DNA of 55,225 bases, filler included, from Dirinaria sp. TL-2023a (taxonomy: Eukaryota): assembly GCA_051941275.1 (NCBI GenBank). It is 5 parts of 5 records of this genome, joined end to end, with 100 filler letters (N's around TTAATTAATTAA, not from the genome) between each part and the next. Parts side by side here need not be neighbours in the genome. Positions count along the whole stretch, not along the records: positions 44,271 to 55,225 come from JAVEBF010000889.1; 4 more parts are not named here. One strand, written 5' to 3'. The position numbers and the translations under genes are program-made. Position 1 is the first letter of the stretch, and the number at the start of each line of letters is the position of its first letter. Under the pieces are notes generated by a model. That model did no database searches and was not told the origin of the DNA. It was given only the letters and a program-made list of their open reading frames with translations. Shown here in pieces: positions 1 through 55,225 of this stretch.

Positions 1-372
1 TTCCTGCCCAGCTACATGCCCTGGCACGGGCACGTGACGGCGCTGACCGTCGCGCCCCAGTACCGACGGCTCGGCCTCGCGCAATCGCTCACAAGGGCCC
101 TCGAACGCGGGTGCGAGGCCGAAGAAGGCTGGTTCGTGGACCTGTTCGTGCGGGCCGGCAACGACACCGCGGTGGGGCTGTACCGCGGGATGGGGTACAG
201 CGTGTTCAGGAGGGTGCTGGAGTACTACAGCGATGATCCGACGGGCGGCAAGGGCAGCGAGGACGCGTTCGACATGCGCAAGCCGCTGAGCCGGGATAAG
301 AAGCGGGTGCATGTGCGGGAGAAGGGCGGGGAGGAGGTGTGTATTACGCCGGAGGAGTTGTATCATGGTTGA
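1..372 (+). CDS. NAT3: N-terminal acetyltransferase B (NatB) catalytic subunit, 5'-truncated at the window edge
   Basis: Frame is open from base 1 (FLPSYMPWHGHVTALTVAPQYRRLGLA...FVDLFVRAGN...YSVFRRVLEYYS...EDAFDMRKPL). Contains the GNAT acetyl-CoA motif RRLGLA and a Nat3/Naa20-type C-terminus. Confidence 0.92.
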   Translation, partial: FLPSYMPWHGHVTALTVAPQYRRLGLAQSLTRALERGCEAEEGWFVDLFVRAGNDTAVGLYRGMGYSVFRRVLEYYSDDPTGGKGSEDAFDMRKPLSRDKKRVHVREKGGEEVCITPEELYHG

Positions 373-735
373 AATTATTGCCTGATGAGCAACGGCGTTT
401 TTGGTGGTGGATTTTTGCAGAACGTTCGGGCTACGCTGGCTTTCGGCATGCCCTTAAAAAGATTTTCACATATCCTTCTCAGTGGCTTCAACGAGAACGA
501 TACCTTGAAGTGGCCCAGCGCACAGGTACGAGTCAAATTCTTGAACAAGGAGGGACACGGATATCTAGGAATAAGCGATAAGAAGAATAGAGGTATCAGG
601 CCACAGGCTTCGTGACTCTCAAGGACAACGTCCTCCATAAACCGAAAAAACAACAACTGGGCCGCAAACATCCTAAAAGCGTAGTCCAGGTGAAAAGCAC
701 GCGTCCAATCTCCGCGCCACCGTCAGTCCCAGACA

Positions 736-3700
736 TTAAATCGAATGCCCATCACACTCCTCATTGCTATCCTCCCATCGCCTGACACGCTCCCTGACCC
801 TCCAGCACTCGCCATCCCTCTCAACATCCCGGTTCGGCTTCACGCTGGCATCAACAACGAGATCCGTGCCCCCGTCCAGGCTAACCACCACCTTCACCCT
901 CTTGATCCTCTGCTCCCGATCCCTCCTCTGCTGGCTGTTCCTCCTTGACCTCCTCATCCCATACTGTGAATTCTGCAATGACTGGTACGCAGAAGTTCCG
1001 CTGAGTACGGAGGCAGATTCCGAAGGCGTGGGCGATTGTGGGCGGGAGTGCGCCAGAGATCCGGCGCGGTAGCGATCGCGGAGGGACATGGATGAAGAGT
1101 GTACTCGGTGGTGGTCTGCAAGCACACTGTACTTTCTTGACAGGGGACTTGGCTGGTGATGGGATGGTGGTGGCGTCCATTGAATGGGATCAGCGTTCGA
1201 GACTTCCGTTGTGGCCCGCGCTGGCGAAGGTCTGAGGGAGGTGTGAGAGCGAGCTGTCGAAAGAAGCGGACGCTGAGCCGAGTGCGGTGTTGGGGGCGAG
1301 GGTCTCGAACCGACTTCTGGTGGGAATTCGGCGCTTGTGGAGCCTCTTTGGTCCCCCTGCTCTGTGTCTTGGGATGCCTCGCTGAGCTCCACGATTCGCT
1401 TCCTACCGAGGTCACTTACGCTTGCATTTGAAGGTCGTAGAAGTCTCATAAGCGTCTCATTTGCCTCGCTTCTTCGTGCAGGATCTATAGGTGTATATTC
1501 TAACGGTTCGGTAGTCGTCTGGTTTGCTGGATATGTGGCATGCTGTTCTGATCCACCAGGCCACATGTATCGAGGGGATTCCTGAAGATACGGGTCGTTA
1601 TTCGATTCCGCCGCTTCTGTAGGCAGGTCGATCGGGGTCAGCTTAGCAGACTCGAAGGCATCCGTAGGCCTTTGACCTATTGATGGCAAGCTTTGAGGGG
1701 ATCCATAAAGAGTCTTATCACTAATCTGCTCTGCATCTGCTGCTAACGGAGAGGGCTCAGTCGAGGTTGGCGTACCAGATTCCAAGACGTCCACAGGCTT
1801 TAATTCCGTGGGCGGTACACCTTGAGACGCTTCTTGAAGAGAATTGTCATTGAACTTTTCTGCTCGTCCTGAAGACAGCTGGATGGAAGTTGGCGTAATA
1901 GGATGGAAGACATCTGCAGGCTCTTGACCCACGGATGATAACTGTTGAGGAGATTTCTGAACAGAATCGTCGTTAGTTTGCTCTGCAGCTTCTGGAAGCG
2001 ATCCAACTGGGGCCAGCGTAGCAGGATGGAAGGCATGCGCAGATCCTGGTTTTATGGACGGTACTTGTTCATGGAATTCCCGAAGAGACTCGTGGCTAGT
2101 CTGCTCTGCAGCTTCTGGAGGCGATCCGACTGGAGCTTGGGTAGTAGGATGGAAGGCATGCGCAGATCCTGAACCTATGGATGATACTTCTTCAGGGGAT
2201 TCCCGAAGAGACTCGTCGCTATTCTGCTCGGCTCCTTCTGGAGGCAATTCAACGGAGGACCGTGTAGCAAGCTGGAACTCGTCTGCAGGTCGCAACTGCG
2301 TAGATGGTGTATCTTGGCGAGCTCTCTGATGCGACTCACCGCCGTGCCCTTCTGCTGCTTCTGCAGGCAGGTCAATTGAGGCTGGCGTAGCAGCTTGGAA
2401 AGCGTCCGCAGACCCTGGTTCCATGGTTGGATCTTCTTGAGGGGATTCTTGAAGGGACTTGTCGTCGAACTGTTCTCGTGCTTCCGTGGACTGCTTAGTC
2501 GAAGTTGGCATGGGAGGTTGGAAAACACTAGCGGGCTCTTGCGCATGATGCTGTTTCTCACGGATTTCATCAGCTGGCAACTCAGCCGGTGTAGGAGTAG
2601 CAGATCGTGAGGCCTGTTCTTCTTCCGCAAGCTCCGAGGTATTTGGTCGTCGGTCATGTAAAGCAAGCCGCCATGTGCTCAGGGTAGTCCAGACTCGGGT
2701 TAGAGGTCGAGGCACACCAACAGATGAACCTCTACTAGCCACACTACACTGTCTTGGCTTCGTATATGGTGGTGGGCCTGTCAAGAGCTGGCTCGTTGCC
2801 CTGCTCCCGTCCTCAAGCTCTCTTGATGATGTTGATTCCGTTTCTTCCTTTTCACAGGCCTTGAGCTGGCTTGTTGCCTGGCTCCCGTCCTCAGGCTCTC
2901 CAGATGGTGTTGATTCGGTTTCTTCCTTTTCACTGGCCTTCAGTGGAGCTTTCAAGGCCTTGGCAGAACGATCTGGGCTGCGGCGGTCAGACAAACGCTC
3001 GACAGCCAGAGACTGCATCCTAGTACGATGAGCAGCGTCGCTCACAGAGCGCCATGGAAGATTTGCTGTCATAGCCCGGGGCCTGGCTTCAAACTTCGCT
3101 AGCGGCTCAACTTCGCCATGTTGCTGGGCGTCAGAGGTGCTCTCCAGTGTATTGTGAGGTACTTGGCGCCGGCTACGTGTTCTCTTCAATCGAAGTTCAT
3201 CGTCAATGGGACTGGCGTCACTGCTCATTCGAGAGTGGTCGAGATTGGGTAAGAACCTAGCAGCGTATCGAGAGTATTCTGTCTGACTGGACAGCGCCCC
3301 TGCCGTTGGTGGCTGCTCTTCTGACATCGATCGCCTTTTCGATTGCTTTGGCGCTGGGAAAGGATATGAGCGTCCTTCATCCTCTGTAGCCCATGCAGTG
3401 GATGCCTCATCTTGTCCCTGCGACACGTCAAGATTCTCATCGAGTCCTTCTGCAATGCTCTTTCTATGTACCACAACTGGTAGCAATGAGGTGTGCTCGG
3501 GCTGGGTTTCACTCCAGAATGCACTGTCGTCGATGGGACGTTGATTAATGTTGACCGGTTGTCGGGCGGGAGAGAGAGGTTGCGGCGATTTTATCTCAGA
3601 TCCTGCTGATATTCTCCTCAAATTGCTGTAGTCCCGGTATCTCTTTCTACCACCATGCGGTGAGCCACTATACTGGGCGTGGAGCTCTAGCATGCTATGG

Positions 3701-4119
3701 CTTCGTCGGTCGATGGGGCTTTGAATGGGTTCGGCCATTGTACTACTATGCGATTGCTGACTACTTATGTTTCGTTGCCATTTCTTATAGTTCACCGGCT
3801 GCTTCGGCTTAACTCGCTCATTGTCCAAGCTGGGCGTCTTTGGAGCCGTCGAACGGTGATCAGCTTCTTCGTGTGACCGTCTACTCGGCGCAGCGCGACT
3901 TCGCTTTTCCAAAGATGGTTTTCGACGAGATACATGGGGAAACCGAGAGGACTTAGATACATTTGTTTGCGTAAATTTACCTTCAATCGCCCGAACACGG
4001 GCCTGCACGAACCCTTGTTCGACGATCGGGCCTTCTCCTGTACCATACGGTGAGTGCTTTCTGATGATTGATGGTTTCCGGCTGGTGGAGGCTGAACGGT
4101 GTGGTGTCATTGTCGCCAT
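736..4119 (-). CDS. Large low-complexity Ser/Pro/Glu-rich hypothetical protein with internal tandem repeats
   Basis: Uninterrupted ORF of about 3.4 kb. Likely start is the ATG at 4119 (MATMTPH), not the TTG at 4389. Mostly disordered composition, with a short hydrophobic C-terminal segment (IKRVKVVVSLDGGTDLVVDASV). Confidence 0.75.
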   Translation of the reverse strand: MATMTPHRSASTSRKPSIIRKHSPYGTGEGPIVEQGFVQARVRAIEGKFTQTNVSKSSRFPHVSRRKPSLEKRSRAAPSRRSHEEADHRSTAPKTPSLDNERVKPKQPVNYKKWQRNISSQQSHSSTMAEPIQSPIDRRSHSMLELHAQYSGSPHGGRKRYRDYSNLRRISAGSEIKSPQPLSPARQPVNINQRPIDDSAFWSETQPEHTSLLPVVVHRKSIAEGLDENLDVSQGQDEASTAWATEDEGRSYPFPAPKQSKRRSMSEEQPPTAGALSSQTEYSRYAARFLPNLDHSRMSSDASPIDDELRLKRTRSRRQVPHNTLESTSDAQQHGEVEPLAKFEARPRAMTANLPWRSVSDAAHRTRMQSLAVERLSDRRSPDRSAKALKAPLKASEKEETESTPSGEPEDGSQATSQLKACEKEETESTSSRELEDGSRATSQLLTGPPPYTKPRQCSVASRGSSVGVPRPLTRVWTTLSTWRLALHDRRPNTSELAEEEQASRSATPTPAELPADEIREKQHHAQEPASVFQPPMPTSTKQSTEAREQFDDKSLQESPQEDPTMEPGSADAFQAATPASIDLPAEAAEGHGGESHQRARQDTPSTQLRPADEFQLATRSSVELPPEGAEQNSDESLRESPEEVSSIGSGSAHAFHPTTQAPVGSPPEAAEQTSHESLREFHEQVPSIKPGSAHAFHPATLAPVGSLPEAAEQTNDDSVQKSPQQLSSVGQEPADVFHPITPTSIQLSSGRAEKFNDNSLQEASQGVPPTELKPVDVLESGTPTSTEPSPLAADAEQISDKTLYGSPQSLPSIGQRPTDAFESAKLTPIDLPTEAAESNNDPYLQESPRYMWPGGSEQHATYPANQTTTEPLEYTPIDPARRSEANETLMRLLRPSNASVSDLGRKRIVELSEASQDTEQGDQRGSTSAEFPPEVGSRPSPPTPHSAQRPLLSTARSHTSLRPSPARATTEVSNADPIQWTPPPSHHQPSPLSRKYSVLADHHRVHSSSMSLRDRYRAGSLAHSRPQSPTPSESASVLSGTSAYQSLQNSQYGMRRSRRNSQQRRDREQRIKRVKVVVSLDGGTDLVVDASVKPNRDVERDGECWRVRERVRRWEDSNEECDGHSI
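1550..2532 (-). repeat. Coding tandem repeat, about 8 degenerate copies of a 123-bp (41-aa) unit
   Basis: GGATGGAAGGCATGCGCAGATCCTG occurs at 2024 and 2147 (period 123). Protein units resemble AHAFHPxTxAPVGSxPEAAEQTxxxSLxExxxxxxSIxPGS. Confidence 0.85.
2785..2940 (-). repeat. Coding tandem duplication, 2 x 78 bp (26 aa)
   Basis: KASEKEETESTPSGEPEDGSQATSQL followed by KACEKEETESTSSRELEDGSRATSQL. GAGCTGG anchors at 2785 and 2863. Confidence 0.9.
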
Positions 4120-4487
4120 GAGATATTGAGTAACAGATGCTTTGTATGCTTTGGATACGGGTAATCTAAATGGTCTCCTTCTCATTAAGAATGCATGTAA
4201 GGAGTGACAAGTCGACCCAAAGCAATGGCACGAAGTGACTGAGGAAAGGTATAAAGTAGGTTTGAGTCTTGAGACTGATGTGCCGGAGTCATAGGAGATA
4301 TCGATGCCAGTAGAACGGAAGGAGCGGCCCAAACCGGACAGAGTGCTTGATAGGAAAAATCGTAACAGTTGGTAGGTACCACCCACCAAGCACTACCTTA
4401 TGAAAGACAGGTCTACAACAAGATGGGAGATAAATTCAAGACTACTTTAATCGAGATATGAAATGCTGGGACACTATCCTACATGAA

Positions 4488-5346
4488 CTACTTCAGAGAC
4501 GCCTGTAAGCTTTCCAGTACCTATTATAGAGCCCTGCAATCAGCCCTGTTTCTCACTGATTTCGGAATGAATAGCTCACCTCCAACTCGATCTTCGCTTC
4601 TGCGATATCTTGTTCACTTCCACTGCCGTTGGCAATTTTCTGCGCTTCGGAGATCTGTGACCGCACGGCCTGCAATATGGACCCAGATTAGTATTGTCCG
4701 TTACCCTAAGCTCAGTGGTTGACGCACATCTGGACTGAAGTCCTCCAGACGAAAGCCCTCGACGGCGTTGATGCTGAGCTGTGAGCCCGGTTGCACGGTC
4801 GCGAAACCGCCTGAAACTGTATTTAGGCATCATAAGCACTCTGTACACAGCTGGATTGGAATGTAGGCCCAGGCCTTTAGATTGCCAAGCAAGCCGGTCT
4901 TCCCAGTTGCGAGACATACGGAAGTACTGTTTGCTCCCACCACTTTCTTCAAATATTTCGACAAGGCCAGGCTTCAATTGCTCTATGGATGGTACGTGGT
5001 TCGGAAGAATGCCCATCTCGCCTGACTCGGCCGGGACATTGACCTGTACACTAAGGTGGGCACCATGTTAGCGAAGAGGCTCGACACGGCTTTTAACCAC
5101 GAGCGGAGGCGCAATTAACAGGCTCCGTACACATCTGTTGACTTGTAGATTGACTAATTGTTAGACTCGTCAGCAGGAGCTCTGATGTTCGTAGAAGAAG
5201 ACTATGCAAGCTACCTGATGGGGCAGAGCGAGTGTGAGCTTGATCTTGTCCGAAATTGCCTCCGCGTAACCTCTTCGCTGGAAAGACAAGCGACTTGGTA
5301 CATGTCGGAAAAGATTTGATGCTCGGGCTATACGTAGCGAGTTCAT
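4488..5346 (-). CDS. ATP16: Mitochondrial F1-ATP synthase delta subunit, 6 exons
   Basis: Manual splice with GT-AG introns: 5346-5215, 5153-5131, 5050-4920, 4816-4728, 4669-4580, 4520-4488. Product: MNSLRIAR...YAEAISDKIKLTLALPHQSIYKSTDVVQVNVPAESGEMGILPNHVPSIEQLKPGLVEI...LSGGFATVQPGSQLSINAVEG...IAEAKIELEVLESLQASLK*. Confidence 0.96.
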
Positions 5347-7848
5347 GCTGCGCTCAATGGATCCTTGTCTAGAAGCTCGCAAAGGTCGTCAAGCTCGCCA
5401 TGATATCTAAAGTAGGTCGCTTCGCAAAGGCTTTGAATGACTAAGCACTTAGTAAGATAGTTCCCCTTTCCCTACCTTACTTTACTTTAGTGGCTTAGCG
5501 TGGACCGCATCACAAGTCACAACCCTGAACAGACCCTGAGCGTGATTTGGCTCCTTACCTTACCTTACGGTTTCATTCCACTCCACCCACGTGCTGTCAC
5601 CTAAGGTACCTTACCTTGCCTTAGGTATCACGCTACCTGGTTGCTACACCTACTCATTTCCTCCCTCTCCGGTCCTGACAGCCGAGGCGCAACCGTTCAA
5701 GCGGCGATTGTGACGATGGATATGGCGCCAGCAATTCATGTCGGACAGTCTTGACGATTGGATATCAGAAATGCCTCAAAGCACGGAGAGAAGTTGGGGT
5801 ATCAACCGTCCATCGACCTCGCATGCGTCCGACATGCATTGCATACCATAAAAACCACTAGCAATTGATGCGTGGAGAAAAGAAAGAAGGGCCATGCTGC
5901 TGCTCAATCGCCCATGCTTCAGAGTTTTACCCTATTGCTCACAGACCGAGCCAGAAGCCACCTTTTGCCGCCAAAGGTAGGTTCGTTGCCTCCGTGCAAT
6001 TGGCTGGCAGAATTGCAATCAATCACCCGAGCTCACGGTACCTCCCAAAATGGGCAGACTGAAGTGTTCCAATGTCGGGTGCACCGAGCGATACCTACCT
6101 ACCAACCTAGTCTCGCCTTCTAAGGGCCTACTAAACTGCTGCCCAATTCCTGAAAGCTACTCAAGTGGACCGCTTCAGGGTTCGCACTGGTACTGCTGGG
6201 CCGTCAGATGTGGGGGATTCATATGTCAACGTCAAAACATAATAAGTCCACGTAAGAATGGTAGTCCTTTCGCTCGTCGAACAAATTCCGTGGATATCGG
6301 AGATGCGCATGTGAGAATGAGCGGGTGTCAAAACAGGGTGCCGGAGCTGTTACAGTACGGAGTAAGTGCCAAGCTGACTGCGAAGCATCATAGCATGTAC
6401 CTTCCGTCAGAGGCTTCCATCAGCCCGGCGTCTACCGTCAGCGTCTCAAAGGTTTCGGGGGGCGGATCCTCAGAGTTCCAAAGAGGCAATGTGCACTGCA
6501 TAATCTGTACAGCAACAGCAAGTTGTTCACTCCGCTTCCGGAGCATACTAGCTTGTGATGGCCGAAGATGAACGCCCGGAAAACACGAAGCTTGGCAGCA
6601 TACCACTACCACATCCCATCGGCCGTGCCAAGCAATTTATGCAGAGAATTGTGCGTAAACACCGGTATGATGTACATAAATGTGTAATGGAGGATAATTG
6701 AATGGCTCGGAAGCAGGTATGAGGTGGAGTATTATTAGGTCATCCGACAGACTCGCTTTTTTATTTTTCTTCAATGTTCTGCAGGCTGATGGTTGATGCT
6801 GTTCAGTTGCTTTCGTCCTTACCTAAGGTACTTGTAGACCGTACTGTAGTACTAGTACTATTACCAACCAAACGCCCGGAATGTTGTACGAGGACTAGGA
6901 AGGAAGGCAAAGCCGAGGGAAAAATGAAGGGTCTCAGGGTCCGAATTTGCCGACTCTGCTTCACCCCAGCGACCGCTCAGCAAAAACAATCACCGCCCGA
7001 TTCCCGCCCACTGCTAAAATGCTCTACTAATATTCACTACTTTACTCTCCCGCTTCCTCAGTCCTTTGCCGTCCCTCCCCCCCACTATCACTACTATACC
7101 ACTACTACCACCTTCTTACCACCCACCAAATCGACTCAGCTGACTTGATCATTCCAATCCTGCATCCTTCTCCCATTCAAAGGCCCCATTACAAACATCT
7201 TTGGATTCATTGTTCGTCTTTATTGAACACGAGATCTTTGCCTCAGGCAAACTTGGCCCTTTTCGCTTGGTGCGGCAAAGAGCTATTCTCGGCATTCTCC
7301 ATCGTGTGGCCTATTTGAATCCTTTCTGCTCCTTACACAGCCACCCACTCCCTCGCGCATATCATCTTCCAAGAGTCTGACGTCGTATAACGCATTTGGC
7401 CTGCCTGCCGAGCACTCTGTTGCGTTTCAACGCACAGGGCTGAGGGCGGCCGTCAGTGCTCCACCGGCGAGCTCGTTCCGTTGTTTGAACATCAACCATC
7501 CTCCTCCACCGAGTGTTATGCTCGAACTTCAAACTATGCTGTATTTACAGTTATAGCCAGGTCCTGAGGGACGATTCTCTCTCAGCAGCCTCAACAGGTC
7601 GTCTGCGTGTGACATCTGTCGATTACGCATCAACACCATCATCTTTCACTTCACGTGCACACAGACTGCCCACCCTACACACTATTTCATACGAGCCGCA
7701 CACCTCAACATGTCGAACAATCGACTCTCCACGCGATAGCATATCCTTGATTCCTCATTTCTCAAGTCAACAGACGAGCCGCGACTGTTATCAAGAGTTC
7801 CATCATACCTCACACTTCGTCACATAACAATAGTTGCAGACCTCAGTC

Positions 7849-10137
7849 ATGACCCATCATCAACAATCTGACCTCGACCGGGTGCATGCTGCGCAAGCGA
7901 CTCACTTTTCAAGCGGCCGCCAACCAGCGAATGGCAAGCCATCCGGCGGTGAGGAAGAAAATCCTGCGGATGTTGATGAGCCACCGGAAAATCATATACG
8001 ATTCGCGCGTATTGCCATGCCATCACGACATAGCTCAATGTCAGATAGCGGGTGCCCCTCGCCACATTATCTCAAGACCAAGAACGCTTCGCTTCTTACC
8101 CAAGCACTTCATTCCGGCTCAGACCTCACGTCTAGCTCTGAGACTGAAGCTCCAGCTCTTACAAGTGACGGTGGGCTGACAAGCCTCACTACACCAAGCC
8201 CTCCACCTTTGTCTACCACAGAGTCTATGAGCTTCCAACATCAAGCAACGAAAGATCCCTTTATATCAGAGCCCGATGTCAATAGCACATCCTCACCACC
8301 ATCCACTTCGAGGGTTGATTCCCAAAATGCGCAAGAGACCAGTTTGGAAGCTGGTCTCAAGCAGAGAAGATGCATAACATTTGCCTGTGGACGTCAGCGT
8401 GCACCTCAACAAAAAATCAAAAATCCAGAGAAAGTCTCCAAAGAGTCTGAGGACGCCAAGCCCACAGAGCCATCGAAACGTCCATACATGCTCAGATTTG
8501 CATGCCCTTTCAAAGCCTCTAACCAAGCTGACCGCAGCGAAACATCCCAGAAGCCTCCGCTCTCACCTGTGCCGAAAGACACTCTAACTGTGCCATTACC
8601 ACACCCACGCTATCACCGCGATTCGGGATCGACGGTATCCACCGTCAAGGAAGCATCGCGGGAGAGGACGCCATCAACGGATGCGCGAGGCAGGACAAAC
8701 TCAGCTACGAAACGCCAGAAACTAGGGAAGGCCGATACCACTACATTCCACGCATTCGGTGGATCATTTGGTACTGAAGAAGAATGGACCCGCGAAGAGA
8801 TCAAGGACAAAGAGAAGATCACTGTTAACGATACTCTGCGGAAAGAAAACGCTATCAGGCAACTTGGCAAAGAAGCCGAAGAAGAGGCGATCGAAGAAGA
8901 CGAGGACGAGGACGATGAAGACGATGAAGACATGGATGACGCGGGCGATAATGATGATGAAGATGATGATGACTTTTCCGATGGCAACGAGACAGACAAT
9001 GAAGAAGGATTTGCAGACTCCGATGATGAAAGCGACGTCGACTCAGACTATCAGTTTTGGACCCCTGGTCTTACTACTGCTGCAACCTCCACCGATCACA
9101 TCGAGCACATTCGGCCAACGACGCACAGAAAGGCGTCTGACTCGTCTATTGAATCGATAATCGACCTTCGCGAGCGTAGAGTAAGCTATGAAAACTCTAC
9201 ACGGCGAAATAGTGCAGCACGATCGGCTAAGAAGACTGAGAGACTGAGGCCTGGCACTCCAGATCTTCCTGATAGTACGGATTTCGTCTGCGGAACACTC
9301 GACGAGGATCGCCCACTCGAAGCCGCCTACATGTCCTGTTTGGAACAGCGCAAACGCTCCAAGCACCGCATTATACCTCAAGACATTGATCCCAGTTTTC
9401 CTACTTCAGATCCGGAGATGGACGAGGAAGATGATGACAATGAAGATGAGATGGCTATTTCTCGTTCGAGCAGTGGCTCCAACGATTGGATTGCAGGACG
9501 CCCTGATGACTCTGACAGCGACGACCTTCCAAGCCGGACGAGATGTCCTCTTCGGAAGGGAGGCAAGTCTCCCATGCCCTCGCCGAAACGCTTGCGTTCC
9601 CCGCCTCCTTTAGCCAAGCGAGCTGTTATCCACAAATCTCCAACACGCAAACTTTTTGGCCACTCTCCGCCTCCTAAGGTAGCTCAATCACGTGTAGGGC
9701 ATGGCCTGAAGTCTCCGTTGTCCACCAGAATGACATCGCCGTCTGGCTCGCCGAAGCAGACGACAACTAATATGGCATTGCCTCGCCTCGCCCAACGCCC
9801 GCACCTTACACATACCGCCTCACTACCTCGCACTCCGAATCCTTTCTGGAGCAAACACCGAACTTATCTGGATGCCCTGGAAGAAGCAAGTGGAACGTCA
9901 CCGGCCGGCAACAATTTGCACAGCCGTGGGCCGATCGACATTGTCAAGGGTCTCGAGAACAAGAGGCAGAGGCGTCGAGAGAAATATTGGCGTCAACACT
10001 GTCGTCAGGCAGGAAACCACAAAGAGCGCCGATGTCAGCCGGGAAAAGGGGCGGAGAGGATGAAGGAAGTCGGCCTGGAGATGGCAGAGAAATGCAGAGG
10101 CTATGGCAACAGGCCGAAACTGGTGCTCTCGGTCTGA
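7849..10137 (+). CDS. Conserved fungal protein, DUF2457-like, with acidic tract
   Basis: Single long ORF from the first ATG at 7849. Recognisable blocks: DSTDFVCGTLDEDRPLEAAY, IPQDIDPSFPTSDP, SRGPIDIVKGLE.KRQRRREK, GKGAERMKEVGLEMA. Confidence 0.8.
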   Translation: MTHHQQSDLDRVHAAQATHFSSGRQPANGKPSGGEEENPADVDEPPENHIRFARIAMPSRHSSMSDSGCPSPHYLKTKNASLLTQALHSGSDLTSSSETEAPALTSDGGLTSLTTPSPPPLSTTESMSFQHQATKDPFISEPDVNSTSSPPSTSRVDSQNAQETSLEAGLKQRRCITFACGRQRAPQQKIKNPEKVSKESEDAKPTEPSKRPYMLRFACPFKASNQADRSETSQKPPLSPVPKDTLTVPLPHPRYHRDSGSTVSTVKEASRERTPSTDARGRTNSATKRQKLGKADTTTFHAFGGSFGTEEEWTREEIKDKEKITVNDTLRKENAIRQLGKEAEEEAIEEDEDEDDEDDEDMDDAGDNDDEDDDDFSDGNETDNEEGFADSDDESDVDSDYQFWTPGLTTAATSTDHIEHIRPTTHRKASDSSIESIIDLRERRVSYENSTRRNSAARSAKKTERLRPGTPDLPDSTDFVCGTLDEDRPLEAAYMSCLEQRKRSKHRIIPQDIDPSFPTSDPEMDEEDDDNEDEMAISRSSSGSNDWIAGRPDDSDSDDLPSRTRCPLRKGGKSPMPSPKRLRSPPPLAKRAVIHKSPTRKLFGHSPPPKVAQSRVGHGLKSPLSTRMTSPSGSPKQTTTNMALPRLAQRPHLTHTASLPRTPNPFWSKHRTYLDALEEASGTSPAGNNLHSRGPIDIVKGLENKRQRRREKYWRQHCRQAGNHKERRCQPGKGAERMKEVGLEMAEKCRGYGNRPKLVLSV

Positions 10138-10972
10138 ATACATCCACCCTTTATTGCAGTACCCCGATGAAAATGGGGACCCGTTCACATCTTCGACATA
10201 TCATTGTTGTACATACAGTACTGAACGACGCCATGAAGCGCGTACATACCAAGTTCCGGTGCCCGAAACTCGCAGGAGGCGGCTCGTTTCGAGAGGGAGG
10301 GGAAGGCGTTCGGAATGAAAAATTACCCCAGCGGGCTTACGAATCTGACGGCTTAACATGGGACATGATGAATAGCATAAATCAGGCGCTTTTGTCACGT
10401 TCACTGGAAAAATTATTTGGCTCAAGCACTTTTGCTTGTACATAGTTTCAAATAGACTCTGGGGGAAAAGAAATAGAGGCTTTACATACTATTTACTTTT
10501 GATAGCATTTGATCTGAAGAACCTGCTCTCCCCCAGATGATGGTAACCCTTGAAACCTTCCCATCCACGGGCTCCATTCAGAAAGAAAAATAATAATAAG
10601 GTACGTAACAATCAAACCGGGCTGACCTATCTTTTCTCTGCCTACCTACCTATCCTGATTTTTCCAAACACGAAGTTGCCAGCGGATATTATTGTGTGTG
10701 CTCTTTTTTGAAAGACACTCTTCTTCTTCTTTCTCCTCGTCTTTCTCCTCGTCTTTTGGCTATCCGTGACCGTACATGCTACTTACTTTCTCTGCCCTCG
10801 CCAAGTTCGTACACCTCCAAACCCACCCTCACCCATCGTGTGAGTGGCCACTCATGGCCTCCTTTTTATAGGAGCAAGGGTTTTGGATTCGGACGATGTG
10901 AGTGGGGTAAGATGGAGGAGAGTTTCAAGTGAGTCTGGGACAGTCTGTTTTTTGAGGGAAGGAGGGGGGAGG

Positions 10973-11072
10973 NNNNNNNNNNNNNNNNNNNNNNNNNNNN
11001 NNNNNNNNNNNNNNNNTTAATTAATTAANNNNNNNNNNNNNNNNNNNNNNNNNNNNNNNNNNNNNNNNNNNN
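10973..11072. other. Artificial contig spacer (44N-TTAATTAATTAA-44N)
   Basis: Exactly 100 nt. The core puts stop codons in all six frames and is identical at all four junctions. Confidence 0.97.
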
Positions 11073-11333
11073 GTTCACGGGGAGGAGGACAGGAGGTGCT
11101 TGAGTGCGAGAGCAATAATGGGGTTGTGTGGCTACGGGGAGGATCCAATCAGCTGCTTGACTGGTGCTTGACTGTTGTATGCTGGCGAAGTTGGGGCGGC
11201 GAGGCCCGGCGTCAACGCTGATCGGCATGGTGCGTTTGAGCGCGATATGATTGGATCTGGGTGTTGCAGTCGGGGTCATTGGGCGATACTCAGAAGGCTG
11301 GGGAGGATGCATCGAAGGTTCTGATGGAAGCAT
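11073..11333 (-). CDS. Possible 5' end of a hypothetical gene truncated by the contig end
   Basis: ATG-initiated ORF (MLPSEPSMHPPQPSEYRPMTP...) that stays open to the contig edge. No recognisable domain. Confidence 0.35.
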
Positions 11334-14300
11334 TAACGATAGCTAGCGAGTGACTTAGTATTAGTCTCGGGAGGGGCGAACGGGTATCTCGACATTTCTT
11401 GCTCGCATCACATAAGCATTTTCGAGCGGGATTGGAAGGATTTTAAGGGCACTGGAGTCTTTGGACTAGTAAAAAAGTACCTAAGGTAGACGATATAGTA
11501 CTTTACGTTAGTTCGCAAGTCAGACTGTCAGTAATAAGGTACTTCAGAGGCTCAGACTTGCCGGTACCTTAATCTACCACTCCGGTACACTACGGTACTA
11601 CTGCCTTTAAGGCACATCGTCCTGCACTAACACCATCGCTAGTAAACTTACTATCTACATTTATTATACCAAATTCCTAGATATCCTTCCTGAAGCCCGT
11701 GTACAGTTTTCAAAAGAGAAAAAGTGAATTTAAAAATAAAAAAAAAAAAAGGGAAATAAAAAATCGAACGAGAACATATCATAGGTACAAAATACTCCAT
11801 CGCCATATACAGAACTGCACGCGACCGACGATCATCAGAGGTACAGGTACGAGTTACCTTACGACTCTTTCCCCCCTAACAATATTAATCCCCCCGAAAA
11901 GGCTCAAACGACCCGCTCCTTCCCCATCCGGGCCACTTTACGCGAGGAAACCAGCTTTTTCTCCGATTCGATTCCCCATTATTGTTGCGACCTTATTATC
12001 TTTCCTCTCCTTCGTGAAAAATTATTATTATTCCTGCAGTCTCGTTGTACCTCGGAAACCGATATGATGGAACGGTTTCATTCGTGGGTAATTTTAGGCT
12101 TGATGGCGGAGTCCGATTTCGATTGACAGCAAGAACCAGCCAAAAAGGGCCAGGGACCGCACACACCCCAACCCCAAACTCCAGGCTTGCTGGCGATCAT
12201 GGCCCGGGGGCGTGGGCTTGTCAAATAACAAACAGCCGTCTTCCTACCCTACGAGCCTACGAGCCTATCTGCTGCCAACTTCCTCGGCTACCTCTGGAAA
12301 CCCCCACGAACCCTGAGCCACTGAAATGCTTGCCGTACCTGGCAGCGTTACATGCGATCCAATACCCTGGCCCTGTTTCCGTCCTTCGAGAGCTCTGTCC
12401 CTCGGCTTCAAAACAAGACCTGAACAGAGTCATGACGATATTCCCTCCGGGGTGCCGGCCGGTACCTTTTTGAGGAAATTGTTGTGGATGCCGTCTCCGA
12501 CATGTTCGTCCGTTTGTCCATGAACCAGATAATAGAAACAGTGATCTATCACGGAAGGAAAGGTCCGAAACAGCTCCCTCAGTCAGCACGGAATCCTCGA
12601 CGGGAGTGCCGTGTCTTGTCAGCACGAGCGGTCACTTCTTGAGCCTTGCGCTAAAGGCTACTTTCAGGGTCTCATCGTTCCTGCCATGTCGAGAGAGGGT
12701 GTTGGTGCTTGCAATACAATTCAATCCAGGGCGCCAACTTCTACCTTATTTAGACCATACATCGTAAGAGCTTGCCAAGCCCAAGGCAGAGTTCCGAGGG
12801 AACATGATGATGGGGCAATGAATGTTCGCCAGTGAAAGCAGGATACAAAATCGACTGTTGGCTTCTTTGATGACGAAATTTTCCAGTCAGTGCTGGCCAG
12901 TGGACCAGTAGTGGTCGAGGCAGTGCAACAGTTGTTCGTTGAACCCTCTTCCACAGCACGAAGGCAGATCAAAGCGCAAGCTTAGACAAGGAATTGGCCA
13001 ACAGACGTTGGCGTCGCTGTGCCTTCGGCCAACTGTACCGTACTTCATGGCGCAGGTAGGATAATCCGGTAAGTTACAACTGTGCAGCTGGCTTGCTACA
13101 TAAATGGCCTTTAAATCAGACGGACTCCTTCAATAATGGTTGCAGTCACCTTTCAAGCAAAACAACTTCGCCCAAATCACGAACGAGGGCATTCAAGGAA
13201 CCTTAATGCAGCAGTGACTCCTCAACCACGCCTTTCTTTTTGGTGTTGCTTTGCAAGAGTGAAGAAGGCTCAGCAATTACGCTCCACGCTCAGGCAACCA
13301 GTTGTAATCCTTGTAGCCTTTTCCAAATTGCCAGTGCGACGGGCTCTTACAAAGGATTGATAGACGGTCGCTTCAGATTGCCTAGAGCGGCGCTCAGTTA
13401 AACTATGGGCCATGGATGTTAGGATGGATACTTCCGAGCGCCGACGGAAGCCTTCAGCCCTGCGAAAAAACAACCTGCAAATTAGTCAGACTCCCTCGTC
13501 GTGATAGCCCAAAAACTAACCTACATTGTATGGTGAAGCGCTGCGTCCAAGCAAAGTCCGGGGCTGCTCATGTGATCTCTGCCCACAGTGCCTGCTGATC
13601 CAAAGAAAATGGTCCCTAGTCGTCCGGAGTACGAATTGCGTCTTGGTGGGTAGGTAAGAGCTTCTCTACAATTATACTTTGGACTCTTCCTCGTATTTGG
13701 TTTCAACTTCTGCGAGTTCGGGGCAATGTCAGATCCGCCAGCTCCTCGAGACAAGGGCTGTTTTATATCTCTCAATTGCGGCAGCTTTCGAAGATGCCGA
13801 CCCTTTCCCCAGGCTGGGTCAGGAACCAGAAATTACAACGATGAGTCACGCACCCACCTCCTCGCTGAGGATTCCTTTGCCGTTTCTGTTGAGTATGGGC
13901 TGAGCTCTTCTAACATCACCTGGCTGAGCGCGGGGAGGAACAGCAAGTCGAAAACGGGTTGTCGCCGAAAGCTATGCCTGATTCGGCCAATGGAAAGGCT
14001 CGATATACTCCCCGCCTGTCACCTTCGTCAATCCTCCGGCTATAGCTTTTCCGAAGCGAGCTGAAGACGTCGTATAGCACGACTGCCGCTGCTTCCGGCT
14101 TCCCGCGGATAATCTCCCGCAATCACAGCGTGTAGCAACCGCTGTTCAAATCAGTCACGAGTGTTCATCACTCTGGTGAAATGGTTCCTGGGTTCGCTGG
14201 ATTCGTTGAGTTGCAGCGTTAGCAGACTAGCTGCAAGGTTTCTACGCACTGCTATTGGGGCAATATGTTTGACTGTGGATAGTGAGGCGTATGAGGGCTG

Positions 14301-16035
14301 AGTCCTATGGATCCGGCCCCGTTCGTCATCCTGGCTTTACGCGGGCTAGAAGCTCCAATGACAGCCGCCTCCCACACGCTGTCAAACGCTACCCGCCTGA
14401 TATTTCGCGGCACAGTAGGACTCTGGTTCGTTCGATTCAACCTCTTGTTATCACCGCACGCACGTTCCTTTTGCTCATGTGCGCAACAAAGTATGGCAGC
14501 CTCACTAGTGCTGGTGGAGGTCCAGTATTGTATGTGGCGACCAGATGAATCCTCTAGACCATGGCATCCTCGATTCCTAATCCAGCCCTAGCTACAGGGC
14601 TTTGAGGGGCAAATTAGTCCAGAGTTTGAGTTGGTGGGCACCATGCTGACAGGATTGGGGTTTTCTTCCTCTGGAGTTGTCTATAAGTTGGCCCGTCGCC
14701 CATCAAGTCTGACAGGTGTTGTCTCCATCGCATTCCTGAATCCCTCTTACTTCACTGCCCTGATTGAACCTAATAAATACGCGAGATACTCGAACCACTC
14801 TTCGTCTCTACAAGAATCCCATCTTGAATCACTTCTCTTTACAACAAGCATTACTTGCCTTCCACCATGTCTTACAATTGCATGTACTTCCAATTACCAG
14901 GTCCACATCACAGGGTGCAAGCTCCAGGTCGAGCGTGCAATCACTGCATTGTGCGTGTCGCCCTTGCTAAAAGTTAAAACGGGGCTACGGAATTCCCAGA
15001 CTGCTGACTACGAGAAGAGTTCAGGCAGGGTGCCTCGTGCAGCTCATCCAGGCGGAGCGTTTGTGAGCCCCATGTCACACCACGGGTCGACAACATACCA
15101 TAACACACGCGGACTCAAAAGTAGCGCCGGGAGATCCATCAACGGTCAAGACGACATTGAGGTGCACACTGTAGCCCTGAACAATAATGGGGCAATTGAC
15201 TTCAGCGGCACGACGCTGTGACGAACACAATGCCACGCGATGCCGAACGCCCGGGAGGTGGATATTTACATAGTAAGGAGGTATCAGAGCAAGCACACAT
15301 TGACGGACCACAGAACGGAAGAAAGGGTGGAATTTTGAGCGTTTACCTCAGCGTAACCTGTGGGGAGGTAATTTGATTCAGGGGGGCTTTTACTTCGGAG
15401 GATTTTGTGTTTTTGCCAGGCTCCTTTCCGGCTTCGTGCCGTTCTCGCAGGTCACCTATGTACACTTGATAGTCGTTCCTTACATCATCAATCAAGCCGG
15501 CAAGTAAACCTTCGAATTGATAAGCCATTTGGCAGCCTTAGGAACTGTAGTGTCTTCTGAACAATGGCGAGGAACGAGGGAAGGAAAAGATGCCTTGCTA
15601 CTATGTATAATAATGGCCACTAACACTACCAGTAGATGTGACGAAGATATGCGGCGAAGACTGGACTATTGGTTTTGAAAATTGCAAGATGTTGCTCACC
15701 ATCAAATCTTCCCTCTCAGGGACTGGTGAAGCAGCCTCAGGGACGATCTGCAGGCGAGCTTCGTTGCAAAACGAATCTTGTTCATCTGCGCGAACCGTAT
15801 ACCTCAGCAACCATGTGTTCCATGCACTGCCTCGTGGGAGAAAGAGCGGGGGAAGGGTTGGCGAGGAGATAAACTCGCACATTCGAAAGACATCACAGAG
15901 TACACACACAGCCATTTTCATTAAAAAAACTTTTTTTTCTTTTTTTTTTTTTCCCTTGGCGCTTGGAGGGCGTCCATGCAATTGGTATCTGATTTCGCCT
16001 GTATGCAAGCTCCAGCGCTGATTCTCCATCCCCGA

Positions 16036-16573
16036 CTACGACTCCTTCCCCCGGTTCTTCTTCTCCTCCCGCCCTCTCGAGATGCGCTCCAACATACTCT
16101 CGCGGTCTTTATCGAGCTTCAGTTTCGTAATCAACACTTTGCTGGGATGGATTCCGATCGGCACGCTTTGCCCGTTCGTCTTCTCGCGGTTCACCCCTTT
16201 GACGTGTATCACGTACTTCAGACGGTAGACGGAGGAGATCTGTCCTTCACGGCCTTTGTGCGAGCCTCGGGTTATGGTCACTTCGTCGTCTTTGCGCACG
16301 GGTAGGGAGCGGACCTGCCGAGCCGAGGTGGGTCAGTTCAGAGCCTCTTAGAGCCAGGGGGGATGGAGGAGTGGTTACGTTGTGCTTTTCTCGCAGTTCT
16401 TTGTTGAGAGGTGCACTCATGATAACTCGGCGAACACTGGAGGGCGCGGTGAAGTGCGCTTTGCGCGACTTGCGCCGCGAGGAGTGGAGGTCTACGTAGC
16501 AAGAGTATTAGCAATTGGTATGAGAGGGTTCGAAGAGGAATTAGAATCACGCACTTGTATTGATTTTCGTCAT
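16036..16573 (-). CDS. RPL26: 60S ribosomal protein L26 (uL24), 3 exons
   Basis: Exons 16573-16555, 16491-16379, 16314-16036 give [68 protein letters not shown]...[17 protein letters not shown]. Confidence 0.97.
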
Positions 16574-17106
16574 CCTGGCTGTGGTGAGGAGATTGTTGCA
16601 GTGGACGTCGAGAAGTGGATCGAAGCAGTCTCGCAGTGTATCAGTAGCGTAACAAAAGTGTGGGAGCGGATAGTGAAGGCTAGGACAAACAAGGTAATAG
16701 AAGCGAATGTGCTAAAATGCAAGAGGATTAGCTTGGCATCGAGCTCATGATGCCGGATGTCGCGCCTCCAACTGAGCTGTCCGTCAGTTACTTGTCAAGC
16801 ACCACGAAATGGTCTTGTCGCGTCAGGAGTCTTTCGTCCACAAGTCGTCGCAGCATCTCCAAGACGATCATTCTTGAAGGAATCAGCATGTCGCGGTCAT
16901 CGTGGGAAGTCTCAGGATCACCTCAAACTCATCCGCTCTCAGTATCTTTATCATATTCACTGAAGTCCTCAGAGCTTCCTCGACCTCGGCATGCTTAGTC
17001 GATTGTCACTGGCGCTCACTGAAACCTTGTCAGCCGTCTGATGCCGACTGCCAATCCAGTTACCTCAACTCTTTGACCGAAACTCGGTTCTCGACATGCG
17101 TTAGTC

Positions 17107-19068
17107 ATGTCTTACGGGTACAATAAGTACTCACCCTACTTCAATCAGCAGCGCGAACAAAATGGCACAAATCAATTTTCATATCAGACTCCCAGCACCG
17201 GTCAAGGTCCGTCCTACACCGCGCCAGCTAGCAATTACAACGGACAGCAACGATCGCCGCCCTCGAACGATCTTTCTCAATACGCGCCACATAGCTCGAG
17301 ATATCCAGGGACCGGGACAGAGGCCTACCATGACGCAAGAAGCAACTCGTACAACGGCATGGCTGAGCATACAACTGGCTTGAACGGTCTGGCATATGCA
17401 TCAAGTCTCAGATCCGATCAGTCAAGTAACGAACAAGAGCGAGCATCACTGCAAAAGATCGCGGATTTCAACCGATCTCAGAGCAGATCATCGCCGAGAT
17501 ATTATGGCCAAAAAACTCATCAGCGATCTGAAAGCAGTATCAGAGAACCTGAAAGTCATAATGCAAAGGTCAATCGTACTGTCAGCCCATATCAACCATA
17601 TGTATCTCAAGCTTCTGTCGCCGATTACAGAACTCATCATGCACCGCAACCAAGCGTCAGCGGAGTTCAACCGACAAGTCAACACGTTCCCCAACCTACA
17701 AGACAGGCAGCATATTATGAATCATCGGCCGTCCATCAAAGTCAGAAGCAAAATACCGCGCAGAATGAACCTCGGCCACCGGAGGTAGATAAGAGAGGAT
17801 CAGTGAGTCAAGCTTTGAATGATCAGCCTGCGCGACCGAAGCTGTCTGCGATGCCGCAGCAAAGCTCATTCAATAGCACTCGAGGCAATGACACTCGAAT
17901 TCATAATCAACACCAACCATCCAACGACAAGCCAGAAGACGAGCGAATGCACCGCCTCAATCCGATCAATAATGCTATCAATGACCATGGTCACGGGCAA
18001 CACTCTCAGTCGACGCCTCCTTCAAATCCAACAACCATAGACCCCAGCAAGGTCTTCAATCTGTATGAATACCAGCGAAGGCAAAATGCGGCCGTGGCAG
18101 AGGCTAAAGTAGTGCGTGAAAAAGCTGCCGCGGAGGCTGAACAGCGCAGGAAATCAGAGCAAATGACGGCCTCAACGAAGTTGGCGCAGGATGAAGGCTT
18201 CAGAAAGGAGCGCATGGAAGTCGAGATGAAACTTATGTTGGAGAAAATGCGCGAGTACAAAAGCAAAGACCCGGCATTGTTCTCACAGATCTGGGAGCAG
18301 GTGAAGAAGGCTCAGCCTCCGACAGCACTTCCAGCAAGTAAAGATGTTGCTGTTGCCTCTCCACGCCCGGCAAGTACTTCGACTGCGCAACAGAGCTCTG
18401 CCGCGTCAATACCGATGAATCCGTCAACTACTCCAGTCCCACAAGCTTCGTCTATTCCAGCTTCATCTATTCCAGTTTCGTCTATTCCAGCTTCGTCTAC
18501 TCCAGCTTTGTCTATTCCAGCTTCCTCTATTCCAGCTTCCTCTGTTCCAGCTTCCTCTGTTCCAGTCGCCCAAGATCGAGGAAAACCTTCCGCTCCACGG
18601 AGAAAGAGAAAACAGGTCAAGTCGTCCACAGAGCCTTCCGTTCGAGGTACTTCAGAACAAAGCTCTGTTCAAGGTCCTCCTGAAGGCTATGTTCGGGCTG
18701 GGGAGGATCAAAATTCTATCTCAAGCCAGCAAACTGAAAAAGCAAGGACATCCGAGAACATGACAGACGCAGGGTCTCGGCGGAATGAGAGCACAGCTTC
18801 ACAGTCAACATCAGCTCCGCCTCGTTCATCTGGTCAAACGCATTGGCCAGAAGAGGACAAATGGGCACTTGCCATTGCAGCGCGAGAGACCTTACTGTCG
18901 CACCCTGCAAACCGGAATAAGCAGATCCGATCGTATGACATCCGATGTCTTCTCGATCAGGGCCCAAGTTATAACGAGCTGTGCTCGATGCTTGAGCAGA
19001 AAGGGTTTGTGGTTGAAAGAACGCCTTTTGCGCAACAGTTGCTCGACTCTGTCCCACGTTTGAAGCAA

Positions 19069-19099
<31 letters not shown>

Positions 19100-21320
19100 A
19101 AGATCCTCCATCAGTACCGACCAATTCTATACCTCAAACAAGCGGGAAGTCGAATTCAACGTCAAGTCGCAAGAAAATCACTCATCCAACGAAATCTATT
19201 CAGAAGCCGAAGGCACCGCAAATCACCGCCACTAATAATACGCTTCCGAATGGGACATCTGCGCCAGCAGCACCAATGTATGGCATGCTGACTCGAAAGC
19301 CGCAACATCAGCAACCACAGCTACAGTTAAGTGCACAGCAGACAAAGCCGAAGTTCGTAGATGCACCTAAGACAAATAAATGGATTGTGCGACTTACGGG
19401 TGACCCATTTCGTAGCCAGACTCAGAAGGATTATCAAACACCTCAGTCGAACACTTCAGAATTCAGTCATGCTCACCCACACATCGATGTCAGCATTCAA
19501 CCAACAAAGCAGCAAATGGCTAAAAAACGTAGCTTTGCAGAGATAGTAGATCTCACACTCGATATGAACTCGGATGAGGAGCGCGAACGCGCACGTGCTA
19601 AGCAACTGTGTCAACATGAGCAATCACGATCAAAGGAGCTCGAGTCACCGCAAGTCAAGACAATCAAGTCTAGAGTATCAACTGCGCAGAGTGATGAGGA
19701 AGACGTTGAAGTGGCGCGCATTAAAAGTCGATTTCGACCTGAACAAGAGCAACTTCGTAAAGCCGATGTTGTGAAGCCGCTGAATCCAGCAGATGCTTTA
19801 CAAAGAACCTCTTACGATCCAAGAACAATCGCTGACGATATTCTTATTGCGGTAGGAAAGCATCCTTATATGAAACCGTTGAACTGGCATCTGATGGGCT
19901 TGCGTACAATCTTTGAGAAAGTAGATAACACATCTGATCTTAGTACACTCGATTGGGAACTGCTAGATCCTGGTGGTCCTCCAATGCCAGAAAGTCCTGA
20001 GATTGTCGACTTGGATAAACCCGAGCAGAAACCACCTGCTCAGATCGAAGATATAGAGCCCGCTGTTATCGTTCCTGGCAGTAACCACAAAAGTGCTGCT
20101 GTGAAGAGTTCAGACAATTCACAGGTCCATCCTAATTCGAGCCCGTCAAATACCCGCCGTTTCACGGGGTTGAGTATCGATGCGTTACCACGGCAACAGC
20201 ATAAATCATCAGATTCAGGTGACCTAAAAGGCGACATTTCTCTGCTTGTAGCTGGGGAAAGCGGTGGTGATAATTCGTCTGAGAGATATCGAACTGATCT
20301 TTCTCTCCCAATTACCCCAAACACTTCTACTAGTCGTCAAGTGTCCAGGGTAAATGGTAGTGCTGAACAAGTGCAGCGTAGAGGAGCAGGAAGACCCCGA
20401 GGATCAAAGAACAAGCAGCCTCGGAAATCGCGAGGCTCGACTTCATCTAATAATTTAACTCCAACTCAGCCATCAACGCCAATGACGTCGAACTCCGCGT
20501 TTCGAAAGCCTTCATCAACACCATTAAGGTCCAGCGGTTTGAAAAATGAGATATCACGGTCGTCAGGCTTCGCTGTCGTGATTCCATCCCCAGAAAAGGA
20601 GAATCGCTCAGGTGAAAGCAAATTTACCCATTCAAAAAGGCGCAAAAATCAAGTCTATAAATGCCGATGGAAAGGTTGCTCGGGCGAACTTCACAACCTC
20701 GATACCCTTCGAAAGCATGTGTACGGTCACATCCACGACTTCGACGAGGAAGAGAATCGTACCTTGTATTGCCTATGGGAGGGATGTGAGACCAGTGATG
20801 GACGATCTCCTTTGCCGTTCAGGAGTGCAACCTCCTGGCATCGACATATGGACGGGCGCCATCTCGACCCTTTTGCCTGGGAACTTGGGGACGGTCCTTC
20901 CCCGCATCCATCAGGTAAATGATAGATAATCTAAATGCCGAGCTTTTACGGGACTGAGATCTGATTCTCATAGATCCCGACTTGGATTTCCTGAGCGATT
21001 CTCAACACCGTCAAGTCACCCCTCAACCAGGTCCACACAGTCGGCGCCCCGATCCGCTTATCGTACCGCCTGCGAAAGCGGCGGACATGGGAGATCGCAG
21101 AACGGCCATCAGGGCTTACCATGCGGCTCACGGTAATGCCAGCGACGAACAGAAAGCGCAGACGATCTTCGACAGTCATCTTGAGAGGAGGCGGGTATTG
21201 GGGGCAGGCGTCACGAAGGGAGGCACGGCTTTCGTCAACGAGGAGAGGCGGGCTCTGCTACAGCATGATCCCTACCATTTACGACTTGTAAGTGATGAAG
21301 CCGAAGACGGTGACGAGTAG
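17107..21320 (+). CDS. Large nuclear protein with an AT-hook and two C2H2-like zinc fingers, 2 exons
   Basis: Exon 17107-20914, intron 20915-20973 (GTAAAT...TCATAG), exon 20974-21320 in frame. AT-hook GRPRGS. Fingers CRWKGC...HVYGHIH and CLWEGC...HMDGRH, followed by WELGDGP...FLSDSQHRQVTP. Confidence 0.85.
18445..18564 (+). repeat. Coding minisatellite, 8 x 15 bp encoding (ASSIP)n
   Basis: Eight consecutive GCTTCNTCTRTTCCA-like units. Confidence 0.93.
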
Positions 21321-21760
21321 CTGGATTCCGAGATGGGAATTCGAGACATTTCTGTCGCTGCGAGAAGATATCATTCTAGTGCAGCCGCTTGCGAGTGTTC
21401 GTAGAGTGACTGGTGGACAGATGAAGAATAAAATTGTACAGCGGCTTCGGTCTTCTTGCCGTGGTAAAAGACCATCTTGAAACCCGTGTAATTGAAGCGC
21501 GAATCACCCAGAGCCTTTTGAAATTCCCTCCCCCATACTGCGCCATCTCCAAAACGCCCCTGTGATGATTTCCCTCTCAATGTCCACGCCCATCTCAACG
21601 AATCCCTCCTCCCTCCCTCCGCACATCGTGTCGTATCGAAGCTCCCTAAAACCCCCCTTCTTCCCTCTCTCTGCCCTTTTCCGCCCCTTCTAGGAAAAAG
21701 AAAAGCCATATCATCCCACCTCTTGAAACCCTTTTCTCCTTCGTACTTTTTTCGTTTTTT

Positions 21761-21952
21761 TCACGCCTTCACTCCTCCCCCAGCTCCTCCCCCTCCGCTT
21801 TTCGCAGCCGGCTGCTTCGATACATCGACCGCTGCGCTGGCGGGGGTTTCGTCCTTGGCATTGACTTCTAGGAAATGGTAGAGCACGATGAGGAGCATGG
21901 CGAGGGAGCCGAGGAAGATTGCGAGCCGGTAGAGGTCGTCGTCGGATATCAT
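21761..21952 (-). CDS. OST4: Oligosaccharyltransferase small subunit Ost4
   Basis: MISDDDLYRLAIFLGSLAMLLIVLYHFLEVN matches the Ost4 signature (MISD..L...LG...M.LIVLYH) with a single TM helix. Confidence 0.93.
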   Translation of the reverse strand: MISDDDLYRLAIFLGSLAMLLIVLYHFLEVNAKDETPASAAVDVSKQPAAKSGGGGAGGGVKA

Positions 21953-22043
21953 TTTTGTGGTTTGGGATTGGGATTAGGGTTGTCGGGAGGGAAGGGGGTG
22001 GTGGGAGATTGGGTGTGTGTGGAGATGAAGAGGTGAGGAGTAT

Positions 22044-22143
22044 NNNNNNNNNNNNNNNNNNNNNNNNNNNNNNNNNNNNNNNNNNNNTTAATTAATTAAN
22101 NNNNNNNNNNNNNNNNNNNNNNNNNNNNNNNNNNNNNNNNNNN
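22044..22143. other. Artificial contig spacer
   Basis: 44N-TTAATTAATTAA-44N. Confidence 0.97.
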
Positions 22144-22842
22144 CCCCGTTCAGCCACTCCCCGCCTTCCAAACCGACCCACACGAGCCTGCACTCGCGCC
22201 ACCGGCCCATCGCCCATCCCAGGACGGCGTCGTGGAAGGCACGCTCGTGCCAGCGGATACCCGGGTTGCGGGCGCGGCTGAGGCGCAGCAGGAAGCTGGA
22301 GAGGCGGAGGTGTTTCTTTTTGAAGAGCGCGAGGAAGCGCGCGAATTCTGGGCCGGATTTGTAGTAGCGGTTTTTGGCGTCTTTTTCTTTCGGAGTAGAG
22401 GATGAGGATGAGGGGGGGGAGCGGGCCGGTGGTGTGAGGGTTTGCTGGTGAGTTGTAGTGGGGGCCTGCCGCTGGGTGGTGGTTGGGATGGTGGAGGAGG
22501 CGGCGGCGGTGGTAGTTGTCGGAAGGATCGAAGTCGTCTGCATGCCGGCGAAAAACGGCGCGTCGTTGCGCATGCGATGTACGGCTTCGTATGAGGGGAC
22601 CAGCCAGCCGTTGTGCATGCGTGGCGCGAACAGCGCGGCTTCGTGCGGGAAGCGGTTCGTGATGATGGTGTTGCAGTGGGTCTTGAGCCAGGCGATGTTG
22701 CTCTCAGCGCGGGCGACATGGACTCGAGGACCGCGATTTCCTCCGGGTGCAGGTAGCTGCAGATTGAGTGTAGGGTCTCAGGAGCCAGGGATGCGAGTGT
22801 TATGCTTGAAGCTTTAAGCGGTGTAGAAGATGGTGGAGCCAT
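22144..22842 (-). pseudogene. F-box-like gene with an apparent frameshift, 3'-truncated by the contig end
   Basis: ATG at 22842 gives the F-box-like LASLAPETLHSICSYLHPEEIAVLESMSPALR. Protein-like sequence then continues in a different frame near 22700 (NIAWLKTHCNTIITNRFPHEAALFAPRMHNGWLVPSYE...SGPEFARFL). There is no room for an intron. Confidence 0.55.
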
Positions 22843-24173
22843 GGATGTGGTTGTGGAAGTCTCTTGAGAGCGATGGGGAGCAAGGAAGGATGAAGATTTC
22901 TGGGGAGGTGTGGGTGGGATGATTGTGTGATTTGCTGTTGCTGTCGATATAAATAAGGACACTTTGTGTTTCGCTAATGCCCAGATGAGGTTGGTGTTCA
23001 TGATTGTGTCGTTCTGCCCACTGTGCTCTTCGGTTCCACTCCGTAGCCGTTTAAGCATTTATGTGAGGCATATCGGTTTGAATCAAAAGCTGATCCTGTG
23101 GATAGGAGCTAAAAGCAAGAGGATAATAAGGTCCCGATGCGCGTGGAAATGGGCAGGGAATAATAGCCACTATATAACGACTCTTGAGCTCTTTGTCCCG
23201 AACAATGCAGCAGTATATTGAAGATGAGGGATTCGATTTGGGCGGAATTCGAAGAAGCCGGATGATATACAGTGAAAGTGCGTGAATAAATCAAAGAGAC
23301 ATTAAAAAGGGGTTCATGTTGAGGAACAATGAAATCGAGTGACAATTTTGCTTAGGGTCTGATGTGAAGGTATAAAGTTAAGATCTACTTGCAGCAATCA
23401 CGATTCAAACAATGCGATTGAAGCTACTTTATAGGAAAAACAAAGACAGATGAGTTTTGATGTTCAGTCGTGTTGACTGTGAGGATGTTGCGTGTTTGAC
23501 TTGATTGGTGTTGCTCCTATCTGAGGGTGCCTACCGTACTTACCTTACTTTAGATGGCAATGGGTCACTCAGGTACGGGTACGGGTAAGGTAAAGAAGCA
23601 GCCAACCACAGAGCCGAGGTGACATCAAGTTTACTGAAAGAGCAAGGATGGAAGCTTACACCAAACCGTCCTCGGTCCGATGGCTGAAGATTGACTGAAT
23701 ATCGCTTTGCTGGGGCCGAAGAATACGCTGCAGTACCAAGGTACGGTAGTGCCAAGGAGAACCAGCAATCTGTCTTCTTGTCAATGTCAGCAACTTTGGG
23801 TGCCAGGCAGTCAACAGCGAAATTGGACGTAAGGAGATGTGGTGCTTCCGGGGAATGTTCTGCGGCTGTTCTCATCGACTTGAACATATCAAGTGTCAGC
23901 TGCTGGCGGTACAAATTGTTTCTCATGGATGATCATCGAGTGGCGGTCGTGAGTTGACGATATTATACGGGGCAGGCATAATCTCTCGATTCATGATCCT
24001 CTTATCAACCCTCGAATCCCAAAAGCCTATTAAAAAAAGTAGTTTAACGCGCGACGTGCGATCGGCACTGTACGAGATTGCTTTGGCAGCTGGTATTAGG
24101 TCCGAAGCTCATCTACATGTGAGACCTCGGATGCAAGAATCGACATAAAACTTCGACGGCGACTTGACCTGCT

Positions 24174-24898
24174 TTAGCACGGGCTGGCCGTGCCTGTCGC
24201 ATTCCTCGACGCTGCAGTCCCGAAGAATGCATCCGCACTACCATTATCCATGCAAAGATCGAAATTGACATTCATTCCTATGACCACAAAATCCATATTA
24301 GCCACTGGGCCGCGTCGGTTAGCTTCAAGGATCAAACTCACCAACAGAATTCGTTCCAGTCAGTCCTTTTTGCGCGCACATCGCTTGATTATCTCTAGCC
24401 GGACAGAGATTGTTGATGATGACTTTGATAGATTTCGTGCCAGGCATGCTTGAGCTCAGTAACCAGCATTTGCCACACCCAGGGCCGGCGCCGTCGCCTG
24501 GGCCAGCCATGAACAGATTCTCAGACGCGGCAGCTGTGTAGCCTCCTGGTAGGGTTCCACAGGCAACGGCGGTATTACTGCATCCTCCATATCTATGAAA
24601 TGTTAGCATCCCCGGGCAAGGAACGATGAAGCAGTGAGTTAACAGAGGGGCATGGCGCATACTGCGTGAATGAAGCGCTGTAAGTTTTCTCAAAAGCTGC
24701 ATACGAGTCTGATGACGACGACGGCGAAGAGCCGGCTGGCGTCGAGGCGGCAGCAATGGGGCTAGTCGAAGATGTTGACAAAGTTGAGCTGCTGGTGGTT
24801 TGACGTTGAGCTGCGCCTTTGTGTAGCACAATCTTTTGACGCTGGCGGCAGGCAGCGCTGGCTACTGCCGCGTACAGGAAAAGCTGGAGGAACAACAT
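24174..24898 (-). CDS. Secreted GH45 subfamily-C-like / double-psi beta-barrel endoglucanase-like protein, 3 exons
   Basis: Exons 24898-24663, 24592-24342, 24277-24174. Signal peptide and Ser/Thr linker, then ASFTQYGGC...ACG...YTAAASENLFMAGPGDGAGPGCGKCWLL...IKVIINNLCP..DNQAMC...NVNFDLCMDNGSADAFFG. Collinear with Phanerochaete PcCel45A as recalled. Confidence 0.85.
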
Positions 24899-26375
24899 AT
24901 TATTGCGAATTCTTTAAAAGATGGGACCCGAAAGAAGCCCGCTTCTTTCCAGAACTAAAGGTACAGCAAGCACAAATAACGAACGCTACGAACCTACCTT
25001 CTAGGATATAAGACCAAAGAGAGGGCAACGAGATATATGGAGCTGTGTCAGCTCCTCGGGATCCACCCATGTTGTTTCATAGATGATCCCTAAATCTCCC
25101 TCAAAACGTGCCTTGAGTGGGGTTGCCCACGTTCCTTGCGTGAGGCTCGGGCTTAGTCCAGTATTTAAAGCCTGACTACACTTTGGAGCAGGGTGCGATA
25201 AATCCCTTCGATCAGTGAAATGAGTTTGTTCAGCGATAGTAAATCCATATGGTGACAGCCGTGGATTCCTATGAAGGATGTTTTTTGCTGCCCGGATACT
25301 TTTTGCAAGCGAAATATTGAAAGCTGCAGCAATCAGTAATCGTACCTTGCTTCGGTACCTGCTTGATGAAGAGAACAGAAACACGAAACGAAGGTTCTCC
25401 CGCCGAAGGTTTGCCGCGCGAATCTGATCTTCCGACGGTGCGGCTCGGATATTCTCCAAACACAGAGCCTGAAACATTCCGAGCGATCGTGCCATCGTAA
25501 TACGGAAAAGTGTCGCGCCAAGGAGGATCACGACTTCAAGTTTTGAGAGTGCAAGGCCGAATATATGAAATGCGAAGACTCTCTTACTCACCTTACAAAT
25601 GCGCCTTCATATCGCAGCAGGTTACCCAAGTCCACGCTGAATCTGCTGAGCGGGACAGTCGAGTCAGAATGCGGCTAAGAAAATGGAAGCGGTCAAAATA
25701 CCAGTCGTCTCTCGATCGTTAAGCCAAGTCAAGTGGGCGAAGACACAAAGCCTACATGTACATTATACATTGTACTTACTGACCTCGGCCCCAACCCATA
25801 AGGTAGGTAAGCCAATCGCTCATGACGTAGGTTGATCTGGCAGAGCCTCCACTCGCTTAGAGGTGCTGCTTTCAGGATAGTCGTTGATAAGATACTGTAA
25901 GTAGGTACGAGGTGCGAGTACCGACTCATTATTTATTTCGCATTTCGAGTTTACTATTCGCAGCAGCATTTCCTCATCCAGATCATCGATCTGTACGTCT
26001 TCGTTTTCAGGCATAATGCTCGCATTACACGAGAACGTGCGGCAGTAATACATCGACAAATTCCAGCCAACACATGTTCAATGGTCGCTTGTCGATTGCA
26101 AACTCGTGCGTGGAAAGCGTCTCGAAGTGGACGCCTTCTTCTTGCCTTCACACGATGAAATGCCCGTTGCTACATTTCTACACCACCACCCAGTTTCCTG
26201 CTCCTAGAGTATCACCACTGGAGCTAGCGTGACTTATGTGGCGTAGGTCGTCTCGATTTCCTTTCGTCTCTTGTCCCTCGGAATTGAATATCTGGTTGTC
26301 CAGTTACAAGACTCTGTACGTGGTCAGTGCACCTTTCATTGTTGTGAGTGTTGACTTTTTCCTTTGCACGCTTAT

Positions 26376-26780
26376 CATGGTCATTCGCATATTCTTCGTG
26401 CCGTCCTCATCTTTTACTTGTCGGATTGACTAAAGTACGCTTTCACTTTTTTTTATGTTACACGAAAGGAGGGGAGGGCGTACTTGCGGTCATCATTCGC
26501 CGTTATAGTGAATCTGTTGGCTCGTGAGCACGTTCTCAGAGTCTGAGAGTCAAGTCTCAGACCAACAGCCAAAACTACGCATCATCATCCGCATGGTTTT
26601 CGTTCCATCCTTACCTTTTACTGTGTCGAATCATTTCCGCTTTCAATGCTGTTTGTGTTACACGAAGAAGGAAGGGAGAGTGCCCACCGTGGCCAGTCGT
26701 CGTTGGCATGGAACCGTTGGCTCGTGAGCAATTTGGAAATGTCTGAGAGCCGAGTCACAGAATAGCAGCCAAAACCGCGC
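26376..26780. repeat. Degenerate non-coding tandem duplication, about 200-bp unit x2
   Basis: GTTGGCTCGTGAGCA occurs at 26516 and 26716. GTTACACGAA, GTCTGAGAG and CAGCCAAAAC are also shared in the same order. Confidence 0.8.
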
Positions 26781-27540
26781 GAAACGGCATTTCAACAATA
26801 CCCGTCGTGGCCTTATCGCCAGCAGAATAGTCTCGAACGAGAAAACCATTTCGGGTTTTAGAACGGTAAAAAGACCCAGTATGGTGGTTGATTTCAGCCT
26901 CCTTGGTACAGTAGGCAAAGAACCTCATCCTTTGGAACCGAAAATCTTTTAGTCAATTCGTAATCCTCTCAGCAAGGCAACACACTTCTTGAAGTATGCC
27001 GGAGTGGTACGGTTCTCATCTATACATAGGCGAGCGCTTTCAATGAGCGCATTGACTCTCGATTTGGGTTGTATGACTCTATTGGGTAATTGTTGGCGCC
27101 TTTATCGCCGAATATATCTGTGCTCTTGTGACGAGCTCTCCACGGTGTGTTGATTGGCCTCGCTACGGTGGTCATAGGCCCGTCGCTTAGAGCCTAGACC
27201 AAACAGTGTCCCGCTGGTCTGGGCACCAGTACCAACTGCCGTTGCGACTTGACACAGCCTTAACAAGTCATTCGAGGTCTTCGAGAATTGAAACAATCCG
27301 AGATCCTAATCACGGTTTCACCTACAAGCTCTTTACTCTCGCATTCTGAATATAGTTCTCTTCACAGGCTTCTCTCGACGCGGCTATCGCGTGCTCAATC
27401 ATTTCATATCCGCCTAAGTCTTGCCATTACCACGTCCGATGGTGAAAATAAAAGTCAGGGGAGGTCCTGTATTTGAACACCAAAGTTATGTCCTCATACC
27501 GCTCTCCACCTTAGCGATACCTGGTATGGCGAAGTCAAGA

Positions 27541-28078
27541 ATGCATGCTTACAGGCTCTGGTCAATATGGCTTTTACTGATAGAGTATTCCCATTCATTC
27601 CCACTAAACGCTTCCCAAGGCGATGGGACCAGATCATTAACTGCACAAGTCAGATTACTTCCCTTCTACAACTCTCGTTCGTGTATTGACCCAACTTCAG
27701 CTGCAGCTAGACTGCCGAGGGCCCCTACCAGGAGCACCATACCCACCAGGTACTGATATGGTGTCTCTCCGAGATCATAACGGCGTCATCACCGCTCTCA
27801 TCTTTACCAGTTATTGGAAGGAGACGGAAGTCATCTTCGAGAAAAGCGGTCTTTGTACCCGAGCAGGCTGTGATTGCACCGTTGGACCTATCGCAACATG
27901 CCAGAACAGACAGCACTTCGATTATGACCCGCGGATTGCCAATTGGTACGCGCCGAACTGTATTCGAGGCTGCAAATGTGTACCAGGATATGGGCCAGAC
28001 GCGAGCGATCATTTCGTGATCACGAATGGCACCTCCATCAGAAGTGCTCTCAAGCAAAACGGAACCACAACCCAATGA
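27541..28078 (+). CDS. Small secreted cysteine-rich (8 Cys) effector-like protein, 2 exons
   Basis: Signal peptide MHAYRLWSIWLLLIEYSHS-FP (alternative ATG at 27526). A phase-0 intron 27649-27700 joins to LQLDCRGP...GLCTRAGCDC...TC...NCIRGCKC...*. Confidence 0.75.
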
Positions 28079-28872
28079 ATCCTGAGTTACCAAAGGTGTC
28101 GAGGACTGGTTTCGCAAGCACACATTGATGCGCTAGTTCCGGTCCTCGGTCGACAAAAATATCTAAGCTGACCCCTGGCTTACATCGAGTAGAAGGGTCA
28201 ATCGCTGTGGCGAGGCTGACAATTTTTCCAGGCGTGCAAAGTGGATGAAAAAAGCAGCAGTTGGAAGCACAAATTACGTCGGTCGTTTTACAGAATAGGG
28301 ACATCCGTTACCTCTGGCATTAGATGTCAGATGAGGGCAAAATGTACCACTCATCCTCGTCCACGCTCCTGAGTCGGGCACACTGGAATTTGGAGAGAGT
28401 AAACTACTAAATTCTACGGCTTTAGAGTAGTATGCTGAGGCACTCCATAACCAATACGTTCTTCTTGCAAAATGGTTCATGTAATGGAGAAATTCAATAA
28501 TTATGCTGCAAAGTGCAAGATACTGTTCAATGTAATCGATAAATTTGAATTCCTACAGATGAAATCGTTCAAAAGCACTCAATCGCAGATATCAAATTGA
28601 CGGATTGATGTGGCCTAATGTAAAGTACCTAAGTACTCACTGCTGACTGTAGGGCTCAATCAGGGTTTTTCAATGAGCACGGAGCCACGGAGCTCCTCGC
28701 AGCTTGTACGTCATTCTACGTCGATGCGACGCTGCGTTGCTCAGAATCACTCTTCATCGAAACCAGACCTCCCTCACGTCCCCATTCATTGGCCAGCGGA
28801 CTTGCGTAAGTATCTTCTGGTTCTATATTCATTCTCCTCGTTGACAGTTCCACGCAGTCAGACCTCTACAGC

Positions 28873-29433
28873 ATGCCGGTCATGAGGGTAACCCCACAAC
28901 CCCAATCTTACGCGGTCCTGCGCCACCTGTCTCGAGCTCCAACCGCCTCCATTCGGACCCAACCGCGCCGGTTCTACGCACACGAGTCGTCGTCTTATGG
29001 TGGAGGCGCCGGAGATCCAAAGGGCGAAAACCCATCGAAACAAGGTGCAAACCCATCAGCGGACAAAGAGCATCCCGGACCTCCACCACCTCCAGAGGGC
29101 CAAGGCACAGGCGGTGGGCCTACCAAAGCCACCGATTCGGGCCACGGCGCGCAACAGAGTCAATCAGGCGGTTCAGGGACGAGCCAGGGGGTCAGTGGCC
29201 GCTCATCACAGCCCAGAATCTTGCAGGAGAATAACCCGGAACACAGCGAGGACGTGAAAAGGCACAATGAGGAGTACTCGAAGCGGCATGATCGGCCGGC
29301 CGAGCATGCAAACGAGAAAGAGGATCAAACCGTTGGCAAAGGGTTTTGGAGTGGTGAGTGACTGTCCTACGATCGTTCACAGGATGGGCGTCTGACTTCC
29401 ACAGGTCATGGTGGAGCCGATCGGAATCCATAG
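28873..29433 (+). CDS. Small Gly/Pro-rich hypothetical protein with a mitochondrial-type presequence, 2 exons
   Basis: Arg-rich, acid-free N-terminus ending RRFYA. Motifs EHPGPPPP and SEDVKRHNEE. Intron 29354-29404 gives the C-terminus KGFWSGHGGADRNP*. Confidence 0.8.
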
Positions 29434-30193
29434 GCTGGCTCGCATTACTTGAGTTTCCAGTTTCACGCGTGTTTGAACTATCTTCAACCATTGAATTTGC
29501 ACTTGGCCTCAGCAACAATGTGATGGTCAGGTCACACGTGGTGAACAGGAATCGATCGGCCATTTGACGGGCATCACGCAATTGACAATTCTTCCTGTTC
29601 CACTCAGTTTCCTGATGTCATGAGCATCCTCAGCCTCATATGCGGTGTTTTGGAGGCCATTGGCGATTAGCGCTGGCAAGAACTGCTTTTTCCCATCCTG
29701 CCCGTGGCTCGTAACTGGGGTGACGCTGTGGCTTGACAGTCATGGCGCAGGCATCTCCTTTTCCTTACCTATTTACTCTACCCATTTATTTTAAATCGAG
29801 GACACGACCCTGTATTGTCGGAAAACAACAGTACAAATAGTAAATCGGATTGTGGGCGGTGCAATGAACATTATTGCCGTCACCTGCTTACCGTACAGTA
29901 CTCTGTATTTACAGTTGCTGTGGGTATATTAATTGCCCAGAGTGAGCTTGACCGCTAGCGTTGCGTCATTCCCAGCCGGCTGCCGTCACCTCAATTTCCC
30001 CCTCCCTCTCCCAAAATCCAAACCCCAGTGCAAACCTGCCTTACGAGGATTTGTTTGCGCGCCGCAACTCCGCAACTCCTACCTCACAACATCAAACCTC
30101 ACCTCCCCAAAACACGCCATAGTGAGTTCCTTACCTTCTGATCCGCATCAGAGTATTCAGTCTCACCCCGATTCAGAATCAATATCAACCATC

Positions 30194-32161
30194 ATGAGGT
30201 TCTTACTCTCGTCAGCCTTGGTCGTGGCTCTAGCCGCCGAGAGCACCGTCGCCAGCTCTTGGTGGTCAGGCTTCGCTGGCAAAGCAGGTCAGTCCCGCTG
30301 CTATATTTTTTCGCGCGTGTACTCGTTTTTGTTCTTGGGACACAGACGCGTGAAGACGAGCGGATGTTCGCCACTGCTCTTAACGCATCTACAAGACCTT
30401 GACACACGAGAAGAGCTTTGCAACGCGTTAAAACGTTCAACACTGACAGTCACGGTAGCATATAACAAATGGCACGAAACCGAGCTTGAGCGCTGGCTCG
30501 GCGACCACAACATCCCATATCCAACTCCAGCCGATCGCGCAGATCTAGAGAATCTCGTGAAGAAAAACTGGCAGGACAAAGTAGCCACTCCATACAATGA
30601 CTGGGAGCCAGCCCAGCTTCAGTCCTACCTCAAATCCAAAGGCCAAGAAGCCAAGAAGGGAACAGAGTCGAATAAGAACAGTCTCGTGGCCCAGGTGAAG
30701 GAGTACTGGACCGAAACAGCCGACTCCGCTTCCAAATCATATGAGAGCGTCAAGGACTGGATATTTGATGGGTCCTCCTTTTCATTAACCAAACTCGAGG
30801 CTTCAAAGTACTGACATATACCACGCAGCTGGACTGATTCGCAACTCAAAGCCTTCCTTGACAGGAATGGTGTACCGGCGCCTCAGCCACGTAAGCGCGA
30901 CACTCTCCTAGCCACCGTTCGACAGAATTACGAGGCGATCGCCCAAAAACTCGACCAAACAGCGCGCTACCCTGGCAATTGGCTCTATGAGGCCTGGTCC
31001 GAGTCCGAGCTCAAGGAGTTCCTCGATGAGCGTGGAGTACCTGTCCCACAACCCAGCACCCGGGACAAGCTTATCGCGTCTGTCCGCCGTAACTCTCGTC
31101 TGTCTGCTCAGAGTCTGAAGGACCTCACCGCATCTGCTTCTGCTTCCGCGAATGCGGCTAAGCAGAGTCTTACCGACGCAATGCTGGATTCCTGGAGTGA
31201 CAGCCAGATCAAAGATTGGGCCGACAAAAACGGCATCAAAGTCCCTCAAGGCTCCAAACGCAATGAATTGATTGCACTTGCGAAGAAACATCGAAATCAG
31301 CTCACCGGCGATAATGTTGGCTCTTCTGCTGTCAGCGCTTATGGTGCTGCTACCTCCAAGGCCGGCAATGAGTACGCCAAAGCTACTGATGATGTTTCTT
31401 TGAAGAGTCAGAACACGTTCGACGAAGCGGTTGGCACCTGGAGCGACAGTCGTCTTAAGGCTTACCTCGATGCTCGTGGCGTTCCCGTACCTCAGGGTGG
31501 GAAGAAGGACGAGCTCATCAAGCAGGTCCGACTTAACAAGTACAAAGCTTCTTCCGGCTGGTCTGCATGGACTTTTGACACCTGGAGCACCGAGAACTTG
31601 AAGTAAGTCTGCAGCATGCTATCTTCTTACAGTGGATGCTAATTGCGCAGGAAATGGTTGTCTTCGCAAAACAACAAAGCGGCTTCCAAGTCGTCGGCCA
31701 CTCGCGACGATCTGCTCAAGCAAGCTCAAGATAGCTATTCTTCGGCTTCCAAATCTGGCGGCAGCAATTACGCCTCAGTGACCTCGTATCTCGCGGCTGC
31801 GACGGATGCCGCAAAAGACACCACCTTCGACACCTGGTCCGACAGCGAGCTTAAATCGTATCTCGACTCGTACGGTATCCCGACGTACCAGGGTTCCAAC
31901 ACCAACGAGCTGAAGGCCACGGCCCGTCGCAACGCCAACTACTTCCGCTACGGCAGCCAGGAGGGCATCTTGGACCGTTTGCGAGGCAGCGCGCAGTGGG
32001 TGCTCGATCAGCTCAAGATCGGCGCCGCCAGCGGGAAAGAGCAGGCGGCCTACAACGCCGAAAAGGGTGCCGATGCAGTCAAGGAGGCTGGCACGGCTGC
32101 CACGAATCGTGCTGGCGAAGCCGCGCAGAAGGCGGGGGATAAGGTTAAGGAGGAACTGTAG
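30194..32161 (+). CDS. ish1: Ish1/Msc1-family stress-responsive nuclear envelope/ER-lumen protein, 4 exons
   Basis: Exons 30194-30287, 30459-30771, 30829-31602, 31651-32161. Signal peptide, repeated W[ST][DE]S[QE]LKx[FWY]LD..G[IV]PxPQ Ish1 units, and C-terminal KEEL. Confidence 0.9.
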
Positions 32162-33113
32162 GACGGGAAGTCTGCATAGGAAGTATGAAAAGGAGATGGA
32201 CGGCGGATCGTGAAGATTGAAGGCTGGAAGGAAGGTAGCAAAGTGGTTGACAGTAGTGATCGAAGCAAGAAGAAATTGTTATGTTTGCTCGCTCTTATGA
32301 GTACAGAAAGCACCGAATATCCTTTGGAAGTAAAATTGTATTATATCATCTTAGGTTTTTCTTCCCCCCCCCCCAAATCGAGGCAAAAAAAGGTAAAAAG
32401 AAGAGAGAGAAAAGAGAGAGAGAGAGAGAAAAAAGAGTTGTTCCCTATTCCAAATGGATCAAATCAACTAGGTAATCAGTCCATGGGCATTCGAAATTTT
32501 AAACGAAATCAAATGCATGCCCTTTCCCGTCTGTTTTCTCCCTTGTTTCTTGCGAAAATCATGGTTTCCCCCCCTTTTTTTCCTGCTGTATATCACACAA
32601 GTGAAAACATCAGACCAAATCAAATCCAATCAAAATATCCCATTGAGATAAATCAATTCGGATTTGGGAAAAATCGTGTTTTTTTTCGTCTTCGCTTATC
32701 TCAGCTGTACTCCTTTCTTTCTTCCCCGTCTCGGTTCTATCTAGTTCGTAGAAATAGATTTGACATGTTGCGAAATCTTGACAATCTCCAAATCCCTCCC
32801 TCCCCTATATACGCAGTCTACAATTTAACTCTCTCTTTTTTTGGGAATCTCACTTCTGTCACAGCACCCTCCTCAGTATCCAAAATTCGGTTTCTTTTGT
32901 CAAAATACTCTGCTAGCTTTTTGCTGTCTCAGGACGCAATGTGTGCATTTCTAGCGAGAAAAACGGGGTTTAAGGGGAATAAACGGGTTTAGGAAGGGTT
33001 GATGGATGGATTTATCGTGGAAGTGTGTCACTGTTTAATGGATAGGTGTGAAAAGGCGCTGGATGGAAAAGGAGGATGGATTTGTGATTTTTTGTTTCTG
33101 AAGCATCGAGTTG

Positions 33114-33213
33114 NNNNNNNNNNNNNNNNNNNNNNNNNNNNNNNNNNNNNNNNNNNNTTAATTAATTAANNNNNNNNNNNNNNNNNNNNNNNNNNNNNNN
33201 NNNNNNNNNNNNN
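33114..33213. other. Artificial contig spacer
   Basis: 44N-TTAATTAATTAA-44N. Confidence 0.97.
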
Positions 33214-34141
33214 GGGTAGGGTATGAGATTAAGAGAAACGCACTCTTCCTCTCCTTCTTCCCTCATTCTTAAATCTTGAATTTTGGCTTGTTGTAAAGAT
33301 TTACACGTACTCGTACTTGTATAAGAGTAAACGATTAAAAAAAAAGAAAGAAAGAAAAGAGGGTAATGGTGGATATATATGGTTGCATTTTATTTCATTT
33401 CTCTAGATGAGTTTTTGGAGGGAAGAAGGCTCGGAGGGAGAAAGGCAGATGTGGAGGGGGGGAAGATACCTTAGGCAAGGTTGTGCCAGGTCCTGGAGTT
33501 GGGTTGAGATGTAACTGGACGCCTTTGTTTTTTCTGGTTGTGGGAGGACATTGGGCAAGCAAAAACGAGTTCGGATGCATAAGGTATTTAGGTATGGGAA
33601 AGGCAGATGAAGTTGAATGAATTCGTTCATAAATCGAACTATAGATACAAGAGTCATAAAATTTCCTCTTCCTTCGTATCCATCCAGAAACAGAAACCAA
33701 ACAAGGCCTATATACAAATCGGCGCGCCCAAAAAGCAAATTGTAGGTGTAGGGGGTTTAAAGCGAGTGCTCTCTCTCTGTGGATCTCTCTCTCGCTCTCT
33801 ATGTTCTATACCCAGGAACATCTATCTCTCCCACAAAAGCCTCCGGCAGACCATGCATCCCATTCCCGCTGGGAAATGGCTGGCTGGCCGGCCAGCAGTG
33901 TCTGTCTAACGATGGTCGTGATTCTTCATACCCTTCCCTTCCCTCCGCACGCACATGCGATGCTCAAAACGCGGTCAAAAAAAAAAAAAGCAAATAAAGT
34001 CAGTCGAATCGAAAAACAATACGCGACCAACTCAGGTCTCCTCCAACGCCGCTGCTGAAGATCGAAATGATCAACGATATGCCGCTCCCGGCTTAGCTAT
34101 ATCGTGTGTGTGCTTTGTGTCGTCGTCGTCGTCGAATAGTT

Positions 34142-34846
34142 TCACGCGGCGACTGCGGCTTGCTCAGCAGCCGGTGTTTGGGTCTCGTGGCGCATTTCAA
34201 TTGCTTGGATGAGCTCATTGACCTTGCGACGGATCAAGGGTTCTCCCACGCCAGTCCCGATTTCCAGATCGGATGCAAACTGGTCGGAGAGATCTTCACG
34301 CTTGAGGTTGTTGTTGCGCTTCCGATCTCTGAGGACAGGGGTTCCGACGCCGAATTCAACGTCTTCTGCGAATTCTTCCGAGAGAGAATTTTCTTGGGAC
34401 CTCCGCTTGGGCGCGTTCAGATTTCCGGCCTCGTCGGTGTTATCGTCGCGACGGGCGAGCACGGGCGTTCCCACACCAAATTCGACGTCGTCCGAAAACT
34501 CCTGGGAAAGGGAGTCTTCCTCATTCCCAGCAGGTGCAGGGTTTGAGTTCAAATCCGTGACAGCGCCGACAGCGCGCTTGGAATTGTCGCGTTTGTCTCT
34601 GAAAAGGTGATCTCCTACGCCGAACTCGACTTCAGAGGCGAACTCGTCTTCGAATGACTTGCCTGATCCTTCGGGAGTAGTTGGGAGTGTGCTGGCGCGG
34701 CGAGCATTCAGATGCTCAGGCACTGAGGATAGAGATTCGGAGCGACGACGGCCGGCGCTGACTGGTGCTGGTTCGCGGAGTGGTGCCCCAAGAGAAAGGG
34801 TAGCCAGGGAAGACAGGGCAAGGGGAAGGACAGGTGAGAACTTCAT
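34142..34846 (-). CDS. Secreted Kex2-processed repeat protein (KEP), a peptide precursor with 4 acidic core repeats
   Basis: Intronless 234-aa ORF with signal peptide MKFSPVLPLALSSLATLSLG-AP. Four repeats (SFEDEFASEVEFGVGDHL, SLSQEFSDDVEFGVGTPVL, SLSEEFAEDVEFGVGTPVL, DLSDQFASDLEIGTGVGEPL), each followed closely by KR or RR. Confidence 0.85.
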   Translation of the reverse strand: MKFSPVLPLALSSLATLSLGAPLREPAPVSAGRRRSESLSSVPEHLNARRASTLPTTPEGSGKSFEDEFASEVEFGVGDHLFRDKRDNSKRAVGAVTDLNSNPAPAGNEEDSLSQEFSDDVEFGVGTPVLARRDDNTDEAGNLNAPKRRSQENSLSEEFAEDVEFGVGTPVLRDRKRNNNLKREDLSDQFASDLEIGTGVGEPLIRRKVNELIQAIEMRHETQTPAAEQAAVAA

Positions 34847-37800
34847 GTCGACGGTGGGATACGGTTGCGGTGGAAGAGTGCTAGGCACCTAATGGCGCGG
34901 TACTGGGGATCCCGGGAGGAAGTCGTATTGCCGGTTGTCACGATGACAACTGAGGAATGATGGATATGTATTGAGTGAAGACGGTTGCTAAGGTGCGTCA
35001 GGTAGCCGAGGGTGGCAGGTATGCAGGTATGCAGGTAATGGTTGTAATGCCTGATCTGGGGTCGGAAAATAGATTTGGATTGCAGATATAGTGCTTTGGT
35101 GTTTCTGGGGATGGTAGCGAGGCTGTATGATCTACGCTGGGGAAGGGTAGAGGTCATATATGTACTTCGCAGACAATAAATCTGGAGAAGCGGAGAGAAT
35201 ACGCTAAACCAATGAAGGTTCGGTGATCACCGGCTACACGCCATGATCAAGCGCAAAACGATGGTGGCTGACAATTGATATTGGCAAGCCGGCGATCGGT
35301 TGTCTCAGGGTCACATTCGGTGTTGCCGTGGTGCCTTTTGGGGCAAAACGCAAGATCCGACCAGACGTGAGAGTCGAAACGTGGCCACCGGCATCTTGGC
35401 TGGCAACGAATCCCACGCTTAACAACTCACCGCATGACCAGCTCGCTGGGGCACACATTGGCACAGGGTCTCTGACGTTGTAGGTATGACCCTTAATGCG
35501 AGGATCAGCAAGAGAACGAAGGAATAGTGGGAGCACAGCAGTCGTGGCGTGGGGACCGAAGGCCATAATTGGAATCACCCCAGCCGGTAAGATGCCTCCG
35601 ATCGCAAGCGGACGATCAGGCGAGTAAGCGAGTGGCAGAGGATGCAAAGACGTTGAAACACGACCGGCTAGCCCTAAGTGTGTGTTTGGCGCGGCTATTG
35701 CTGAGCCGCCGGACTTGACGATGTGTGACGCAACCTGTAGAATACAAACGATGGCCACGCCCCTGGTAGAAATCCCTCATATCGCTTGTGACATCATGAG
35801 ACGCTTCACGTTCGAAGGCCCTTTAACTTTCCAGGCATCCTTCTGGCCAAGCTGGAAAAGGCCGTTCATCCTTTCACTCGTCCGATGCAGTCAGCCTTTC
35901 GGAAGCTCCGACCACTACTCATCTCCACTATTTGTCAAAGGATCTTTGCATCCCTCGTGACCGATAATAATAATATCATCCAGGCAAGGTATGATATCAT
36001 CGTCCTGTCTTGGTGAGTTCAGAATGAGGCTGCGACGATCCTCAGGCTAGTGTGTAGGTGCAAGTGCTCATCGAAGCACCACATTTGGTCTGTGGCGCGC
36101 CTCGTTGGCGAGATTAGGAATGTTTAGCTCGGCCAATCGGTTTGGGCAGCGAAGTCTTAACCAACGCACAACCGTCCTCGTAAGAGCTCGCTTCTTCTTT
36201 GGGTGCGCCTGACGTTTTCTTAACATGCGTAAATGTACTACTACTGTCGATCCCCCAAAGTCAGTCGTCGGTCAGCCATCACGAGCAATTGTCCATAGAG
36301 AAGTCCACGCAAAGTGGCGCGATTATTTGGTAGAGGTCGCTATTTCAGTCAAATGCGCGCGCAAAGCACGTTGAGTAATTCATACATATTTTGTTTTAGC
36401 TTATGCCCTTGGATTGCATATGGCCAACCTCGCTCGTGAAGGAAAGGTTGGAGGCTGTGGCGCTGCAGCGCTGCGAGGCTTCCCATACGGTGATTGTGTG
36501 TTTTACCTGATCAAGTAATCTGAGCCAGAGAAGAGCCGCAACGTTACAAGCTTCTTGCCGCATGCACAGGCCTGCGGTTATCTCAACAGGAATGCAAGAT
36601 ATAACGGTATCCTAGAGCCACAGAATGGTCTGGCCCCAGCCACAGTCTTTCCCTAGGTCGCCCATGCCGACTGTGCGAATATGAAGAGCGGTAGAGTTTG
36701 ATTGATGTGTGTAGACAGGGGCTTTGCGATCACGAGAAAGTTCGAATGGTGGCGCTGAGATCATGTGGTCTCGTAAATGATTCTCTCCTCATCCTTGCCT
36801 TGGCCTGTATTTGAGACTGGACAGGATATAGAAGAAACAACATAAGGAATCTATAGGTGGACAGTAACATGGCTTCGCCTTGAATCAACATTGGCATTAC
36901 CTTGTCATAGCCATCATGTGGTGTTATGTTAGATCTGTTATGTTATAGGCTTCTTCGCCACGTCGAGATGTCGGTGCCAGGACCACACTTATTACAGCCC
37001 CTGACTGTTGCCTGGAAAGATTGAATGGTGTTGGCGATACTGCATGTAGCATAGAAGACACTCCAGGCATCGGTGTCGGCGGAACCGCTACGTTCAGTTG
37101 CCAGGTGACAGTGATCTCGCAGACGAATCAGAATAAATCAGCTGCTCGACCTAAGAAACTTAATGAGATATGATACGGGTGATGGTTGAGTCTTAGTCTT
37201 CATTTCGGCTTGATATGGGTTGAAATCGGAATACTTTCTTGTGCTTAACATATCAGATAACTTTGGATAGGGTTGTCTGACACTTCGCCGCGCTCCCAAC
37301 CATAATCTCCATGCAATGCTTCTCACCATCGTGCAGTAGCTGCTCCATCAACCCAAGTGTTGGAGCAAATATAGTGGCTACTTGTGCTCCATGACCGAAA
37401 TGAAGCGCTATTCTAGCATTGACAGGAACTTGAGCCTGTTTGGTAATCGCCTTTCGAGCGGTTGTATTGCTTGTGTACATCCAGTAAGACAAGATTGCAT
37501 TTTAGGTAATTTCGATGCTATTCACAGATGGCTCTAAGCCGCTTGATTGAACTGCGAATCTACGTATCGTAGGCGAAATTCCGGATCTGTATCCGCGATG
37601 GAACGGTAGCATTCTGGAGAGTTCTTTTTTCGGACGCGAAGCACTGCCCCAAAGCCGAGACGGAACTGTAGAATTTCGTGAGGATACAATGGTTGGCGTC
37701 GTGACTGAACGATAATGGTGGTATTGCCGCTTCACCAATAAACAGCCCGGGCTCTGCGGCTCAAGGATCCTGCGGTAGCGCAGAACAGCACCACGAGATA

Positions 37801-38935
37801 ATAATCTTCCTGTTTGGTGTCTTTGTAAGCGCGAAGAAGTCTTCGGAACACCACTGGAAAGCTCCGCCGGATACTTCCGATGAGTTTTGACAGGTCTGTG
37901 TAGAAGTAAGAGCCTTGTTCCATGGCAGCACGTGAACGTTGCTCCTGATATAGAGTTATGGTTGCACTAGTCAATTGCAGCTGGGTAGTGATAGGACATG
38001 ATAGTCCCATACTTCTTTGCAAAGCGACTTTGGCAAAAGTTCTCAAATCGAGTGGAGGATGATTCGAATCTGAAACTTAGCGGCTCACTGATTTTACGCA
38101 TACAGCACTATGTGACTAGACTTTGGAGGAGTCACAAGACATTTCGGAAGCCCCAGGCTTCGTTCCGAGTGTCACGAGGTCCACGAGATCGTTTCTTGCG
38201 GACGAAGAGGAGCCCTGGCGAGGCGAGCCGGTGGATCCTTTTCCAAGGTCCTAATGTACGACTTATTGTTAACACTTAAATTTACCATCGGTGGAAGAGC
38301 GTCGAATCTCATACGTGTGGACTCTTGAGTGATCCCTTTTTCGCACCTCTGGATAGCGATTACTCGAGCACTTACTGCGGTGAGTCATCTCCATTAACGC
38401 CCACATAATCAAATCCAGCGATGGTTGATGACATCTGACAGGAAGTAATCCACACCACGAGCCGACCACGGATCTCAGTATTGTGGCGTCTCTTGATCAG
38501 AGAGCGCTGGCATCCAATCTCAGAACATTCCCACAATCCTCTTTTACTCTGTAATATATCTGGTACCAGCATGATTAAGTCTAAGAACTTGGAACGTATT
38601 CTGACGGGTATATTGAAGTCTTAGCATCTCCATACCTTTGAGATCTCCATTGGGCAACAATTACGTTGGCTGGGAATTGATGGAAGCATGGTGTTATCCG
38701 TGGGCTTAGGTGCGATCTAACCTCTTTGAATGATCCATGATCCTGCACTTGCAGTGGTACTGCTTGCGTGAGATTTTCGCTCTCGCCGACCAATATCTTC
38801 ATCAAGTGAACGAAATTCGGTAGCTCGTCGGCCAGTCGACTTCTTGGGGTACGTCATTTACTGACTTGTAGACACATAGGCTGCGCACTTTCTTTAGTGC
38901 TATCGGCTACTATTGCGGTTCGATTTCCCCTCACA

Positions 38936-40166
38936 TCAGCAGGTCGTCCTAACATACTGTTTTGCCATACGAGTAAGTTTCTCAGGGCCTGAGTATCGTT
39001 TCGAGAGCTTAAGTATAGTGTAGTACAACTGAATGATTACGCTGTGCACTGTGTCTTTCATGATCATGGTGAGTCCGTGACTAAAGAAGCCTTTCAGCAC
39101 TTCCCCATCGACACCCTGATACAAAGCTCCTATTCCTTCTGTGCGCGCGATATTGTTTACCATGCTGAAAACATTCCTAGATCGTTCAGATCGCATGTTC
39201 GGACCGTACAAACCCTCTTCCGCCGAATCGACCTTAGCGGTATTATCACCGCCAGTCCTGCTAGTTGGCGCTTGAGCACGGGATTTGGCCATGGCAAACG
39301 GGTAGGTGATGGACGAGGCAAGAGCCTTACTAACAGCAGCCAAGAGGAATGTAATCCGCGCTGCAGGTCTCGATTTTTTGTTACTTGGAAGAAGTATACT
39401 TTTAAACAGTTCGTAGAAGAAGAAGGTGAGAGAAGGGTTTAGCGTTAGAACCATCGATGCCGTGTAGCCAGACCAGTAGCCTTGAAAGCCCTGCTTTGAA
39501 TGGATTTGCAACGCGATTGAACCCAGAGACTCATTTTGCGCGTACCTGGATGCGTGTTCCGAGAGCATATTAGAGGCCTGTTTACGTGTTACAATGTTCG
39601 CAACCGGTGTTGTTAAAAGTTTTGAAAAAGCGCCAGCAAGGAAGCCAACGCTGAGCTCATCAAGTACTGGTAGGTAGGATTCAGAAGCTCCTCGTGCACG
39701 GATGCGGCTTTGGCGGAGGAAGGTGTAGGCCAAGAAGAAGAGGAAGGAATCTGCTACGGTTTTGAATGTGTCTGGTACAATGCCGGTGTAGAGGTCAGCG
39801 ATTCCGCCTTCTTTGCTGTATATCTTGACTGCAGCATCAAGGATTGATGTGTATCTTTTTGCACCTTGCTCATTGCTCTCATGGAGTTGCCTTTGCAATT
39901 GAAGTCTTGTGATGATCAGGCCCAGCGGATAGGTAGCCAAATTGGAGATTGCAGCACCGGCAGAGCCTGCCACTCCGTGGCCGAGTGCAGGAAGAGCTGG
40001 ACCGCCTAGTGAGGATCTGGTTCCAGGAGAACGATGTACTTGATGATACAAATCGAAAGCATCCTTGGCCTCAGGTCAGCTTCAGACTCGCTTGTAGAAG
40101 GAGCCGGTGCATTGTGCAAGTGTATAGACGGTTACTTACAAGCTGACTATTATAGACATGCGTCAT
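38936..40166 (-). CDS. Mitochondrial-carrier-family protein, peroxisomal adenine nucleotide transporter-like; 3' end uncertain
   Basis: Exon 1 40166-40140 (MTHVYNSQL), intron GTAAGT...CTGAC...AAG, exon 2 from 40063 (DAFDLYHQ). Three carrier motifs: YPLGLIITRLQ, TPVANIVTRKQ, YPFAMAKSRAQ, plus LTLNPSLTFF. A possible further intron starts at 38957. Confidence 0.85.
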
Positions 40167-41586
40167 GATGGAAGTGGTAAGATTCAGAGGGTGGTAGTCA
40201 TGGCCAAGGTAAATATACTCAAGCTCGCATGGCAGACAAGTACAAACCAATCCTTGAAGACGGGGAAGTCGTATGTCAGTTCTTTCGTGTATGATGCATC
40301 CTATACACACTGTCTCGTCGTATATATAAGATAGTCTTGATCTTGGCGAAGCCAAGCCAGCCAAGCCATCCTCCTTCTGCCATCCTCTTCTCCTTCGATA
40401 CTATCGTCATTGCACCGTTAGTAGTATTGTGTACTCGGTGTGCATCTGATTTATGGATCATAGTTTCATCTTGCAATAGAAATGCAGCACTGATCGGATC
40501 GATTTCGAATCTCAGAACGCCGAAACAGCAGGACTTACTAGTAGTCTCTTGAACCTGCAAATCCCCTCCCCCTGAGCAAACACCGCAACGGATATCCTAC
40601 TCAACGGCGAATGGATGAAACAGTGACTTACGGCTTTGTATCTTCGCCAGTCTGTATGATTGAACATGTCGACAGAGTCAGCCTTGTGGATTCGTCTCCG
40701 CCACCCGGGCTTCGGTCCCACAACAAAGTGTAGCCAAGGCATGGAGTGCCTAGGAATTGTTTCTACATCGGCAACACGTCTTGGTTGCTACAAAAGAGCC
40801 TGAGCTTCATTGTAAGATCTTGCCATACAAGCCATACCAGGCGACGAAAACGTTCTCGTCATGGCTTTGCGAAGCGACAATAGCCGATTCTTACTGCAAG
40901 CTCGGCGTTGCTATCGTCCAGGTCAAATCCTCCGATCGAAAGCCAGCCTGATTTGTTTTCTATCTCTTGCTCAATCTTCTCAAAGATTCGAATGATCCAG
41001 ATCAGTTGCTGTGGCTGTTCTTCGGCGCCTTGAGGTAAGGTATATCCGTGCTACTCCAGTGAGATCATGGTCTTGTACAGACCTTTAGGTACGCCGCGCC
41101 AGATAGTGACCACATACATTTCATGCGCCTTGCACATTGAAATTTGAAGCGACCGCTTGCGAGTCTTGAAACCCCTTCTTGAAAATGCCGGTGTCGGTAG
41201 CCTAAATACTATCCTGCGAGCTACTAGCGGCCAAAACTGACACGGCTTACCCAACTGGACGGGATTCTTGTCTGCGCTGGCAAGCCTGTCCTCATCAATA
41301 AGCATAAGTAAGACTAAGATTCAGAATAGAAATCCAGACCTAGAGTAAAAGATTTAAGTGTTGAGCAGACATACAACTCCAGGAGAGTGTATTAGTGCCA
41401 TGCCTCTGAAGTGACTTATCTTCTTTTGTAATCTTCTTTTGTATAACACGAGGACCCCCATTCACTTTCTTTCCTTGTCTCTTACACCTTCAGAACCCCT
41501 CAACGCAAGCCATAGCATGATAGCACATCGTCTTTGAAACAGTCTTCCCTTTACTTGCAGCGTCTGGCTCTCGAAGCCATTACAGA

Positions 41587-43659
41587 ATGGCTCCGAGAGC
41601 CTTCCTGAACGGTCTACCCACGGTGCCGCTGAGCGAACTGGATGCACAAGAGCAACAGTGCAGCATCTGCCTCACCGCGTACGGACCACCTACCACAAGC
41701 ACCGAGAACCCGCCAGAGCAACCACGACGACTTCCCTGTTCGCACGTCTTTGGTGCCAAATGTTTAGCGACCTGGCTTCGAGACCGTAACACGTGCCCTC
41801 TGTGCCGTGTAGTGCTCTTTCCGAGGGAGCAGTCAAGCATTGGTGCATCTTTCCCTGGCTTTATCTATCCGATGCCTATAGAGACCCGAACTCGCGTCAT
41901 ACGTGCGTCGGAATACGACGCAATACGGCAGCGTGGGATAGATCTGAGCCCTTTGATGCACTACGAGTATGCCTCAAATGAGTCCCAAGGGAGAATCATC
42001 GTCACGAGGATGCGTATCATGGAAGAGCATCACCTACAACGCAACAGAGCCATTGCTGAGCGTTCGAACACCATGGATACGCGTGATATTGAACAGCAGC
42101 ATCTCGAGCGCTTCATAGCTAATGCTCAGCTTTCAGACACCATGGGTACGCATGCCATGGGAGAGCAGCATTTACAGCGCCATAGGACCACTACTGAGCG
42201 TTTAAATCGATGGCGACCCAATCTTTCAGAACAGCTCAATACCCCTGGCTCAGGAAGAGATGATTTGGATACTGGGAGTAGCGCCATTGATAGGCTTGAG
42301 CCTGGGGCTGGTGCCTCGGAAGAGAGTATGGGAGAAGCAAGCAGAAGAGATAGATCTAGGGGAAGCCCAAGGATTGAAGAGATGTTGAACTTAGCTGAAG
42401 CCGCACACCCATCTAACTCTGCACATCGACAGACATCATCACAGCCAAACTCATCCAGGACCTCAGTAACCAATGTGCCTGGAACTGACTCAGCTGAGAT
42501 CCATGAGAGAGTAAGGAATCCTTCAGCAGCAGTCAGAGCATAACTAAATTCAGAACAGACGATCTCATATGCAGTCAGCTCGAGATTGACGTTCCCTGCT
42601 CGTAATGTGCCGAGAGTGGACACGACCCAAACAGCTAGAACCGCTCGAGCATCAGCAGGAGCTAGACCGCAGAGACCGCCCTCAGCAAGTCCGTCTTCTG
42701 AAACTTCAGCAGCTGTTCGGGCAAGCTATGTGCAAACACGCTCTGCATACTCAAGAGAAAACTCTGAGGGTTCATCACGCATTTCGGAGTCCACAGAATC
42801 TCGACAAGAGCGTGCGAGCCTTGCATCTGCACGAGCAAATATTCGTCATCGTTTACTCGTTTCAGAGCTCACAGAGTCTCGACAATCACATACGAGCCGT
42901 GCACATGCACAGTCGAATCCTCGGAGTTCATCACTTATTTCAGAGTCCACAGAGTTGCGACAATCCCATACAAGCTCCACAATGTTGAGCAACCCAGCAG
43001 GCATTCATTGGAGATCTCCGTCTCAGCCAACATTCGACCCCACTAATCCACCATCACATAACCTTGATACTAGATGTCCGGCTCTGCCTAGTTCTGTATT
43101 GAATGAATGGAATCGTTCGCAAATCCAAACATCGATCTCCACCGTTTCGTCAAGCCGCCGTTCGTTTGAGCGCAATCGTCTCGACCATTCAGTTTCTCGT
43201 CTTGCTCCTGCTACCTTAGCTCAAGGAGAAGCAGAAGAAGCAACGAGTGCTGAACCAGGCTTGAGGCAGCGCTCCAGAGTAGTGACGATGGAAAACATTA
43301 CAACTAGGACCTCACATAGCCGCCATAGATCTGTTGGTAGCATTGCTCATCGTTGGAATCCTTCTACTCCCCCTCTCTCGGCAATCCGACCAAGGCGGGA
43401 AGAACAAGAGACTTCTGTCCAACCAACTTTGAGGCGGCACTTGTCACAAAGCACGGCTCAAAATGATCCGCACTTTTCTCGTTCAACTCTAAGCACTCGA
43501 TCAGAGCTCGTTGAATCGAGTTCGAGGCGACATTCCAGAGAAGTGACGAGGCAAGATGATGTTGAATCTCGCCGCGAAGTGACGAGCCGCTACGTTGGGT
43601 TTCCTCCTCTCTACCAACCTGACCCTCGATGGATGATGCCGCGTTCTCGTCGGCCATAA
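41587..43659 (+). CDS. RING-finger protein with a long disordered repeat-containing tail, interrupted by an in-frame TAA at 42541
   Basis: CSIC...LPCSHVFGAKCLATWL...TCPLCR RING. ORFs 41587-42543 and 42544-43659 are in the same frame. Internal repeats of 23 aa (about 42010-42210) and 26 aa (42781-42975). Confidence 0.75.
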
Positions 43660-43793
43660 AAAACCTCGCCAACTCATCGTAAGACCGAAGGGAGAAGGGA
43701 GTCTGCTTTATGCTACAAGATCAGCCATAACGGAAACAAGAACTATCGGGATAGAGGGAAACATATAGAACGGGTGCCAAAGAGGGAGAATGA

Positions 43794-43859
43794 TTTGCAA
43801 AAGAAGCTCTTGTGGTTTGCACACCAAGCTCTTGCAATTTGCCAAAAAAGCTCTTGCTG
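43794..43859. repeat. Non-coding tandem repeat, 3 x 22 bp
   Basis: TTTGCnnnnnAAGCTCTTGnnn units start at 43794, 43816 and 43838, between convergent gene ends. Confidence 0.8.
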
Positions 43860-43972
43860 TGGCGTGGCCATATTTACTCGTAATCTAGATTACTTTGCAT
43901 ACTGCGCTCATCCATAGATCAATACGCTTACTCGCTAAGAATCTCTCCATCTTCCTTCCCCTTTACCTCAAG

Positions 43973-44170
43973 TCACAGAGTAGCACCATTACTCCTCCTC
44001 TTCTTCTTCCCCGCAACTGTCGTTGCCCCCTGCACATCACTCCGAGTAGAGAACTGCATCGACACCACCGCTCTCGCCGGCAGCTCCAACGCCACAGTCC
44101 CATCCTTCTGAACAGCCGGCACAGGAACCACAGACTCCCAATCCCTCTCCTCGGTCGTCTGCGCCACGCC
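43973..44170 (-). CDS. 3' end of a gene truncated by the contig end (beta-rich tail, possibly a glycoside hydrolase C-terminal sandwich)
   Basis: Open from the contig edge: AQTTEERDWESVVPVPAVQKDGTVALELPARAVVSMQF. The LPARxVV pattern resembles GH30/GH5-type C-terminal strands (weak). Confidence 0.4.
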   Translation of the reverse strand, partial: GVAQTTEERDWESVVPVPAVQKDGTVALELPARAVVSMQFSTRSDVQGATTVAGKKKRRSNGATL

Positions 44171-44270
44171 NNNNNNNNNNNNNNNNNNNNNNNNNNNNNN
44201 NNNNNNNNNNNNNNTTAATTAATTAANNNNNNNNNNNNNNNNNNNNNNNNNNNNNNNNNNNNNNNNNNNN
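44171..44270. other. Artificial contig spacer
   Basis: 44N-TTAATTAATTAA-44N. Confidence 0.97.
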
Positions 44271-44777
44271 TGGCGAGGCGATCCTTCTATCGCTTCTTAT
44301 TCGGCGAGTAAATTCGCACTCGAAGGCAAGACTGAAACCTCGAACCAGAAATGGCAGCAGAATCCACATAGCTAACAGGAGCCTTTCGTAGGACTTGTCG
44401 AAAGCCTGTCCCAGGAAACGGCCGCTTCTGGCATCCGATGTCGGATCTTCGAACCTGGTCTTTTCCGCACTCAGGCCTTTAGCCCTCACGCGATTCAGCA
44501 TAAGAGTCCACAGAGTACGGACTATAAGGGCTTGGATGACTGGGTGCAGAATTATTTGAAAATTACTTATGGTAATGAACCAGGAGATCCGAAGAAAGCG
44601 GTTGAGAGAGTGATTGATGTGGTTAAAGGGGAGGGCTTCGCTGAGGGAAGAGAAACGGATGTGCCCATTCGATTGCCGTTAGGGAATGATGCATTGCAAG
44701 TATTGAAAGGGAAGTCGGAAGCTACATTGAAGATTTGTGAGGATTGGGAGAGTTTGATCACCAGTACAGATCTTTGA
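44271..44777 (+). CDS. Short-chain dehydrogenase/reductase, 5'-truncated
   Basis: WRGDPSIASYSASKFALE|GLVESLSQE...GIRCRIFEPGLFRT...EPGDPKKAVERVIDVVKGEG...IRLPLGNDA, with catalytic YxxxK. Requires intron 44326-44391. Confidence 0.9.
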
Positions 44778-45969
44778 GGAACTCAATAGTGGTAGAGGAA
44801 ATAGATCCAGGCTATGTTCTAGTTCCGGAGTTGGAAGTTGAGAAACAATAAGGTCAATACCTCAGCCTGCTAATCTGTAGAAGCTGCCGATAACGACATG
44901 AAAAGTCTGCGTGGCATTATCTCAGGCGATACGCCTCCTGAAGACACCGAATCAGAACCATGTTCCCGCGCTCGAAGAATACACAGGTAACCTAGTGATC
45001 ACACTCTTCCTGTAAAATCGCCCCCAACACTGTCCCTCTGACTGCGTCATCCTTTAGCTGTACAGCGTAATCCAGCCCATTTAAATTTCTCATACCTTTT
45101 TTGATTTAACGTCAGGCACACTGCTTTTGCATACCCTGATTAAGTTTCGAGATAAGCCAAACCCACTGAAGAAGAAGACAATATTCGCAATGAAGGATCT
45201 AGACGTAGTTCTCATGAGATTCTTCAATTTAAAAATCTTGGAATAGCCTGTGTTGAACTGCTCATAGCTGGAGAATAATCTCCCATGGAACAGAGGTTGC
45301 AAACATGTCCGATTGTCCGCAGATAAGAAGGCGAATTGTTGGTAAAAGTGCTTGGCTAACGTAGTAGGATGCCGCAAAAGGGGTAACGGACCACGCTTAG
45401 CTTAAAGCAAAAAAGGACAATCTGGAGTCTAGAAACTCGAATCTCATGTTCAAATCATTGTAAACAAAGAGCCATCTGGCCCACTAGGTGATTGAGTCCG
45501 CAATTCTCATTTATAGGACTCGGCTCGCTGCTACTTCGGGACGGATATCAGGACGCGGATTTTGGTCGGGACACTCACTCATATTTTCACCTATTGAAGA
45601 TACTTCGTTCATCAATACTTTCGTTTCGAACTTGATCGAAGTGAATCAAGATGAAGACCTAGGCAAATGTTGTTAATCTTGGACGGCCATGGACAATAAG
45701 ACAGAAAAGCGAAACACAAGCCGAAGGTGAACTACACATATGTCACTCAGCGTGGTCCCAAAAGTCGCGAGGTAATGCGAAGCGCGCCTGAGTTCTGTCA
45801 AGACCCACTCCAACCTCATCCATCCACAGCAACTTGTTTTTGCAGCTGATGATGTCCTGAATCTCATTGTGCGCTCTCGAACGCCTACCGAGAGTCATCA
45901 TTGACTACAGGTATGTGAAATATCTATTATCGCACATCGCGCGTCTCACTTTTCTTTAGGTCAGACAAC

Positions 45970-47316
45970 ATGGCAGAGCTGACAGGGCGCTCACCTGAAG
46001 AGCCGCGTGTCTCGACCAAACCCTCAAAGATTTATGACTTGTTCGACCTTCGGTCTAACTATCCTATTAGTGCACACATATGTCGGCTATTGGGCATCTC
46101 TGATATCATAAACCTCACCAGGACATGCAGTCAATTCTCCAATCTCTACAAGTCCTTGCTCCCCTCGCAGTGGAACGTTAACAGACGACTGGCAAGATTT
46201 GTCAAAAATATCACTGGCTTCAGGAACCAGATGGCCAAGAGTGACGCATTGATTGCTGGGAGCTTCGCTGTCCAATTCTTCAATAGGGTCTCATGGTTCA
46301 ATTCAGATCTCGATATCACTATCCGACATAATTCGGAGGAGTTTGAGCAGTATCTCTGCCGTAACGAGGGTTACAAGGTAATCAGAGCGACTGAGGGGAG
46401 GAGATACAACATGTTCTGCGTCAACAAGGTATAGTCCCTGTCATCCTCACAAGCCATGCCATGCTATCAATTCCTGTCAGCGTCATGTGAGGTGTTCCTT
46501 ATACTAATGCTGAGTTTTCAGATCCGTACCTTTATTAGACGACCGCCCAACGCCCCAAAGACTATGATCCAGCTCTGCATATCGACTGGTAACCCTGTAG
46601 AGCAAATTCTCAGAGGTTCTTACAGTACCCACGTCATCAATTTCATCAGTTGGAACAAGGCGTATGCGGTTTTTCCTCGCCCTACCTTTGTCAAGAAAAA
46701 GGGATACATGCTGCAGGAACTTAACGAGCATCTCGGCGAGCATCTTGCAAAGTACCACAAACGTGGCTGGAAGATTCAGGACAGGGTCTGGGAAGGAGAA
46801 AATCCTGTTCCTGCTCTTGAAGGTTTAAGACTCGTGGGAGATCATCATACTTGGATCATTCAACTTGATACTACGGGCATTGAGATATCTAAGATTCCGG
46901 ACTTTGTGCTTGACTATACCCAATTTCGGGTCGAAATGTCTCGAAACACTCAAAATGACTTTGTGGAAAGATCGAGTCATTTGGAACACTACCACGTCGA
47001 TACATGGAGCATACGTGGAGAGGTGCTCAGGTATGAATACTTGTGCGCTTCCCATGAGTGGTACGACTTCGTTAGGGACAGGGTACTTCGTTTGACGGAG
47101 CTGGAGCTTTTCAAGGAAAATCCATCGTTAAGGCCACACAATTTCAGGGATCTCATCCGTAATCCCTCATCGCCGGCGTGGGAAAATTTTCCCAAAACGG
47201 CGCGATGGACGTACTATGATGAGGAGATCCCAACTTGGTATTCGCAATGGCGAGCACTGGGCTATTGGAAGACATGTTGGAAGGAATTTGGACGCTCCAG
47301 CTTTGTTACTGACTAA
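45970..47316 (+). CDS. F-box protein with a nucleotidyltransferase-like (GS...DxD) domain, paralogue A, 2 coding exons
   Basis: Exons 45970-46428 and 46522-47316. F-box-like ISAHICRLLGISDIINLTRTC, then LIAGSFAVQFFNRVSWFNSDLDITI, YSTHVINFISWNKAYAVFP and KYHKRGW. Probable 5'UTR intron at 45911-45959. Confidence 0.85.
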
Positions 47317-47773
47317 GCTAATTCAAGGCCGAATTGCTGGTTACTTTCCTGTGTACGACGGGAGAAGGCTTGTTGTATAAGCCACCTGCCTGTCATAGCT
47401 GAAGATCATCCATGCTAGGTTTTCATATGCTATTCTTCTCGCTACCTGCCTTATCAATTCAATTCCAATCAAAATATCGACCTTCTCCGAAGTTCCCAAG
47501 GTATCGTTCGCTCGTGGGTGTAGAAAGCGACGAATTTCGTCCTGTGGCATTTTCACCATCGGATATGGGCAGTCCACAAATGTGCAAGCCGTGAAGAAAC
47601 ATCATTCCTCGTGAGCCAATAGTCCAAATATTATTTCGGCCAAATCATGGGGATTTTCCGGTATACATGCTCCTTCCCAGGTATCCAGAAGCAGCGAGGT
47701 GTTTTGAAGTACTAGTACAGTATGTGGTGGAGATATCAGTCACTCGATACCCATAGGGCTGATTCGAGGTACT

Positions 47774-47814
47774 CGTACCGAAGTCGTACCGAAGTTGTAC
47801 CGAAGGCGTACCGA
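47774..47814. repeat. Tandem repeat, about 4 x 11 bp (CGTACCGAAGT)
   Basis: Units start at 47774, 47785, 47796 and 47807, about 315 bp upstream of paralogue B. Confidence 0.85.
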
Positions 47815-48128
47815 TGAATATCCGAAATGCGCCTTGAGACTCTGCCAAGCCTCACCCAAAAGTTCCTGCACATGGAATTAAACCCCAAACCGAATGTTCT
47901 CAATTTATCTACACAACGCAGATTGCCTTTTCGATGCCATTGGAATCTGTGGCATACACACGCGCGATCAATCAATTACAAGATTGACTGTTACCAAAAA
48001 CTAGGATCTGACCAGACAGTCATATCAAGCGTCAATAGAGCGGTGCTTAATCCCTCAAAGCACCTCATGTTAATGGGCCTCACGAGCTCCGAAGTGTTTC
48101 GATTCAGTTCAATTATCCCTCGGCCACA

Positions 48129-49543
48129 ATGTCATCTTCAAGTAATCAGCCCGCAACGCTTTTCAAACGATCAAGATTGCACGATGATGCACCATCTGCG
48201 AAAAGGCCACGGTTTGATGAGCAAATTCAACCACCGTCGCCTACCCCAAAAACCACAGTCTTTGATGTCTTAGACCATGATGCTCGTTATACTATATTTG
48301 AAAGCATCGCTTCTCTCCTCAATATTGCTGATATTGCCAGCTTGTCAAGGACTTGTAAACAGCTTTCTTCATTCTATCAAGCTCTTCTGCCCGCGCACTG
48401 GAATGTCGATCGTCGTCTCCGTCGCTTTGTCCGAGATCCGAAAGCGCTAAGAAGTCAAATGGGAAGACATGACGCGCTGATATCGGGCAGTTTTGCGGTG
48501 CAATTTTTCGAGCGCGTGACTTGGAAGGAATCCGATTTGGATATCTTCGTCGAACAAAGGCAGGGTGCAATAGCTTTGGAGAACCATTTATGTAAGAAGG
48601 AAGATTACGACTTCGTTCGGGAGGGAAATGTCCAAGAATATCTTGATGTGAACGGGATCTTATCGGTATGTGTATCTCCGAGCTTCATTCTCTGGGTGGA
48701 CACTTACTCACATCGAGTTCAATCTAGATTCGAACACTGATTATGCAGAGGCCGGACTCGACAGAGGCAAAGGTGCAGCTCATACAAACAAAACATCAGC
48801 CGCTGCTCGAGATCCTCAGAGGTTTCTACACCACGCTTGTGGTCAACGTCATCACTTGGAATAAGGCTTATGCCCTTTTTCCGCAACCAAGCTTCGTCCA
48901 CCACAAGGCCTATATGCTCAAGCCTATCAACGACTATTTTGGCAAACTAGTTGCAAAGTATGATATGCGTGGTTGGACTTCCCAGGGTATAGTTTGGCCT
49001 GAAGATAAGGCTTCACATGGATCGATACTGGAACATCGAAGACTTGGCGATCGTTTCACGTGGACTGTACCATTCAATACGGAAGGTGTTCGTCATGCAG
49101 CGCAGCCGGACTCAGTACTTGAGTACTCAAACTTTCGTCTCCTAGAAGCCACTCATAGCCCAGTTGGCACCCTCCGAGCATCTGCGGACGAGTTTCTAAT
49201 TCCTACCAGGAACCATAACTTAGCAGGCTTCTACCGAGTAAGAGGTGGAGTTTTCAAAGCTTTGACCCTGAAATACCGTTACATCAGCGCAGATGCCGAG
49301 GGTTTCTGGTACCGCTTTGCCGGGCCGAGATTAGAAAAGCTAAGTTATATAGAACTCTACAAAACCGCATCATCAGCGCGGCCTCAGTCTCTTATGGATG
49401 ATGTGGAGAGCGATAGTCCCCTCTACGACCTGTGTAGTAAAGTGGACCGTTGTGGTATCGCAATACCCAGTTATGACCATGAGATTCCGGGTTGGTACGC
49501 GACGTGGGAGAGACAGCTCGCTTCCGAGGCCCAGAACACTTGA
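48129..49543 (+). CDS. F-box protein with a nucleotidyltransferase-like (GS...DxD) domain, paralogue B, 2 exons
   Basis: Exons 48129-48665 and 48728-49543. IFESIASLLNIADIASLSRTC, LISGSFAVQFFERVTWKESDLDIFV, FYTTLVVNVITWNKAYALFP and KYDMRGW. NLS-like AKRPR near the N-terminus. Confidence 0.85.
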
Positions 49544-49548
49544 CCATC

Positions 49549-49891
49549 ATTCAAACCCCACGCGCCCTGACATTGCGACGCTCATCAGAGAAGTGGGAAT
49601 CCCCAGTATTTTGCAACGCAGATACCCACAGACAGCTGCTGATTGCTAAAAGAAGAAGAGGTGTCAGTGACCCTGAAGCTCTAGCTGTGATAGGGCGCAA
49701 CAACGTACTCGTACTTGGCGTGTGGTACCTTTGTAAGGGTTTGCAGAGCCAACCGTAGCGGTATCGGAACAGCCACAGGCGCTGTCAATGGTGATTTGGC
49801 AGCCGTTGACGCCATCAGCGAGACTGAAGGAGAAAGCGTCAGCGCTGGCAACGGCGAAAGCGAGGTTGGCCAGCGACTTGACGGAGACCAT
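49549..49891 (-). CDS. Putative small secreted Cys-containing protein; second exon and 3' end uncertain
   Basis: MVSVKSLANLAFAVASADA signal followed by FSFSLADGVNGCQITIDSACGCSDT. Strong CTGAC...CTTTTAG acceptor near 49646, but the donor is ambiguous. Confidence 0.5.
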
Positions 49892-50639
49892 TTGCTGGAT
49901 ATTTGGAGAGTGTTGAATAAACTCCGGTAGGTAAAAGGGGGGCAACCTAGGGAAGAGTTCTGAAGTAGTCGTAATGTTGTCAGAGAGGATGAGGATGACG
50001 ATATCGCAAGCTTGTTGACTTTTGTTTCCTATTTGTTATCTGCAATATGGGCTGCAAAGCTGACGACAGTTGACGCTGGATTGCTGAAGGTGCAATTAGT
50101 TCTGTTTGTGCCTGTCGATCCGCGCTATTGATGAGATTTGATGGAGAGTATCCTGTTGGATTGACGAATTCGAGTCTTTTTTTTTTTTTTGGCGGCTTGC
50201 TTCCGACGCATCGTTCAATTCCTCAATTTTGAAGCTGATCTGAAGAAAAATATGAATGATCAGCTGAGTTCAGAATCTTTTATCTTCGTCAGCAGCGATT
50301 GCGAAAACTTGCAGCAACCCGAAGGTACGAGTACTCTCTTCGAGTCTCGTTCTTAATCTCCAAGTCGTACGACAAATACCGACATATTCAAACAGGACTG
50401 CGTCCAGCGGTCATCGATACTTTCGATAATTAGCCATCCATGAATGGATGGAACATCATGAATTTATGGACGGGACTTTGCTGTCAGAAAGTTAAAGGTC
50501 AAGGGAGGAACTTTCCTCAGAGACTTTGATGGTCGCTAAGAAATCTTTTATTCAGGTAAGTTTTGTAATGCTACGGGTATGAGTTCAGTGATGAAATCTC
50601 CTTCGATGTTTTGATAGGGCAGTAGATATCGACATACTT

Positions 50640-51210
50640 AAGTTGTGGTTCATTTTCAATGGGAAATCTTCGCAAAGTATCTTGTGAGTTTCTGTTTTGG
50701 TTCGATATTCCTTATTCAAGACGACGGCAGTAGATATGTGTTTGAGCGCTTGAGCATGTTGTACAATCTATTTTCTTCTGTCGGAGCACAGTATGTGTTT
50801 TCTCGTCTCTTTTTTTTGCTATCAATAAAAGGTTTCAGTGGATCTTCATGTCCCTGAATTTCCATCTTCTAAGACGATTTTCTTCCCCTTTGAAAAAGTC
50901 TTCTCGCATAGTATTTCATCGTCACATCGAGATTCAGCTCGACTCTTTTCTATCATGTTGGAACCGAAAATGATTAAGCTCAGATTAGAGGCGAGATCAT
51001 TCTTAAGTTTGTCTTCGTGCATTGAATCAAGACTTGTCATAGTCGTTTGGAGTTTCTCAAAGTCCTCGCTGACGACTTGGACTGCATCTTCGAAATCGTC
51101 AACATCAGTGCTGAATCATCGATCATTTTGATCCATTCTGATTCTGAACTTTGCGATTCGATCGCGATTTCGAATGAGGTCATTGCGTGATGAATGTTCC
51201 TCGAAGCAAA
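50640..51210 (-). pseudogene. Decayed ORF with several in-frame TGA/TAG stops (RIP-like)
   Basis: One frame reads ...RIRMDQNDR*FSTDVDDFEDAVQVVSEDFEKLQ...LASNLSLIIFGS...GNSGT*RSTETFY**QKKETRKHILCSDRRK*IVQHAQALKHI... The region is AT-rich, and the stops fit TGG/CAG transitions. Confidence 0.55.
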
Positions 51211-52562
51211 TTCAGGAAATTCGACTTTAATACTGCAGAGGTATTAGTCGAAGAAATGTGTACGCCCTCGAACACACACTTCAGGTTTGGGTGCCGGTGT
51301 TGTTTTTTCGATGAAGATATGTTGCGAGCGGATATGACTCGCACAAAAGATAGCAAGAAAGATTTGGAATGAAATTAAGCAATCTCTTCGAAACTGAAGA
51401 TACTCTTGCTTTTTAACAGAACGAGAAATGAGTCACAGTGCATGACCGAGTCATATTTCATGCCAGGTGTAATCCCACCAGGCCCAAGTGCACACTTAGT
51501 GCTAAGTAAGACCTAGGTGGAAAATTCTACACGAATCACCCGAACTTGATTGAAAATCGCCCGCCCCACTAGATTCGAATGGGAAATTCTTTACCTAGTT
51601 CGATTAAGATTTTTGTTTCGGTTCGTTTTTGTTGCTTCAAGTCATCATGCCAGACGCCGATTCGATATTACACTTTATCAAGGCTATAGCCCAACCTTCT
51701 TGACACTAGTATCAGGAATCGATTCTACGACAGAGAGGAAAAAAGACGAATTTTGGGAGACACGAAGTACACAGAGAGGCTAAGAAGGTGTTTCCTAATA
51801 TTCTCTGGCTGGAAGATATCTTTTGCGCCTTCAACAGAAGACTGCCGTACTATTAGAAGTCATAAATATGCATCAATTCAGCAGTTGTGATAACGAAGAC
51901 GTCAAGAAGCAAGAGGGTGTTCTCCTTAGATCGATCTGAAGGAAGATGCAGTGATTTACTTTCTTCGGTCGTTCAGAGTTCTCTCCATCGATCCCCCCTC
52001 ATCTCATATGACAGTCAGTACTTGACTTGTAACAAGTCATGACCGACAATCAATAACACGTCTTGAATGTATCAGATTTGAAACTTCGGTGCAACTCGAC
52101 ACGAGTCGATTCGCTCACGTCGATGAGCAATTCGTTCAGGTAGTCATCATCCGACTCATTTAATAGAGGACCTACGGTTAGTCGACAAGTGGGCCCAGTA
52201 GACTAGTCAATAATCCTATTGAGAACGAATGGTTTAAAATAAAGTATAGTAGTCACGAATGTAAAAGTGTAAAATAGCGACCAAATAAGAAAAGAGAATT
52301 TTTGAGTTACAAATTCGACCTGGAAAAGAACAAGAACCCCTAATGCAACGAAGAAGTAAGAATACATAGTTATTTCCTTGGCTTTGATTGCCTCGATGAT
52401 ATATCATACGAAAGAAGCCCGTCGCATAACAATCTTTGGATTTAATCCTTCCCCTTAATTCAGCGCTTTCATATCCAGTTCGTCTGCTTCCTCGATCCTA
52501 ATTACTGTACTTTCTAAAGCGAGAATCTGTACCTTATGCTCAGCAAATATCAGCCTCGTCAA

Positions 52563-52684
52563 GGGTGACGCTAAACCCCATCCAGTGTTTCGTACCATAA
52601 ATGTTGGATTTTTAGTGTAAAAAATTCAAAAACAGAGGTTCCTTATCAGTGGAGCCTTATCGAATTTTTTCTTTAGCGTAGCCC
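52563..52684. mobile_element. MITE-like element, copy 1
   Basis: Imperfect terminal inverted repeats GGGTGACGCTAAA...TTTAGCGTAGCCC. Internal GAGGTTCCTTATC...AGCCTTATCGA is shared with copy 2. Confidence 0.55.
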
Positions 52685-54503
52685 TAATATCTTCTCTCAT
52701 AGGTCATTCCTGATTAATGGACTTAGGTACATGTACCTTAGTCCTCTTTTCCAAACATAAGTATTCATTTTTCGCATTGCCTAGGAAGCGGATCGACTGC
52801 AAGGAACCCACGTAGGTTCTGGCCTAGGTAGACAACAAGCCATCGTAGTGTCCTTTCGTTTTGCGTCTGACAATATTCGTGCATTCATAGTCCATACCTG
52901 ATTGAGTGGCTTTCTAATCGTGTTTTCGATTTCGATTTCGAGTATCCTGAATTTCCATCCGCAGGATCTATAGATATGTATACGAATGCGTTGTGGTTGG
53001 ATGTATGTCTAACACTTTTGATACGATGACTTCGTTATCCTTTTTATTTTTTCGTGACTGAATTTCATAATGAAAATAGGAGTCCTAGCTTCACATACAA
53101 GTAAAGACGTAAGTGTTTCTGTGGCTTCTCCTTCGAGCGCGGCACTAAGTCACATGTCGCTTATCAGGCTTTGACTTTGAAGTAGGACTTCTAATACCTC
53201 AACTGTTTTGCTAGCTGTGGTGATCATGCTGTCGTAAACGTGTTAATAAGTCCCTGACGTCGAAAGTATACAGAGCTGCTGAAGCATGATCCATGGGCAA
53301 TGATTCCCCCCTTAGTATAGTGAATATATTTGATGGTCTAGCAGCGCCGGCTATCACCGATTTAACTCCCGAGCCTGATTCTCAAACGAGAAGAAACAGC
53401 TCCTGCGAAGTGATCCCCCTTTCTAATGCTGATGATGAAAGATACGTGTCCCAGCTGCTGAAAGGGCTATTAATGACTGCTGAGTCTGATGACAGTCATA
53501 TATTTTCATAGAGTCTGTGGATATTTGAAATGTCGATGAAGGAAACATCCAGCAGTATGCTCTTTGTAAGAATCTTGTATCTGAAATTCACTCTTGTTCA
53601 CAGACGTAGAGGTGGGATCTATCAGGTCACGCTCGTGTAGATTGCTCCAATGCTAACCGAAAAGCTTTGCTAAATCTGTGAAGGATCAAATTTGATCGTC
53701 AGCGAAAATATGACTGATAGTATCGAGTGTCTTACTGCATTTGTCTCCCTAAATGTCCAATGAATGTAACCTGATAAGCCTCCTATGCATTGCATTGACC
53801 GTGCGTGGCCGAGGAAGAAGCGATGAATACTTACCTCCTACATGGTTTTAGGTTGATGTATGCCATGCACATCAATATCAGAACAAAGGCACTTCTTAAA
53901 AACGAACAGCTCAGGGAATGAGACAGGAAGCCATGATAGGCAGGGTCCGAATAATCTGAGATCTTATACAAAGTATGAGAAAAGCCAATCTACTCTCTCC
54001 CTCCACCACTACTTTGTTTCGATCATCGTTTCTCTGCTCATACCGCTCGCACAGATTGGTATAACGAGGAATATGTCGATTATACCAGGCTCATCATCTT
54101 CATATCTTTTTCGCTTCAAATTGAGGCTTGTTGAAGTCGACATCGTCCCAGTCCTACCCACTCTTTCTACGACGCTCGCGGTCTTTTATTGACAGTTGTT
54201 CTATGGCGACGGTGAGTCTCCCTAACCCATTCTGAGTTGCAGCGGGGAAAAGTGTGTCACAGTTAGGCCAAACAATACACTCACATTAATAGACATACAC
54301 ACGTTGCTGGTACCGACCTTCGATCGAATCTAGCAAAATATACATCAGAAATCGAAACCAGTTCGAGCCTGGGTATTGATTCATACCTCTTCTAGAATGT
54401 ATAGCAAACATGTATATTGAAACGAGAGACATCAAGGTTTGGTACTTCAAGCGCTTGACGAGCGGTACCAGTGCTGTATGTAATGAGCGAGCCCAATATG
54501 ATA

Positions 54504-54630
54504 GGGGGCATTAACAACGCTAAACCTTTCCCGGGGTTTCTGAACACGAATTTCGGATTTTGAATCATGAACTCGAAAAAACGGAGGTTCCTTATCGGGC
54601 CAGCCTTATCGATTTTCGTTAGCGTAGCCC
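54504..54630. mobile_element. MITE-like element, copy 2
   Basis: TA|GGGGGC...ACGCTAAA...TTAGCGTAGCCC|TA. Collinear with 52563-52684 and flanked by TA on both sides. Confidence 0.55.
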
Positions 54631-55044
54631 TAATTTCAGGGGTTCCCTCCCCCATCTTTCTGATCGGTGTTGTGAGAATGCAACTTTACATGTATACTGG
54701 CCCTACCCTGCCTCATGTATTTTGATCAGGATGCTTATTGTACTTGTACCCAGTCGTAAGGTAATATCTATGACCATGCATAGTTGTAGTAAGATCACAA
54801 TGATCAAGCATGTAATCCCATGACAAAAAAAAAAAAAAAAAAAAAAAATTTTCCCCCAAAACATATATTCCAAAATTCCACCTTACAGTTCATTAAGCGG
54901 GTTACTTGGTGCAGTGGTTAAGGTCTCTCCTTTGTTACTGTTTCTCTCTCTCTCACACACACTCTCTCTCCTTCCTTTGGCTTTCTTTCCTATACCACCC
55001 TTTACCACCCACCATTTAACCCAAAAACCGGCCACCCTGCACCT

Positions 55045-55080
55045 CCTACCCCCTAGTAAACCCGGGTACTAGGGGGTAGG
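55045..55080. repeat. Perfect 14-bp inverted repeat (hairpin, 8-nt loop)
   Basis: CCTACCCCCTAGTA-AACCCGGG-TACTAGGGGGTAGG. Confidence 0.9.
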
Positions 55081-55225
55081 CGACAGGGGCGAAAGGTTTG
55101 GTAGGGAGCCTTCGGGATCCTGAGCTTTTGCTCAATTTGAATTTCGATTTTTTTTTTGTTTTTGGATATGGGCATCGCCGGGATTCGAATCCACGTCCCT
55201 TTTTGCTCTAGGCGCGTCGGGCACG

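Follow-up and report, generated by a model that had tools for sequence, protein, structure and literature searches.

The tandem genes at 45970..49543 of the DNA analysed here (the window: a stretch of 55,225 nucleotides, filler included, from Dirinaria sp. TL-2023a) on balance probably encode SCF substrate receptors that are built on a degenerate nucleotidyltransferase (NTase) and belong to a large fungal family. Both proteins combine an F-box-like N-terminus with an NTase-like domain, predicted to be of the class-II CCA-adding/poly(A) polymerase type, and with a family-specific C-terminal domain.

Gene structure and expression

Gene 1 was modelled as two exons on the plus strand. Exon 1 (45970..46428, 153 aa) started with the ATG at 45970, stayed in an open frame up to the GT at 46429, and encoded the F-box-like helices together with the first half of the NTase-like domain. 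It was followed by a 93-nt phase 0 intron (46429..46521, GTATAG..TTTCAG), in which reading through gives an in-frame TAG at 46432, and by exon 2 (46522..47316, 264 aa plus stop), which encoded the remaining NTase-like domain and the C-terminal domain. Gene 2, on the same strand, comprised exon 1 (48129..48665, 179 aa, ATG at 48129, covered by RNA contigs), which encoded the same two regions as exon 1 of gene 1, a 62-nt phase 0 intron (48666..48727, GTATGT..ATCTAG) with an RNA junction, and exon 2 (48728..49543, 271 aa plus stop). Both genes were intact, with products of 417 aa (153+264) and 450 aa (179+271) and a distance of 812 bp from the stop of gene 1 to the ATG of gene 2. The database protein P0167 (450 aa) was identical to the spliced gene-2 product letter for letter. 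An 11-bp tandem repeat (TCGTACCGAAG, 3.8 copies, 47773..47814) was located between the genes, ∼315 bp upstream of the gene-2 ATG, and could be a promoter element. No third family copy was detected in the window by tblastn, and the neighbours of the pair were ordinary housekeeping genes (DUF2457, Ish1, a mitochondrial carrier and a RING protein).

The gene-2 intron was spliced exactly as modelled in RNA contigs of a ∼93%-identical relative (two of three runs, one sample), which joined 48664/5 to 48727/8 and skipped 62 nt. These contigs demonstrated that gene 2 is expressed and spliced. Just two short contigs of the relative lay on gene 1, and no gene-1 splice junction was present among its RNA contigs. 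One contig on gene 1 carried 19 intron-like letters ahead of 46530. In gene 2, the conserved parts had 19 listed differences, of which 13 fell at third codon positions (a hand count from a list of 40 of the 97 differences), and the conserved core looks to be under purifying selection. The loop encoded by 49154..49236 was hypervariable compared with the same relative: it differed at all three codon positions and by a 3-nt insertion.

The sequence-only reading had described the genes as tandem same-strand paralogues with a common intron position. This was confirmed, as both introns are in phase 0 and lie immediately before IRT. The exon 1 products were 45% identical (E 9e-45) and the exon 2 products 36% (E 5e-51), with 163 of 406 aligned positions (∼40%) identical overall; judged from these alignments, the paralogy is far beyond chance. 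The two genes were not sisters in the family tree and are old paralogues; the exon-2 product of gene 1 was 62-64% identical to P0001-P0004. All motifs quoted in the sequence-only reading were recovered in both proteins, including GSFAVQFF-x8-DLDI with a spacing of 14 residues from the S to the first D, IQL or VQL, N[FV]I[ST]WNKAYA.FP and KY..RGW. Its description of the C-terminal halves as strongly diverged held only as far as lower conservation was concerned (51/151 identical positions, compared with 78/180 in the NTase part and 34/75 in the F-box part), but these halves could still be aligned end to end.

An F-box-like N-terminus

The fold of the family was investigated on an AF2 model of P0005, a full-length homologue, instead of the window proteins (pLDDT 86.3, pTM 0.86). 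An F-box-like N-terminus had been expected, and residues 37-83 of the model indeed matched Skp1-bound F-boxes in VIA, with Z 5.7 and an rmsd of 1.8 Å over 45 aligned residues for cyclin F and Z 5.2 for Cdc4. F-boxes made up 12 of the best 50 VIA rows, mostly as Skp1 complexes (Z 3.5-5.7, rmsd 1.8-2.5 Å), and the FBH1-SCF entry 9xzj matched the F-box of P0005 at Z 4.2. In gene 1 the F-box core, aligned to these P0005 residues, spanned approximately aa 31-71 (YPI...WNVN; 46060..46182, plus strand), and in gene 2 approximately aa 54-94 (48288..48410, plus strand). The model suggests that the N-terminus docks Skp1 and that the proteins would thereby have a place in an SCF ubiquitin ligase.

At the sequence level, YP or YT stands for the canonical LP start of the F-box in the window proteins. 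Pfam F-box-like was matched below threshold by exon 1 of gene 1 (E 0.12) and of gene 2 (E 0.016), and the window pieces reached 12.7-15.4 bits, where the cut-offs are 20.5 for F-box and 24.3 for F-box-like. Among 46 relatives searched at E<=1, 13 matched Pfam F-box and eight F-box-like, and P0132 reached 22 bits, above the F-box cut-off of 20.5. Some relatives are already named F-box domain-containing protein by their sources. The joining of an F-box to a catalytic-fold body is also seen in FBH1, where that body is a helicase, and the KDM2/FBXL10-11 demethylases are F-box proteins with a JmjC body. Literature searches for an F-box joined to an NTase returned no paper. Fbx23 was considered and rejected; it is described as a WD40 F-box protein (PMC11750091) and is unrelated to the proteins studied here.

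Fold of the NTase-like domain

The body of the proteins had been assigned a Pol-beta-type NTase fold, with which both the Foldseek and the VIA search of the P0005 model agreed. The best six VIA matches were all heads of class-II CCA-adding enzymes, A-adding enzymes or poly(A) polymerases (3wfo_A and 3aql_A with Z 10.4, 4wby_A 10.0, 3h37_A 9.9, 9kma_A 8.8 and 1miv_A 8.6). FAM46B/TENT5B (6jyj_A) followed with Z 8.0 over 176 aligned residues, and rows 1-9 consisted entirely of these class-II enzymes or FAM46B (Z 10.4-6.2, 154-176 residues aligned). NTase rows after row 9 had Z <=5.3, and NTase-fold proteins occupied 20 of the best 50 rows. The top Foldseek rows were CCA-adding enzymes (3h37_B, E 6.2e-4), FAM46, PAP and OAS1, with FAM46 in several of the rows. 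In the model the GS residues lie at a strand-helix turn and DLD opens the next strand, matching the canonical fold. TENT5/FAM46 proteins share the NTase fold with the family but have no F-box; they keep the full catalytic triad and are active.

When aligned by hand with PcnB and CCA of E. coli, the proteins showed, in the same order, a G-G/S turn followed by DxD, an h-E/Q-h-x-T strand, a [DN]F[TI]..N strand and R-x-[VI]-G. The proteins differ from class-II CCA-adding/poly(A) polymerases in having Gln where the strand of these enzymes has Glu, in the added F-box, and in an apparently unrelated C-terminal domain that would take the place of the helical neck and body. RRD and EDxxR are the nucleotide-selecting motifs of class-II enzymes. 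No equivalents of these ribose/base-selecting motifs were visible by eye in the hand alignment, which was not scored.

P0121 exceeded the cut-off of the ANT(2'') model PF10706 (25.2 bits, cut-off 21), and exon 1 of gene 1 matched the Pfam MTPAP-like palm below threshold (E 0.035). Neither the window pieces nor the 46 relatives matched PF01743 (PolyA_pol) at E<=1, a model that in E. coli K-12 is matched by cca and pcnB alone. hhalign detected no signal between the family alignment and the single E. coli CCA sequence, or between the NTase part and a small CCA+PcnB alignment with a shallow template profile; its probability against E. coli CCA was 0.2-0.3 with a template alignment of little diversity, for which the CCA-seeded homologue search had returned 88-100% identical enterobacterial proteins and nothing further. 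Searches of PDB sequences with P0005 and the family profile found nothing (best E 0.5-0.6, unrelated proteins), and the matches in PHROGs and NCBIfam (best E 0.013) were all to unrelated or unknown families.

The C-terminal domain was investigated on an AF2 model of the gene-1 exon-2 product (pLDDT 90.6). This model had no structural match (best Foldseek E 0.27, best VIA Z 3.8), nor was a helical neck found among its VIA matches. The domain, of ∼170 residues, thus tentatively appears to lack a relative that can be recognised among solved structures.

Active site and conservation

The GS-x14-DLD block was located at 46258..46317 in gene 1 (G97 S98 ... D113 L D115 I) and at 48486..48545 in gene 2 (G120 S121 ... 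D136 L D138 I), both on the plus strand. The third carboxylate (h[DE]h) was absent from both window proteins, as the strand expected to carry it read IQLC with Gln169 in gene 1 (46567..46578, plus strand) and VQLI with Gln196 in gene 2 (48773..48784, plus strand); this site was placed by the strand order of the model and by the unscored hand alignment to E. coli PcnB/CCA. The two caveats of the sequence-only reading, the 14-residue spacing between GS and DxD and the Gln on the third-carboxylate strand, both hold.

Conservation was counted over the best 150 of 1958 hits, a set biased to relatives of P0005, with P0005 residue numbering; the counts at positions 112, 113, 128, 130 and 182 include the two window proteins. 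G112 was kept in 124/127 relatives, and position 113 was S or G in 100/127. The position of the third carboxylate (182) was Q in 80, R in 22, H in nine, E in five and K in four of 137 relatives, so that it was acidic in five, all of them Glu. In the sequence-only reading nucleotidyl transfer had been made to depend on conservation of the DxD, which turned out to be incomplete: the first Asp (D128) was D or E in 81/127 relatives and the second (D130) was acidic in 106/127. Both acids were kept in 69/116 relatives and one or both were lost in 47/116. Both window proteins had GS together with DxD, and so did 66 of the 116 relatives (64 without the third acid and two with a full triad); the remaining 50 lacked the S/G residue or at least one of the DxD acids. 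The constraint lies outside the triad: R100 (112/113), N205 (136/141), G247 (135/138), R275 (130/136), D279 (125/136) and D421 (102/102) were strongly kept, and the window proteins retained 30 and 29 of the 32 most conserved positions.

The catalytic interpretation of the domain is weakened by these sequence comparisons, and catalysis has probably been lost. Gln is isosteric with Glu, and together with the retained GS and DxD and the five relatives with Glu this leaves room for residual or unusual catalysis.

The family and its viral look-alikes

The family comprised 1958 clusters at 50% identity in Ascomycota and Basidiomycota. Several species carried more than one copy, P0121 was a merged tandem copy, and the expectation of a large, duplicating fungal family was further borne out by the tandem copies described here. 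Pfam provided no coverage of the family body, and literature searches returned no paper on the family. NTase-fold pseudoenzymes include MiD49/MiD51, the DZF domains of NF45/NF90 and the inactive N-terminal domains of TUT4/7, and MiD51 binds ADP without catalysis. The likeness of these proteins to the family would lie in the Pol-beta fold, the incomplete triad and a binding or scaffolding role, but they belong to other NTase subfamilies and none has an F-box.

A search of BFVD yielded 80 structural matches at E<=0.001, including giant-virus proteins named F-box domain-containing protein over 238-339 columns. A0A1V0SIK6 resembled the family over its whole length (E 9.6e-13, 379 columns), and the F-box-named A0A1V0SK13, A0A2R8FG48 and A0A2I2L471 matched at E 1e-7 to 1e-6. 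The giant-virus matches, all predicted structures, came from Klosneuvirus, Cedratvirus, Orpheovirus and Catovirus; these uncharacterised proteins are alike in structure along their whole length, but their sequence identity to the family is just 12-20%. A scan of viral contigs gave 65 pattern matches, none of which was confirmed as a relative. Neighbours in a protein atlas based on a language model included Nucleocytoviricota clusters (scores 0.90 and 0.84) in which 34-35% of the members carry PF26128 (Gad2), a link that we treat as a lead only. Pfam Gad2 was matched by 0 of the 46 relatives and by none of the window pieces. Gad2 is described, in the part of the source consulted, as a phage anti-Gabija protein and predicted nucleotidyltransferase (bioRxiv 10.1101/2023.05.01.538930). 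It differs from the family in lacking an F-box and in coming from bacterial viruses.

Discussion

F-box proteins decide which targets an SCF ligase degrades. In the family described here the N-terminal F-box would dock Skp1 and so make the protein part of an SCF ubiquitin ligase. The predicted NTase head, of class-II CCA-adding/poly(A) polymerase type, keeps the G-S turn and, in the window copies, the DxD; family-wide it has Gln (or Arg/His) at the place expected for the third carboxylate and would lack the class-II nucleotide-templating motifs. Rather than a polymerase, such a degenerate head and the C-terminal domain together would most likely be the module by which an SCF receptor recognises its substrate or ligand, and nucleotide-Mg or the 3' end of an RNA could still be held in the pocket without being turned over. 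We infer this receptor role for the family as a whole.

A working, atypical nucleotidyltransferase that is tied to the SCF, or regulated through it, by its F-box is unlikely, although with an appreciable chance; it could be a terminal transferase, a nucleotidylating enzyme or a nucleotide-signal synthase. In its favour, the domain shares its fold with active class-II enzymes, both window proteins and 66/116 relatives have an intact GS and DxD, two of the five relatives with Glu have a full triad, and F-box proteins with enzymatic bodies exist, such as FBH1 (9xzj). Against catalysis, 132 of 137 relatives miss the third carboxylate, the DxD acids, one or both of which are lost in 47/116, are conserved far less than catalytic residues usually are, the hand alignment contained no equivalent of the ribose/base-selecting motifs, and the best-conserved residues are outside the triad. 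It is highly improbable that the N-terminal helices are an F-box look-alike that merely caps the NTase-like domain, in a protein that acts alone, for instance as an RNA- or protein-binding scaffold. The sub-threshold Pfam scores, the YP or YT start and a VIA Z of 5-6 over 45 residues, which is modest, would fit such a cap, but 12 independent F-box entries matched at 1.8-2.5 Å, 13/46 relatives matched Pfam F-box, one of them above the cut-off, and the F-box name is already attached to some relatives.

An improbable further explanation has the dead NTase pocket sensing a nucleotide, a second messenger or the end of a foreign RNA, thereby switching SCF-dependent degradation, in a family that diversifies through non-self or antiviral conflict and of which the giant-virus copies would be mimics or the source. 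The size of the family, its multi-copy species, the tandem pair and the merged P0121, the hypervariable gene-2 loop, the BFVD matches to F-box-named viral proteins and the atlas clusters with PF26128 all speak for it. They are countered by housekeeping neighbours in place of a defence-type context, by the 0/65 confirmed viral-contig matches and 0/46 relatives with Gad2, which leave the viral link without sequence-level support, by a conserved core that looks to be under purifying selection, and by the age of the window copies, which are not sisters in the tree. The receptor reading may also be extended to a ligand-gated form, whose three parts, taken jointly, seem doubtful: that a CCA-adding/poly(A) polymerase head became a non-catalytic pocket (G-S, DxD and Gln for Glu), that a nucleotide, second messenger or RNA 3' end held in it causes a target on the C-terminal domain to be ubiquitinated, and that the similar giant-virus design reflects a conflict between host and virus in which RNA or nucleotide signals are at stake.

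To our knowledge, most fungal F-box proteins have no known substrate. The body of this family is invisible to Pfam, yet by its fold it derives from nucleotidyltransferases of tRNA and RNA 3' ends. Should the pocket have kept its ability to bind nucleotides or RNA ends, the family would tie protein degradation in fungi to the state of RNA or nucleotides, and it would also provide a handle on the giant-virus F-box look-alikes. If the domain is a mere scaffold, it would be another example, and an abundant one, of a recognition module that reuses an enzyme fold.

Results

The two genes lie in tandem on the plus strand (45970-49543), 812 bp apart. Gene 1 extends from an ATG at 45970 to a stop codon at 47314-47316 and is interrupted by a 93-nt intron (46429-46521), giving a product of 153 + 264 = 417 aa. 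Gene 2 starts with an ATG at 48129, stops at 49541-49543 and contains a 62-nt intron (48666-48727), giving 179 + 271 = 450 aa. Both introns are of the GT..AG type and in phase 0, and in both genes the residues IRT follow directly. The exon 1 products shared 45% identity (E 9e-45) and the exon 2 products 36% (E 5e-51), and 163 of 406 aligned positions were identical between the spliced proteins: 34/75 in the F-box, 78/180 in the nucleotidyltransferase (NTase) part and 51/151 in the C-terminal part. Based on these counts the C-termini are the least conserved part, yet they are homologous along their whole length, which corrects the sequence-only reading of strongly diverged C-terminal halves. 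All motifs quoted there, including the 14-residue spacing from GS to DLD, were present in both proteins. No third family copy was found in the window by tblastn. Between the genes, at 47773-47814 and ∼315 bp upstream of the gene 2 start codon, there is a tandem repeat with an 11-bp unit (TCGTACCGAAG; 3.8 copies, 90% matches), which could be an array of transcription-factor sites. Shortly before the gene 1 ATG, a sequence of the form GTATGT...TTTAG (45911-45959), free of RNA cover, resembles a short 5'-UTR intron.

The spliced gene 2 product was identical, letter for letter, to a 450-aa database protein (P0167) named hypothetical protein at its source. In three RNA runs of a single sample labelled lichen metagenome, contigs aligned to gene 2 at about 90-96% identity; they derive from a close relative rather than from this DNA. 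In two of the three runs they joined 48664/5 to 48727/8, which is an exact skip of the predicted 62-nt intron. Of 97 differences from the RNA contigs, 40 were listed; by hand count, 13 of the 19 listed in the conserved parts (48533-48558 and 48769-49102) fell on third codon positions. At 49154-49236 in exon 2 only 2 of 21 listed differences did so, with 19 at first or second positions; the relative, ∼93% identical overall, also has a 3-nt insertion at 49182, and the length of this loop varies across the family. It is a fast-changing, hypervariable loop. On gene 1 there were only two short RNA contigs and no splice junction was seen; because of its open frames and its 62-64% identical relatives, and because it keeps 30 of the family's 32 best-conserved positions (29 in gene 2), gene 1 is regarded as real. 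Within 46447-46530, one 165-nt RNA contig of a relative has 19 letters like the early gene 1 intron directly before 46530; it could stem from an allele that is unspliced or differs in structure, or be an artefact of assembly.

Of 192 candidates in a word-indexed search with gene 1 exon 2, 6 were relatives, one of them the full-length P0005 (437 aa). With P0005 as query, phmmer searched 1.84 billion cluster representatives exhaustively; 1958 proteins reached E<=1e-3, 917 of them E<=1e-10 and 105 of them E<=1e-30. From the best 150 of these 1958 matches, 45 near-full-length proteins were picked and aligned with P0005 (alignment A2, 46 rows). A search with the A2 profile retrieved 87 proteins out of 5824 candidates. 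All are annotated as hypothetical, uncharacterised or F-box domain-containing proteins, without a precomputed Pfam domain in any of them. Their sources were Sordariomycetes, Dothideomycetes, Lecanoromycetes, Leotiomycetes, Eurotiomycetes and three Basidiomycota, and at least four species had two different members. P0121, a 692-aa protein of another organism, is a gene model that fuses a truncated and a full copy in tandem, so tandem copies occur elsewhere too. In a FastTree of 126 rows, comprising all family proteins of 340-520 aa in the collection (other fragments and longer proteins being left out), four fragments and the two window proteins, gene 1 grouped with P0001-P0003 (support 100) and gene 2 with P0031 and P0162 (support 99). 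Gene 1 and gene 2 are not sister branches. Their duplication is old, although the tree has a weakly supported backbone.

Pfam searches with the window pieces gave only sub-threshold matches, to F-box-like (E 0.016-0.12) and to the MTPAP-like palm (E 0.035). The structural evidence comes from an AlphaFold2 model of P0005, a homologue 33-42% identical to the window proteins, built from A2 (pLDDT 86.3, pTM 0.86). VIA-align compared this model with 48,161 chains, of which the best 50 rows were considered. Rows 1-9, covering 154-176 aligned residues, were class-II CCA-adding and A-adding enzymes and bacterial poly(A) polymerase (Z 10.4, 10.4, 10.0, 9.9, 8.8, 8.6, 7.2 and 6.2) and FAM46B (Z 8.0); ANT(2''), MenT1, LnuA, Pol beta, Pol X and Cid1 followed at Z 3.5-5.3. 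F-boxes made up 12 of the 50 rows, on model residues 37-83; the best of them were cyclin F, at Z 5.7 and rmsd 1.8 Å, and Skp1-bound Cdc4, at Z 5.2. A Foldseek search of the PDB concurred, with 3h37_B (E 6.2e-4) followed by other CCA enzymes, FAM46, PAP and OAS1. Within the family, P0121 exceeded the Pfam cut-off for ANT(2'') through its second GS..DxD block (25.2 vs 21 bits) and P0132 that for F-box (22 vs 20.5 bits); at E<=1, F-box matched 13 and F-box-like 8 of the 46 A2 members. These matches support the proposed architecture, an F-box joined to a Pol-beta-type NTase fold.

In the P0005 model, G112-S113 lies between strand 109-111 and helix 113-120, and D128-L-D130 at the start of strand 129-134; a helix and two strands then lead to strand 180-186 (KVQLIAT). 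In the canonical order of the superfamily a later strand bears the third carboxylate, and as the model shows this order, strand 180-186 is the expected one. A hand alignment to E. coli PcnB and CCA (K-12 record) paired LVGGG..DFD with LISGS..DLD, IIEVATF with KVQLIAT, DFTIN with NFISWN and RLIGN with RRVGD of the family, so that the family Gln would stand at the place of the Glu of class-II enzymes; hhalign against CCA gave no signal. Conservation was counted on the A2 profile in the best 150 of the 1958 matches plus P0005 (102-142 residues per column), including both window proteins at the five positions of the site. G112 was kept in 124/127 and S113 was S or G in 100/127, while position 182 (n=137) was Q in 80, R in 22, H in 9, E in 5 and K in 4. 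Non-conservation of DxD, named in the sequence-only reading as a refuting result, was partly observed: both window copies have both acids, but across the relatives D128 was acidic in 81/127 and D130 in 106/127. Among the 116 relatives covering all five positions, 64 had GS and DxD without the third acid, 2 had the full triad, and in 50 the S/G residue or at least one of the DxD acids was missing. By contrast, R100 (112/113), N205 (136/141), G247 (135/138), R275 (130/136), D279 (125/136) and D421 (102/102) were near-invariant. Selection thus acts mainly on something other than the catalytic triad.

The last ∼170 residues, with the best-conserved motifs of the family (RR[VI]GD, PD.VLE, LRY.Y and W.Y.D), appear to be a family-specific domain, unlike the neck and body helices of CCA enzymes. 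A model of the gene 1 exon 2 product from the window itself (264 aa, pLDDT 90.6) had no convincing solved relative by Foldseek (best E 0.27) or VIA (best Z 3.8).

Against predicted viral structures (BFVD), the P0005 model (m80681ecfcbf3) had 80 Foldseek matches at E<=0.001, headed by an uncharacterised protein of Klosneuvirus (E 9.6e-13 over 379 columns). Several proteins of Klosneuvirus, Cedratvirus, Orpheovirus and Catovirus that bear the name F-box domain-containing protein aligned over 238-339 columns; giant-virus proteins, some of them F-box-named, match the whole fungal model and not just the F-box. Other matches were Pithovirus tRNA nucleotidyltransferase/poly(A) polymerase proteins and phage PolyA-polymerase-head proteins. 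Protein-atlas matches included clusters of giant viruses (Nucleocytoviricota; scores 0.90 and 0.84) with PF26128 (Gad2) in 34-35% of members. Gad2, an anti-Gabija protein of phages, is a predicted nucleotidyltransferase (bioRxiv 10.1101/2023.05.01.538930). No sequence-level link to viral proteins or Gad2 was found with the 46 A2 relatives against Pfam or in viral contigs, and both resemblances are leads only.

The remaining genes of the window are of ordinary kinds, with DUF2457, Ish1 repeats, a mitochondrial carrier and a RING-H2 protein among their products. The RING-H2 finger (zf-RING_2, E 4e-12), another ubiquitin-ligase component, is encoded by an open frame at 41524-42543, 3.4 kb upstream on the same strand; its proximity is probably a coincidence. 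Two very long open frames, 736-4392 (minus strand, 1218 aa) and 17077-20922 (plus strand, 1281 aa), matched no Pfam family or only faintly a zinc finger.

Discussion

We slightly favour a reading in which the F-box, judged from its fold, would dock on Skp1, and the degenerate NTase together with the novel C-terminal domain would make up the recognition module of an SCF ligase. In many family members, both window copies among them, GS and DxD are retained together with a Gln isosteric to Glu, which leaves room for binding without turnover; the pocket may hold nucleotide-Mg or an RNA 3' end. NTase pseudoenzymes such as MiD51, NF45/NF90 and the inactive domains of TUT4/7 are known, and the proposed binding would be alike. 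The same retained residues and the likeness to CCA-adding enzymes could be read as an active NTase, which we consider unlikely given how rare the full triad is. A role as a conflict sensor seems quite unlikely; the giant-virus and Gad2 resemblances may be set beside it, but the neighbourhood contains nothing that suggests a defence island. That the protein is no SCF component at all is very unlikely; the window pieces match F-box-like only below threshold, and the model places cyclin F and Cdc4 on the N-terminal residues.

A full-text literature search, with subscription journals outside its scope, found no paper on fungal or viral proteins that combine an F-box with an NTase-fold domain. The family lacks the catalytic completeness that made the sequence-only reading exciting, and the functions proposed for it are predictions. 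It brings together two known types of protein, the F-box receptor and the NTase pseudoenzyme, in a large and unnamed family whose fold is clear.
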